64,000 bases of DNA from Octopus vulgaris. Its lineage: Eukaryota. The notes below the pieces were generated by a model. The model made no database searches. It worked only from the letters and a program-made list of their open reading frames with translations, and was not told where the DNA came from. Position 1 is the stretch's first letter. Each line of letters begins with the position of its first letter. Positions 1 through 64,000 of the stretch are shown here, piece after piece. The stretch covers positions 50,344,001-50,408,000 of the forward strand of contig OX597820.1 in the NCBI GenBank assembly GCA_951406725.2. The letters are read 5' to 3'. Made by a program: the position numbers and the translations under genes.

Positions 1-96
1 AGTGGTAGTAGTAATAGTATTAGTAGTAGTATCTGTAGCTAGTAATAGTTAGTAGTAGTAGTGGTTGTAGTAGTAGAAATGGTTACACTATCCATA

Positions 97-880
97 CAGT
101 GTAAAGAGAGGGGTTGCTCAGTACCAAAAACATTGTGCAAAAATATAAATAGCAATCGTGATGCACACCACAAAGAAATGATCAAGCTCAATAACGATCT
201 GTTAAGCAACAACTACCCTAAAAGTATACTATCCACTCCAATTATGAAGAAGAGAGAGGATGAGGCTAATAAATTGTCCATAGTCTGTCTACCTAATGTG
301 AAAGGCTTCTCCGAAAAGATACAAAATATATGCGGCACAATATGACATCAGGACAGTATTCAAGAGTAATACAACGCTTCGCAAATATTTCCTTCGGCTA
401 AAACCACCAATAGAATAGAATATGACCAAAGACTGTGTGTACTCCATCCCATGTAGCTGTGGTAGGCTATACAAAGGCGAAACATGCCGTCCCCTCAAAA
501 TAAGGGTAGACGAACATCGCAAAGCTGTGACACGAAGATATATTGATAAATCGGGTATAGCTGATCATGTGGGATGAAGTTAAAATAATAGACAGAGAAC
601 ACCACTGGAAAATACGAAAACTAAAAGAAGCAGCACACATGCTAGGACACCCACAACCTCCTAAGCAGACGGAGTGCTGATATGAGCAGCATATGGAAAC
701 CGGTATTAAGGAAGGATAGAAAAATATTAGATTTATCAGCCCTAAAATTCACTCCATAATTGTCCAAGGGGATTTGGCCTAGTTGTTAAGAGCGTGGGCT
801 GCTAACCCCAAAATTCCGAGTTCGATTACAAGCAGTAACCTGAATAATAATAATAATATATATCTTAGGATTAAGAGCCC
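97..880 (+). mobile_element. Penelope-like element fragment (RT C-terminus, GIY-YIG endonuclease, 3' repeat with tRNA-like module); degenerate
   Basis: ORF 61-345 (LLSNNYPKSIL...VCLPNVKGFSEKIQNIC) continues after a frameshift as YDIRTVFKSNTTLRKY..CVYSIPCSCGRLYKGETCRPLKIRVDEHRK..WDEVKIIDREHHWKIRKLKEAAH, a typical PLE GIY-YIG domain with stops and frameshifts. Segment 775-880 matches 28861-29120 apart from the length of the intervening microsatellite. Confidence 0.88.
775..842 (+). other. tRNA-derived module (Pol III A/B-box-like) in the PLE 3' region
   Basis: TGGCCTAGTTGTTAAGAGCG (A-box-like), GGG-CTGCTAA-CCC anticodon-like arm, GAGTTCGATT (B-box-like). No complete acceptor stem. Confidence 0.7.
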
Positions 881-1345
881 AAATGTATCTGTTTTCGGTT
901 TACTGTACCCCGTACTCTATTATGCATTACAACTATTTTAAAGATTAAATAGTGTTTTTAGGCCATTTGATTAGTTTAGGTACAGTAACGACAATCATTA
1001 GCATTTTGAATGCGTAAGATTAATTATAAAGTGAGTTAGATATCGTGGTTGACATATCAGAGCTGTTTTCTAAATTATATATATACCATTATGCACATGA
1101 ATTATTTAGAACACTTATGCCATCACAATGTTGTCCAATAAGAAAGAATAAGTCACAACCGGTTCATTTAGTATAATTCAGATCCATATTCATATGGATA
1201 TATTTGAGTAACATTATTGTTATCAGGCTGGTAACTTCATATCATATCACTAGCATTATATTGGAGTTATTGAATAGTATAATACTGAAATAGAAATAAC
1301 GTTGCTTCATGCCCCTGTGATATTACGAATAATGTAATTGTGTTA

Positions 1346-1541
1346 AGGCGGCGAGCTGACAGAAACGTTAGCACGCCGGGCGGAATGCTAAGCGTTACTT
1401 CGTCAGTCTTTACGTTCAGAGTCGAAATTCCACCGAGGTCGTCTTTGCCTTTCATCCTTTCGGGGTGGATTAATTAAGTACCAGTTGCCTACTGGTGTCT
1501 CTCATCCAAATTTTCGGGTTTTGTGCCTAGAGTAGAAAAGA
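1346..1541 (+). mobile_element. tRNA-derived SINE with Nin/Deu-like core (cephalopod SINE family)
   Basis: GGCGGCGAGCTGACAGAAACGTTAGCACGCCGGGCG head and GCCTTTCATCCTTTCGGGGT..AAGTACCAG core. A reverse-complement copy lies at 52769-52979. Confidence 0.82.
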
Positions 1542-4500
1542 ACGATGTAATTGGGATTTCGTGCAATATTCACTATTTTCAGATTCATGATATGACATCA
1601 TGTAAATTTCTGCGTACACGTCAGTCCTTTCTGCAGAAGGAGGACTGGCGAATATGAAGTAATATTACAATTTACTCAGAGTTCAAGAATGAAGTAAGCA
1701 AGAAAATCTACGATAACGCGAAGCGTAGATGAATATAGCCGTGTACTTAACGAATTATATATACATATGCATACACACATGCGTATATACATATAGACAT
1801 ACGTACATATACAGGCATACACATGTATGCGTGTTTGAATATGTTTGTATATGGTGTATGTATATACACTCACCTACACTAATACACTTATACTCTCACC
1901 CTTACTGTAGATTTTTGCGTATATATGTAATGAAAAAACCTACGAGAAGTGTTACCGTATATGAAGTGCAAGTGCTACTGCTAGCATGCACAGAATAAAA
2001 GGAAGTTACTGAACCCATTTTGAGCATCAACGGATATATTTCACAGAACATGCATTTCCCCTTTGTTTCATACGGGAACATATTTAACTCATAGATATAT
2101 TTATGAAAATATGCTCTCTACCACAGTAATATGTTGTTATTGAAGAATTTACAAGCAAAACATTATTTATGCAAATTGGACATGTCGATTTCGCGTAGCC
2201 ATCAGATTCCGTGGTCATAGATAGCTATCAATTATCCGCGAATTTCGAAAAACAACTCAACAGTGACTGAAGCTTTGTTAAGTCTATCATTCTTATGAAC
2301 TCACTGTGTTTATTACACATATTACACAATATCGCAATGAAAAAATGCAAATACATACATAAGTTATAGTTCAGAATTACTTTAAGTTAAGAATTGTATC
2401 AATAAATGTCACTTTTATAATATTTAAACGCAACGTCTGTGTCACTTATGAAGAGGAACCGAATATTAAGGAAGACAAATACGTTTGAACAAATGCGATT
2501 TACAAAAAGGGAAAATTATAGCAAATTTAACAGAATTGTTATTCCAGAAAATTATAACGCACAGTTTATCTGTAAAAGATATAAAAAATATTATAATTAT
2601 AGTTGAAATAGATTCTCATCATTGATAAATGTATTCAAGCAAGGCAAAAAATTTAAATAGAAGAAAAAACAATTTCATATCACACTAATTTTAACAGCCT
2701 TTCAATTAGAGAAATTATGTGTATAAAATAAACAAATATATATCGCTGTATAAAAATAAAGATAAAAAATCTGACTGTAAATTTGTCTAGTAAAAGAAAG
2801 AAAATCGAACTGATGCAAAAAATTGACATTTAAATTTTTTAGAAAATGAAAAAAATCTACAACATATAAAATGATTGTAACAATATTCACTGCATAATTT
2901 CAGTTTACATCTTCAATCAGCTAGAATGTTTGAAGTGGATAAAAGTAGTTTTGTTTTAATAGAAGAACCATACTAATTTACAGAGTCACATTTTCATGTT
3001 TGAAAATGTTAAAACGTGATTTAAGTATTGTATGTTATATATTAAAGGTACGTGAGTTCTAGAAATATATTTTACGATCTGTGTATTCAGTCAGTTAGCA
3101 GTAAAAATGAATGAAACAAAAATTTGAATGTTCGTAATTATATTAATAAAATAACTGCTAAATATGCATATGGTTAGTGGGTAGGTTATTCATAAAGGCT
3201 TACGTTCATACCGTCGTGGATTCAATTCCGATCAAATTATTTAAGCTCAATTACTCCATTCTACTTAGCTGGAAATAACTATCGGCCATTGCCCCCCACC
3301 ACCCCAGATGTCTCCTTCTCTTCTACTGGGGCAAGTGCGGGTGGCTTGACAGGATAGCTATGACTGCTTATAAGCATTTAAAACAATGAGCGAAAGTATC
3401 GTACATACTACCAAGGAAGTATGTAGGTATAAGGGAAAATCTGCTGGGTGTCTGGGATGTTATGATCTGCAGAATTCATGGTCAGTGCCTGTATGTCTTT
3501 CGTTAAAATTTATATATAGGTACAGACCATGACCACTACAGTTCATCATATCCCTACATGTTTGATTGTACGAGTACTTAAAGCACAGAGTGTACTCGGA
3601 TGTGCTAAAGGACGTGTGTGCATGTGCATGCGTGTGTCTACGCGTGTGTGTGCGTGTGTATATGCTTGCAAAGTTTCTGTATCTGTATTTTTGCGTGTTT
3701 GCGTTTGTTGGTGTTATATTTACCTTAAATGAAGGTCTTGTTTAAGAATACATACGGTCAAAGAGATGCAAGCCGTGAGCATCTGCTTTTATTTGCTGCT
3801 CTATATGAAGCTACTTTCCAAATACGTCCGTACTTTATTTCCAAAAGATTTGGCTGTAAGTCAACAGAGATTTCCTTGCGATAGCTAAATGGATTTATTA
3901 TCTCTAGAGGAGCTCTAACTTTCGATTAATGTATGAGAATGTACGTTTATGTGTATGTAGATAAATATGCACATGTAAGTGTTTGTGTGAGTGTGTGTGT
4001 GTGTTTATGTGTGTGTGTGTATGTGTACGTGTGTGTTTGTGCGTGTGTGTATGAGACAAAAGAAATTGTCCAATTAATTTTAGGTGATATGTTCATGACC
4101 TGGTTATACATGGTCTAAGTTTTTAAACTGCCACGAATTTGTAATCAGAATCAAATAACATCTGAAGAAATGAGACTGATGTATTGCCTTACTATATTCC
4201 CCGCAAAGTTTCAATGTTTTCTATTTTATTTTCCTGCAGCAAAAGTAAATTCGCATTGAAACTATAACTAATTATTTCTGTTAAATATAGATGTACAAAG
4301 ACTCGCATGTGCTAGCATATCTATGCATAATTCTGGTTGTCAGAGTATGAGTGTACGAATATTATTTGCATGTCTTGCAGTAATGCATTTTTGTTCATTA
4401 ATGTTGTTAAAAACTGTCTAACTTAAACCTCTCAATCGTTAACCAAATGTGTTCTTCACACAACATACAACAGGATGTATTAGACTGCGAAATGTAAGTT

Positions 4501-6104
4501 GCTCAAACTGGCTAGAAAGCTAGAATAGATGATAAACGATTTAAAGTGAGTCGAGTGAAGTGTACCTGTCAACGAGATACCCATTTCTCTATCGTACGCA
4601 GTTATTCTGTCAGGTTGTTACTCCGAGGCTAATAAGTCATCGCGTCTGATTGGACTGAGTGAAATATAAATATTAATTTGAGAAATTCTGAATCATGGTG
4701 TAATCACCATATTCTTGGACCCAGAAGTTAGGGCAGTATACCTGATGGAGGCAAATAGTGAAGTCGGTGCCTTTAGAATAATCTCTCTATATATAAACGG
4801 CGAAATGTCTGTGTGTGTGTCCTTTATACAAATCCACAATTTTTCAGTTTGAAGGCTCGCACTTTCTATGGTCATTTAAAACCGTCCAAGGGCGGTCGTG
4901 CTCATCTTTATATTTCTCCCGTCACCCTGCAAAGCCATTAAAAGGAGTGACTTTTGTGAATTTTCTATTCAAAACCCAATCAAAGTGCCCGAAACTTGAT
5001 ATGCCAATTGAATGCCAGCTAGCTGTATGTGATTGGTTGGAGATTTGGACTGTACTCGCGTGTATGTGCGCACGCACGCAGCTGTATATGCATACAGACC
5101 CAGTAACGCCGGGTCACATTGCTTGTTATTCACTCACTGACTCAGACAGCAGGACTTCTTCAGACGCCTAGAAGTATTCATAAAAAAACACACGTATAGT
5201 ATAAATATATAATGGGAATTGACATTATCAATATATTGTTGAAGTGACAATACACGGTTTGAATAACAATGCAAAGAAGATTCAACAAAATGCAATTTTC
5301 TGCTAATTTCGTATGTCAGCGAATATGGTCACCATTTTATCTTCGTATTCACGGATCAGGATAGTGCTCCTACACAGGTCAGAAATAATAACATCTTTAT
5401 TGGAAGCTGAACATGTTCACTCGGATACCTTACAGAGATTAGACTAGCAATTCGGTTTCCCATAATGTGAGTCTACTGGGACGAACTTCAGTAGCCGCTT
5501 GTAGATGTCTTAAAAGATAATGTTTTTTGAGGGACATTTTGCAGCAATTTCCTCCAAGTTGGGCGATACGCAGAACCAACTGCATTAACCCAAAATGAAA
5601 TGTATGTATTTTCTAAGCAATTAACTGGATGTAGAAGAATGTACATGTATTAGAAAACTAACAGTTACTATAGTATTTAATTACAATTCAATTACAATAA
5701 TACGAAAGTTAATTTTTACCTTTTTTCTCCTTTGGATTTCTATAAATATCCACTTCCACAAGTTATGGAAATGTAAACGTTTCTATTTGACGCTATTCAG
5801 TAGATTATCTACTTGAATGATCATTCTCTCCATTGTTTATGGTTTTGACTTTTAGTAGTTAACTATCTAAACCTGAAGGGAATTTTTCTACTTTATCATT
5901 GATTTACTGATTTCTTCTTATATTATGTTCATTAATGCAATGCAGCATGGCTTCTGGTTATTTTGCATGCTAAGTGTGTTGTAATATATGTGAAGAACTG
6001 TAATAATCGCTGGTGTTATTTGGATCGTTACTGTTTTATTTGTTGGTGCTTATAGAGTCGTTAGTTTTGTTAGAAATATACTTTGATGTATATGTTCCAG
6101 TTAT

Positions 6105-6260
6105 TTACATTCTAGCTGAAATTCCGTAGAAATCCAGCGAGATCTACTTTCTCTTTCAGCCTTCTGAAATCAATATATTGGAGTGCCACTTAAGTACCGG
6201 AGTCAATGTAATCCAGTAACTCTTACCCTCAAATTTCATGACTGTACCAATATTTGAAAC
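6105..6260 (+). mobile_element. Degenerate copy of the same SINE family (3' half)
   Basis: GAGATCTACTTTCTCTTTCAGCCTTCTG..AAGTACCGGAGTCAATGTAATC..CCCTCAAATTTCATG..GTACCAATATTTGAAAC resembles the 1430-1541 core and tail. Confidence 0.5.
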
Positions 6261-6789
6261 CGTTACTTTTATTGTACTTATTCATTTTCATCTTAATATT
6301 TCTGTTTCAAAATGACATTGGTGTACAAATATACGAAGCCCAATATAGCCATCATTATACACCCGTTTGATAAGGGTACACCAGCTAGATGCATCTCAAT
6401 GATATGTATGCAATGGTGAGTCCATATCGAGATAAACAAGGCATGAATTTGCAGGCGGTGTCCAGTTAGAATTTTCTTCAGGTCGAGAAGCACATCCTGT
6501 TAAAAGGATCCCTGAATAAGTGTTGTTTAAGGATGATAAACGAAACATGGATGTTTCTAGGGTCGAAATATTCAAACGCCAAAACCCTCACAAATCATGG
6601 TTATGAATTATTTCTCTACTCCTCAGAGACGCACATGTCATCACTCAATAAAAGCAGTCTTCACCTGGTTATGGTGAAGCAACCGATGCGCAAATCATGA
6701 ACACATTAACACTTCCAATGAGTTAAAATCAGAAGAGTTGATAGCCACAACCTGGTATTGAAATATGGTATTTATTATTATTTTTTTTA

Positions 6790-7080
6790 CTATTATGTTC
6801 TGTTTGACTTTTGCTTTACAGTTGTATAAGTTGGCTCCAAGTCTCACCTAGAGACCTCAAGAGACAACAAGTTGGAGGTTCATGATGGTGTTATGCCAAG
6901 GGTGCCATAGTTTTGGATTTGTAGACAGTGTTGTTCTAGAGAATGTTTAAGAAACCATAAAAAAATTATGTTTGTCTTAAAACTTGAGATTACATAGAAA
7001 GAATTTTGCGTAGGATATGAGCAGTTCCCATGAGCACTATCTTTCGAATTTCTGCCATTTTAGGGTTTCCTGTTATCTTA
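6790..7080 (-). mobile_element. R4/Dong-like non-LTR retrotransposon 3' end
   Basis: Clearly homologous to 8885-9180. Minus strand encodes the terminal EIRKIVLMGTAHILRKILSM. Flanked by (ATT)n. Confidence 0.75.
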
Positions 7081-7083
7081 TTA

Positions 7084-7376
<293 letters not shown>

Positions 7377-7379
7377 TTC

Positions 7380-7986
7380 TCTTTATCACAGTTGTTTTTT
7401 TAGCTTTAGGTGTCTTGCAGGCGTGGTGGGCTTACTAACTGCAACCTATGGTAAAATGTTATCCCTTATTTTCATCTAACTAATACTTTCCCGATTACTC
7501 TGGCTGTACCAAAAAAGTAAACCGTTTGTAAATATTCTACTGGGCACTTTATTCCAATTTCCTTTATATTCCGCTTGAGGCCTTCTGATAATGTTCCTAA
7601 GGACCCAAAAATGATTGACACTATTTTCACCTTCTTCCTTTTTCCATAACTGGGCTATTTCGTACTTAAGAAGTTTGTACTTATCTATCTTTTCGCCTTC
7701 TATTATAGATGTAGAACCCGCCTATTGGGTTACAGCAAGTAACCTTAGCTGCTAAGACCCCTCCGAAATATCCTAGTAAATATCCTGTCCCTAATAACAG
7801 AGTTTTCTGCAGCTGTACTAAACTGGGTTTTATGCTTATTTCCTGTATCTATCTGTTCAGATCTTTAGGGATATATTTCAATGCACCTATAAAATTACTG
7901 GGAAACATTTTACCCTCAAATTCCATAGTCTCTGTAATTCACTATCTAGGCCCTTGTACAGTCAATTATCTGGTACTTTCTATTCT

Positions 7987-8061
<75 letters not shown>

Positions 8062-8764
8062 AATCAGGCCTTCTAGCTTGTATTACTCTGTCAATCTGAA
8101 CGTTAAAGTCCCACATCTTGTATTTCTTACTTGCTAGTACATTATCAGGTTCAGGTTCATACTATTTATCAGTATGTGTAAATCCTAGCTTTCTACATAG
8201 ATCCCAGTGGATTACTCTCCCTAGATTGTCATGTCCATTCTGGTATTCTTTCTGTGCTAGCATGCTACATTCACTTAGTATGTGAATATCGCTTTCCACT
8301 TTTGCTTTGCTGGGAATCTACTTGTGTTTTGTCTATCTTGGTACGTATCCAATTAGTCCTCAATACTTGATCATTAGCAGCTACTAACAAACTTTGGATT
8401 TCCCGCTTCCGCTCTCCTATCTCCAACCATAACCATGTATCATTACTACAGTCTGCTATGGGAATTTATCAAACAACGACTTCTCTTGCCAGTCAGATAA
8501 TTTCTGGTTTTTAAGTTCACTTGGTTCTTTGATTTTGCTATGTCTTACTGCGACTCTATTAGCTTTTAATAAACTTCCTCCACTGATATCTGCATAGGAG
8601 TCTATATATACTCTAGCTAGCTCCATGCAGTCTTACACTGATATTATCCCTATTCTGCCTTCCTTTTTAGGTAGGTATAATCTTGCTATTCCTGCTCTTG
8701 GGTGGAGTCCTACATTCATTTTGAATTTCTTTCTTAGTTCCACTGTCTTGGTTTGCTAATTCAG

Positions 8765-8765
<1 letters not shown>
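7380..8765 (-). mobile_element. R4/Dong-like non-LTR fragment (post-RT region, Zn knuckle, RLE endonuclease)
   Basis: Minus strand: HPRAGIARLYLPKKEGRIG; ESDIHILSECSMLAQKEYQNGHDNLGRVIHWDLC; WDFNVQIDRVIQARRPDL; KIDKYKLLKYEIAQLW..IIFGSLG. Stops are present. Confidence 0.85.
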
Positions 8766-8766
<1 letters not shown>

Positions 8767-8850
<84 letters not shown>

Positions 8851-8884
8851 CATTATTATTATCATTATTATTATTGTTATTATT
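8767..8884. repeat. (ATT)n microsatellite
   Basis: Direct inspection. Confidence 0.97.
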
Positions 8885-10228
<1,344 letters not shown>

Positions 10229-10689
10229 ATACATCGCACAGTATCCAATATCACGATGTTGATTTAAAATATTGTGTGTACCGGGGCAAAAATCACTCGA
10301 AAAGAAAATTAATTTTCCTTTCAAAATTTGCAATATTTAATATGGTGTCGTCTTTGTTAGCGAGTCAACAAGTGAGAGAGGTGGAAGGAGAGGCAGAATG
10401 CGAAATTGTCTTACGCCGTCACTTGCCCCCACTCATTCTAGATATAAATGATAGTGGTAGTAGCAGCAGGAGTAGCAACAGCAATAACAACAACAGTAAT
10501 AACAACAACAATAACAACAACCAGAGTGGAGATTTCGATTAAGTATGCACGAAATATAACTAGCAGCAGCCAATTGAGCAAGGAAAATACCACCACCATC
10601 ACCAATATTGCCACCAACATCACTGCCACCACTACAACTGCCACCACCACCACTACGACCACCACAAAAATTAGTAAAGTTTCGAACAA

Positions 10690-11405
10690 AGAAAGAGAAG
10701 GAAGGTTCAAATAGAAATAACGTCTCCTTCACAAAAGTTACAAATAAGTATGAAATTATGTCGTTAAGGGATAAGGAAGAACATTTAAAGGAAGCTGAGA
10801 GGATCATAAGACATGGAGAAAGAAAGGCCACACTAAATGTGCCTCGAAACCTGCTTGAAGCAACCGGAAAAATAATCAAGTACATCCGTCAGTCCATGAA
10901 AGTAGACTGGGAATACCATCAGACCGAGCCGAGCTCTGCCTGAAAAATATATGGGCGGATGTCAGCTTTGTCAGCCACGCCCTAAAGTTCGGCTTCATCA
11001 AGGTCATATTCCAGTCGGAATTAGTAGCAAAAAGCACTCAACTTGTCAATTAAAAACAGAGGAGTTCAATTTAATTCCCATTTATCTAGGACAGAGAGTG
11101 ATCTAAGTAACATACCGCCAGAAATCGATTTCTGGTAGGTGGTGAAAGCGATGGTGCAGGAAGATCCTAGAAGCCTCCTCGAAATCCAAAAGTCCAAAAA
11201 GGAAAACTGGGTTGGGATAGGGTTGAAAATTCTACTGCAAGTAAAACCAGGAACTGTAGAGAAAATTCCCAACCTAATAGAAATGTCTGGAGGCCAGAAT
11301 CTGCAGGTAATCGTGGAAGGAAAAAGGCCAAGATGTTACTTCTGTGGAAATTCAGGTCATATTAGTGTCTATTGCCCGACGGAAAGAATGAAAGGGGAAA
11401 ATTAA
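10690..11405 (+). pseudogene. Gag-like LINE ORF1 remnant with CCHC zinc knuckle
   Basis: ORF 11139-11405 ends LQVIVEGKRPRCYFCGNSGHISVYCP (CX2CX4HX4C). Upstream ORF 10608-10943 is separated by stops and frameshifts. No ORF2 follows. Confidence 0.65.
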
Positions 11406-11623
11406 CCGCAGCAACCACTAACACCACTACAACAACAGACACCAGAGCAAGGGCTGCAGCAGCTGCTGCTGAAACATTAACAACAACTCCAAGAGAGACA
11501 ATTGGACACACCATCATCCACAAACACCACGACGGCGCCGGCAGTAACTGCAGCTCGAACGAAGAAAGACTGGAGTGGAAACAACTGCGCAACGGCAAGT
11601 AGAATGCACACCAATAACAACCA

Positions 11624-11672
<49 letters not shown>

Positions 11673-11697
11673 GCTGTTGTTGTTGCTGTTGTTGTTG

Positions 11698-11767
<70 letters not shown>

Positions 11768-11780
11768 TATTATTTATTAT
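11624..11780. repeat. (ATT)n/(GTT)n microsatellite
   Basis: Direct inspection. Confidence 0.95.
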
Positions 11781-11789
11781 TCAGTACTT

Positions 11790-11990
11790 ATACGTGTTAC
11801 GTATACGTCCTATTGATTTATTTTTTTACACGTACTTTCATTGAATCGCCGAGCACAAGTGTGTCGGCCTCGGGTATGTGCTGTTTTTTTAAAGTTGTTT
11901 TTATTGTATTGAAATTACATTAAGTAAGATGTTTGCAGTGCCTTGTAGGTCTATTTTCAGTATGTTACATATACATCCTATTGATTTGTT
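11790..11990 (-). mobile_element. Short R4/Dong-like 3' end
   Basis: Minus strand NILKIDLQGTANILL, homologous to the terminal ..GTAHILRK.. motif. Abuts (ATT)n. Confidence 0.5.
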
Positions 11991-12024
11991 TATATATGTG
12001 TCTGTAATATATATATATATATAT

Positions 12025-15000
12025 ATAAAATATTATTAGAGACAAAACCACTATTTTGCAAAACAAACAAGGAAAGACTTAATCAATACATAAAATTTTA
12101 ATAAATAGTAAAAAAACCGCCACTACAATCGTTTCTTGTCTTGATCGACAATCTTCAGGTGGACTTCAATCTAAAATATCAAAATTTTAAAATATACAAA
12201 TAATAATTTTAAAATAATTAAAGTATGAATGAAAAAATATAAATATATAATCCATATATAACCTAAATATAATCCATATATAATCAATATATAAACAATA
12301 TATAAACTAAAATAAACCTATCAACAATTAAATATAAAATATAAAATATAAAATATAAAATATAAAACAAAACAAAAAAATAATAATAATATAATAATAA
12401 ACTATATATACACCCAAACACATATACCTAATTATATATAACCATATCTAACTACATACACTAAACCACACACCTATATATATATCCCTATACATACACA
12501 TAAAAACGTCTAGACAACTATAAATAAATAAAATAGCTAAATACTTCAACACAATACTTATTCATACTCCCACACACACACACATACAACCCACATTCAC
12601 GCTCTAGAAAACGGACATCACTCAAAATTAAGAACGGAGAAATGGAATAAATGGAATTAAAAATTATATTCACTTAGTAAAACGAACACTACTTAAAAAT
12701 TATGAATGAAACAATGCAATAAAACAACAGACATCCCAAATATACACAAATTACTACGAATTCCTTAACAAACCTACCATGATAAACCAAAACTCACAAA
12801 AACATATAATGATAAAATCTCCCTTTACTAAACTCTATAACATACCTATATAGCAATCCCCCTAACCTAAACATTCACACACAAATACACACACGTAAAC
12901 CACACACCCACGACATATACAAATACCCACACCACTTACACATACCAATACATACATATAAACCTCAACATATACTCCAAAACCCACTCAACCCCACACA
13001 GACAAATAAACACAAAAATTATGAATGGATTCTTTTATAAAACTACCATGATAAGCTAAAACTCACAAAACAGAAATGATAAAACCTCCCTTTACTAAAC
13101 ACTATAACATACTAATATAGCAATCCCTTTAACCTATACATTCACACACAAAAACACACATGTAAACCACACACCCATAACAAATACAAACACCCACCCC
13201 ACTCACACACACCCACAAGTACATATAAGCCTCAACATATACACGAACAAAATTACTTTACCAAGGAACTTAACATATGTATAAAAAGTATAACCTGCCC
13301 GGAAACGAACATCTCTAAATTAATGAATGGAGAAATGGAATAAATGGAATTAAAAATAATATTCACGTGGCAAAACGAACACCACTCAAAAATTATGAAT
13401 GAAACAATGCAATAAAACAACCAACATCGAAAATAGACAAATTACCACGAATTCCTAAAAAAACCATGATAAACCAAAACTCCCAAAAACATATAACGAT
13501 AAAATCTCCCTTTGCTAAACTCTATAACAAACCTATATAGCAATCCCCTAACCTAAACATTCACACACAAATACACACACGTAAACCACAGACCCACGAC
13601 TTATACACATACCTATACTAACTTATAAACCTCAATATACACCAAAATCCACTCCCTCCACACACAGACAAATTAACACATACATCCCAAAACCTAAATA
13701 ACAAACCCATATACACATTCACACACAAACACACACACACGCAAAACACACACACACAACAGATACATATACTCCCTCACATATACGCATATACATACTC
13801 ACTAAACTCGATATATACAACAATATTTACACACCCACACTCATACAGATAAATAAATTATACAACTAAAAACTCACACACAATCTCATATACATAAACA
13901 CTCCTATGAAAACAACATTAAATACATCGTAATTAACCAGAATATCAAAAATAACAATATGACATAAGGATAAATAAAATACATACTTACAAGTCATTTT
14001 CAAATTATAAAGTGAAATTAAATTCTTAGCCGTTAAAAAATCAAACCAAAATTACGTTACCATAGAAATAACTTATGTAAAAAAAGAATACGCGTCATGG
14101 AAAGTAAACGTCATTTAAAATTATGAATGGAGAAAAAAGAATAAATGGAACTAAAAACTATATCCACGTGGCAAACCAACACTACTTAAAAAAATTTATT
14201 ATGAATGGATTCTTTAAAAAACTACCATGAAAAATCATTATATACATTTATGAGCTTTAGCTCACCTTAGCAGCTCTAATCCACCCCACTCACACACACC
14301 CACAAGTACAAATAAGCCTCAACATATACACCAAACAAAATTACTTTACCAAAGAACTTAACATATGTATAAAAAATATAACCGCTCTGGAAACGAACAT
14401 CTCTAAATTAATGAATGGAGAAATGGAATAAATGGAATTAAAAATAATATTCACGTGGCAAAACGAACACCACTCAAAAATTATGAATGAAACAATGTAA
14501 TAAAACAACCAACATCGAAAATAGACAAATTACCACGAATTCCCTAAAAAAACCATGATAAACCAAATCTCTTAAAACCTATAACGATAAAATCTCCCTA
14601 TGCTAAACTCTATAACAAACCTATATAGCAATCCCCCTAACCTAAACATTCACACACAAATACACACACTTAAACCACAGACCCACGACTTATACACATA
14701 CCTATACTAACTTATAAACCTCAATATACACCAAAACCCACTCCCTCACCACACAGACAAATTAACACATACATCCCAAAACCTAAATAACAAACCCATA
14801 TACACATTCACACACAAACACACACACACGCAAAACACACACACACAACAGATACATATACTCCCTCACATATACGCATATACATACTCACTAAACTCGA
14901 TATATACAACAATATTTACACACCCACACTCATACAGATAAATAAATTATACAACTAAAAACTCACACACAATCTCGAAAACAACATTAAATACATCGTA

Positions 15001-15200
15001 ATTAACCAGAATATCAAAAATAACAATATGACATAAGGATAAATAAAAAACATACTTACAAGTCAGTTTCAAATTATGAAGTGAAATTAAATTCTTAGCC
15101 GTTAAAAAATCAAACCAAAATTACGTTACCATAGAAATAACTTATGTAAAAAAAGAATACGCGCCATGGAAAGTAAACGTCATTTAAAATTATGAATGGA
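12025..15200. repeat. Left arm of ~3.2 kb inverted repeat
   Basis: Reverse complement of 18201-21383, from TATTAGAGACAAAACCAC to AAATTATGAATGGA. Only scattered single-base and homopolymer differences were noticed. Confidence 0.96.
12120..12162 (-). ncRNA. Type I hammerhead ribozyme (PLE terminal repeat)
   Basis: Minus strand: CCAC-CUGAAGA-UUGUC(GAUCAA)GACAA-GAAAC-GAUU-GUA-GUGG. Canonical core, 4-bp stem I, 5-bp stem II, minimal quasi-palindromic stem III. Confidence 0.85.
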
Positions 15201-15348
15201 GAAAAAGAATAAATGGAACTAAAAACTATATCCACGTGGCAAACCAACACTACTTAAAAAAATTTATTATGAATGGATTCTTTAAAAAAACTACCATGAA
15301 AAATCATTATATACATTTATGAGCTTTAGCTCAACTTAGCAGCTCTAA
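13195..15348. repeat. Tandem duplication of a ~1.08 kb unit inside the PLE 3' region
   Basis: Units start CACCCCACTCACACACACCCACAAGTACA at ~13195 and ~14282, and both end GAGCTTTAGCTCA(C/A)CTTAGCAGCTCTAA. More diverged sub-unit copies lie at 12600-13195. Confidence 0.92.
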
Positions 15349-16757
15349 CAAACAACTTGCAGCAACCCAACCCATTCTCGATGCCTACCTCACTACTACA
15401 CTATTCCACTCACAAATTCCAAGCAACGCTAGTCCACCACCCGGTTACAATTCCCAACTCCACCCATTCATTCACAATTTCAACGACGTTCCACCACAGC
15501 GCTACAAATAAGCCTCAACATATACACCGGAGATTCACTTTCACATCCGTGCTGATGGGTGAGAGTATACATTGAGTGTAGTGATATGGCTCCCAATACT
15601 ATACACATTTATACCTGTGTGGTAGTCTCCATGTGTATATTCACGCACGGGTATAAATGCAGGGGGTACACGCGCACGTCATTAGCGTGTACCCCCTCAA
15701 ATGTACATATGCATGCTATTTAGGCTCGATATATGCAACAATGTAATCGCGCCCGCATACATGCATATGGGCGAGTTGCACAATCAAAAAACGCACACAT
15801 GTGTGTGTGCGTTCCCTGGTTGTGCAATTCACCCATCTTGGTGTGAGTGGGTGTAAACGTATCGCTGTGGATGTCAAGCTTGATACGTATGTATATGAGT
15901 GTGTATTGGGGGGTTGTACGTATTTATTGTATGCATATGCTTCACGCACGTGCGTCCATGTATGGATGAATATATTGGGATTGCTATGTAGGTGTAAATT
16001 GGGTATGGAGTGGGGAGTTTTGTCATTGTATGGGTGTGGGTTTCATATGTGATAGTGGTTAAATGGTAATTTTTGGTATGTTCTGTATATTTGGGTTAGT
16101 TATGTATTATTCTAGTGTGTATAATTGTATACATATGATTTGTGTGAGTGGGATTACGCCCATTTTTGGGGATGTATGTATTTATTTATCCATATGGGGC
16201 GGGAGTGGCCGTTAGGTGTATATGTTGAGGCTCACATGCAATTCCAGGTACAGCGAATGAAGTGGGCACTTATATTCGTTATGGGTGTGTGTACTTTATT
16301 ATAACAGACAATACCCAAATAAAATCTGTCAATTCAACATACTAAATAAAAAACAAAAAACAAAGGGATCATAAACATTCACACATACATACAAAAACTC
16401 AATAAAAACACCACTAAATAACACCCATCAACATATAAATATATCCTCCAAAATACATATAGCAAATGCATTATAAAAATACATAATAAAATAAAATAAA
16501 AAATAAAAAATAAAAAAATAAAATAAAAAAATAAAAAAATATATAAATAAAGAAAATTAAAAAAAATCTAATATAAATTATTAAAGTTTTAACATACCAT
16601 ATACTGTTAAAATAATATACATTAAAAATGAACTAATTAAAACAAAGAAATATCAATAAAGACTAACTATAATTAAATCCTAGACAACATAACCAAAAAT
16701 ATATTATCTAAACTAATTTAAACTAAACTAAAGTAACCTAAAAGGGAACTATTATTG

Positions 16758-18205
16758 CTATTTATCATGAAACTTATTATATAGGTAAAGTAACTTATGT
16801 CTGCATTTTATTTTGCGCTCTTCACCAGTATTAAGTAAATTATCATACTTATAAAATAAAATTTCTTTAAACTCATTAGAGCATAAATAACAACAATTAG
16901 CTCCTATAGTATATGATTTAGTTTTACAAATTATTTCCCAAATTAAACTATAATTAATATTTAGTGATTTAAGACTCCAAATGTACTTACTAAGTCCGGT
17001 TGAGTTGATTAAGTTTTTATTTTTAAAAGAATTCATATGTTGTGCGATTCTTAGTTTTATTTTTGAGGAAGTAGAACCTATATAAACCGCTTTTGTGTAA
17101 TTATTATTCTTAAAGTTATTATCATGTAATGTAACTATACATTTATACACTACATCGTTAATATCACAATTATTGTTTAATATACAATTAGATTTATCTC
17201 TACATGTACAATTAATATAAGTCTTATCATTATTAATATTATTATCAAATAATTTCTTTTTATAAAAATTATTCAGTTTATATTTATTAAATGAAGAAAT
17301 AATGTTACCAACATTATTAGTGGTAGAGTAACCAACTCCAAAATTATTAAAAGAGAAAATGTTTCTATATTTACGATTATCTCTAATAAATAGTTCTATA
17401 ACATCTAAAATCTCTTTAATAATATTCGTTTTTACTTGATCTCCATAAGGAACTATTAACCAAATTTTATTCTTATTAACCTTATTATTATTATCATTAT
17501 TATAAATATATTTATAATTCTTTATTTTATTAAAATTATTATCAGAATTATATCTATGTACAGCATTTAAGGAATTATTAATATTATTAAATTTATCAAT
17601 ATAATTATAATAATTATTAAATTTATTTTTATTTTTATTATTCTTATTTATATTATTATTATATTTATTATTATTATTATTATTCTTATTTATATTTTTA
17701 TCATTTTTATTATTTTTTTATAATATCTATTATTTATACCACTAAACCTTACAAAATTATAATTATTATTAGAAGTATCTCGAAAATTAACAATTAAATC
17801 TTTATCACTAATATTATAAAATTTAATATTACTATTATAACCTGCCCCTCTAAGGGCCTCATTATAATATTTAGCATGTTTATTAAAAATCTCTATATCA
17901 TAAGAGAGTAATGAAATAGGTTTACTTATATTATTAATCAACGATTTTTTAATAGAAAATGGGTGATTACTATTAACATTTATATATCTAAGGTTCTCAT
18001 TAAGTTTATGATATGGTTGTGTTTTACCTGTAATAAGATTAAAATTAACATCTAAATAATTAACATTATAATTCTCCTTATATATAGTAATACTTAAACC
18101 ATATCTTTTAAAGAAACTATATAATTTTTTCTTATATACTTCTAGATTCCTATTAGTACAATTCTTTGTAACTAGTAGAAGATCGTCTCTATATAAACCA
18201 TCCAT
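16758..18205 (-). pseudogene. PLE reverse transcriptase (C-terminal part) and GIY-YIG endonuclease, Naiad-like; frameshifted
   Basis: RT: GLYRDD, NYLDVNF, YINVNSNHP, YYNEALRGAGY. Then KIWLIVPYGDQVKTNI and a CTCRDKSNCILNNNC Zn motif. EN: VVYKC..VYIGST..KLRIAQH..LSKYIWSLK..CYLCSNE..CRHK. The frame is broken in an Asn-rich linker (~17520-17720). Confidence 0.9.
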
Positions 18206-21200
18206 TCATAATTTTAAATGACGTTTACTTTCCATGGCGCGTATTCTTTTTTTACATAAGTTATTTCTATGGTAACGTAATTTTGGTTTGATTTTTTTAA
18301 CGGCTAAGAATTTAATTTCACTTCATAATTTGAAACTGACTTGTAAGTATGTTTTTTATTTATCCTTATGTCATATTGTTATTTTTGATATTCTGGTTAA
18401 TTACGATGTATTTAATGTTGTTTTCGAGATTGTGTGTGAGTTTTTAGTTGTATAATTTATTTATCTGTATGAGTGTGGGTGTGTAAATATTGTTGTATAT
18501 ATCGAGTTTAGTGAGTATGTATATGCGTATATGTGAGGGAGTATATGTATCTGTTGTGTGTGTGTGTGTTTTGCGTGTGTGTGTGTTTGTGTGTGAATGT
18601 GTATATGGGTTTGTTATTTAGGTTTTGGGATGTATGTGTTAATTTGTCTGTGTGGTGAGGGAGTGGGTTTTGGTGTATATTGAGGTTTATAAGTTAGTAT
18701 AGGTATGTGTATAAGTCGTGGGTCTGTGGTTTAAGTGTGTGTATTTGTGTGTGAATGTTTAGGTTAGGGGGATTGCTATATAGGTTTGTTATAGAGTTTA
18801 GCATAGGGAGATTTTATCGTTATAGGTTTTAAGAGATTTGGTTTATCATGGTTTTTTTAGGAATTCGTGGTAATTTGTCTATTTTCGATGTTGGTTGTTT
18901 TATTACATTGTTTCATTCATAATTTTTGAGTGGTGTTCGTTTTGCCACGTGAATATTATTTTTAATTCCATTTATTCCATTTCTCCATTCATTAATTTAG
19001 AGATGTTCGTTTCCAGAGCGGTTATATTTTTTATACATATGTTAAGTTCTTTGGTAAAGTAATTTTGTTTGGTGTATATGTTGAGGCTTATTTGTACTTG
19101 TGGGTGTGTGTGAGTGGGGTGGATTAGAGCTGCTAAGGTGAGCTAAAGCTCATAAATGTATATAATGATTTTTCATGGTAGTTTTTTAAAGAATCCATTC
19201 ATAATAAATTTTTTTAAGTAGTGTTGGTTTGCCACGTGGATATAGTTTTTAGTTCCATTTATTCTTTTTTCTCCATTCATAATTTTAAATGACGTTTACT
19301 TTCCATGACGCGTATTCTTTTTTTACATAAGTTATTTCTATGGTAACGTAATTTTGGTTTGATTTTTTAACGGCTAAGAATTTAATTTCACTTTATAATT
19401 TGAAAATGACTTGTAAGTATGTATTTTATTTATCCTTATGTCATATTGTTATTTTTGATATTCTGGTTAATTACGATGTATTTAATGTTGTTTTCATAGG
19501 AGTGTTTATGTATATGAGATTGTGTGTGAGTTTTTAGTTGTATAATTTATTTATCTGTATGAGTGTGGGTGTGTAAATATTGTTGTATATATCGAGTTTA
19601 GTGAGTATGTATATGCGTATATGTGAGGGAGTATATGTATCTGTTGTGTGTGTGTGTTTTGCGTGTGTGTGTGTTTGTGTGTGAATGTGTATATGGGTTT
19701 GTTATTTAGGTTTTGGGATGTATGTGTTAATTTGTCTGTGTGTGGAGGGAGTGGATTTTGGTGTATATTGAGGTTTATAAGTTAGTATAGGTATGTGTAT
19801 AAGTCGTGGGTCTGTGGTTTACGTGTGTGTATTTGTGTGTGAATGTTTAGGTTAGGGGGATTGCTATATAGGTTTGTTATAGAGTTTAGCAAAGGGAGAT
19901 TTTATCGTTATATGTTTTTGGGAGTTTTGGTTTATCATGGTTTTTTTAGGGAATTCGTGGTAATTTGTCTATTTTCGATGTTGGTTGTTTTATTGCATTG
20001 TTTCATTCATAATTTTTGAGTGGTGTTCGTTTTGCCACGTGAATATTATTTTTAATTCCATTTATTCCATTTCTCCATTCATTAATTTAGAGATGTTCGT
20101 TTCCGGAGCGGTTATACTTTTTATACATATGTTAAGTTCCTTGGTAAAGTAATTTTGTTCGTGTATATGTTGAGGCTTATATGTACTTGTGGGTGTGTGT
20201 GAGTGGGGTGGGTGTTTGTATTTGTTATGGGTGTGTGGTTTACATGTGTGTTTTTGTGTGTGAATGTATAGGTTAAAGGGATTGCTATATTAGTATGTTA
20301 TAGTGTTTAGTAAAGGGAGGTTTTATCATTTCTGTTTTGTGAGTTTTAGCTTATCATGGTAGTTTTATTAAAGAATCCATTCATAATTTTTGTGTTTATT
20401 TGTCTGTGTGGGGTTGAGTGGGTTTTTGGAGTATATGTTGAGGTTTATATGTATGTATTGGTATGTGTAAGTGGTGTGGGTATTTGTATATGTCGTGGGT
20501 GTGTGGTTTACGTGTGTGTATTTGTGTGTGAATGTTTAGGTTAGGGGGATTGCTATATAGGTATGTTATAGAGTTTAGTAAAGGGAGATTTTATCATTAT
20601 ATGTTTTTGTGAGTTTTGGTTTATCATGGTAGGTTTGTTAAGGAATTCGTAGTAATTTGTGTATATTTGGGATGTCTGTTGTTTTATTGCATTGTTTCAT
20701 TCATAATTTTTAAGTAGTGTTCGTTTTACTAAGTGAATATAATTTTTAATTCCATTTATTCCATTTCTCCGTTCTTAATTTTGAGTGATGTCCGTTTTCT
20801 AGAGCGTGAATGTGGGTTGTATGTGTGTGTGTGTGGGAGTATGAATAAGTATTGTGTTGAAGTATTTAGCTATTTTATTTATTTATAGTTGTCTAGACGT
20901 TTTTATGTGTATGTATAGGGATATATATATAGGTGTGTGGTTTAGTGTATGTAGTTAGATATGGTTATATATAATTAGGTATATGTGTTTGGGTGTATAT
21001 ATAGTTTATTATTATATTATTATTATTTTTTTGTTTTGTTTTATATTTTATATTTTATATTTTATATTTTATATTTAATTGTTGATAGGTTTATTTTAGT
21101 TTATATATTGTTTATATATTGATTATATATGGATTATATTTAGGTTATATATGGATTATATATTTATATTTTTTCATTCATACTTTAATTATTTTAAAAT

Positions 21201-21383
21201 TATTATTTGTATATTTTAAAATTTTGATATTTTAGATTGAAGTCCACCTGAAGATTGTCGATCAAGACAAGAAACGATTGTAGTGGCGGTTTTTTTTTAC
21301 TATTTATTAAAATTTTATGTATTGATTAAGTCTTTCCTTGTTTGTTTTGCAAAATAGTGGTTTTGTCTCTAATATATTTTATA
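18201..21383. repeat. Right arm of ~3.2 kb inverted repeat (plus ~80 nt unique tail to 21462)
   Basis: TCCATTCATAATTTT...GTGGTTTTGTCTCTAATA is the reverse complement of the left arm. Confidence 0.96.
21244..21286 (+). ncRNA. Type I hammerhead ribozyme (copy in inverted arm)
   Basis: CCAC CTGAAGA TTGTC GATCAA GACAA GAAAC GATT GTA GTGG. Predicted cleavage after GUA at 21282. Confidence 0.85.
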
Positions 21384-21459
21384 ATATTTTACTATAAAAT
21401 TGGATTTAATCCTAAATCTGATTTTTTTCCCTGTAAATTTGGATTTATTCCCTAATATT

Positions 21460-21462
<3 letters not shown>

Positions 21463-21536
<74 letters not shown>
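21463..21536. repeat. (TA)n microsatellite
   Basis: Direct inspection. Confidence 0.97.
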
Positions 21537-21539
<3 letters not shown>

Positions 21540-21540
<1 letters not shown>

Positions 21541-23625
21541 AATTCCTACCTAATGCACCTATTATTAAGGGGATTATTTCAGCTTTCATATCAACATTCA
21601 TGTCATCTCTATTTCCAGGCCTTTGTATTTTGAAAATTTCTGTTTTTTTTTTAGAGATATACTGTTGGGATTGGTATGTCGATTAGAGGTCATTTTCTGT
21701 TTTGGTACTCATTGAAAACAATAGCTTGCCTCTTGTCCTTCATTTCCCAGTCAGTGTGAATTGGTATAACCTGGAGAATGGTACTTTCGTCATTTTCTGA
21801 GAAATTTTCTGGGGCATGATTATACCATTGTTTTTTTTTCAGTTTTCACTCCTTAGTGCTGGCACACACTCGATCTTGTCAGTAGATATATTCCTTCTAC
21901 GCCAGAATTGGGCAGCCAGAGACAATATGATTTTTTTCTTCCTCACCGCCACATATTCTGAAGTACCTGTACTTTTCTTCATTATGTGTTTTTGTGGGTT
22001 TCTATCGTGGAGGTTTTGATCTTTTCTGGCAAGTAAAAATCTTTCTATCCCGGCTTTGAGTTCCGATTTTATCAACCATTGTGGGAAATGAACTTTCTCA
22101 TATTCTCTTCTGCTTAGCTTATCCCAGGATTGGCATATAAGGAATCTTAATGCCACCGTTTTATCATGGTATTTTGTAGTTTCCGTTTAGCTTGGAATTT
22201 AGCTACTTCAGAGTTGTCATTTCTTAATTTTCGTCATAGTTCCCAAGAAGTATGGCCCCCTTCCTTTTATTTTTCGGTTTCATTGAAGACTCAAAGCAGG
22301 TTTTTGTCTCTCTCATTTGTAACAGTTTTCACTGATTTTGTGTCAGATATAACTATAGCCATATGGTGGATATTTTATTTTAGTTTTCTAATTGCATAAG
22401 CTTCTTCCACCTTCAAGGATTTGTATATATAACAATTCTATGTCAGATTTCGTGTGGTGCATTGCAAGTAATTTCATTGTTTTTTTTATTTTACTGTTTG
22501 CCATTTATCCATGACATGCCTTATATACTTTAATAATGTTGGTACTACCTTTTTCACAACTAGCGTTTCAAGGATCCTTGTCTAGGGGATACTGTTAAAA
22601 GCTTTCTGATAATCGATCCATGCTGTGCTTAAACACTTCTTCTCTTTCGGCAGACTTCAATTGATTAATATCAGGGCTTAACAGCCATACGAACGTTTTC
22701 AGAAACTGGGAATATTGTCATGCTCTAGTGCTTTCTATGTTTAATTTTTGCACTGTGTGTGCTTTGGCAGGATATGTTGCTTTAGATATTCTTTTTCGTG
22801 TCACGAACATCGGGTTCGATAATTTAGTAGTCCTGCAGTATTTTTTTTCTCTCTTGGTAGTTAGTATTTTTAATATCAAAGATATTTTGGCTTTGCTATT
22901 TCGGTCTTCTTCCTGGTAGGATTTATGTGGGTAGCACATTACTACCTGTAACCTTAGGTATCTACAAGTTTTCAGCAGGCTTTCAAGTGCTTTGAACCAT
23001 CCTGATAATCCTTGTCTACGGGCTTTCTATATCAATCTCCTTCAGACATTTGTCTCTGTCTTGGTTTACTGTTACCAGCGCACCAATAATCATAGGCACG
23101 ACCTTTACTGTTCGCATACTCCAAATTCTTCCTATTTCAAAATTTAAGGAATTATATATTTTTTTTGTTTTTCTTACTTTTCCATTACGATCCTTTAATC
23201 AAATGGGTGTGATGGGTTGATAAGTAAGCAACTTCGCTTTGCCTCATCTCTAATTTTTACGACTTGTCTATTACTTTCTAACAGCTTGTCCCACAAGAAT
23301 AGGAAAGTCCCACAAAATCTTACATTCTCCGACTCCAGTAATCTTTCGACTCAATGATTGTACCATGTACTCTCGGCATCAAATCCCCATTTCTGGCACA
23401 GTTTCTCTTGCAAAGCCTTTACAGCATAGACGTACCTCCATTTCTTATATTCTTCTTGTGCCAACTCAGGGCTTTCTGCGACAAGGTGTGCCACTGTCTT
23501 GATCCAAGTTCTACAGGTTCTACATTTTTCTGACACATTCTCTCCACATATATTTTCTAACAAGTATATTTTTATCGCTTGATCTTGGGCTGCTACAATT
23601 AGTTTCTATGTTTCTTTTCATTTGT
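21540..23625 (-). mobile_element. Two adjacent degenerate R4/Dong-like fragments (21540-22950 and 22950-23625)
   Basis: WLIKSELKAGIERFLLARKDQ; IDYQKAF (RT); IVAAQDQAIK; CRTCRTWIKTVAHLVAESPELAQEEYKKWR; RIWSMRTVKVVPMIIGAL. Confidence 0.78.
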
Positions 23626-23859
23626 ATTGTTGGTGATGGTGGTAGCACTGTCGTAGGCTATTGTTCTCTCTGACTATTACCTGTAGATGCGGTGGCTTTG
23701 TTGCCATCATTCCTCTTCTGTCTCTGATCGTTTTTGATGCTTTTGCGTTTGTTTTCGTTCTTGTAGTTGACTGTGTTGGTGGTATAGCCTTTGTCGTTAT
23801 TGATTTGGTACACTTTCTACAGCCTTCGAAAATTGAGTGCTAACATTCATCCTCCTCGA

Positions 23860-24218
<359 letters not shown>

Positions 24219-24330
24219 TTTTCTTTCTTTCTTCAAATTTTCTTCCGTTTCTCGCCGAGTGCTTTCCGTACACCTAGGGCAGTAAATCTCATCGTATGCA
24301 TTCCCAGATACACACGCAAATTCACAGGTG

Positions 24331-24476
<146 letters not shown>

Positions 24477-27292
24477 TGTAATATAGCTACACCAGCATCG
24501 GTTGCAGTAGAAGAGCAAATCTATTATATTACTATGTTACGTTAATATATATTTTATCTAATATTAGAAAACAGTGATTTCTATTTGCTAATACAACTAT
24601 AGATTATTTTGAAGTTATGAATCTTCAACATAAAAAAAAAGACTAATCATAAAAATAACCACAGTCCCTGCGTTGTTTTGTTCTGTAAATTTCTTATTAA
24701 CACAACATATAAATAATACTTTGTATTTGATAACTATATTTCCCAACCAAATTCTGCACAATATTATAGTTACTCAATATTCCTATATGAATTATGAAAA
24801 CATTATTGTTGCCTGTCTCAAACAATGTTTGTTATTGTTGTATCAAAGCTACTGTAGTTTTGATTATTTTCATAGAAAATATCAAAATATGTTCATCTTT
24901 CTTGTTAAATAAATATCGAAGCAATTACACGTGAGGTATATGAAAGAGAAGTAAAGGTTTATTTTATATTAGTAGTCAACAAATTTTATATTAGATACGC
25001 TCATCTTATTGGCAATATATTGGCAAACTTCTACAAAGACTAGAAGTTTGCAAAATACAGGTTTTTGTCAAATATTTCATTAGAAATGAATGAAACAGTT
25101 GCTTTTAGAATATCGGAGGTGATAATCGTGATATAATAGCTTTTAGTAAAACAAAATTTATGTTAAATAAGTTATACTATCAGTAACCAAAGCTCGCGTT
25201 TAGATTTTCTTTAACGATGTTATTGGAATTTCTATTGACAATGTCTCTGTCGATGGCTTGTGATTTTCACTTGGTTTGTTTTCATTTAAGTATTTACACA
25301 ATGACAGAGAAAGACCCTCAAAACGTAACAACTGTTATGTTCAAATATCAAATCATACCTCACGATGTTATAAAAAGTGAACTCAAAACCCAATTAGATA
25401 CCCAGATGAAGTGTGAGAGTATACTGAGGAATAGAACCAACTCATTCGCTATCTTGTGGGCATTTCCTGTTTGAAAATTCAGAATCCAGTTCTCTTTAAG
25501 TTAACTGTATTATATTCAAACCAGTTAGAGATAAAATTCTAGCATAACCTAGCTTTCTTTGATATACATGTAACAGGAGGTGTTGAGCTTATCACTGTTC
25601 CCACTATTACAGTCATCTCGCAGCTTGGAAGGGCAGGTTGTTCCAATCTTGAAACAACTATTTTCAGCTAGGCGAATTACTCAATTTGAGAAGCAAATGT
25701 CTTGGCAACTAACAACATGCAGTGTTGGTATCAGGATGCACACCACAAATTTTTCAGCTGTTTGCACAATAACTGATCATCGTGTACATCCTCGCTTTCA
25801 TATATAATGATTTACTGATTTACATCAAACAATCGTTATTATTTGATCACATTCCCATATTTGTATGTGTATATGTATGTGTCTCTATGTGTGAGTATGC
25901 GGATGCTTTATGTTTGTATGCGAACGTGTGTGTAGGATGACGTTGTGAATATACCTCAATGCACAAAGCAGTAACATAATTAGATTCTCGCCAATAGATG
26001 ATGCAACAAGGGTAGGATTACTAAATAATTAAGAAAATATTCAAGATGGGCTAAATTATATATGTTTGTTAATTCATTGAACTTCCTAGCGATGTCACAG
26101 CAGGAAATATTTTGAAATGGATTTCGAACCATTGTCTTGGGAGTTCCTAAACCTGGCAGCAACTAGTAACTCATTATACTATTTACCATTTAGATAAAGG
26201 AGTGATTCCTACGCACAAACGTGCGACATAGCTGAAACATTGGAGACTAGAAATATTCAATTACGAACAATCTTTCTCTCTCTCTCTCTCTCTCACACAC
26301 ACGCGCAGACACACACACACGCGCAGACACACACACATACTCGACTCACACACACACACATACATGCCCGTACACACACACACACACACATACATATATA
26401 TTCACTTCTATACATGAATGTATGTGCATCTATGTGTATGCATATGAATTTTTATGCATATATATTTATATATATATATATTTAATAACACACACACACA
26501 CATATATATATATATTTGTTCATATATGTGTATAAATACATATACACGAATATATATATACTTCTGTGAAGATATATATATATATATATGTGTGTGTGTG
26601 TAATTATATATATACCAATATATTTGTAAATGTATAATGTATTTATGTATATACGGGTGCGTAAGGGGTGGCATTGTGAACATGTGAGTTTGTGTGAATC
26701 TGTAAATATTCTTGTATGCGAGTGTTTGAGCGCGCGCGTTTGTGAAAGAGACCCTTTGATCTTGCATAATATGGAAAGCGGCTTCCAACTTATCAGTTAC
26801 GCAAACCACAAAACCATAATGATACATAATCATTCCATACGATTTCTCATCCAACCCACAAACCATTCTAGAATATATGCTCCGCTAGTCTTGGTTATTA
26901 TAAAGTCTCAAACACTGATCATTGCTTTATGACTTCAGTACAGCTTGATCTGCAGTGAAAATTAACCGTATATCCCATTAGTGAAACTATCAAGGAATAC
27001 TTGAATACTTAAACATAATAAACATGACACCACATATGTTTCTCAGGAGGGAATAAATTATAGCGAAAAAGATGCTTCCCCGTTGATTCACGCTTAAAGG
27101 GTTTCATATCTAATTTATACTTAGGACAATTGTCCAAATTAATTGCAAACTACACACATTCATACTCACAAATACACATATAAACAGATTAACGCACTTA
27201 CACGATAGCACATACATTCATTCGTAGACAAAACCTATGGATACATAAGCATATGCAAAAATATATATTTATAAATACATATATGTAATATA

Positions 27293-27345
<53 letters not shown>

Positions 27346-28129
27346 ACACGCATATATATATATGTATACATACATATATACACACACATATGTGTAAATA
27401 ATTGTGATATATATGTATAACTCTATGTATGTGTGCATACACAGACACAGACATACGCATACATACTCACGTGTCTACGTATTACTGTGCTTCCATAGCA
27501 GAGAATATAACCACATAATAACTCACACAATAATGGTTTGCTTTTGTATACGATGGGCGTTTGTTGCGAGCGAGTATATGTGTGTGTTTACGGTCGTTTA
27601 TGCATGCTAATGTGTAAGCGTCAATGTGCCCCTGTATGTGTGTGCTCGCATGTGTGTGTAATATCCGTGTTTATACGAGCAGAGGATGTACACTCTTGCG
27701 TGTTTTAATGCATATGTTAGCGTGTGATTGTATAGCAATAACTGTTTCTGCATCAGAGAACTTGAATAAATATAGGTCTACACATGCAAGTGTGCCAGTA
27801 GCAGAAACTTGCTAGGATTTCTTGATTTCTTATTGTGATCCTATATACAAGCACACACACACACACACACATGAACACACATATTATATATATATATACG
27901 CACACTTGCACGCATGCTAACAAACAGTTATGTTATAAGTCAGTATGAGAGTCGACGAAAATTGAGTGTACGAAGGACTCAACAGATGTCAAGAGGCTAG
28001 TTAGAATTATTTAATGAATAAAATCAAATTTTGCAGTGTCCGCTTCGGCTTATTCGAACTTAGCTCTAATAGCACGAAGGTTGTGACCAAACTGGAGTAA
28101 TACAATAGTGGAGGTCGCAATCTCGAATC

Positions 28130-28198
<69 letters not shown>

Positions 28199-28809
28199 TG
28201 TATGTGTGAGTGTGTGTGTGAGTGTGTAGAAATATAGAATTATTAAAGGAGCAAAAATACTGGAGATTCAATATACACCACGTGGCAAAATTACACACAC
28301 ACACATACACACACATACACACACACACACATATATATATAGAGACTTTCTCCCTCTCGCACACACACACACACATACACAAACACACACACACACGCAT
28401 ATATACATATTAATATGTGCGTGTGTGTGCATATGTGACTATGTGTGTGTGTTTTTGTGTGTGCGTATGTATGTATGTAATTATTATTCAATTACGTTTC
28501 CTTTCCATGGTGCACTTCGTATATTAGTGAATGGATGATTTGGGGAACAGCCTTCTTCTTTGCATTTCATGCATATTCACAACTGCGCGTCAGAGATCTG
28601 CTCATGGTGTTCGGAATCTCTGATTTCTTACTTCACTCCGAGTTGGTGATAACATTTGTATTGTGCATCCATGTTCCGTTCGTGGAGTTGGTATAAATAC
28701 CAGTCGCAAAATTAGGTGGAATAATTCCAGGATTTATATACATACGCATACATGCATACACACACACGCACACACACACACAAACCACACAGACATGTAT
28801 TTATGTAAT

Positions 28810-28973
28810 GCAGTTCTATGTTGAAGAGATGAGGAATTATGTACATTATTTACATATGACGTAGTGGTTAAGAGCGCGGGCTACTAACCCCAAGATTCTG
28901 AGTTCGATTCCAGGCAGTAAACGGAATAATAATGATAATTCAACTACTACTACAACTACTACTACTACTATTA

Positions 28974-29032
<59 letters not shown>

Positions 29033-29233
29033 ACTACTACTACTACTACTATTACTACTACTACTAATAATAATAACAACAACAACAACATCGTAAAATA
29101 CCTTAAGAATGAGAACCCAGGTTCGAAATTTCCCCAGAAACCTGATGAAGGCTGGAGGGTATATCAGTCGAAACGTTGTGTTAACACGAAACAAGATGAG
29201 GTCAAAAATCCGTCAAATGTAAAGAATGTATAT
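28810..29233 (+). mobile_element. Non-autonomous PLE terminal-repeat element: inverted tail, tRNA-like head, microsatellite, hammerhead
   Basis: 28839-28861 is an inverted copy of 29211-29233. tRNA-like segment 28861-28912 matches 779-830. HHR core at 29142-29177. Confidence 0.8.
29137..29182 (+). ncRNA. Minimal type I hammerhead ribozyme
   Basis: GAAAC-CTGATGA-A-GGCTG(GAGGGTATAT)CAGTC-GAAAC-GTT-GTGTT. Stem I has one mismatch; stem III is the palindromic AACGTT. Confidence 0.7.
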
Positions 29234-29727
29234 ATTTATGTAGTAGCAAAATTTACGTTAGTTGAAATATTTTCATGACATATTCCGAATTCACTGAGTT
29301 ACCGGGGAGAAAAATGATCTCTTATTGTAAAATTGTCCAGAAACACCATCTCTGTCTGATGCTACCCGCTGTCAGATTCCTGTTCTAGCTCTTTAAACGT
29401 TACCAATGGGAAATATCGAAGAGAGAGAACTCTCCGGCTGTTTATTAGCACACCCGAGTCAATGCTGTTGACTGTATTTTAGTTAAAGCTACGGATTTAG
29501 TTAAATCTGCGCAGAGTAGCTTCTCCTCCGTATTGCGGGTGGATACTGGTTAAAGATCTAGAAATGCATCTTGGGATCCGACAAGGGATAGCACTGGACA
29601 GATATGGTGTTTGTTTTTACATCATTTTACCATTAAAATAGAATTTTTCTCCACGAAAACTGAGGTGAATTTTCCTTTAGAAGTTGAAATATATCACAAA
29701 AATATTTTAACTAACCTAAGGTTTACT

Positions 29728-29788
<61 letters not shown>

Positions 29789-29800
29789 GTGTGTGTTATT

Positions 29801-29964
29801 ATACATATGTATTGAAGGGACTGTAAAAGCTCGAAAGCATCGGTAGAGAATTCCTAATACTGATGAGGCTACGGAATTAGCAGAAAATAAAAGTTGCCGA
29901 TCAATATCGGGATTTCTCGTCCGGTGCTTTCGGGTGATTATACTCCCTTTCTCTGCACATGCAT
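29801..29964. repeat. Imperfect ~165 nt fold-back (long hairpin)
   Basis: Nested complementary blocks: AAGGGACTGTAA/TTATACTCCCTT, CTCGAAAGCATCGG/CCGGTGCTTTCGGG, GAGAATTCC/GGATTTCTC, ATACTGAT/ATCAATAT. Confidence 0.75.
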
Positions 29965-31298
29965 GCAATTAAGTGTTTTAACTACAGCATTAGAGCTTTT
30001 TCAGTTCTTATTTATAGCAATGAAGATGTACTAATACCCTAGTCATATTTAGTGACAAATAAAATTTTCCATTTCGATAAAACATAGCACATGGCTGTCT
30101 ACATTAATTATATATATATATATATTTATATATCGAAAGAAGAGGTGTATTTTCACGCAGAAAAAATATATAGAAAAATTTTTTGGAAAATGCACCTGAA
30201 CTTGAAAAGCTTGTAATTGTCTCTACATAAAATTATTTTCATACATACCAAACTAGTTTTAACAATATTTTTTTTTGATCAATGTTAAAAATTAAAACTT
30301 GCTAAGTAGAAAAACATGTTTAAAGGATTCAATTTTAATAAAATTCAATAATATCAAATATGATGTAAATCTTCACAGCATTCAATAATATTAAAAAAAT
30401 ATAGATCATAATATGTAAATGCCCGAATTTTAATAGTGTTAGAAGTGATCGATAAGAAATGTGGATCACGTTCGGTCATACTGAATTATGAGGGAGAAAA
30501 ACAAGGGAGAAATGCAGATTGCATAAAAAGATTTTGGTTACGGTTTATGTTATTCTTTTTCGGTCGTGCGCAAAGATTTTTGCTTTAGCGGCGTTCTTTT
30601 TTTTAATCCAATGTATTCATAATTTTTTTCCGTGAACTGATTTGATTTTTGATTCGTTATGGTACTGATGACTAGTGGCCAAGTTTGTCCTTCTGCCTGG
30701 TTGACTTCACTATGAGGAACAGTTATCAACTGTTGCAGATGTTTGATTCTCTTAAAGAGCCAGTTTGTAATATTTAATGAAGTTCGGTTTGGATTGGCAG
30801 TATGGTGTTATTGTGTGGTGATTTAGAGTTTCTGTTTGGAATTATGTCTGTTGTTGTATATGGCTGTTGCTTTTTGTTGGTGAAATTTTAACTTTTAGCG
30901 TTTTTTCTTCTTTCTAAAGGGTATTCAGCTGTGGTTTACATTTTTTAATGAACATGCTCTTCTTATTCAAACGGACTTGAGTTGAAGTGCTCCGATGCAT
31001 TGATAGAGAGGGATGTTATGATATTTTGGGTTTACGTTTGTGGAGTATTAGTCTAAATGTTTGCTTACGGAAATTTTCCTGGTCGTGGGGTCCCAGATTT
31101 GTTGCCTGCTTACCGTCAGTCTGTCACTTAAGGTCAAAATAGTTTGAACTATGTAGTCTCCATCAAACACTCCACATTAAGTTCTTCGATTAAATTACAT
31201 TCATCTATGCCCGAGAAAAGATATATATTTATGGTAAAAGCTTGACCTGACTTAAATTTGTATGCTGAACCGTCCAAGACGAAGATGCAAGTCCCGCA

Positions 31299-31346
<48 letters not shown>

Positions 31347-31349
31347 ATA

Positions 31350-32474
31350 AGAAAGGGTAAAATCTTTGCTGAACCAAGCCCAGCAAAATTCACCAGCGGT
31401 GTCCCCCAGGGGACTGTCTTGGGCCCGCTACTCTTTATAATTTACATAAACGACCTTTCCAGTGTCGTACATTAGTGTAAAGTGAAAATATTTGCTGATG
31501 ACACTAAGCTCCAGCAAATCGTCAATGAAGAAGAAGACCGAACTCAACTCTAGTCTGATCTATATGCTGTGAGTCAATGGGCAGACAGAAACAAAATGCA
31601 ACTGAATGAGGGGAAATTTGAGCTCATGCATTTTGGAAGAAATTCCTCACTAAAACAATCATACTCTCTTCCTTTAGGGGAACCGCTCACAGTCTCTAAC
31701 AATATCAGAGACCTGGGTGTATTTGTTGATGACGATCTCAGTTGGAGTGCACACATCAACAATAAGGTCGATATAGCTCGTAGGATGAGTTCCTGGATCT
31801 TAAGAACTTTCCGGTCCAGAGAACAAGGTGTCATCATACCACTTTTATCCTTCTCTGTACGGCCACACGTCGAATACTGCTGCCCACTGTGGTCTCCCCA
31901 TACAAGACAAAACATCTCGAGGATTGAATCACCCCAGAAGGCACTCACTAAACGAATTGAAGGCATGGCTGCTCTCGATTATTGGGACCGCCTTAAAGCC
32001 TTGAAACTCTACTATCTCCAGCGTCGCCGTGAGCGGTACATCATTTGTACGATGCGGAGAATATACCGCCAACTTTGCCCAAACAACCTGAACATTAGCT
32101 TCAAGGTTCATCCATGACTGGGACCACGGGCCATACGTCCTCTGCCCAATTCAAGATCACAGCATACATGTACACCGCAACATAATTTCTTTTCCCCAAC
32201 AGGCCCTGCCCTATTTTACATTGTCCCGAAAGAGATCAAAGAGGAAAAGGATCCCATCAACTTTAAACGGAGTCTGGATAGATTCCTTCAAGGAATACCA
32301 GATAAGCCACCCATAATTGGATACAAATCACCCAACAAAAACTCACTACTTGAATGGACCATAAACAAAACTTGACTTAAACAGGATTCAGATAATCCTA
32401 TCAGGTGGTGCTATTAAGTTAGACATGGCCTGGACCAATCTTTGGTCGAAACATATCTAAGTTTATCTAAGTTC
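31350..32474 (+). mobile_element. CR1/L2-group LINE, 5'-truncated (RT C-terminal part and 3' end)
   Basis: [33 protein letters not shown] 31569-32117 contains IRDLGVFVDDDLSW, VRPHVEYCCPLWSP and YWDRLKALKL. The 3' tail is (TATCTAAGTT)x2, followed by (TA)n. Confidence 0.92.
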
Positions 32475-32497
32475 ATATATATATATATATATATATT

Positions 32498-35400
32498 GAT
32501 GGCAATCCCTCAAGGTCGAGGATGATGGTCTTCGCGCAAATTTACTGGTGAGTCCGTAGGTGACCGATAAGACCAATTCTTGCTTGAAAAGATCGGTCGC
32601 AATGCGGACATCTAGTGCCGGAAGGGAGAGTCGCACGTGGTTGTTGTTGGCGCTCCTTCCGTCGTCGTCTTTTCTCCTCCAGCTCTGCAGACATTTTCGA
32701 CTCGAAAGTCGCCGTTCCCTCATGGATGGTGGTTTTCCAGAGTGGTCTGTTTTTTGCCGTTTCCTCCCAGTTAGTGAAGTCGATGTCACACTTTTTGAGG
32801 TTCGTTTTCAGGGAGTCCTTGTAGCGTTTCTTCTGGCCTCCTTTTGTACGCTTGCCGTCTTTGAGTTGGGAGTAGAAGATATGTTTGGGAAGTCGTTCAT
32901 CAGTCATTCTAACCACGTGGCCGCTCCATCTTAGTTGGCCTTTGATGACATAGGCTTCGATGCTGGTCATGTTTGCTTCTTGCAGCACACTGACGTTAGT
33001 TCTTCTGTCTTCCCAGCTGATGTTAAGGATCTTCCGAAGACAGCGTTGGTGAAATTTCTCGAGCGTTTTCAGGTGGTGACTATACGGGGTCCAGGTTTCG
33101 GATGCGTAAAGGAGGGTTGGAATAATGACTGCCCTGTACACCATGAGTTTAGTCTCGGTTCGGATGTCCCGATCAGCAAAAACTCTTGTTCGAAGCTTGC
33201 CGAAAGCTGTTCCTGCACACTTCAGACGGTGTTGGATTTCATCGCTGAGGTCTACCTTTGCTGACAGATGGCTCCCAAGGTAGCAGAAATGGTTCACATT
33301 TCCCAATGGAATTCCTTCGAGTTGAATCGATGGCGGGTTGTCAACACGGGCATGGGTTGGTAGAGTAAGTGAGTCGTCTTGATGTTGATGCTCAGTCCAA
33401 GTTTAGTATATGCATGATGATTTAAGATCTGTTGGAGGTGATCCTCTCTGTAAACTGCTACACTGTTGTCGTCGGCATATTGGAACTCTAGCAAGCTTCG
33501 CGCCATTGTCTTTGACGTACTTTCGAGGCGAGCGAGGTTGAAAAGCTTTCCGTCCATTCTGTACGAGATCTCGATGCCAGGTGGAAGGGCATCTCGTATG
33601 ATGTGCAACACTGTCGCGATAAAGATGGTAAAGAGAGTTGGCGCTATCACGCAGCCTTGCTTCACTCTGGAGGTGACTTTAAAGGGCTCAGAACTGCCTC
33701 CATCGGTCTGGACTCTGGCGTGCATATTGTCGTGGAGGAGTTTGAGGATCCGGATGAACTTATCTGGGCATCCATACTGGGCGAGAATATCCCAGAGGAG
33801 CTCTCGCGAGACACGATCAAAGGCTTTGGATAGGTCGATAAAGGCCAAATAGAGCGGTTGGTGTTGCTCACGACATTTTTCTTGTAGCTGTCGCAGCGTA
33901 AAGATCATGTCGGATGTGCTTCGTGATGGCCTAAAGCCGGTCTGCGTCTCAGGAAGGATCCTCTCTGACAGCGTTTTGAGGCGGTTGTTCAGGATCGGTG
34001 CAAGAATCTTCCCAGCAGTTGCTAATAAGTAAATACCCCGGTAATTTCCACACTCAGAACGATCGCCCTTTCGTTTGTAAATGGTAATGATGTTAGCATC
34101 CCTGAAGTCGGATGGTACAATTTCATTTGTCCAAGAGTTAGTGGAGCTGGTGATGGACAAAATCACCTCCCAGTTTGTAGATCTCAGCTGGGATTCCGTC
34201 AGGACCCGTAGCTTTGTTGTTCTTCATCACTGTGATAGCAATTTTGACCTCTTCGAGGGATGGAATTCGAGCGAGAGAGTAATCTTTGGCCTCTTTAGGA
34301 ATCATGTCAAGTATGCTTTTGTCGATGGTAGCCTTGTGATTGAGGAGGTCATCGAAGTGTTCTCTCCATCTGTCTCCTATTTCAGTGTTGCTTTTCAGGA
34401 TGGTCGCTCCGTCTTTACTCTTCAGAGGAGCCTGTCCATGTGTGGAAGGTCCGTATATTTCTTTCGTGGCTTTGAAGAACCCTCTGGTGTCGTTTACATC
34501 TGCTAGCTGCTGGATTTCACGAGATTTGTGTCTCCACCACTGGTTCTTCAGGGTACGGGTTGTCCTTTGAACTGCGGCTTTGCACTTTTTGAAAGACTCT
34601 CGTTTAATGGCAGACTTTGGATCATTCTGTGAGCTGATGAAAGATTTCCATTTTTGGTCGATCAGTTCTTTGAGAGCTTCATCATTGTCGTCGAACCAGT
34701 CCTGGTGTTTCCTTTTCTTGCGACCGATGGTTTCTTCGCAAGCGGTGATGATGGTTTCTTTCAGCTGGTTCCAATTTTCTTCGATGAGATGATTTGGAGT
34801 CTTATTTTGAAGATTGACCTGTAGGCGCTGCTGGAAAGCGACACGAGTTTTGGGTCTTGCAGTGCTTCGATGTTGAATTTCTTTACTCTGCTTTCCTTGC
34901 TGTGATATTTCACTTTTGGTCGGCGATGAGGCGATGATCTGTCCAGCACTCATCTGCTCCAGTGGCGGCTCTGGTGAGCAACACATCTTGTTGGTCTCGG
35001 GATCTCATGATGATATAGTCGATGAGATGCCATTTTTTAAAACTTGGATGCTGCCATGAGACCTTATATCGATTCAGGTTATGTTCAGCAAATTTGGTGA
35101 GTAGCATAGTTCCATTTGCTTTGACTCTTCCCACTCCTTCCTTTCCGATGGTTCCAGTCCAGAGTTCACGATCTCTACCAACTCTGGCGTTGAAATCTCC
35201 CAGGAGAATGATCTTGTTGTCCTTTGGGACGGTAGAGAGAATGCTATCAAGCTGGCTTTAAAACTCTTCCTTGACTAAATCCTCCGCGTCAAGGGTTGGA
35301 GCATACGCGCTGATGATAGTTGCGTGCTGACTTTTGACAAGCTGGATTCGGAGGGTCATGAGTCGTGCGGACATTCCGATGGGCTGCTCTGTCAGTTTGG

Positions 35401-35810
35401 ATAGGATGGTGTTTCGTATTTCAAAACACACACCATGGATCCGTTGATGGTCGGGATCGTAACATTTCCAGGAATAAGGTGTATTGACCGCCTTCTTCTC
35501 TCAGCCGGCCTTGTCCGGCTCTCCGGGTTTCACCGAGAGCTACGATGTCAAAATTGAATCGATGGAGTTCCCGGGCGATGATTGCAGTTCGCCTTTCGGG
35601 TCTGTCTGAGTTGGTGTTATCTATGAGAGTCTGCTGCAGCCTTCGTCCGCCTTCACAGTCGTTGAGTTGTTAAGGGAACTTCATGCGCCTGTTCCACCGT
35701 TGAGGACTTGATGACTCTCAGAGCCCCGTTTGCCGCTAGCACAGCTGGCTTGCTGTGCTCGCGTTGCCCAGTGTGCACCCCGTGGAGGAGGGGTTGAACT
35801 TTTGCAGACC
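32498..35810 (-). mobile_element. RTE-clade LINE, near full length, with a few frameshifts
   Basis: APE motifs (ILLGDFNARVG, WHLIDYII, ECWTDH); RT (YRGIYLL, FIDLSKAFD, KQGCVIAPTLF, QYADD, FCYLGS); C-terminal C2H2 CPHCDRSFQARIGLIGHLRTH. Short 3' hairpin UTR, (TA)n on both flanks, GC-richer than its surroundings. Confidence 0.95.
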
Positions 35811-35841
<31 letters not shown>

Positions 35842-35971
35842 TATTATGCACACACAAACACATATATATATACATATATATATTGCGGGACTTGCATCTT
35901 CGTATTGGAAAGTTCAACATAGAAATTTAAGTCAGGTCAAACTCATACACACACACATACATGTATGTATG

Positions 35972-36041
<70 letters not shown>

Positions 36042-36618
36042 ATGTGTGTGTGTATATATATGCATATATATGTATGTATACACACATACATATATATATG
36101 TATGTATAACTCTCTCGACCTTGCATCGTGAGGTTCAACTTCAATTCTTCTAGCCTCTCTCAGAATATGATTCGTGGTCTGTCATTTGACGGCCTGATAT
36201 GAACATAACTATGAGCTGTAGCATGAACGATCGAGAATAAATAATATTCACAGTGCCAACACGTATTGTTTTTCTCGATTATCACTTTGCATCAAATATT
36301 TTGCATCTGCTTCCGCTTTTAATGTGTCCACATACGTATATGCATTATTCATATATATTTCTGCAACATTTCAAAGAAATTTTACGAAAATTTATATATA
36401 TTCCTAACAACATGGTCTGAAGGACGCATAATGTAATAGCACACCTTTGGTTCAAGTTTGATGAAGTGTCACTCCAATGTTTAAAACTTCAAATATTACG
36501 TGATTTGTTTTCATTTAGGATTTTCGCCTAATCTGACATTGCAAATGGAGATGGTGCAGAAAAATTTGCAACTTAAAATTAAAGATGTGTAAATGAATTT
36601 CTGCGCCATCTTCCTTTA

Positions 36619-36661
<43 letters not shown>

Positions 36662-37467
36662 CTTATAGACACACACACAATCACACACGCATATACACTT
36701 ACATATATGAAAAGAGCATACATGTACGAAATTTGAGCAGTAAATTCCCAACTTAGATGTTCTGCCAAAATGCTGCATAAATGCTGCGTAAAACAAACAT
36801 TGACCACAACCAAATTTCAAATAAACAAGATGAGCAATCTACCTAATGATATACATGTAAAGATATCACAGTGAATGCTTCAGACACTACAACGATTAAA
36901 AATACAAAAATCACATAATGTGCATTGTATGAAACGAATGTGGATAAGATATAGTATAGATGAGCAAGGTTTAATGACGAAGAAATTTAATGAAACAGAA
37001 CACAAAATCCATTACATTGTGTTAACGATAAACTATCACTAATAACCCGTTCAGAAAATCACTAAAATTAAAACATTCTAATCAATAACAAACCACAAGT
37101 CTGATAATTTACGAAGATGTTGCTAATGACCTTTCATTTATAATTTCGAAAGCGAACGTGCAATTTGTAACTGTTATGACAGACCATTATATTGAACACA
37201 CACATGCATGGTATTTTCTGCGGCGAAATATGTATGGACAAGTGCAGTTGCAATGCGCCATATCATATAATACAAAAACAAACTGAATAGGAAAACATTA
37301 TTGGACAACATTTATATCCTACATAAAATGAATGTATTGCACATAATAAATCACAAAACTAAGATGGACACAAATAAAACATGGGTTACTAAAATAAGTA
37401 ACATACTCTATGCCGATGAACTAAAAATTGGTGTTAAAGCCTATACCAGTAACACACAATTGACTAC

Positions 37468-37942
<475 letters not shown>

Positions 37943-37946
<4 letters not shown>

Positions 37947-38158
37947 GGAGAGTATACGAAAATAACAAAAGACGAAGGCAGGTGGTGTACAAAACAAACA
38001 GATGTATTAGTATAACGCTCAGGAATAGAAAAAGTCTTTTACTTTTCGAGCCTACGCTCTTCTACAGAAAGAGACACAGAAAAAAACAAGGAGAGGAACA
38101 AGGAGAGAAAAATGGAGAGAAAAAAGGAGAGAAAAATGTGTAGAGTGGCTAACAGTCT
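37943..38158 (-). mobile_element. Second short PLE-terminal-repeat-like element with variant hammerhead (38036-38071)
   Basis: Minus: CTTT-CTGTAGA-A-GAGC(GTAG)GCTC-GAAAA-GTA-AAAG. Abuts (TA)n. Confidence 0.6.
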
Positions 38159-39785
38159 ATGTGTAAATGTATATATATGTATATATATATGGAACATTAT
38201 TTAAGAAGTGCACTAAGGAAAGTGAGATATCTGGATTGCTATGAGTGCATTGAAGCTACGTGAAAAGTAGCCAACAGTAATGTGTACTAGGAATGAAAAT
38301 ACCTTTCTAACATAAAATACAGAAAATAACTGAGAAAGATAAAGCTACGACTGAAGGAACTAACATATCAAAACTAGATAACTGACAATAACTTGCATGA
38401 GAACCAAGTGAATGTGGTCATCGTATCCAAGTACGAGATTACAACGTTCAGTGGTAAAACAAGGGCAAGAATTGGTATATGAAAAGAAAATGAATTTGAT
38501 GAGAATAGCCTTGACAAGGGCCAACTGGAACTCCTTTAACAATTGAAGTAGTCACAGAAGAAACCGAAAGCCCTAATATAATTTAATTGGAAAGGATTTT
38601 ATTAAACTTAAGTTGAAAAAAAAAACAACAAAAATAAACAGTTTGAAAAGATAGCGTGTTAAAATATTCAATATGCCAACACATTGACACATAACAGGAG
38701 CTAACGTAATTACAGAAATGTTGAGAAGAAATAAGGGACAAACGAAGAAAGAAGATACGAATGAAAATAAACGACCTTAGACTAGTGGAAGCAGGGCAAA
38801 GAAAAGAAGAGAAAAGTAGATTAGCGAAAATGCATCAAGGAAGAGAAAAGATACTGTGACAATAATCGAAGAATTCGATTAGAAGGTAAAGCTACCCAAA
38901 TCAGAAAATATCTAGAAATGAACAGCAAGTATCAGCAAAATCATGTATTTCAACCAAAAATAAAATTGTTTATTTGATATATTTGAAAGCGATGTTCTAA
39001 ATGATGCCTTTAGACTAAATGTAGAAGAAAGGTCATTGAAGATATTTGGGGAACATATCAAACAAAATTAATACATAGTGGATAAAATAAATTTGAAATT
39101 ATACTGAAGATGCTGGAGCGGAAAAAGGCTTTAGCATCATGAAAAAAAAATATTCGAAAGTAATTAGAAAACATAGGAGAGTAGAAAGCAACAGGCACAG
39201 ATTTAGCTCATGATTATTGGTTGAAAGGGTTTATGAGCTTCCATGAAGCCATGGTGATGCAGTTAAATGATTGTCTCTTAAATCAGAATGTACTACAGGC
39301 TAACAAAAATAAGAATCTGTTTGATACTGCAGAAGAAATAGGAAGGAAACGCTATCTTGAGATAGCGAACAATTACATGACTACCACACTTATGGTAACT
39401 TCCCACAGGGATAACTATAGAAGAGGCATAGCAAAATCTCTATGCGAAACATAATTAAGGAAGACCAAGATTCCTGCTGGAAAAAAAAGTGTAGGACGAC
39501 GACAAATTAATCAATGATTGACAATATTGTCATGAGGAAAAGCACAACAAGATTTTAAAATGTATGTTTTGCGAGTATCGATTATAGGAAATGTGATTTA
39601 GCGGCACGTTTGTTATTCAGAAGATGCCTAAACTGCTTCAAGATTCGGGAAAAGGGAAATGTTCATTAAAAGCACAATGCATCATTACAGAGTAGATTTA
39701 GCAGATTTAGCCGGTGGTAGAGATTAAGAGTTATATTAATCTGAAGAGGAATTTGCCAATGGGAGTCCTTCTCTCCCATTTTTTT

Positions 39786-42113
39786 GAACCCAATGAGAAC
39801 GGTTTATTTTTTTTTTATCATCAACTAGGTTGCATTGACGGTAATCATCTCGGCTGAGATGAGCAGTTAGCGCTCGACGATGGTTCGGCATATGTCTACA
39901 TCAACCACTTTAACCAGTTTACAGCAGAGATTTATTCGGTTGCCTGCGCGTGGCAACTGTGATCGCGCCGATTGAGGTCTGTACTCAGTGCGAGATAACG
40001 TTTGGCGTATATTTACATCAGCCGCTTTAGTGCAAGTACTTTACCTAAACTAGATCCCTGTTCAGGACGCTAATGCCGTATTATTATTCCTGAATAAGAT
40101 CACGCGACAGTAGACGTCAGATCAACTTCATGTATTTACAATCACATGAATTCAAAAATTGGCTTTAGTGTGGTAGAGTTAAAAAAAAATCAGGGTACAA
40201 CACACAGTGGCATATGACATTGTGAACAATGTTATGTAGTTTCCTTCTTTTTCCCTTTTGCTTTACACATTGTGAATATCTTTGAAGCATTTGTTTTCTT
40301 GGCGGAGGGGGAAACAGTCAGGGAAAATGTCCACGTCCCTTCGCCATGTGGTGAGTAGAGAGCCTGGCGTGGGAAGGTCCACACATTCTGTAATTTGGCA
40401 GGTATGATGGTTCTGTCATTTCATGAAACAGTAGATTGCTTAATGTCAATCCATTCACCACACCGCCAAGCATCTAGCAAATCAAATGTGAGTTCAGGAC
40501 ACACATGTCAACTATATACAAGTAAATTTCTTTTGTACCATTTCAAACATTTCCTCACCGATTTGTGCGTCGTCAGCAGCTGATCTGAGCGACCGACCCA
40601 ACCCGTTCCTTCACTGTATGAAACAACTTCACTCTGTTTCAATATGTCATTACCGTCCGCATCTTGTTTCCTAGTTTCCTTCATGCTTGCAGAATGTATT
40701 GTGGAGAACATGCAGACATTTATTTTGTCACTCCACATCAGAGCGAGAATGTCACTAATGGTGCATTTGTACGCTGTTTACAACTTTCGAAGTTCTATCT
40801 TGTAAAGATCGGGTGGCATGTTTTTCATTGTGCGTCCTCAGAGTCCTACATGCAAGTCTTCCTCGCCTGCAGCTGCAGGAAGAGGTCAACTAGAAAATCA
40901 TTTGTCCATACAAATATTGTAGCCTTTGTCAAACAAGTTTTTATTCAGCGACAACACGACATCAGTTGACGCAAGAGTAGACGCTGGAAGATCCGATGTG
41001 TCTTGACCAGTGTAGATTTTGTATTTCCACGTGTACCCACAGGCTCTGCCAGTTGACTGCCATACTTTGTGAAATCTGAATCCAAAGCAGGCACGTTTGA
41101 TCGGGTTGTATTGTTTGAATCGCAGCCTTACTTTGAATTCCCACAAATTCTCCTCCAAACAAATGTCCTGTGTGGGAACATATAACGTTCTGAAATGTTC
41201 AGCTACTTCGTCAACGATAGAACGTTTTATGAGAAGCCTGTCATACTGGTTCTCGCCTGAGTTGAAATGTATATTTTGAAGAAGCACCAAAATTTCATCA
41301 CTTGGGTTTGTTTCCGGAAGGAAAAGTGTCAGCGTGGCTGAATCCCGATTCCAATATGACGCCATTGTCGATTTCTTCACGATGCCAATCAATATCAGCA
41401 GGGCAAGCAGAACTTTGATTTTGTCTCCTGTGGTACGAAACCAATCTCTGCCATGCCCGGGTTTGATATGGAATCACCATAGTCATTCATTTCGTTTGCT
41501 ATATATTGGAACATTTCATCTGTCAAAAACATTTCCAATGGTGAAATTCCGTGTTCAAAGTTTGCCTTTATGCCAGACAAATTAGTAAAACCATGTTGTC
41601 GGACGAAATTGTCGCTTATTCACCACACGACTTTATGTTGTCCAGGGCCATTCATTGCTGCTCGCCTGTACCTTATATTCTCCGGAATATTATCATCGCT
41701 ATCGGAATCATCTGATTCTGAAATAAGGAAATACTCACTCTCCGAGTCATCGTCCGAATCGGAAGAAATAACTGGTGAGGTGGTGTAGCTTGGTGTAGCA
41801 TGGAGCGACGACCGTAAATTCGAGGAAACAGGACGCAATGACGAATTTGACGGAGCTGGAGTGGTAGGCCAGGACGACAATAAATTCGATGAAACAGGAC
41901 GCGAAGACGAAGTTGACAGATCCAGAGTGGCAGGACCGGCCTATTGGGTTGTAAATATTTATATGAAACATCTAATCGGCCTATCAGTTGGCAGGTAGAC
42001 CGTTACTAACTCAGGCGACAGGTTCTATGTCACTCGTCGTATAATGAAGTCGACTTATATAAAGCATGTATATTGCGTTTGAAAATTTACGTCAAACATT
42101 CTAAAAGAGTTAA
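39786..42113 (-). mobile_element. piggyBac-family DNA transposon (transposase pseudogene ~40170-41900)
   Basis: PLEMFLTDEMFQYIANEMNDY; GIVKKSTMASYW; LYVPTQDICLEENLWEFKVRLRFKQYNPIK; GYTWKYKIYTG; LFDKGYNICMD; WSDKINVCMFSTIH; SYSEGTGWVGRSDQ; WYKR. TTAA at the right end (42110-42113). The left boundary and TIRs are degenerate. Confidence 0.88.
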
Positions 42114-42164
42114 TGGTAACATACCAAAAGGATGTCAACGAATACCGATTAGGAATAATTAAAT

Positions 42165-42407
42165 GTAAAGTTCCTTCCCGAGTCATAGTCTCATGGGTTC
42201 GGTTTCCATGTTTCCGTAGGTTATATATTCCTTACCTAGATGGGACGCCGGTCCGTCGCAGGTTTACTCATCTTTGCCAGATGAGTGGACTGAAACAACA
42301 TGAAAATGAAGTGTTTTGCACAAGAACACAACTTGTTACCCGGTCCAGGAATCGAAACCACAATATTACGGTCGTGCATTCAACACACTAACCACTAAGC
42401 CACGCGA
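42165..42407 (-). mobile_element. tRNA-derived SINE (Meta/V-like core)
   Basis: Minus: GCGTGGCTTAGTGGTTAGTGTG (A box), GGTTTCGATTCC (B-box-like), TTGTGTTCTTGTGCAAAACACTT and CCTGCGACGGACCGGCGTCCCATCTAGG cores. Confidence 0.8.
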
Positions 42408-43664
42408 TTCCACGTATAGGGAAGAATTGAGGGAAAAGTCAGCTATCTCCTGTTTTGAAGATTTAGTGTTTTATGACAATGGTAAGCTGCAAATAACATT
42501 TAAGTGCAAACTAAAAAAAAAAGATTTAAAAGCACTGCGACAATTGTCGCAATTGACAAATGTGCAATGATAGAGACGAAAAGGGAAAAATCATAAAACG
42601 TACTGGTATAAACCTGAATAATTAGGAGGATATAAGACAATTAAACCTGAATTAAACTTATGAATGTCTTGGAATACTGTAGAAAAAAATCCTAAATATT
42701 AAAATTAAGAAAGCTCTCGGAAAAGAATATTTTCGAAGCACGAAGGGGATCTAAAACCTAAATTGAATACAGGAAACGTCATAAAAGCAATCATCTTTAT
42801 TGCAGTATCCCTAATAATGTGTGGAGCAGGAATTATTGAATGGATTGAGATTGAATTGATGATCATTGACAAGAATATGAGGAGAAAGCTAACACTGCAC
42901 AAAAGCATGCAATTTCAATCTGAAGTGGACTGATTATACGAAAAAGAAAAGCGAAAAAGCAATAAAAGGAAGAATGTTAATGAGCGCCTAAGCGGTAATA
43001 CAATTAGAGAAAAAATATGGCGTGTTTTAAAATCAAGTAAAAAAGGAAGCATTATGGACGAAGTATGTAAAGTATTCTTTAGAAAGTATGCGGAACCCAA
43101 AGATAGAAAATGAGGAAATGCAAACAGAGGAAATCAAAATTTGGTGAAAATAGCTTCCCTCGGGGGTTTTCTTTAAAACAAAACTGATAAGGGATGAAAT
43201 GCGTTATAAAGTGAAAAGCCCGCAGATAAATAATAAATGTTAGTGTAAATTGGAGGATGAAGACGATAGATCAGGCGGTCTCTGGTAAGGAATGTGCGAT
43301 GATTTCGAAGAGTCTATAGCTTACAATGTATCAGAATGCCTTCAGTTAGTGGAGAATGAATACAAACATGTAGGACTCATAACATTGCCGTGTCAATACT
43401 CTGAAAGTTTTGCAAGAACAGAGTCAAAATTTTCGAGAGTAAAACTTAAGAAAATTTATCTTAAAATGAGAGTAATTGCAGCATAGAACCTTAAGTCAGA
43501 ATTATTCAGCAAGTCCTCAAAACGGTGTAAAAGAAAGATCTGAAATATAAGGGGTGAAAATTTACAAACGGTTTAAGATACTCTGCATTCTTGAGCATGC
43601 GTTGCCATTTGATTGTAATCATAATGTATCTGAGTACTAAATTAAGTCAACAAACCAACAGGGC

Positions 43665-43707
<43 letters not shown>

Positions 43708-43772
43708 CAACAACAACAACAACGACAACGACGACGACGATGATGATGATGATGATGATACTAATAATAATG

Positions 43773-43855
<83 letters not shown>

Positions 43856-43878
43856 AAGAAGAAGAAGAAGAAGAAGAA
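43665..43878. repeat. Compound trinucleotide tract (AAT/AAC/GAC/GAT/AAT/AAG)
   Basis: Direct inspection. Confidence 0.96.
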
Positions 43879-45051
43879 CGAAAGGGACGAAGAACGAAGA
43901 AAAAAATGGAAGGAAACGAAGAATAGCAAAAGCACCGTAGGACGTTTGATACGAGTATACACGGTGACTTGTCTACTCTGTAAATATCCACTACTTGTTA
44001 AAGAGTAAAAAGAAAAATCAACGGGGATGTTGAATATAAACTGCGTAAGTAAAGCTTGTAAAATTTATTGATATTTACTTCCTATAATTAAGAACACCGG
44101 GGTTTGTTTAACATGAGAGATGTACTTGTGTGTTCTGAAAAATATCCATTAGCATAGGTTAAATAACAACAAATTAATTCGAAAAAAAAAATGAAAGAAA
44201 TGTCGAGCGCACACTGTGTAAGTGATGCTTGTAAACTTTATTGATCTGTATTTCGTATAATTAATGTAATTCAAATGTTTGTAATTGCTAGACAGAACAT
44301 CACGTGTAAACAAACTAACGAAACATATTAGCAACCCTACTCAGCCCCTCTAACAAAACTTAATAATCAATACAAATAAAGCAGTGTCATTCACTCTAAC
44401 GTTAGTAAAAAAAAAAACCGTAGAATGCAAAGTTTGAATTTGAAGCATAAAATAATCAAAAGCTATAGTGTTCAAGATTAAGCATCATCTGTAACACATA
44501 TAAGTAGATGACGTTGTATGTGAAGAGCCGCGTTTTATTCCTTAAGTTTCGCAAAAAAAACAAAAACTAATTCAAAACAGCGCAGGAAGAAATGGACGTT
44601 AAACATACTTTTCAATATCATAAGCGTATTTTACAATCATTATAAAAAAAGTTTGCTAAGTGAGTAAAAGAAGATTTTCGTATTAGGAGAGATGTGTGAT
44701 ATGAAACATAATCGTGGGTTTTAAAATGCTGACGTTCTTTGACATAAAAATATATGCTAGCGTGGCGACTTAATGTAATAGATATTAATTTAATATGAAG
44801 TTTAGTATTTTCATTGAAATATGCTCAGTTCTATGTGATTACAGTGATCGCTTTGAGTTAGTTTGCAGAAAGCGAAAATAATTAAATAGTAACATGATGT
44901 AACAGAGCATTAAATTATACAAGACTTGTGTATGACATAAAGTTTCAGTCATAAATTGGGACAGTTTTGTAAGACTTGATGTAGTGTAATATCATTTCAG
45001 AAGTATCTTTATGTGGGGAAAATAATTTAAAGCTTATGTTTATCACAAATA

Positions 45052-45729
45052 CGAGGTGGCATCAAAATGTTCCAAGACTAACTCTGTAGCACGCCGACAG
45101 TTGCCAGCACATGGTTGCGTGCGCAGTAAGAGTTAGCAGCGATTATCATGAGGCAGTGTGGCGAGGGACATCGCTGTGTTTACTTCGGATGTTGTAAAAT
45201 TTGTGGTTTTATCATCACGTGACCAATCTGGAATACCTTCCACGAGTGTCACCCACCGAAAATTTGAGAGAATTCATCAGCTTGTGGGTGAGGGTCGTTG
45301 CAGGAAAATCAACGACATTTTGAAGTGTTTGAGGGAGGACATTTGGAAAAAGCGAACGGATCTATGGAAGGCGAAGAATTGGATTCTTCATGAAGAAAAT
45401 GCACCCTGTCGCCGAGCTCTCCTCACACGTGAATTTGTCACCAGAAACAAACATTTCCTCGCTCCGGGCCCGATCCTTTCGCAAGATATAGCACCAACGG
45501 GCTTCTATCTCTTTCCCAATATGAAAATGCAGCTCAAAGGTCACCATTTTAACACCACAAATTGCAGAAGGTCCTTGACTAGCTTACGGAAAACGACTTC
45601 CAGGCCGGATTCCAAAGGTGGCAGGAACGCTGGGACCGGTGTATTTCGAAGTAGGATATGTCAAAACTTAGGTAAATAAATTATTTCCTATTAAAAATAA
45701 CTAGTCCGGGAATTTTTGATACGAGCTCG
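45052..45729 (+). mobile_element. Internally deleted mariner transposon
   Basis: TA-flanked imperfect ~28 bp TIRs (CGAGGTGGCATCAAAATGTTCCAAGACTA versus reverse complement CGAGCTCGTATCAAAAATTCCCGGACTA). ORF contains WILHEENAPC and SQDIAPTGFYLFPNMKMQLKGHHF (HDNA and SPDLAPxDF remnants). Confidence 0.9.
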
Positions 45730-45999
45730 TATAGAAGGAATGAGTTAAAAAAATTTGAGCCATGTCTAAATCCCCTAAATTTGTGCCTGAGTGAAGAAAG
45801 CAAGAAATCATCAGTGAACATACCTATAGGAGGAGAAACCAAGACATCAACTGAATTCACGGCAAAGACTATGAATAAATAGTGTTTCTGCTAATATTTA
45901 AGGAAATTAAGACACAAGTGATTGTTCGTTATGTGTGCCTCCTCCACTATTATCTCCAGTGCGTATCAATGTTGCATTCTGATTATAATGTTAGTAGTG

Positions 46000-47625
46000 A
46001 GGTTATAAACTTTCCAAAATAACAAAGAACGGTGATAATTGATGTGAGAGAACAAAGAAATACAAGGAGTTCAGATTGAAAAGGGTAAACTTGAGACGAA
46101 ATATAAAAAGATGCGCGGGCAAAAGAAGAAGGACTATATTAAGAAAGCAAACATACGGACAATATATATTTTGCGATATATTACGCAGATGACTTAGTGA
46201 AAAAAAAGCAATTATAATTGAAATGCATACACAAGCAAAATAGTATATAATGCATATATTTTTTTTGCTGTCGAGAAGCATTCATGGTATATATATCTTT
46301 ATATATAAAAGTGAGGTTGTGTGCTGTCTGTCTCCTACGATTTAGATTCCTAACTACTCCCACATTTTGCGGTGCAGTTTAACCAAAACCGGGTATCTTA
46401 TAGTCGTGATTCATATCGAGCCCTTCTGGGTAGTAGCGCGTGTCTACGATGAGTCTACGATTTAAAAAAAAAATTACCATCAATTTTTCCCATTTTAATG
46501 CATTTTTGGCATATATAAGGGAAGTAACTCTCTAAAAATTTATTAAATCTCAGAACGTAAAAAGCTACAGTAACAACCCCCTTTGTGGTTAGCCATGATG
46601 GCTATTATACTTTGCATCTCTAAAAATGCTTATATAGTTATTTCCCTTACAAACCCGAGCAACGCCGGGCGATACTGCTAGTATCAAATATAGAAAGATG
46701 AGTACTGCACAAAGTAACTGTTAAATAAAGTTTAATAATTATAGAATGATATATGAATAATTGGAAATATGAGGCAAACCTAAGAGCAGGTAGGCTGATT
46801 GATGATGAAACCATAGAAGGAAAAGTTTGCCAAAAATATATAAATAAAATAAAGAAAATGAAGTAAAATAACAAGAGTGTAACAAGAAAAAAAGCGTTCA
46901 TGGATAAATAACCATGTTGGCAGACAAAACAGATATCGTTAAAAAAGAACCTTTGTTTTGCTGGGAAATGGAAAAATAGACAAATATGAAGAAAAACGTC
47001 TGGCTATATAAGAACAAGCGTTTAGAACAAATTCCTTAGAAACAAGTTTTGACAAACACCAGCAAGACCGTAAGTAATGGATGTGTGTCATATTAAGTAG
47101 AAATGTGAACGATTTACTTTGTGTATCAAGTGAGATTACAGAACAATAATACAAAAGATGACATGACGTGATGGGTGAGATATAAAGCGGGAGGTTAGAT
47201 GAAAATTTAGATTCCAAGTAGATAAAAATGTTCCTATCATAAGACTCAAGCGCTAATTGAAAATGACTATTATGATATCCTATGGGATTATTTCTCTGCT
47301 GAAACTAACCATTCTCTTGAATGACAGAGACGATATAACGTCGTATAAGAGAATAAAGCACAAAATACAAAAGATAATTACTTTGGTACACCACTTGATA
47401 GTGAAGTCGAAGTAAATGAAACAGAAACCTTTCCGAACATGAGTGGAAAACTGAGAAGATTTTGGAGTTAAAACTATTTGTGTCGTTGGAGCGCAGAGTA
47501 AAGGAAGGTATAGCTGCTAATACAAATGAAAATCATTGAAACTAAGACACAGTTAGATGAGTTGTCATCCTCAATTATATAGAAATACTTAAGAAAACCC
47601 TTGACAATTGAACGGAATTATTGTC
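46000..47625 (+). mobile_element. Highly degenerate R4/Dong-like fragment hosting the Helitron
   Basis: GGRGLI-like remnant near 46785, EQAFRTN (QDQAxxT-like) near 47012, ILWD near 47276, IVVGA-like remnant near 47480. Confidence 0.5.
46296..46681 (+). mobile_element. Non-autonomous Helitron
   Basis: Starts TC(TTTATATATAAAAG) after A. Subterminal GC hairpin CCCGAGC-AAC-GCCGGG at 46654-46669. Ends CTAG before T. Confidence 0.85.
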
Positions 47626-47769
47626 ACTAACTCTTAAAGATATGAATCATTCGGTATTGTCACCGTTCGCAATCTACAAAACAACTGCGTTAGCAGTAGA
47701 AGTTGCAGCACAAGAACAACAGTAAGCATAGCGACTACTATAATGATAATAATAATAATGATAATTGTA

Positions 47770-48105
47770 ATTTCAATTTGGGCACAAAGTCTGAAAGTTT
47801 TTTTTGGGGGGTTGTACATTGTATTACCCGTAGTGCTTCATTGATACTTTATTTTATCGACCGCAAAAATATGAAATATGAAATTAATCTCGGCAGGATT
47901 AGAGTTGAGAATGTAAAGCATTGGAAGAAAATTGATAATAATAATTATTATTATTATTCCTCATTTTGGTACAAGCACAGCACCTTAGAGGTGAGAGTTC
48001 ACATCGATTACGTATAACCTAGTATTTGAAGGAATGGAATGCATTTGAACTCAGAGCGTAGAAATCTGGAAGCGAAACATTTTGCCTTACCCGCTGAGAA
48101 TTCTG
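47770..48105 (-). mobile_element. Two degenerate SINE fragments (family of 1346-1541)
   Basis: TTTGGGCACAAAG..GATACTTTATTTTATCGACC..ATCTCGGCAGGATT and TTTTGGTACAAG..ATCGATTAC..ATTTGAACTCAGAGCGTA. Confidence 0.55.
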
Positions 48106-48249
48106 GAAGTGATAATAATTTTCTTTGTGGACATCTTATAGAAAAGAAAACAAAACTGGTTAGAGGGCAGATGAACTCGGGAAAGAAAGCCGCTATCCGA
48201 ATAGTACTAATTAGTATTGCACCGGTTCATGATTTAAGCAATAATAATT

Positions 48250-49680
48250 ATGTATGCATTTGACCAAACGGGATCTTATAAAGATACGTACAATAACTGA
48301 AAAGAAAACGGTGAAGCAAAGGCAGAGAAGTGAGCTCCAAAGAAAGTACATTACATAGAGAGAATTACTAATAGATAAGGTAAGGATGAGGCAAAATTTA
48401 AGGTATTATAAAGAAAATAAAAAACAAAACAAAACTACTTATCAGCAATGAATGAACCAATACCGACAGAAAAAGCTCTGCTCAGAAGCATTGAAAATAA
48501 ATTTTACCAACAATAAAATGAAGATCGGTGGAATGATGTGCTACGTACTGAAGTATCAATGAGCTTTTAGTCAGATATTTGGAGCATAGAGGCTCAAACA
48601 TAACATGGACTTGTTATAGAAATTACAAAGTGAGATGGAAAATAGATCGAAACAAGAAAGTAGAAATATTACAGATGAGAAATTGGAAGAGATATTCCCG
48701 AACATACCGAACTGGAAAGCCCCAGAACCAGATGGTGTTCGCAAATTCTAGATTTAAATCGTTTCAAGCATAAAGCTGTACCTTACTGACTGTATGGACA
48801 AAGGTACACCAAAATAGATGGCAAAGTAAATAACAGTGCTGTTGCAGAAAGACAGAGAAAAACTAGAGGTCAGAACTTACAGATCTGTTTTTTGTTTACA
48901 ATTTCTCCAGTAATTAAGTTACTGGACTCATAGATGAAATGTACTGCTTTCCGGAGATAGGGAACCTATTACCAAGAAGATCAGAATGGGTACAGAAAGA
49001 AAGCAATGGAAACTGCTGATTACATGGACTCCATGGCATGACAAATGAAAGGCAAAGTTGGTCTCAGTGGCATCTGACCTCATAAAGGAAAGAGGAAGAA
49101 ATTGCCATTAAGCCCCTTAGACACTCAAGCTAAGCTCAGCTTATACACCCATTGAATATTGAACTCTTAGATGGAGGAATATAGGGTATTACCTCAAAAT
49201 AAAGGACTGTAATTCATTGAATTTGAGGGTGTAGACACGAAAATTGTCAGCCTTGAACGCCACTATCATAAAGAGGAATGGGATTCGATATAAGCACCCC
49301 ATATATATTGAGGCGACTTTAATATGAACAGAAAAGCATACAAAGTAACGATTATTGAAGTAGGAAAATACACAGAATTAAGCAATGAGAAATTGATCTG
49401 TTTTACATGGATGCATGCGTAAGAAAAGGATGTAAGAAAATAATATATTACTAACTATAATTAAACGAAAATGAAAATATTTTGATCGAGGATAAAATGA
49501 AATATGAAAATGAAATTCGGAAAAAATAAGAACAACTTCACCTTCAATTCATCATATAAAAAATTGATTGTGTGTAAGAATACCAGAATAAAGATGTAAT
49601 CTAAGCTGTAACAGTAAAAAATATATTGCTAACTACGAAAGATGCTATATCAATAAAATAATGAAATGAGAGGCTAAACT
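48250..49680 (+). mobile_element. Degenerate R4/Dong-like RT fragment
   Basis: NWKAPEPDGVRKF (48711), NLQICFLF/NYRPI-like remnant (48875), LLP.DQNGYRK (48966), LFYMDA (49399). Confidence 0.55.
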
Positions 49681-51796
49681 TAAATGAATACTGGTCTATT
49701 AGTATCATTGCCTGCATCGATTAATCCCACCCAGTCAATGTATACCGAGTCAACATTGAGTTAGCTAGGTGTATTGACGAAATTACTGATATTTCAGTAT
49801 GACAATTGAGAAATGTTACGAAATATTGACACAATACACGAAAGTGATATGATTACACTTATCTGGTACATGTCTATACAGACTAACTAACGGGCAATCT
49901 GACTTGATAAAATAATAAAATATGGGAAAGCAATTCAGATATGCATCACGAACCTTTCTAATTAGAAACACAAACGAAGAACAAATATCTAATTGCCATA
50001 ATATAAAAAAATGATCGTACTCTAGGCAGAATTAATAATACCATATATGAAAAGGAAGGAAAACGTCCCATAATTTACCCAATGGACTCAGACTATAAAT
50101 CGTCCACACAGACCCGCAATTACAGAATTGATATTATACATAACTGCTACACAACATTATATAAACTACATAGCATAAAGGGCTATATTACAAACGACAC
50201 AAATATCACAGAACATCATAACAGATAAATCAATTGACAGGAAATATGTAAAACAACCATTCTCAAAGGAATTAAAACAAAAAGTATCTATAGATTCATT
50301 TAGCCTATACATGGATAGGTTAAAGTACAACAAAAAACAAACAAACAAGAAACCAAAATCCACTCAACAAAGCAGAACAATTATACATCCATCCATCAAA
50401 TCCACCTATCCATCGATTTTCTTCGCCCATAATTTTAAGTAAAGTTTCCAGGTACATTTTCAGTTGCACCCTTACCTGCTAGATTCCCAAGCGTTACCAA
50501 GTGAGTGTATTGATATTATCCAATCTTTTACCTAAGCGTTATTCTCCAACCGGTTTATAATATTATTAATACCGATAACGTTAAAGTGATAAAGCAATTT
50601 AATACTATATTTGTTACATTTCTATAGGTAGTAACTAGGCTTTCGTATGTTCAGTGTTTAGTCTCTATTTTTATATGAGTTGAAACTGTTTTATGTATAA
50701 TATATACAATTCAAAATTTTTATATTTTCTGTATATGTGGGTAGGTTCGTTTAAGTTATACATGTTTTGTATTACTTTTTATTATACCTAGTGTATAATG
50801 TCTTTTGGAGATTGATTCCGTTTTAAATCCACAAACCGGCTTGCTATCTTGATTTCCAGGCCTTTCTATTTTGGAAAGTCTCTACATTACTTTTACCCAG
50901 GTACAATCGTGTCTTCGAAAATGTTGCATTGATTAAGAAGCGTAATATTCTTTTGAAGTTTAAGATAGTAATATCTGAAGAAGTTAGCTGCAATCTAGAC
51001 ATTCTGGTCTATATTTCCAACAGACTTTCCATTTAGCTTACACATATATTATTGTCAGTTGTAACTAATGCATCAATTGAGAGATATTTCTCTTTATTGT
51101 GATAATTCATTTTCTTCTCAGTGATTTCAAGAAAGATTTGCTGTTATATTCTAGCTTTTGTAAATCTTCATATCACAGAATGTAGTGTTTAACATTTAGT
51201 GAAATGATTTCTTGCGTGTACTTGTAAAATCTCTTTACAAGGCCTAATTCTAGAGTGCTAACATAGACGTATAAAAAAAAACAACACCTGCTATATACTA
51301 CGTTTTGTCCGACTTTACACGGCTAGAAACAATATAACTAATTACCCCTTCACAAACGCAATGATTTGAGGACAGGAACATTATTTTATTTTCTGTTACA
51401 GTTTAAAATCATATAGGCTCAAATTTACGTCCCAAAAACAACGATTAATTTCATTATCCTTTATAATCATTCACTTTGTTAAGTCTTCTTCGACACCGGT
51501 TACGATGAATTTTGTTCTACCAACGCCATACGAACAATTTAGATTTTGAGTATTTAATATTTTGTTTTTTCTATCTCTTTGTCTCAACTGTATCTTAATA
51601 TAAACATTATCTTTCAAGGGTAGACAATGACTTTTTCCTTTCAACTTTTATCCGTGATCACATTAATTTCCTAATGTCCACTACTAGGTGTCTTTTGAGT
51701 TCTCAAGCTGATGTTTTACAATAGCCTGCTATTATAAATTCGTGTACGTATTCTTTCTTTGAGTTATATTTAATTTCATAGTATCCCTCTCCTCTC

Positions 51797-51842
<46 letters not shown>

Positions 51843-52609
51843 AATACACACACATACACGCGCAAACACCTGCACAGGTACACACGCAAACAAACAGGTA
51901 CACATACACACAAACACACACATGTATATATCATATATAAAGTCTTGTACATACTGACAAATTGAAACGAAGCCTCCTCTCTTTGTGGTTTAAGGTCATT
52001 TAATATCGGCCTTTGTGTGACGTATTTTCTAAATCTCGATTTCATTTTCATTTTCCCTGTCTAGTCGTGCTAATTCACTTAGTTTTCAGTGGAGAATATT
52101 ATTAACTATAACTTCCTACTAGAGCAGTTAAAGTAATAGTTATATATTGATATATATGGCTATTTTTCTGCACTTAGTTTAGATTTAAATATTAATGTAA
52201 TGCGTTTATAATATTCCTCCCTAATTGTTTCTGTCATCTTTCAGTTCCAGAATATGTGTGGTTTATTAAATCTAAATAGTTCAAAGTCTGCGTTTGAACA
52301 AATTCTCTTAAATCTGTTTCTTGTTTTAACATGATTTTAATGGTTGTTATTCAATTTTGTTTTCTCTTGTATGGCATCGTGGTACATTGTTACTGTTCTG
52401 AATCTGCGAGATGGTTCTTTCAAGGTTTCCAACTGTGTGGTGTGTCTATGTTGCATGCCGCATTATATTTTCTGTATAGAGTAGAAATGGAGAGTATTTT
52501 AATCTTTTAATCTTTCAATGGTTTCACTTCCACGAATCTTCCCGTTGTCACGACAGCGTAATTATTTTACAACTGCATATTCACCAGATGCCATTTTGAT
52601 AACAATGAT

Positions 52610-52637
52610 AATGATGATCATTAGGATGATAATGATG

Positions 52638-52700
<63 letters not shown>

Positions 52701-52745
52701 TCGACGAGGATGATTATGATGATGATGATAGCAACAGCAACAACA
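52610..52745. repeat. (ATG)n microsatellite
   Basis: Direct inspection. Confidence 0.95.
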
Positions 52746-52768
52746 AAACACCAATAATCCTAAGAATA

Positions 52769-52979
52769 TTTCAAATTTTTGCAACAAGCCCAGCTTTGGG
52801 GAGGTGGGGATGAATCGATTTCATCGATCTCCAGTGTTCATCTGGTACTATTTCATCGACTTCAAAAGGATGAAAGGCAAAGTCGACCTCGGTGGTATTT
52901 GACCTGAAAACGTATCGACGGGCGAAATACCGCGAAGCATCTCGTCCGGCGTGGTAACGGTTCTGTCAGCTCGCCGCCT
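52769..52979 (-). mobile_element. tRNA-derived SINE (same family as 1346-1541)
   Basis: AAAGGATGAAAGGCAAAGTCGACCTCGGTGG...CTGTCAGCTCGCCGCC is the reverse complement of the 1346 copy. Confidence 0.85.
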
Positions 52980-53043
52980 TAAAAATTTTTAATAATAACA
53001 GCAAAAATAAACCCACTATTAATAATAATAAATTTAGTTATAG

Positions 53044-53100
<57 letters not shown>

Positions 53101-53120
53101 CGACGATGATGAAGACCACA

Positions 53121-53200
<80 letters not shown>
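53044..53200. repeat. (GAT)n/(GGT)n microsatellite
   Basis: Direct inspection. Confidence 0.95.
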
Positions 53201-53201
<1 letters not shown>

Positions 53202-53204
53202 ATG

Positions 53205-54520
53205 TTACCTTTCATTTTCAGAAGGAAAAAAAGCTGGGTATGTGATCAAAGAATGGAAAGATAATTTCCGTTTAGGGACGACTTGTAACAAACAAGCATC
53301 AACGGCTGGTTTTATTGATTCATATATATTGCATTGTTTTTCTGTGGATATTTGATGGAATCGGGACGAAAAAAGTGTGAAGTCTTGATTCTGAAAAGAG
53401 GTAGGGTCAAACGAGTTAGTGGTGCGGCATTGCCTAAGAAAGAGTTGGTGAAGAGAATTAACAATTCTGGGAACATTTGAATTAGACAAACTGATGGAAA
53501 GCCAAAGGAAGAAGATACTTTCAAGAGTATTACTGAATAATGAGATTAATTTGAAAACTAACCTGAATAAGTACTGAGCAACAAATACATGGGTCACTTT
53601 ATCTATGGATCTAGCGGGACTGCAAGCTTTGAAAAAAAAAAGAAAAGAAAGAGATTGCCGATTATCCACGGTGCATTCCACGCCATAAATGATTTTGAAC
53701 AGCTCCTCTCGACAAGAAAGAAAAGAAGATGAGGACTGATAAGTTATAAAAATTGCATTTATGCAGAAGGAAACAATATTGCTTCGTATAAAAAAATGCA
53801 AGCACAATACTATTTGTACAATTAAGGGAAGAATGTTTATTACATACAAAAAAAACAAAACAGGATAAGATGAGCTACAAAATAAAGACAGAAAACAAAG
53901 AGAGTAAGTAAATGGAGCGATTGGCGGTCAGTTCTTGAGTGATATGGGAAGGAACATAGATCCTAAGGCAAAATCGGAGTAGTTACAAAACTTACCCAAA
54001 AAAGACTGGCCTTAAATCTGACGAATGAAGAATGTGTTGTGAAACCTGAGACACAGTTTGGCATATTTTAACTGAATGCACCGAATTGGATGATAGATAT
54101 TTCAAAGAAAGTCATGACAACGATGCCGCCAGAATTGTTCATTGGGAACTATTTAGCATGTCTGGACTTGAAAAATCTAGAAAATGTTGCGAAGAGAAGT
54201 CAATGTGCGTGGTAAAAGCGAAAATTCTCTTGAGCGGGTCCATGATGCAGTGTAATCACAGAATCGATTCTCAGTAGCCTGGTATTGTGTTGGGAGGCAA
54301 CCTTAGACGCCTCTTCCTTTTGGTGGAGCAGAATCGTGATAAATGCAATGAAAACTGCATATATTGCAACAACTATTCTTGGTACCCTAAGTTCAGTGTG
54401 GAAAGAAGTTAAAAAGTGTTAGGAAAAGATGAATGTGAAATGAAAATATAGCACACCCGTAAAACGGTATTACTTCTCAGTTCAAAGAGTGTCTGCAAAA
54501 CTCATTAATTGAAAAGACTA
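53205..54520 (+). mobile_element. Degenerate R4/Dong-like fragment
   Basis: EEDTFKSI (YKYLG-region remnant), HDNDAARIVHWEL (54114), MQCNHRIDSQ*PGIVL (RLE remnant), ILGTLSSV. Confidence 0.55.
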
Positions 54521-56323
54521 ACCTCCTTGGATCACGAAAAAGGAACATCTGATATATTACTGATACTGATAGTAATAAAATGGCTATGTCAGATATGATA
54601 ATAATAAGAGGATGACATAGAATAATCCTTGTTATGCCTGTTTTTTCTACTGACACTTCACTTACGGCTAATATTTATAGATCACAGTTGTAGAAAATAC
54701 TGGATTAATATATTCCTATCCACTTCATACCATGTGAAACACATTCTTGCTTTAGAGATAACGAGTGGAAAACAGTAACCTCCAAATATTCTTTCAAATC
54801 TACAGTCTTAAAAAATGTACATAATTCTAGGTTGTACTGCACATAAAAGAAAGACGAGACGATGCAGCTAGAATACTTTTGGTCATAGGTTAACTGCAAC
54901 ATGATTGAACCTGGAGCTCAACAACATTATATTTTTGGGTGCAGTCAACATTTTTGTTAAAATTTTATTATTAAATAAATTCGTATGCCTCTCTCATTTT
55001 CTACTTTTGGAATTTACTTTGTGCATTGTCGGTAAGTGCCTTCAGTCAATTTATGCCTCTTTTTACTCTTCCAGTCTATAGTTGCCATTATTTTAAATAT
55101 TCTAAGAGTGTATGTTAAATACTGATTTCAAATTTTGGCACGAGGCCGGCAAATTTGAGAGCGGAGCAAGTCGATTAAACTTTCTTTCTTCTTTACCTTG
55201 AAAATAAAAGTATTTGTAACTTTTTGTCATAATTGGTTTTCTGTGTCAGCTTGCATTGTACAAAGCCATAGTACCAGTTCTCATTCTAGTCTTCTCTAAT
55301 ATATGTGCATATAAGCTGTATTTATTTTATTACTATGTACATATATTTATGACAAGGTATGTGATATAACAGATACAGAATTTCACATTGGTTTATAAAA
55401 TCGCTCATTCGAAATATGATGGAGGAGGCCCGGTATCACTTTGGTCAAAGAAATGGAATTTAGCGTGATCCATTTTATTGGCTGGCGGATTTCATAATGA
55501 AGACTGACGCATGACCTAGTCAGCATTATGTCAGTGGGCCAGCTTTGAGTTAGTAGTACAAAGGAAAACCTATAGTCATAAGAAAGAACACTTCCACGAG
55601 TGTATCTATATATATATACGCATTAAATCTTATTTCACATCATAAATTTCTAAAAGTGTCTTCCGTTATGAAAAACGCAGAGAATAATGCAATCACTTAT
55701 ATTGTAGATTGCATTTGATTAAAAATCACAGCTATAAATGAACAAATACTACATACGTATGGTATAAAGTATCGTATATATAAATTTTTCAAAACAATCT
55801 TCATATTGCATGAATAATGAATTAATGAAAGACGCTGCTAGCAAAGAACTATTTGTGTTAATCGGATTTCAAATATAGTAAATTACATACCTGTGACGAC
55901 CATCGCTCCCTCTATCTGTCTTTCCCTATATACGCATTTGTGTGAGTGTGTGTGTGTGCGTGCGTGCGCAGTCTGTGCGTGTGCATATAAGTATGGCGTT
56001 TGTTTCGAAGTGAAAATATAATGAGATTTGGCGGCATTTGGATTCAGTTATAAATGGATGGAACTGAATACGGCAAAGTATTAATTACGCTACGGTAATA
56101 TAAATTACATAATAATCTTGAGAGAAACAAAAACAACAACAGCAACATCAATGACAGCAAATAGACTAAAAGAAACAATAGTAGTAGTAAAGGAAAAGTA
56201 GTAGTTATTTAAAGAAATAAAATCATCTTTCATGTATATAAATACATACGTGCATATGAATACATACAAATATGGACAGATACACAGATGTACACATACC
56301 ACGCTTACATACATACACACACA

Positions 56324-56335
56324 CAATAATGATAA

Positions 56336-56367
<32 letters not shown>

Positions 56368-56435
56368 CTAATAATAATAATCATAATAATAATATTAATG
56401 ATAATAATAATAATAAAAATAATGATGATGATGAC

Positions 56436-56467
<32 letters not shown>

Positions 56468-56528
56468 CGACAACGACGACGATGACAACGACAACGACGA
56501 CGACGACATCAACAACAACAACAACAAC

Positions 56529-56579
<51 letters not shown>

Positions 56580-56580
56580 C
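56324..56580. repeat. Compound (AAT)/(GAT)/(GAC)/(AAC) microsatellite
   Basis: Direct inspection. Confidence 0.95.
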
Positions 56581-57097
56581 CTATATAACATATTTATTTC
56601 GACGTGACAGAAACCAAGTTTTCTTCTCCAGTATTTCCTGAAACAAAATATAAAATATATTTTAAATAACACAACCGTTTTTTCCCCCTTTTACTCTCTT
56701 TTTTTTTATAATATTTATTTATGCAGTTATTTTTTTCATAAATTGAGCATTCAGAAATAGCATTACTAAGAAAAGTGTCGGCTCTCCTTGAAAATTTAGC
56801 CCTTAGCAGAGAATTATTCGATTCATCGTACTACAGGTGGACCTCAAAATAGATTTCTTACACAATCAATACTATTTCTCAATGAGATAGTGAACGAATT
56901 CATTGTGAAGTCTCCCGTGTTTGTTTTTCTTGTCACTGATGTTTTGCAAGAAAGATATATTTCTTCTTAGATTATTACTTTCATTTATCATTTATTATTT
57001 ATTTTTCTGGAGACTAGAAACGTGTCCCTTGAAATTCACCAGATACGGAGTAATTTGCATTAGTAACCAGAGGGCAGACAAGCCACTTCAATATATA

Positions 57098-57155
<58 letters not shown>

Positions 57156-57566
57156 TATATATATGTGTATATTTATGTATTATATATATTATATGTATAT
57201 ATAAGTAGGTATATGTATGCAGCTATATATATATATATATATCGATTAGTTTCCTTTCACCATTTTCTTTTCTTTCTCTTTTTGCATTAGTTTTCACCAG
57301 GGTAGTACAGTTAGTTTGTTGCTGAAAGTAAGTTTAAATATATGAATAGTTGAATACATGAATATAGAAACGATTGTGATATTGTGAACAGCGAATAAGC
57401 GAAATTTTTATATTTTGACATCTAAATAATGCTGGGTATATCTACCATATTTGCAAAACCGCTGTCTATTTCAAAATACGATTTAAATGCAGAGCCGCGA
57501 AGATAAAAGTAAATATTTTATAGTTTTATACTGCAGGTCACCTGAAGTATATATATGTATGTATCA

Positions 57567-57660
<94 letters not shown>

Positions 57661-57681
57661 ATCTATATATATATATATATA
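57567..57681. repeat. (ATCT)n-(TA)n microsatellite
   Basis: Direct inspection. Confidence 0.96.
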
Positions 57682-58616
57682 CATATGTGTATGTATTCAT
57701 ATAGCTATGCACTTGTGTATGGGTGTATGTTTTATATAATTCAATCATACTGTATACATCTGAAAAAAGGAAATGATTGTTAGCATCAAAGACTCCTCTG
57801 TGTCTTTCATCGTTTACTAAGATGGTAGAATGTCTTTTAAAGTGGTTTCGGTTGCTATTTCTAGGAGGCCGATAGATAACGATGGCTACCGTATTAGCTC
57901 GCTGAATAGAAATTTGTTATAGCTATTCTGCATGACATTGTTGTTGATGATGATGTTCACGACGACGACGACAAATGTGTGTTGATGACGACGACGACGA
58001 CGATGATGATGATGAGGATGAAGAAGAACAAGAAGAAGATGAGGAGGAGCAGCAAGGATATGTTGTTGCTCATCAACAAATAACCCGTACATCTTTGAAG
58101 AATGAGGATTTAGCCGTGTCCGGTCTATCCGTTTTATATATCATTGAGCGTTGACAGCAACATTATCTGATATTATCCTTCTAGTTATTAGTGAATAGTA
58201 TGTATGTGACATGAGAGCGATCTGGTTGCCTTTAGGAACAGGTTTCGCTAACCATATCGAGGAAAGCTATTTCGATGTAGCAAAAAAAAAAAACGGGTTT
58301 CTCAGCGTAGTTTGGTTAAAAGGATATTCACAAGTCGAATAACAGATAACATATATATGTTTATAATATATCATCCACGAATCTTGTTTACCTTTTTAAT
58401 TACTTTTTTAGATTTCATAAATTACATTTAACTCCATTTACTCGTCGTGTGCAATGACTGTTTCTAGGAAGGAACATTAAGCGTAAATAAACCAGAAAAA
58501 TATACAAGGAATAGAAATACAGATATTCATTTCTTGTATGGATATGTGTGCGTGCGCGAGCGCATATGTGTGTGTATGTGTGTGAGTGTGTGTGTGTGGT
58601 AAGAAAATTTCAAGTT

Positions 58617-58679
<63 letters not shown>

Positions 58680-58803
58680 GTATACATACATACATATATA
58701 TATATACACATACACATATGTATCGGTGGTATTTTGTTAAAATGTGTATGTCTAAATTTGGCCAAATGTGTTTTTTTTCAATATGTACATATACACATAT
58801 ATA

Positions 58804-58857
<54 letters not shown>

Positions 58858-58879
58858 TAGATATACATACACGCATACA

Positions 58880-59180
58880 TGAGACAAGAACAAAAGAAGA
58901 AAAAAAGAAGAAAAACAACGGAAATCAACTGGGCGAACACAGTGGGTATATCAGACTGACGCTCAGTGGAAATTTTGCTGGGAAAATAGGAATAGAAATA
59001 TGACGTTTTGATCATGCCTCTTCATCGGATTGAGGAAGTAAGTCAGGGACAAGAAAAAGGAGGAAGAGGCGGAGTCCGGAGAATGTCACGTGTGTCGTTT
59101 CATAGCCAGGAAATAAGTGAACGATAGCTAGAGAGAGAGAGAGAGATAGAAGATGTCATTCGGTTTGTAGAAGATTACAT
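58880..59180 (-). mobile_element. Third short PLE-terminal-repeat-like element with degenerate hammerhead (~59000-59030)
   Basis: Minus: AT-CCGATGA-A-GAG(GCATG)ATC-AAAAC-GTC-AT. Shares ACGCTCAG (58959) and the purine-rich plus-strand layout with the elements at 37663 and 37943. Confidence 0.45.
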
Positions 59181-60237
59181 ATACGCTCTGTGTGTACGTG
59201 TGGTGTTTGTTTGTGTGTGCGTATGTGTTTTGCGTGTACGTTTGGGAACGTATATATGTATGGTACACGTTTGTGTAGAGTATACTCATATATGCCTGAG
59301 TTTGTATTTATGATATTCTATACGTGTGTATATGCACATATGATATTTGTGTGTGTATCTGGTTGTGTGCGTGTGTGTATGTGTGTGCATGTATGTGTGT
59401 GTGTATGTGTGCGTGTGTGTGTATGTATATGTATGTTGGGCTTGCTTATAACTTTGAGCGAAGATAGTCACCAGATAAATAAAGTACTCAATATATGAAA
59501 GTACTTCCAAATGTAGAGTTTTATATATTGATTTATTAATACATTAGTTCACAGATTTATATAACTGACTTGATCATTGTGATCTACTCATTTCAAGACA
59601 TCCACATAAATACATATGCATACTCATTCACAATCATGTGTTAGTTTGAGCATAAATTGACTGTATGTGTAGATAGAAGTTGAGATCAAAGGTACATAAT
59701 CATTAATGAACGAAGCGTTAATGACGTTCCATTGTACCGAACCATTATGAAAATCGGAAATTTTCGATGTGTAGAGAAAATAACAGTGTTTTAGTCCTAA
59801 TGATAATTCCTCTATCTAGAAAGTGAGGCGTGTTCTAAATTAGCTTGTAACATTCTCGCAGTCCATATAAGTCATCCAATATTTTATTAGTGTAACTTCA
59901 GCATAGTCATTCAAACTGAATACAAATGTATTAAAATGAAATTTTGCGAAGTCCAGCTTTGTTATGTTAATAACCTGAAAATAGAGCAGTTTGAGTTTCT
60001 TTTGAAATATTCCCAGTATTTCATATAAAATTATCTCATTATTTGTGCTGTGTAAACACACGAACACATACACCCACACATGTAGATGTTAGTAGCAACA
60101 CGTCAGTCCGGTATCATCTGGACTGACATGGTGCCTCAACTTAAGTACCTAATTATGCTGAATTTGAATTATTCTAATAGATGTATGTATATAATCATAT
60201 CACATATTTTATTATATTATATTATATTATATATATG

Positions 60238-60299
<62 letters not shown>

Positions 60300-60300
<1 letters not shown>

Positions 60301-60690
60301 GCAAACTGTGGTGGGTAAATATGACAATTTGCATACAATAATGAAATATCATATCCACCCTCAGCTTCCCCCGCACTCTCAATAAGCACCCGGAACATGC
60401 GATATACGTTCCTCGCTCTGTTCCAGGGAATATGTTATCCGCCAGTCTGGACTCCAGCAATGTGGTCAGAACGGTAGGAGTCTTTCTCAACCTTTACCCT
60501 CGCACAGTAATCCATGGCATTATAGTCGAGTGGATTAGGAGACGAGAAATTGATGCTAGTCAAGCTGTAGAAATTATATGAAAAGGATTTCTGGCTCTTT
60601 CAGGAGGTATTGCAAGGAGCCAAATTTGACTGCTACACATATGGCCTTCCAGCCGTAGTCTTCCCCTGTTAAAATTTGACCACTGTCTCT
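60300..60690 (-). mobile_element. Tc1/mariner-superfamily (maT/DD37D-like) transposase C-terminal remnant
   Basis: Minus strand with a frameshift: GRPYV*Q..LAPCNTS*KSQKSFSYNFYSLTSINFSSPNPLDYNAMDY..VYRMFRVLIES, matching QDSAPxH / WPPxSPDLNPxDY. Abuts (TA)n. Confidence 0.7.
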
Positions 60691-61110
60691 AGTAGTTTCA
60701 AATAGCTGTCTAAAATATGTCTTTGAGTTTGGAAGAAATTGGTTTTCGTGATACGTGGTACACCACATGGATTGAAGGGAAGCCATCTGTTGTTTTGTGT
60801 GTTGTGCCGCTGGTCGTGGTACATGTTTTTTCATTTGAAAAATAACTTTTGCACAATAGGATGCCCTAGCTTGTCTAGGAGCTTCTTTGCCTCCGTAGAA
60901 CGGGTCGCCTTTTTCTTATATATTACCCTACTTCTACGAGTGGTAGCGAATTTCATGGGCCCTAAACATTGTTTCGGATAAGCAGTTGGAACTGGAAGAA
61001 TTTAAAATTCGTCGATCAATTTCTTTAATCGACCGATCAGTGGTTGATTGATTGAAAATAGAGAACAAACCACATCCTTGCACATAAGCAAACAATGGGA
61101 AGTATGATTG

Positions 61111-61854
61111 CCGTAAATCCTCGAGTATAATCCGCATTTTCCCCCCCAAATTTAAAGGACAAATTCCCTAGTGCGTACTATATACGAGATTAAAAGTGAA
61201 AAATATTTTATAAGCAATGTCCGAGTCTCTATTTGCAGTCCGGCAATGTTTATTCAGACGCATTTTGTGATTTAGGGCGCGAAAATACCTTAAGCTAAGT
61301 CTGAAAGCAATAAAATGAAAAAATAATCATCCATAACTTGGAGTCAGCAACATTTATTAAAATAAAAGTATTTAGAACGCAGAATAAATGTAGCAAAAAA
61401 ATTTGCAAATATATTTACATTCCCATATATCAGTTAAGAACATCACCATTATTGCATGCGCGGAAGTGTTTCGTTCGACTAGGTACTGTTGGCTTAATTA
61501 CGCACGAATTGTGCATAATAGTTTAGCGCTAAATAGTTCATCCTGCTGTTTGTATTGGCAAATTGCACCATTACCGTGGCAAACAATAGATACTTAATTA
61601 AACACCAGTTTTAAATGTTTGAACTACTATGGGTCTTTACTAGGGTTTTTTTGTAAGCGAGACTTAAAACATGTACATTAATCTCCAATGAAACATTTGA
61701 TACATTACATTCCCACAAAATGCCTCGTAGATCTTATTCAAGTTAGAAAAGGGGTGCGTATTATACACAAGGTTTAGGTTTTTCAGAGGTACAGCACCCT
61801 AAAAAATCCCCTGCGTATTATACTCAAGGGCGGACTATACTTGAGGATTTACAG
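61111..61854. mobile_element. pogo/Tc2-like MITE
   Basis: TIRs CCGTAAATCCTCGAGTATAATCCGC versus reverse complement CTGTAAATCCTCAAGTATAGTCCGC. Subterminal TGCGTATTATAC repeats. TA on the right, TG on the left. Confidence 0.82.
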
Positions 61855-62024
61855 TATTCTTAGTAGAAAGAATCAAAAGATGATATAGCTGACCGTGTGA
61901 AGGAATGAAATGCGATACATCCCTAACTTGTTTAGGTCTGTCATAGACTATGAGAAGTAAGTAGATTATTTAAACAGATACTAAATAACTATTCACGATA
62001 AACTAATTTACATTACCTAATGGT

Positions 62025-62410
<386 letters not shown>

Positions 62411-62660
62411 GGCAGAGATGAAGGTGGGACAAGGAGGGAAACGAAGAGTAATTTAATGTTGGATCAGGAATGAACCAAGTAGAAGGGGATTCCGAAAACG
62501 CATGAAATCAAAATGGAATGAAAAAGGACTCTTCGAAATAAGTGAACAACGGTTAGCCGACCAGGTAAGAGCAATAAGAGCAAAAGGATGGTTAAAAAAA
62601 CATGGAAATAGACGAGATAAAAAGGAAAGTAGAAGATAGAAATAATACTTCACCAGCAGA
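62411..62660 (+). mobile_element. N-terminal coding fragment of an R4/Dong-like element
   Basis: CWIRNEPSRRGFRKRMKSKWNEKGLFEISEQRLADQVRAIRAKGWL, matching the EQRLADQ N-terminal motif of this clade. Confidence 0.7.
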
Positions 62661-62679
62661 TAGCGTGTCACCCAACAAC

Positions 62680-62701
62680 AGTAGTAGTAGTAGTAGTAAT
62701 T

Positions 62702-62732
<31 letters not shown>

Positions 62733-62820
62733 TAATAATATTAGTAGTAGTAGTAGCAGTAGTAGTAGTAGAAGCCACAACAGCAGCTGCAGTAGTAGTA
62801 GTAGTATCGTAGTAGTAGTA

Positions 62821-62918
<98 letters not shown>
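62680..62918. repeat. (GTA)n/(GCA)n microsatellite
   Basis: Direct inspection. Confidence 0.96.
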
Positions 62919-64000
62919 AAACCTTATAGCTAGGGATCATAAATGAATAAAAAATTGGTGGCAAAATATAGTAACAAGATGAACGCTAGAAAGATAGTGC
63001 TTAAAAGAGGTTGATAGAGGTGCACAGTATAAGTAACGGGAAAAAATATGAATAAAACGAGATAGCAGTAGTAAATAAATTCAAATGAAATATCTCCTAG
63101 TAAATATGAGTGATAAGTCTAAACAAAGTTAGGGAGAGGCCTATAATTCAAATTATTTTGGTAATTAAATATACAGTTACAACTACATTATTAGATCACG
63201 AAAGAATATGGAAGTTATCATATCCCGGTGCACCGATCGATTAATTTCCAAGGGAAAAATGTGAAGAGTTTGTTTTTTAAATTTTAAAATTTTAACAGAA
63301 GTTCAGGTGTCATTTTCAGTATATTAGATATTAACGTAAAATTAAATAATGACACTTCTGGAGGAATCAAAACCACACTCGTTTCTATGAGACGCTCATA
63401 TTCCAAATAAAATAAGGAAACTATATTCGGCAATATTTATAATTTCCTAATATTCAAAATGGAGCAGGATACGAAGTTCTCGGACGTGACCATGTTCTGC
63501 AAAGGAAGAGAATGGCATTTAGTTTTTCCCAGTTTTATCTTCAACTTGTTTGTTTTTTCTCTCAGTATTGAATTCCTAATACAAGGTGACGTAACTCTTA
63601 CCGAGCTATTGATGTTTACATGTGATTGCCATTTCCTCAACTTTGCTTGCTGTAGTTGTTCCAGTAAATAACATTTATGCTCCATTTAGATGCAGGTAAC
63701 GAATAGAGAAGTCAAAGTGAATATAAAATCAGAAAACTGATACACAGGGGAAAATCCATAAGATACATAAGAGGATAATTGGACATTTATAAAACTTAAT
63801 TAATGTGCGATGTAGATCTTTGTGGAGGCGAGGAAAAGGCACATAAAAAATGATGTTAGTAAAACAAGTTTAGATATTCGTATAAGCTTAATTGCTTTCG
63901 AAAAAGCATGAAAGTCAAGTTTTCTACACTCATCATACTTAGTAGTATATCGAATTTGCCTCGTCGTTAGAAATATCTCCTTTTGCAGTTCCGTATCCAC

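What the first reader, a model, noticed from the sequence alone, without database searches (positions are those of the whole stretch)
12025..21462. Giant (~9.4 kb) palindromic Naiad-type PLE with 3.2 kb inverted arms, each tipped by a canonical hammerhead ribozyme
Seen: arms 12025-15200 and 18201-21383 are near-perfect reverse complements around a 3 kb spacer holding an RT (GLYRDD) and GIY-YIG ORF. Identical HHRs face outward at 12120-12162 (-) and 21244-21286 (+). Both flanks are (TA)n. Established: PLEs form inverted pseudo-LTRs and carry minimal HHRs, but their terminal repeats are usually a few hundred bp. Inference: this family has an exceptionally long (~4.7 kb), internally repetitive 3' region and produced a kb-scale inverted copy. 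Read-through transcription would give ~3 kb of dsRNA ending in a self-cleaving site, a potential siRNA source or A-to-I editing substrate.
Basis: partly seen in the sequence, partly recalled or inferred. Interest (0 to 1): 0.8.

Follow-up and report, generated by a model that had tools for sequence, protein, structure and literature searches.

The report
Hydra-clade Penelope retroelement with inverted arms
This 9.4-kb palindrome is one young insertion of a Hydra-clade (not Naiad) Penelope-like retrotransposon whose copies often carry an inverted second copy, and because nearly every such pair has a short extra tail at exactly one end, the two arms were likely made by two separate priming events on one RNA.

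Summary
The palindrome is real: arms 12019-15200 and 18201-21387 are 99.5% complementary, with identical hammerhead motifs facing outward. The 'Naiad' label is wrong. The endonuclease is C-terminal, and an intact sister copy (837 aa) carries the Hydra-clade motifs (DKT, CxCx5C, CxxC/CxH, RWK-like). Inverted 5'-truncated copies are a known PLE structure, and kb-long arms are common in this family: 18 of 39 long copies have one of at least 1 kb. What is unusual is the 6.3-8 kb unit (published Hydra elements are under about 3 kb), an Asn-rich insert and an 82-nt tail. The flanks are one older repeat split by the insertion, which argues against misassembly; no read-level proof was obtained. The new result is a family rule: 58 of 60 head-to-head pairs have the tail at exactly one end, on either arm equally, and arms match each other best. 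This favours two primings, one from each end of the target break, over fold-back copying. The dsRNA/self-cleavage idea is untested and weak, because each hammerhead would pair with its antisense copy.

The parts
12019..18203 (-). Main copy of the PLE, 5'-truncated just before the RT YRDD motif; 3' end without tail at about 12025
12019..15200 (-). Left arm: last 3.2 kb of the main copy's non-coding 3' region
12120..12162 (-). Type I hammerhead motif (helix I CCAC/GUGG, helix II UGUC/GACA, self-complementary helix III ACGAUUGU)
13194..15348 (-). Two 1.09-kb tandem units (95.5% alike); their junction occurs in both arms of this locus and in none of the other 38 loci
16758..17717 (-). Asn-rich insert, linker with CxCx5C, GIY-YIG-type endonuclease (YIG, CxxC, CxH), stop codon
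17690..18203 (-). C-terminal part of RT (GLYRDD) and thumb; one-base deletion in an A run near 17720 relative to intact copy L003
18200..18201 (.). Head-to-head junction of the two 5'-truncated copies; blunt (0 nt microhomology)
18201..21383 (+). Right arm: inverted, 5'-truncated second copy
21244..21286 (+). Second hammerhead motif; predicted cleavage 3' of 21282 (GUA)
21384..21465 (+). 82-nt tail = start of the next unit's 5' UTR; holds a predicted 13-bp stem-loop (z -4.07 for 21390-21430, a window chosen after seeing the fold; -1.79 for the whole tail)
12007..12027 (.). Left (TA)n target
21463..21537 (.). Right (TA)n target
11680..12004 (.). Left part of an older dispersed repeat split by the insertion
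21530..22199 (.). Right part of the same older repeat; adjacent to the left part in 8 of 9 paralogs

Best explanation
The locus is a single young insertion of a Hydra-clade Penelope-like retrotransposon, made of a 5'-truncated copy joined head-to-head to an inverted 5'-truncated second copy, and the two arms were likely synthesised by two separate target-primed reverse transcription events on one RNA. Steps. (1) Shown: intact source copies exist with pLTR, 153-nt 5' UTR, 837-840 aa RT-EN ORF and a 3-6 kb 3' region. (2) Inferred from the Poseidon element PAc in vitro: the GIY-YIG domain cuts both strands of a (TA)n target. (3) Inferred: each freed 3' end primes cDNA synthesis near the pLTR/5' UTR boundary, one at the upstream 'no-tail' site and one about 82 nt downstream at the 'tail' site; both sites end in TAAT(A)ATTT(T)AT-like sequence that could pair with a (TA)n primer. 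(4) Inferred: the downstream cDNA displaces the first, so both copy the same RNA; each stops at its own point and the two cDNA ends are joined bluntly or through 1-4 nt of microhomology, then second strands are filled in. (5) Shown: the product has both 3' ends facing outward, one tail, near-identical arms and a spacer equal to the length difference. Arms are kb-long because the family's 3' region is long. The hammerheads ride along in the pLTR; a role in cleaving multimeric transcripts as a dimer is likely but untested, and this copy cannot encode a working protein.
For: Clade: RT-then-EN order with RIKWK, SDKT, GLYRDD, CTCRDKSNC, YIG, CYLC, CRH against the Hydra definition; the predicted fold's best matches are telomerase RTs (9 of the top 10 rows). 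Real insertion: 8 of 9 paralogs of the flanking repeat show both flanks adjacent; 27 of 39 long loci have an inverted terminal copy. One-tail rule: 26 of 26 resolved pairs among RT-selected loci (13 on each arm) and 32 of 34 among hammerhead-selected loci; at most half are expected if ends choose independently (58 of 60, p about 2e-15). In L118 and L136 the inverted piece is almost only tail, sequence the main copy lacks. Same template: the inverted arm is closer to its own partner than to any other held locus in 19 of 22 arms of 300 nt or more; window 0.3 against 6.3 substitutions/kb; a private duplication junction is in both window arms. PAc cuts and extends both strands and starts RT at two sites that bound the tail (PMC11167929, parts 1-2 of 4).
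Against: Two exceptions: L117 has both tails (its flanks are inverted too) and L124 has neither. Three of 22 arms are as close or closer to another locus. Arm identity could also come from gene conversion or from one dominant source locus. Junction microhomology is modest (3 nt or more in 7 of 22 simple junctions against 9% by chance; the method inflates it; 7 of 29 junctions were set aside as complex or with inserts). The biochemistry comes from a different clade. Four of 65 loci were unresolved and classes were partly assigned by eye. No phylogenetic tree with labelled references was built.
Confidence: 0.65

Rival explanations
1. Fold-back or self-priming: one cDNA is made, then folds back or switches template onto itself (or an antisense RNA self-primes), and the endonuclease resolves the intermediate, leaving a tail on one side.
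For: This is the published reading: palindromes at inverted junctions read as self-priming (PMC3846280, passages) and the tail as a product of EN resolution (PMC8557442). It explains arm identity and a single tail. Several mini elements have perfect or near-perfect palindromic centres.
Against: A fold-back copy can only hold sequence present in the longer copy, yet the tail is on the inverted arm in 13 of 26 pairs and is nearly the whole inverted piece in L118 and L136. Long loci have kb spacers and no palindrome at the junction. It survives only if the tail is trimmed from the main copy afterwards.
Confidence: 0.17
2. Two different RNA molecules, each on its own protein, prime the two ends; an asymmetry of the complex forces one to use each start site.
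For: Fits the one-tail rule and outward-facing ends; 3 of 22 arms match another locus as well or better.
Against: With at least 1222 hammerhead-bearing ends and several subfamilies in the genome, arms should often differ; 19 of 22 match their partner best and private variants are shared.
Confidence: 0.13
3. Assembly artefact (fold-back chimeric read or misjoin).
For: Arms are nearly identical; no read-level confirmation of the junction was obtained.
Against: Unique 3-kb spacer, different ends (tail on one side), and two different flanks that are adjacent in 8 of 9 paralogs; the same architecture with different junctions at 26 other long loci and 34 further pairs, including older ones whose arms have diverged.
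Confidence: 0.04
4. A Naiad element.
For: Shares (TA)n targeting and inverted copies with Naiads; a CxC-containing motif is present.
Against: The endonuclease is C-terminal; the CxC is part of the Hydra CxCx5C linker; DKT rather than DKA; a hammerhead is present.
Confidence: 0.01

Closest known systems
Hydra clade of C-terminal EN+ PLEs (Craig et al. 2021, PMC8557442), e.g. Penelope-13_HM, Hydra-1_Obim
   Same: RT then GIY-YIG; DKT, CxCx5C, CxxC and CxH motifs; GLYRDD; (TA)n targets; hammerhead of the same layout as Penelope-5_HM; Penelope-13_HM is listed with a 966-nt inverted 5'-truncated copy and hammerheads on both strands.
   Different: Unit 6.3-8.0 kb against 1.1-3.0 kb listed; 3-6 kb internally repetitive 3' region; about 110-aa Asn-rich insert; tail 82 nt against 30-40 nt; RWK reads KWK; protein start and hammerhead differ from Hydra-1_Obim, so it is another family.
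Penelope of Drosophila virilis and Adineta vaga (PMC2377424, PMC3846280)
   Same: Partial tandems flanked by inverted terminal repeats of variable size; tail on one inverted pLTR; Asn-rich ORF inserts in A. vaga.
   Different: Different clade; A. vaga pLTRs are about 200 bp; junction palindromes described there are absent from the long loci here.
PAc (Poseidon, Anolis carolinensis; PMC11167929)
   Same: Tail bounded by two RT start sites; AT-rich targets; hammerhead in the pLTR.
   Different: In PAc the hammerhead overlaps the start codon and the start sites lie in the ORF; here the hammerhead is about 280 nt upstream of the ATG and the tail is in the 5' UTR. The parts read do not model inverted arms.
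L1 twin priming (recalled, not from a call)
   Same: Both ends of a target break prime on one RNA and give a head-to-head inversion with short microhomology.
   Different: L1's second priming is internal and gives an inversion without duplication; here both primings are near the same end and give an inverted duplication.
Naiad clade
   Same: pLTRs, inverted copies, (TA)n bias.
   Different: N-terminal EN, DKA, insertion-in-fingers domain, no canonical hammerhead.

Membership tests
Penelope-like elements (EN+) | Telomerase-related RT in a single ORF with a GIY-YIG endonuclease | tested here: met
   837-aa single ORF; model pLDDT 83.9 matches TERT best; GIY-YIG assigned from YIG/R/E/N motifs by eye, Pfam has no hit
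Penelope-like elements (EN+) | pLTRs from partial tandems, inverted 5'-truncated copy, optional tail | tested here: met
Penelope-like elements (EN+) | Hammerhead motif in the pLTR | tested here: met
   core and three helices by motif; no Rfam hit; cleavage not tested
Hydra clade | C-terminal EN, no N-terminal CxC domain | tested here: met
   YRDD at 359, YIG at 730 of 837
Hydra clade | DKT motif and RWK motif | tested here: met
   SDKT at 127; RIKWK at 41 (R to K variant), RWK in many of the 42 homologs
Hydra clade | CxCx5C linker; CxxC and CxH beside conserved E and N; no CCHH | tested here: met
   CTCRDKSNC 688, CYLC 794, CRH 823; absence of CCHH read by eye
Hydra clade | Insertion into (TA)n | tested here: met
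   65 of 65 outer ends in the 39 long loci run into TATATA
Hydra clade | Generally short (<3 kb); descriptive, not diagnostic | tested here: not met
   units 6279-8029 nt in four measured full-length copies
Hydra clade | Groups with Hydra RTs in a phylogeny | not tested
   no labelled reference sequences in hand; by eye the protein follows the six Hydra proteins in the paper's supplement motif by motif
Naiad clade | N-terminal GIY-YIG before RT | tested here: not met
Naiad clade | DKA motif; no canonical hammerhead | tested here: not met
   DKT and a hammerhead are present

The most novel reading that the evidence does not exclude
Penelope-like elements integrate by obligate asymmetric double priming: both ends of a (TA)n break are extended from two fixed start sites on the same RNA, which explains at once the inverted pseudo-LTR, the one-sided tail and arm identity. 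This young octopus-type family, with intact 837-aa copies and a non-autonomous mini derivative that seeds about 300-bp perfect hairpins, is a ready system to prove it, and it writes hundreds of potential dsRNA sources into the genome.
Probability: 0.45. Interest if true: 0.7.

Novelty: new variant of a known kind. Interest (0 to 1): 0.45.

Why it matters
How PLEs make their inverted repeats and one-sided tails is unresolved. The literature read here notes that the tail is 'often' at one end and offers self-priming or endonuclease resolution. The 58 of 60 count, with no arm bias and with tail-only inverted pieces, turns that remark into a constraint that separates the models and links it to the two RT start sites seen in vitro. 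The family also widens the Hydra clade (two to three times longer, Asn-rich insert, long tail) and has intact recent copies for assay. As a single locus the palindrome is ordinary for its family.

Tried and rejected
Rfam at gathering threshold and at E<=10: no hammerhead hit. Pfam on the window pieces, the intact ORF and four homologs: no RT or GIY-YIG hit; PDB by sequence: none. Sequencing runs: 24 listed, no RNA holder on record. Laying contigs of 4 runs on 17750-18500: none of the 32 listed pieces (of 1527) bridges 18200/18201 and loose ends there continue as the full-length element; inconclusive, as the list is cut and the insertion may be private to one animal; no A-to-G excess can be read from contigs. 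Dimer prediction of residues 1-485: no answer. The hand-built hammerhead structure had helix III mis-indexed, so its energy is not used. Search for hidden inverted remnants beside single-ended long loci: none in 12, and it resolved two short inverted ends. No host gene was recognised around the locus among ORFs of 150 aa or more, so read-through transcription is not shown. Literature searches for a double-priming model of PLEs and for PLE-derived hairpin MITE-like elements listed no such paper; the library lacks most subscription papers. Earlier scan findings: none.

Full report
Observation. A self-comparison of the window shows one long inverted repeat, 12019-15200 against 18201-21387, 99.53% over 3190 columns, with one substitution and 13 gap columns mostly in homopolymers. 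The hammerhead core lies at 12124-12158 (-) and 21248-21282 (+); the pattern occurs 3 times in the window against 0.09 expected. Both ends meet (TA)n. The spacer holds two minus-strand ORF pieces: the end of an RT starting at GLYRDD and, after a one-base deletion near 17720, an Asn-rich stretch, a CxCx5C linker and a GIY-YIG-type endonuclease.

Identity. A search of the own genome (2.8 Gb; window at G000:C7) scored 40 of 1332 candidates, at 93-100% identity. Seven of 18 copies whose start codon was found have an intact 837-840 aa ORF. The intact protein has RIKWK, SDKT, GLYRDD, CxCx5C, YIG, CxxC and CxH in that order. These are the features given for the Hydra clade, while Naiads have an N-terminal endonuclease, DKA and no canonical hammerhead (PMC8557442: passages, section 11, supplement part 2 and search hits). 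In that supplement GLYRDD occurs 15 times; the six places shown are the six novel Hydra proteins, nine were not viewed, and long sequences are cut in the held text, so absence from Naiads is not shown. The 42 homologs (31-45% identity, one short match at 56%) share the motif set; the few with a species name are from Argonauta and Octopus, so the host is likely an octopod. The AlphaFold model (pLDDT 83.9, residues 492-598 disordered) matches telomerase RTs best, as expected for a PLE. No tree with labelled references was built.

Real or artefact. Eight of nine paralogs of the flanking repeat show the left flank (to about 12004) next to the right flank (from about 21530), so the 9.5 kb is one insertion into an older repeat; the five empty sites printed lack a (TA)n run there. 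Fold-back artefacts would not give a unique spacer, unequal ends and different flanks (inference). Contigs of four public runs gave no listed piece across the central junction, which decides nothing.

How unusual. Of 39 long loci (window plus 38, chosen by the RT-EN segment, so biased to long copies), 27 have an inverted terminal copy and 18 have one of 1 kb or more; four are longer than the window's and another locus has 8.4 kb inverted. The hammerhead core has 1222 exact matches in the genome. In 65 further loci on contig 1, chosen by that motif, 34 are head-to-head pairs, of which 8 span over 1 kb and most span 225-450 nt. [quoted passage not shown] The family's own peculiarities are the 6.3-8.0 kb unit, a 3' region of 2.95-6.07 kb (median 3.76, n=36; window 4.72), the Asn-rich insert (precedent in A. 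vaga, PMC3846280, passages) and the long tail.

Mechanism. All 26 resolved pairs among the long loci have the tail at exactly one end, 13 on the inverted arm and 13 on the main copy. Among the 34 further pairs 32 do; L117 has two tails and inverted flanks, L124 has none; four of 65 loci were left unresolved. Independent choice would give at most half (58 of 60, p about 2e-15). Single-ended copies lack the tail in 29 of 39 cases (p 0.003), hinting that the no-tail site primes first, though a partner beyond the fetched range cannot be excluded. Inverted arms are closest to their own partner in 19 of 22 cases, and the window's arms share a duplication junction found in no other held long locus. 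In L118 and L136 the inverted piece is little more than tail, which the main copy lacks, so it cannot be a simple fold-back copy. The Poseidon element PAc cuts and extends both target strands and starts RT at two sites that bound the tail (PMC11167929, parts 1-2 of 4). The simplest joint reading is two primings, one from each end of the break, one at each site, on one RNA, with strand displacement and end-joining of the two cDNAs. This is inference. Self-priming with endonuclease resolution, and two RNAs, remain possible.

Hammerhead and dsRNA. The motif has the layout of other Hydra hammerheads with a self-complementary helix III (ACGAUUGU, -5.8 kcal/mol as a duplex; ACAAUUGU in other copies), the form described as working in dimers with low activity (PMC4209133, passages); the PAc ribozyme needed protein and was dispensable for insertion in vitro. 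At this locus the two motifs are on opposite strands, so a read-through RNA has one sense copy paired with its complement. A 3-kb hairpin would form if the locus were read through, but no transcript, small RNA or editing was shown. I also saw part 1 of 5 of bioRxiv 10.64898/2026.07.22.740005 and passages of PMC13282606; neither describes this family in what was read, and their supplements were not seen.

Verdict. A real, young, defective copy of a new long Hydra-clade family. The architecture is known and the Naiad label is wrong. The interest lies in the family-wide one-tail rule, which makes the origin of PLE inverted repeats testable.

Noticed in passing
L109, L112, L116, L123, L125-L127, L133, L135, L146, L148, L152, L157, L158, L161, L164, L171 (G000:C1): A non-autonomous deletion derivative of the family forms near-perfect hairpins of about 280-310 bp (plus tail) with two outward hammerheads 40-69 nt apart and a different centre in most copies; four folded at -229 to -247 kcal/mol. 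52 of 90 motif matches in these 65 loci are of this mini type. They look like MITEs but are PLE products.
   Followed up: partly
G000:C1:218.25 Mb (L052/L053), junction at joined position 8695: An internal pLTR begins at the predicted hammerhead cleavage site (A|GTGGCGG), as if a cleaved RNA was the template; 1 of 29 junctions examined, may be chance.
   Followed up: no
G000:C1:166.32 Mb (L021/L022) and C3:63.97 Mb (L033-L035): Larger nested structures: about 15 kb with 4.7-kb arms and an inner inversion; about 14 kb with an intact ORF in the inverted tandem.
   Followed up: partly
L117:600-1300: Mini palindrome with both tails whose flanking host DNA is also inverted for about 40 nt, suggesting a later conversion or fold-back event.
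   Followed up: no
window 29142-29182 (+): A third, unrelated hammerhead-like motif (CTGATGA..GAAAC..GTT); similar motifs occur in other fetched loci, likely another PLE or retrozyme family.
   Followed up: no
window 11139-11405 (+), 21600-23026 (-): Decayed ORF fragments: a CCHC zinc knuckle (Pfam E 5e-4, just under cut-off) and LINE ORF1-like pieces in the flanking repeat (label recalled).
   Followed up: no
window 31554-35004, 40898-41473, 45152-45679: Fragments that read as CR1-like and RTE-like LINE RTs, a piggyBac-like and a mariner-like transposase (labels recalled from motifs).
   Followed up: no
window 35945-36055: A 111-bp self-inverted sequence (91%), partly repeated at 31239-31343 and 37857-37943.
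   Followed up: no
window 12007-12027 and 21463-21537: The five paralogous empty sites printed have no (TA)n run at the insertion point, so the run arose at this locus before, during or after insertion.
   Followed up: no

Follow-up and report, generated by a model that had tools for sequence, protein, structure and literature searches.

The short repeat at positions 28810..29233 of the window (the whole stretch of 64,000 nucleotides of Octopus vulgaris DNA that was analysed) derives from a Penelope-like retrotransposon, or Penelope-like element (PLE), of whose terminal repeat (pLTR) it is a short, dead copy; it does not represent a separate SINE. An earlier note, made from the sequence alone, had read it as a candidate SINE/retrozyme hybrid mobilised in trans by a PLE. 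Mobilisation by PLE machinery is supported, but the hybrid is not: the head, the spacer and the hammerhead are integral to the pLTR of an autonomous PLE, no diagnostic alleles set the short copies apart, and what looks like a tail is the start of the PLE ORF. The short copies were probably made by the PLE reverse transcriptase (RT) copying an RNA begun at a Pol III promoter in the tRNA-like head. The motif coordinates in the window copy, read by eye from a sequence ruler, are as follows.

28810..28855 (-): inverted arm, consisting of the PLE tail and the end of the 3' module; its reverse complement matches the tail in L003-L006 and in ORF-start junction copies
28853..28924 (+): tRNA-like head, starting at about +4 of the family head; identified by host tRNA alignment and by the 5'-end pile-up at -6..+2 in other copies
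28857-28867 (+): A box, inside the tRNA-like head
28900-28911 (+): B box, inside the tRNA-like head, with 33 nt from the A box to the 11-nt B-box core
~28925-29088 (+): variable trinucleotide spacer, strongly expanded in the window copy
29109..29111 (+): predicted start codon (ATG) of the PLE ORF, before the hammerhead; in the window copy the frame is soon interrupted (window translation)
29120-29129: second B-like word, within the first codons of the PLE ORF
29137..29182 (+): minimal type-I hammerhead, with core at 29142-29148 and 29170-29177; pair counts taken in 137 family copies
29150-29169: hammerhead helix II; helix III is palindromic, the predicted cut falls after 29177, and helix I is damaged in the window copy
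29183..29231 (+): rest of the 3' module (5' ORF sequence) up to the proximal RT start site; no tail
97..880 (+): another family copy, decayed: 3' portion of the PLE ORF (GIY-YIG-like region), then the same head (772-857); hammerhead absent

All motifs listed in the earlier note are present in the window copy, and their layout is corrected in several respects. The inverted piece, given there as 28810-28861, loses its last 6 nt, which are part of the head and not of the inverted arm. Its complementarity to the 3' end holds for the inner part (28835-28861 against 29211-29237, 85% over 27 nt) but not for the outer ~25 nt, which are the PLE tail and are absent from the sense arm. Homology to the copy at 97-880 extends over the head (772-857, 85% over 86 nt) but not over the hammerhead, since that copy ends before it. 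The second B-like word, lying within coding sequence, finds no support as a promoter box. The two arms of the window copy meet in a short imperfect microhomology at ~28852-28861, and the inverted arm may be a short second cDNA that started at the distal RT start site. Across family copies, the spacer ranges from a few units up to hundreds of nucleotides. A different tRNA-like, SINE-looking repeat lies at ~1345-1530 (+) of the window.

The parent Penelope-like element

In the genome examined (2.8 Gb, 227 contigs), the autonomous unit has the order ORF (RT, then a GIY-YIG-like domain), stop, tRNA-like head, trinucleotide spacer, ATG, minimal hammerhead and ORF start. In ORF-bearing copies, the ORF stop leads straight into the same head, spacer, hammerhead and tail; at the other end, this 'tail' continues into the N-terminus of the PLE ORF. 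The ATG upstream of the hammerhead opens into a conserved PLE N-terminal domain in 3 of the 6 copies listed, out of 7 tried (L234, L231 and L224), and in a homologue of 55% identity the alignment begins at the hammerhead codons (47%, E 1.6e-23). These observations identify the element of the earlier note as a pLTR whose hammerhead is also coding sequence, like that of PAc in Anolis (PMC11167929).

As in EN+ PLEs, a single ORF carries RT followed by a GIY-YIG-like domain, and pLTRs formed from partial tandems occur together with inverted 5' arms and a tail in the 30-40 nt range. Three true tandem junctions place the head upstream of the ORF (L215, L226 and L230). The putative placement in the Penelope/Poseidon clade is based on domain order and on layout similarity to PAc, the Poseidon element of Anolis. 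One copy (L171) retains an open frame of 569 aa, in which Pfam RVT_1 scores E 2.7e-6, just under the cut-off. Homologues of the PLE protein show 38-69% identity, with PF01541 GIY-YIG on 3 of the 120 listed, and the GIY-YIG motif in protein P0001 was read by eye. A sequence search of the PDB gave no match, and no related loci were found in viral contigs. Eight distant PLE fragments in metagenome contigs contained no B-box match, few of the 8 including a pLTR.

Some loci are unusual in their arrangement or distribution. At L279 (G000:C11:48298876-48300288), three motifs of the ORF-start junction follow one another closely in tandem, and a single 34.6-Mb contig (C29 of G000, ~1% of the genome) accounts for 7 of the 70 exact matches to the ORF-start junction, which may reflect local enrichment or duplication. 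The window also contains remains of other mobile elements. Very AT-rich ORF fragments at 16758-18205 (-), with RT-like and GIY-YIG-like motifs by eye and no convincing Pfam match, probably belong to a second, unrelated PLE and served as a control for T4 runs. A LINE ORF spread over three frames at 32542-35004 (-; RVT_1 E 2.5e-30) is one that we take to be RTE-like, and a transposase fragment at 40898-41473 (-; Pfam DDE_Tnp_1_7 E 3.6e-26) is presumably piggyBac-like. Two decayed ORF fragments without a Pfam match resemble, by eye, a mariner-type transposase (45152-45679, +) and the C-terminus of a LINE RT (31554-32117, +).

The tRNA-like head and the 5' ends of copies

The head resembles tRNA genes of the host, reaching z scores of 8.4, 7.2 and 6.4 with the best 3 of 25 distinct tRNAs, a score attained by none of 300 shuffles. 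It aligns best with tRNA-Arg and tRNA-Thr, among 30 host tRNA loci that covered only 6 isotypes. ARAGORN and Rfam (gathering and E-value thresholds) reported no tRNA and no hammerhead in the window or in 5 other copies, and RNAfold produced no cloverleaf for the head. The arrangement is that of tRNA-derived SINEs, in which a tRNA-related head bears A and B boxes 10-15 nt from the 5' end: here the distance is 13 nt, with a spacing of 33 nt between the boxes.

The 5' ends were surveyed at the first matches to a hammerhead 33-mer on contig 1, 89 loci picked by this criterion alone. On 82 arms the 3' portion of the head is present. At most 28 of these arms end within the head, a figure that includes some self-complementary artefacts; 41 end at -6..+2, and the remaining 13 extend into the ORF. 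Thus 41 of the 54 arms that pass +3 stop within this 8-nt interval, with the mode at -6, where the in-head rate predicts 3.4 and the ORF rate 1.0; in this count L047 was moved by eye from ORF to head start, and the arms of one inverted locus are not independent. Exact-match counts across the genome rise from 839 in the ORF (~-127) and 1,138 (~-31) to 5,729 (~+12), 8,125 (~+40) and 9,943 in the 3' module. Given exact-match rates of 0.41-0.63 in ORF-selected copies, the copy-number step at the head amounts to 5-8 fold over ~45 nt, compared with a change of no more than 1.4 fold across ~97 nt within the ORF. The 5' ends therefore cluster at the head and are not random, a test that the earlier note had itself proposed, and this clustering favours a Pol III start. 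The mode is a G, 13 nt before the A box, a distance at which a Pol III start is expected (PMC8969392). Trimming by RNase P was rejected as the cause of the 5' ends, many of which lie at -6..-2, upstream of +1.

Where the arms stop there is also a small hairpin or palindrome (-6..+4), at which arms join head to head, and in three RNA runs no listed joint has better support than the fold-back joint at the start of the head (179-269 reads per run). This coincidence makes a structural hot spot conceivable: the head would be left over, without function, from the insertion of a SINE or tRNA into the PLE 3' UTR, copies would derive from long read-through transcripts, and the hairpin would favour fold-back or annealing. 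Head-to-head junctions centred on the hairpin are common, RNA-seq shows only read-through, and 5' truncation with inversion is typical of PLEs (PMC8557442). However, the hairpin has only 3 pairs, and the stronger helix II of the hammerhead gives no comparable pile-up. Many copies also end at -6..+1 against unrelated flank without fold-back (e.g. L041, L092, L097, L104 and L124), and ends spread only 3' of -6, by eye with none in register past -8 until -33. An origin of the pile-up in the hairpin is for these reasons considered unlikely.

The start at -6 could also be real but due to Pol II, the A and B boxes being incidental. A TATA-like word is located at the ORF stop, ~30 nt upstream of -6, in ORF-linked copies, which is the right distance for such a promoter; upstream TATA words also serve Pol III genes. 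A capped RNA would account for translation, and PLE promoters typically lie in pLTRs (PMC6765202). The A and B boxes, however, stand at canonical spacing and distance from the 5' end (criteria of PMC8969392), and the sense strand lacks T4 runs, which together make a Pol II start a poor candidate, with little probability assigned to it.

The tails provide information on how the copies are primed. Among 59 head-to-head loci, the 33-nt tail is found on one arm in 56, on no arm in 3 and on both arms in 0, where 29 one-tail loci would be expected if the arms were independent (P 5e-14), and the window copy obeys the same one-arm-only rule. Such strictness suggests that both strands of one insertion may be primed from the two start sites. 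Internal priming at two sites, two-strand cutting and an ATG before the hammerhead cut are described for PAc of Anolis, which also needs RNA further downstream (PMC11167929).

In the favoured Pol III reading, an upstream pLTR would provide the start site (the G at -6) for a transcript that extends into the ORF, and by analogy with PAc this RNA, from upstream pLTR into ORF, would be the template. The PLE protein would bind the ORF-start region and cut both DNA strands, and the RT would prime at two internal sites ~33 nt apart, at ~+121 and ~+154 from the ATG. The short copies end at ~+121 or ~+154. The cDNA would then run off the 5' end of the RNA, and two cDNAs would join via the hairpin at -6..+4 or via microhomology. 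Since short copies end at the RT start sites and PAc needs downstream RNA, short copies could not, by analogy, be templates themselves. They would be by-products that map the start site of the element and not a self-propagating SINE, and their formation would not require hammerhead cleavage.

A more far-reaching version is put forward tentatively, as possible but on balance doubtful. Here an autonomous, protein-coding PLE would be transcribed end to end by Pol III from a captured tRNA-type pLTR promoter, the 2.6-kb unit having been purged of TTTT; translation of the uncapped RNA would begin at the ATG that precedes the hammerhead, and over ten thousand SINE-like copies recording the start would come from internal priming at the first site.

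The favoured reading also draws on the lack of T4 runs. No sense TTTT occurs in the 2,572 majority columns of the ~2.6-kb source element, compared with 27 A4 runs; base shuffling gives a probability of 0.014 for none, and synonymous shuffling, an imperfectly framed yardstick, one of 0.023. Natural copies, which share one source, contain 16 T4 runs against 68 expected. The corresponding values in controls are 43 against 44 in 8 distant PLE loci (one of which, L309, is low, with 2 against 5), 4 against 4.5 in the RTE-like LINE and 15 against 15.5 in another window element. The L171 frame alone has 3 against 3.1, and GGGG is likewise absent from the source element, a further count of G4 runs giving 13 against 26 expected. 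T4 depletion as a sign of Pol III read-through is suggestive only and rests on one source element.

None of the sequencing runs listed as containing the stretch is recorded as RNA, and RNA was examined in three raw RNA-seq runs chosen by species label (related or identical), with ~6% of each read and library strandedness not stated. Element depth is about equal in both directions, and 73-79% of aligned reads continue into unlike sequence. The three runs list no pile-up of read starts or ends, no discrete small RNA and no hammerhead-cut ends. Passive read-through of many copies would produce this pattern, which fits the presence as well as the absence of a rare Pol III RNA. An A>G/T>C excess in the RNA is equalled in the contig control run and thus provides no evidence for A-to-I editing of inverted pairs.

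The hammerhead and the source of the short copies

Short and ORF-bearing copies show no fixed differences over head and module (80 short against 36 ORF-linked arms), alleles being common to both. Divergence is 0.06-0.08 in the short and 0.09-0.11 in the ORF-linked copies, two sets that were picked differently. Only 7 of 91 ORF-start copies reach the A box and are informative; 4 of them begin at the head and 3 are tandem junctions into an upstream ORF, L226 having been re-binned by eye. A SINE would be a non-autonomous family with its own source copies, having only the 3' end in common with its partner; here, the whole unit lies within the PLE pLTR.

Many spacer-truncated copies are fused, just upstream of the 3' module, to the (AAT)n 3' ends of other recurring repeats, of at least two kinds (L002, L006, L025, L028, L056, L060, L105, L148, L212 and L240). 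These fusions suggest joining or targeting via microsatellite microhomology.

The hammerhead noticed in the earlier note exceeds chance, its family 33-mer having 2,017 exact matches in the genome and its reversed control 0. In the family, helix I has 4 pairs and a G-U, helix II has 5 pairs and a G-U, an extra base precedes helix II, and helix III is palindromic. This motif fits the minimal hammerhead of PLEs (min-HHR) described in PMC4209133, and its position in the pLTR is that of the minimal type-I hammerhead of EN+ PLEs; the core is intact in 83 of 137 copies. Covariation among these 137 dead copies was neither seen nor expected, the active hammerhead fold is absent from minimum-energy monomer and dimer folds (RNAfold), and no other minimal-hammerhead families were found in the examined loci or the window.

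The cut site itself leaves little trace in the copies. Of 219 arms that reach it, 203 run past it, so that neither self-cleavage nor circles are needed to explain the copies. The other 16 stop in the 6-nt bin at the cut site, against 4-10 in four neighbouring bins, an excess confounded by the cut-site palindrome and by reference mismatches; at most a minority of templates was therefore cut. In the three standard RNA-seq runs, a library type in which small circles are lost, there was no read-end pile-up at the cut site and no circle-type joint among the joints listed. Retrozymes are recognised as tandem units bounded by hammerhead cut sites; copies of this family start at the head.

It is consequently very improbable that the repeat is an independent, self-cleaving or circular SINE or retrozyme with its own master copies, mobilised in trans by a PLE: short copies are 5-8 fold commoner than ORF-linked ones and keep internal A and B boxes, arm ends are in small excess at the predicted cut, and PLEs have been proposed as retrozyme partners (PMC7761336), but there are no diagnostic alleles, nearly all arms cross a cut site that neither bounds the copies nor collects read ends, helix I is damaged in the window copy, and the ORF RNA further downstream, which PAc requires (PMC11167929), would be missing from short copies.

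Relation to known systems

The earlier note knew of no described system that combines these parts. Such a combination is known in schistosomes, where Sm-alpha and Sj-alpha are tRNA-related, Pol III-driven, hammerhead-bearing, SINE-like repeats (PMC2770079, PMC6765202). A tRNA head with a hammerhead (Sm-alpha), PLE hammerheads, tails and inversions are all already known. Like Sm-alpha and Sj-alpha, the octopus unit is a short, ORF-less repeat of high copy number in which a hammerhead comes after a tRNA-related Pol III promoter, here predicted (PMC2770079, PMC6765202, PMC4918200). The schistosome repeats, however, carry canonical hammerheads that cleave multimeric tandem transcripts and, as far as these sources state, have no sequence in common with a PLE, whereas the octopus unit belongs to an autonomous PLE, is dispersed, and has a minimal hammerhead inside coding sequence.

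The closest resemblance in layout is to EN+ PLEs with minimal hammerheads such as PAc, in which one ORF encodes RT and then a GIY-YIG-like domain (PMC4209133, PMC11167929, PMC8557442). As described in these sources, PAc-type elements likewise have a pLTR from partial tandems, a minimal hammerhead within the pLTR and an ATG located before its cut site, a tail of 30-40 nt at one end, inverted 5'-truncated arms and thousands of dispersed truncated hammerhead copies. The octopus element differs from PAc-type PLEs, as described there, in having a tRNA-like A/B-box head in its pLTR, where most cDNAs stop, and a source ORF without sense T4.

Non-autonomous derivatives of PLEs have been proposed (PMC8557442), and metazoan non-LTR retrozymes are ORF-less hammerhead repeats proposed to use PLE machinery (PMC7761336). 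Retrozymes are tandem monomers, cut by the ribozyme and circularised, and are said in that source to be without promoters; octopus copies, in contrast, start at the head, ~250 nt or more before the cut site, and span the site intact. A promoter of small-RNA origin in a terminal repeat is also found in the TRIMp3 elements Cassandra, Helenus and Ajax, plausibly via SINE insertion; in the octopus pLTR this promoter is predicted. TRIMp3 elements are non-autonomous LTR elements of about 300-1,260 bp, whose autonomous partners are argued to need Pol II, whereas the octopus head sits in an ORF-bearing PLE (PMC10886601). Three papers on cephalopod repeats (PMC13282606, PMC8967140, PMC6962438) do not, in the portions available, describe the PLE family. 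No report of a tRNA-type promoter in a PLE pLTR or an autonomous PLE was found in the literature, with supplements, subscription papers, Repbase and Dfam outside the scope, and the family may already be catalogued.

Pol III tRNA-type promoters are otherwise associated with non-coding parasites such as SINEs, and little is established about the promoters of PLEs, the 5' ends of their RNAs and the way their tails and inversions arise. In this family, thousands of genomic copies mark out precisely what is probably an RNA 5' end, located at a tRNA-type promoter, and the one-arm-only tail rule predicts priming of both insertion strands from the two internal start sites. Such pLTR copies are probably mis-annotated as SINEs. 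If the Pol III RNA also encodes protein, this would contradict the view that autonomous retrotransposons must use Pol II (PMC10886601), and it would offer a route from the ends of PLEs to hammerhead SINEs of the Sm-alpha type.
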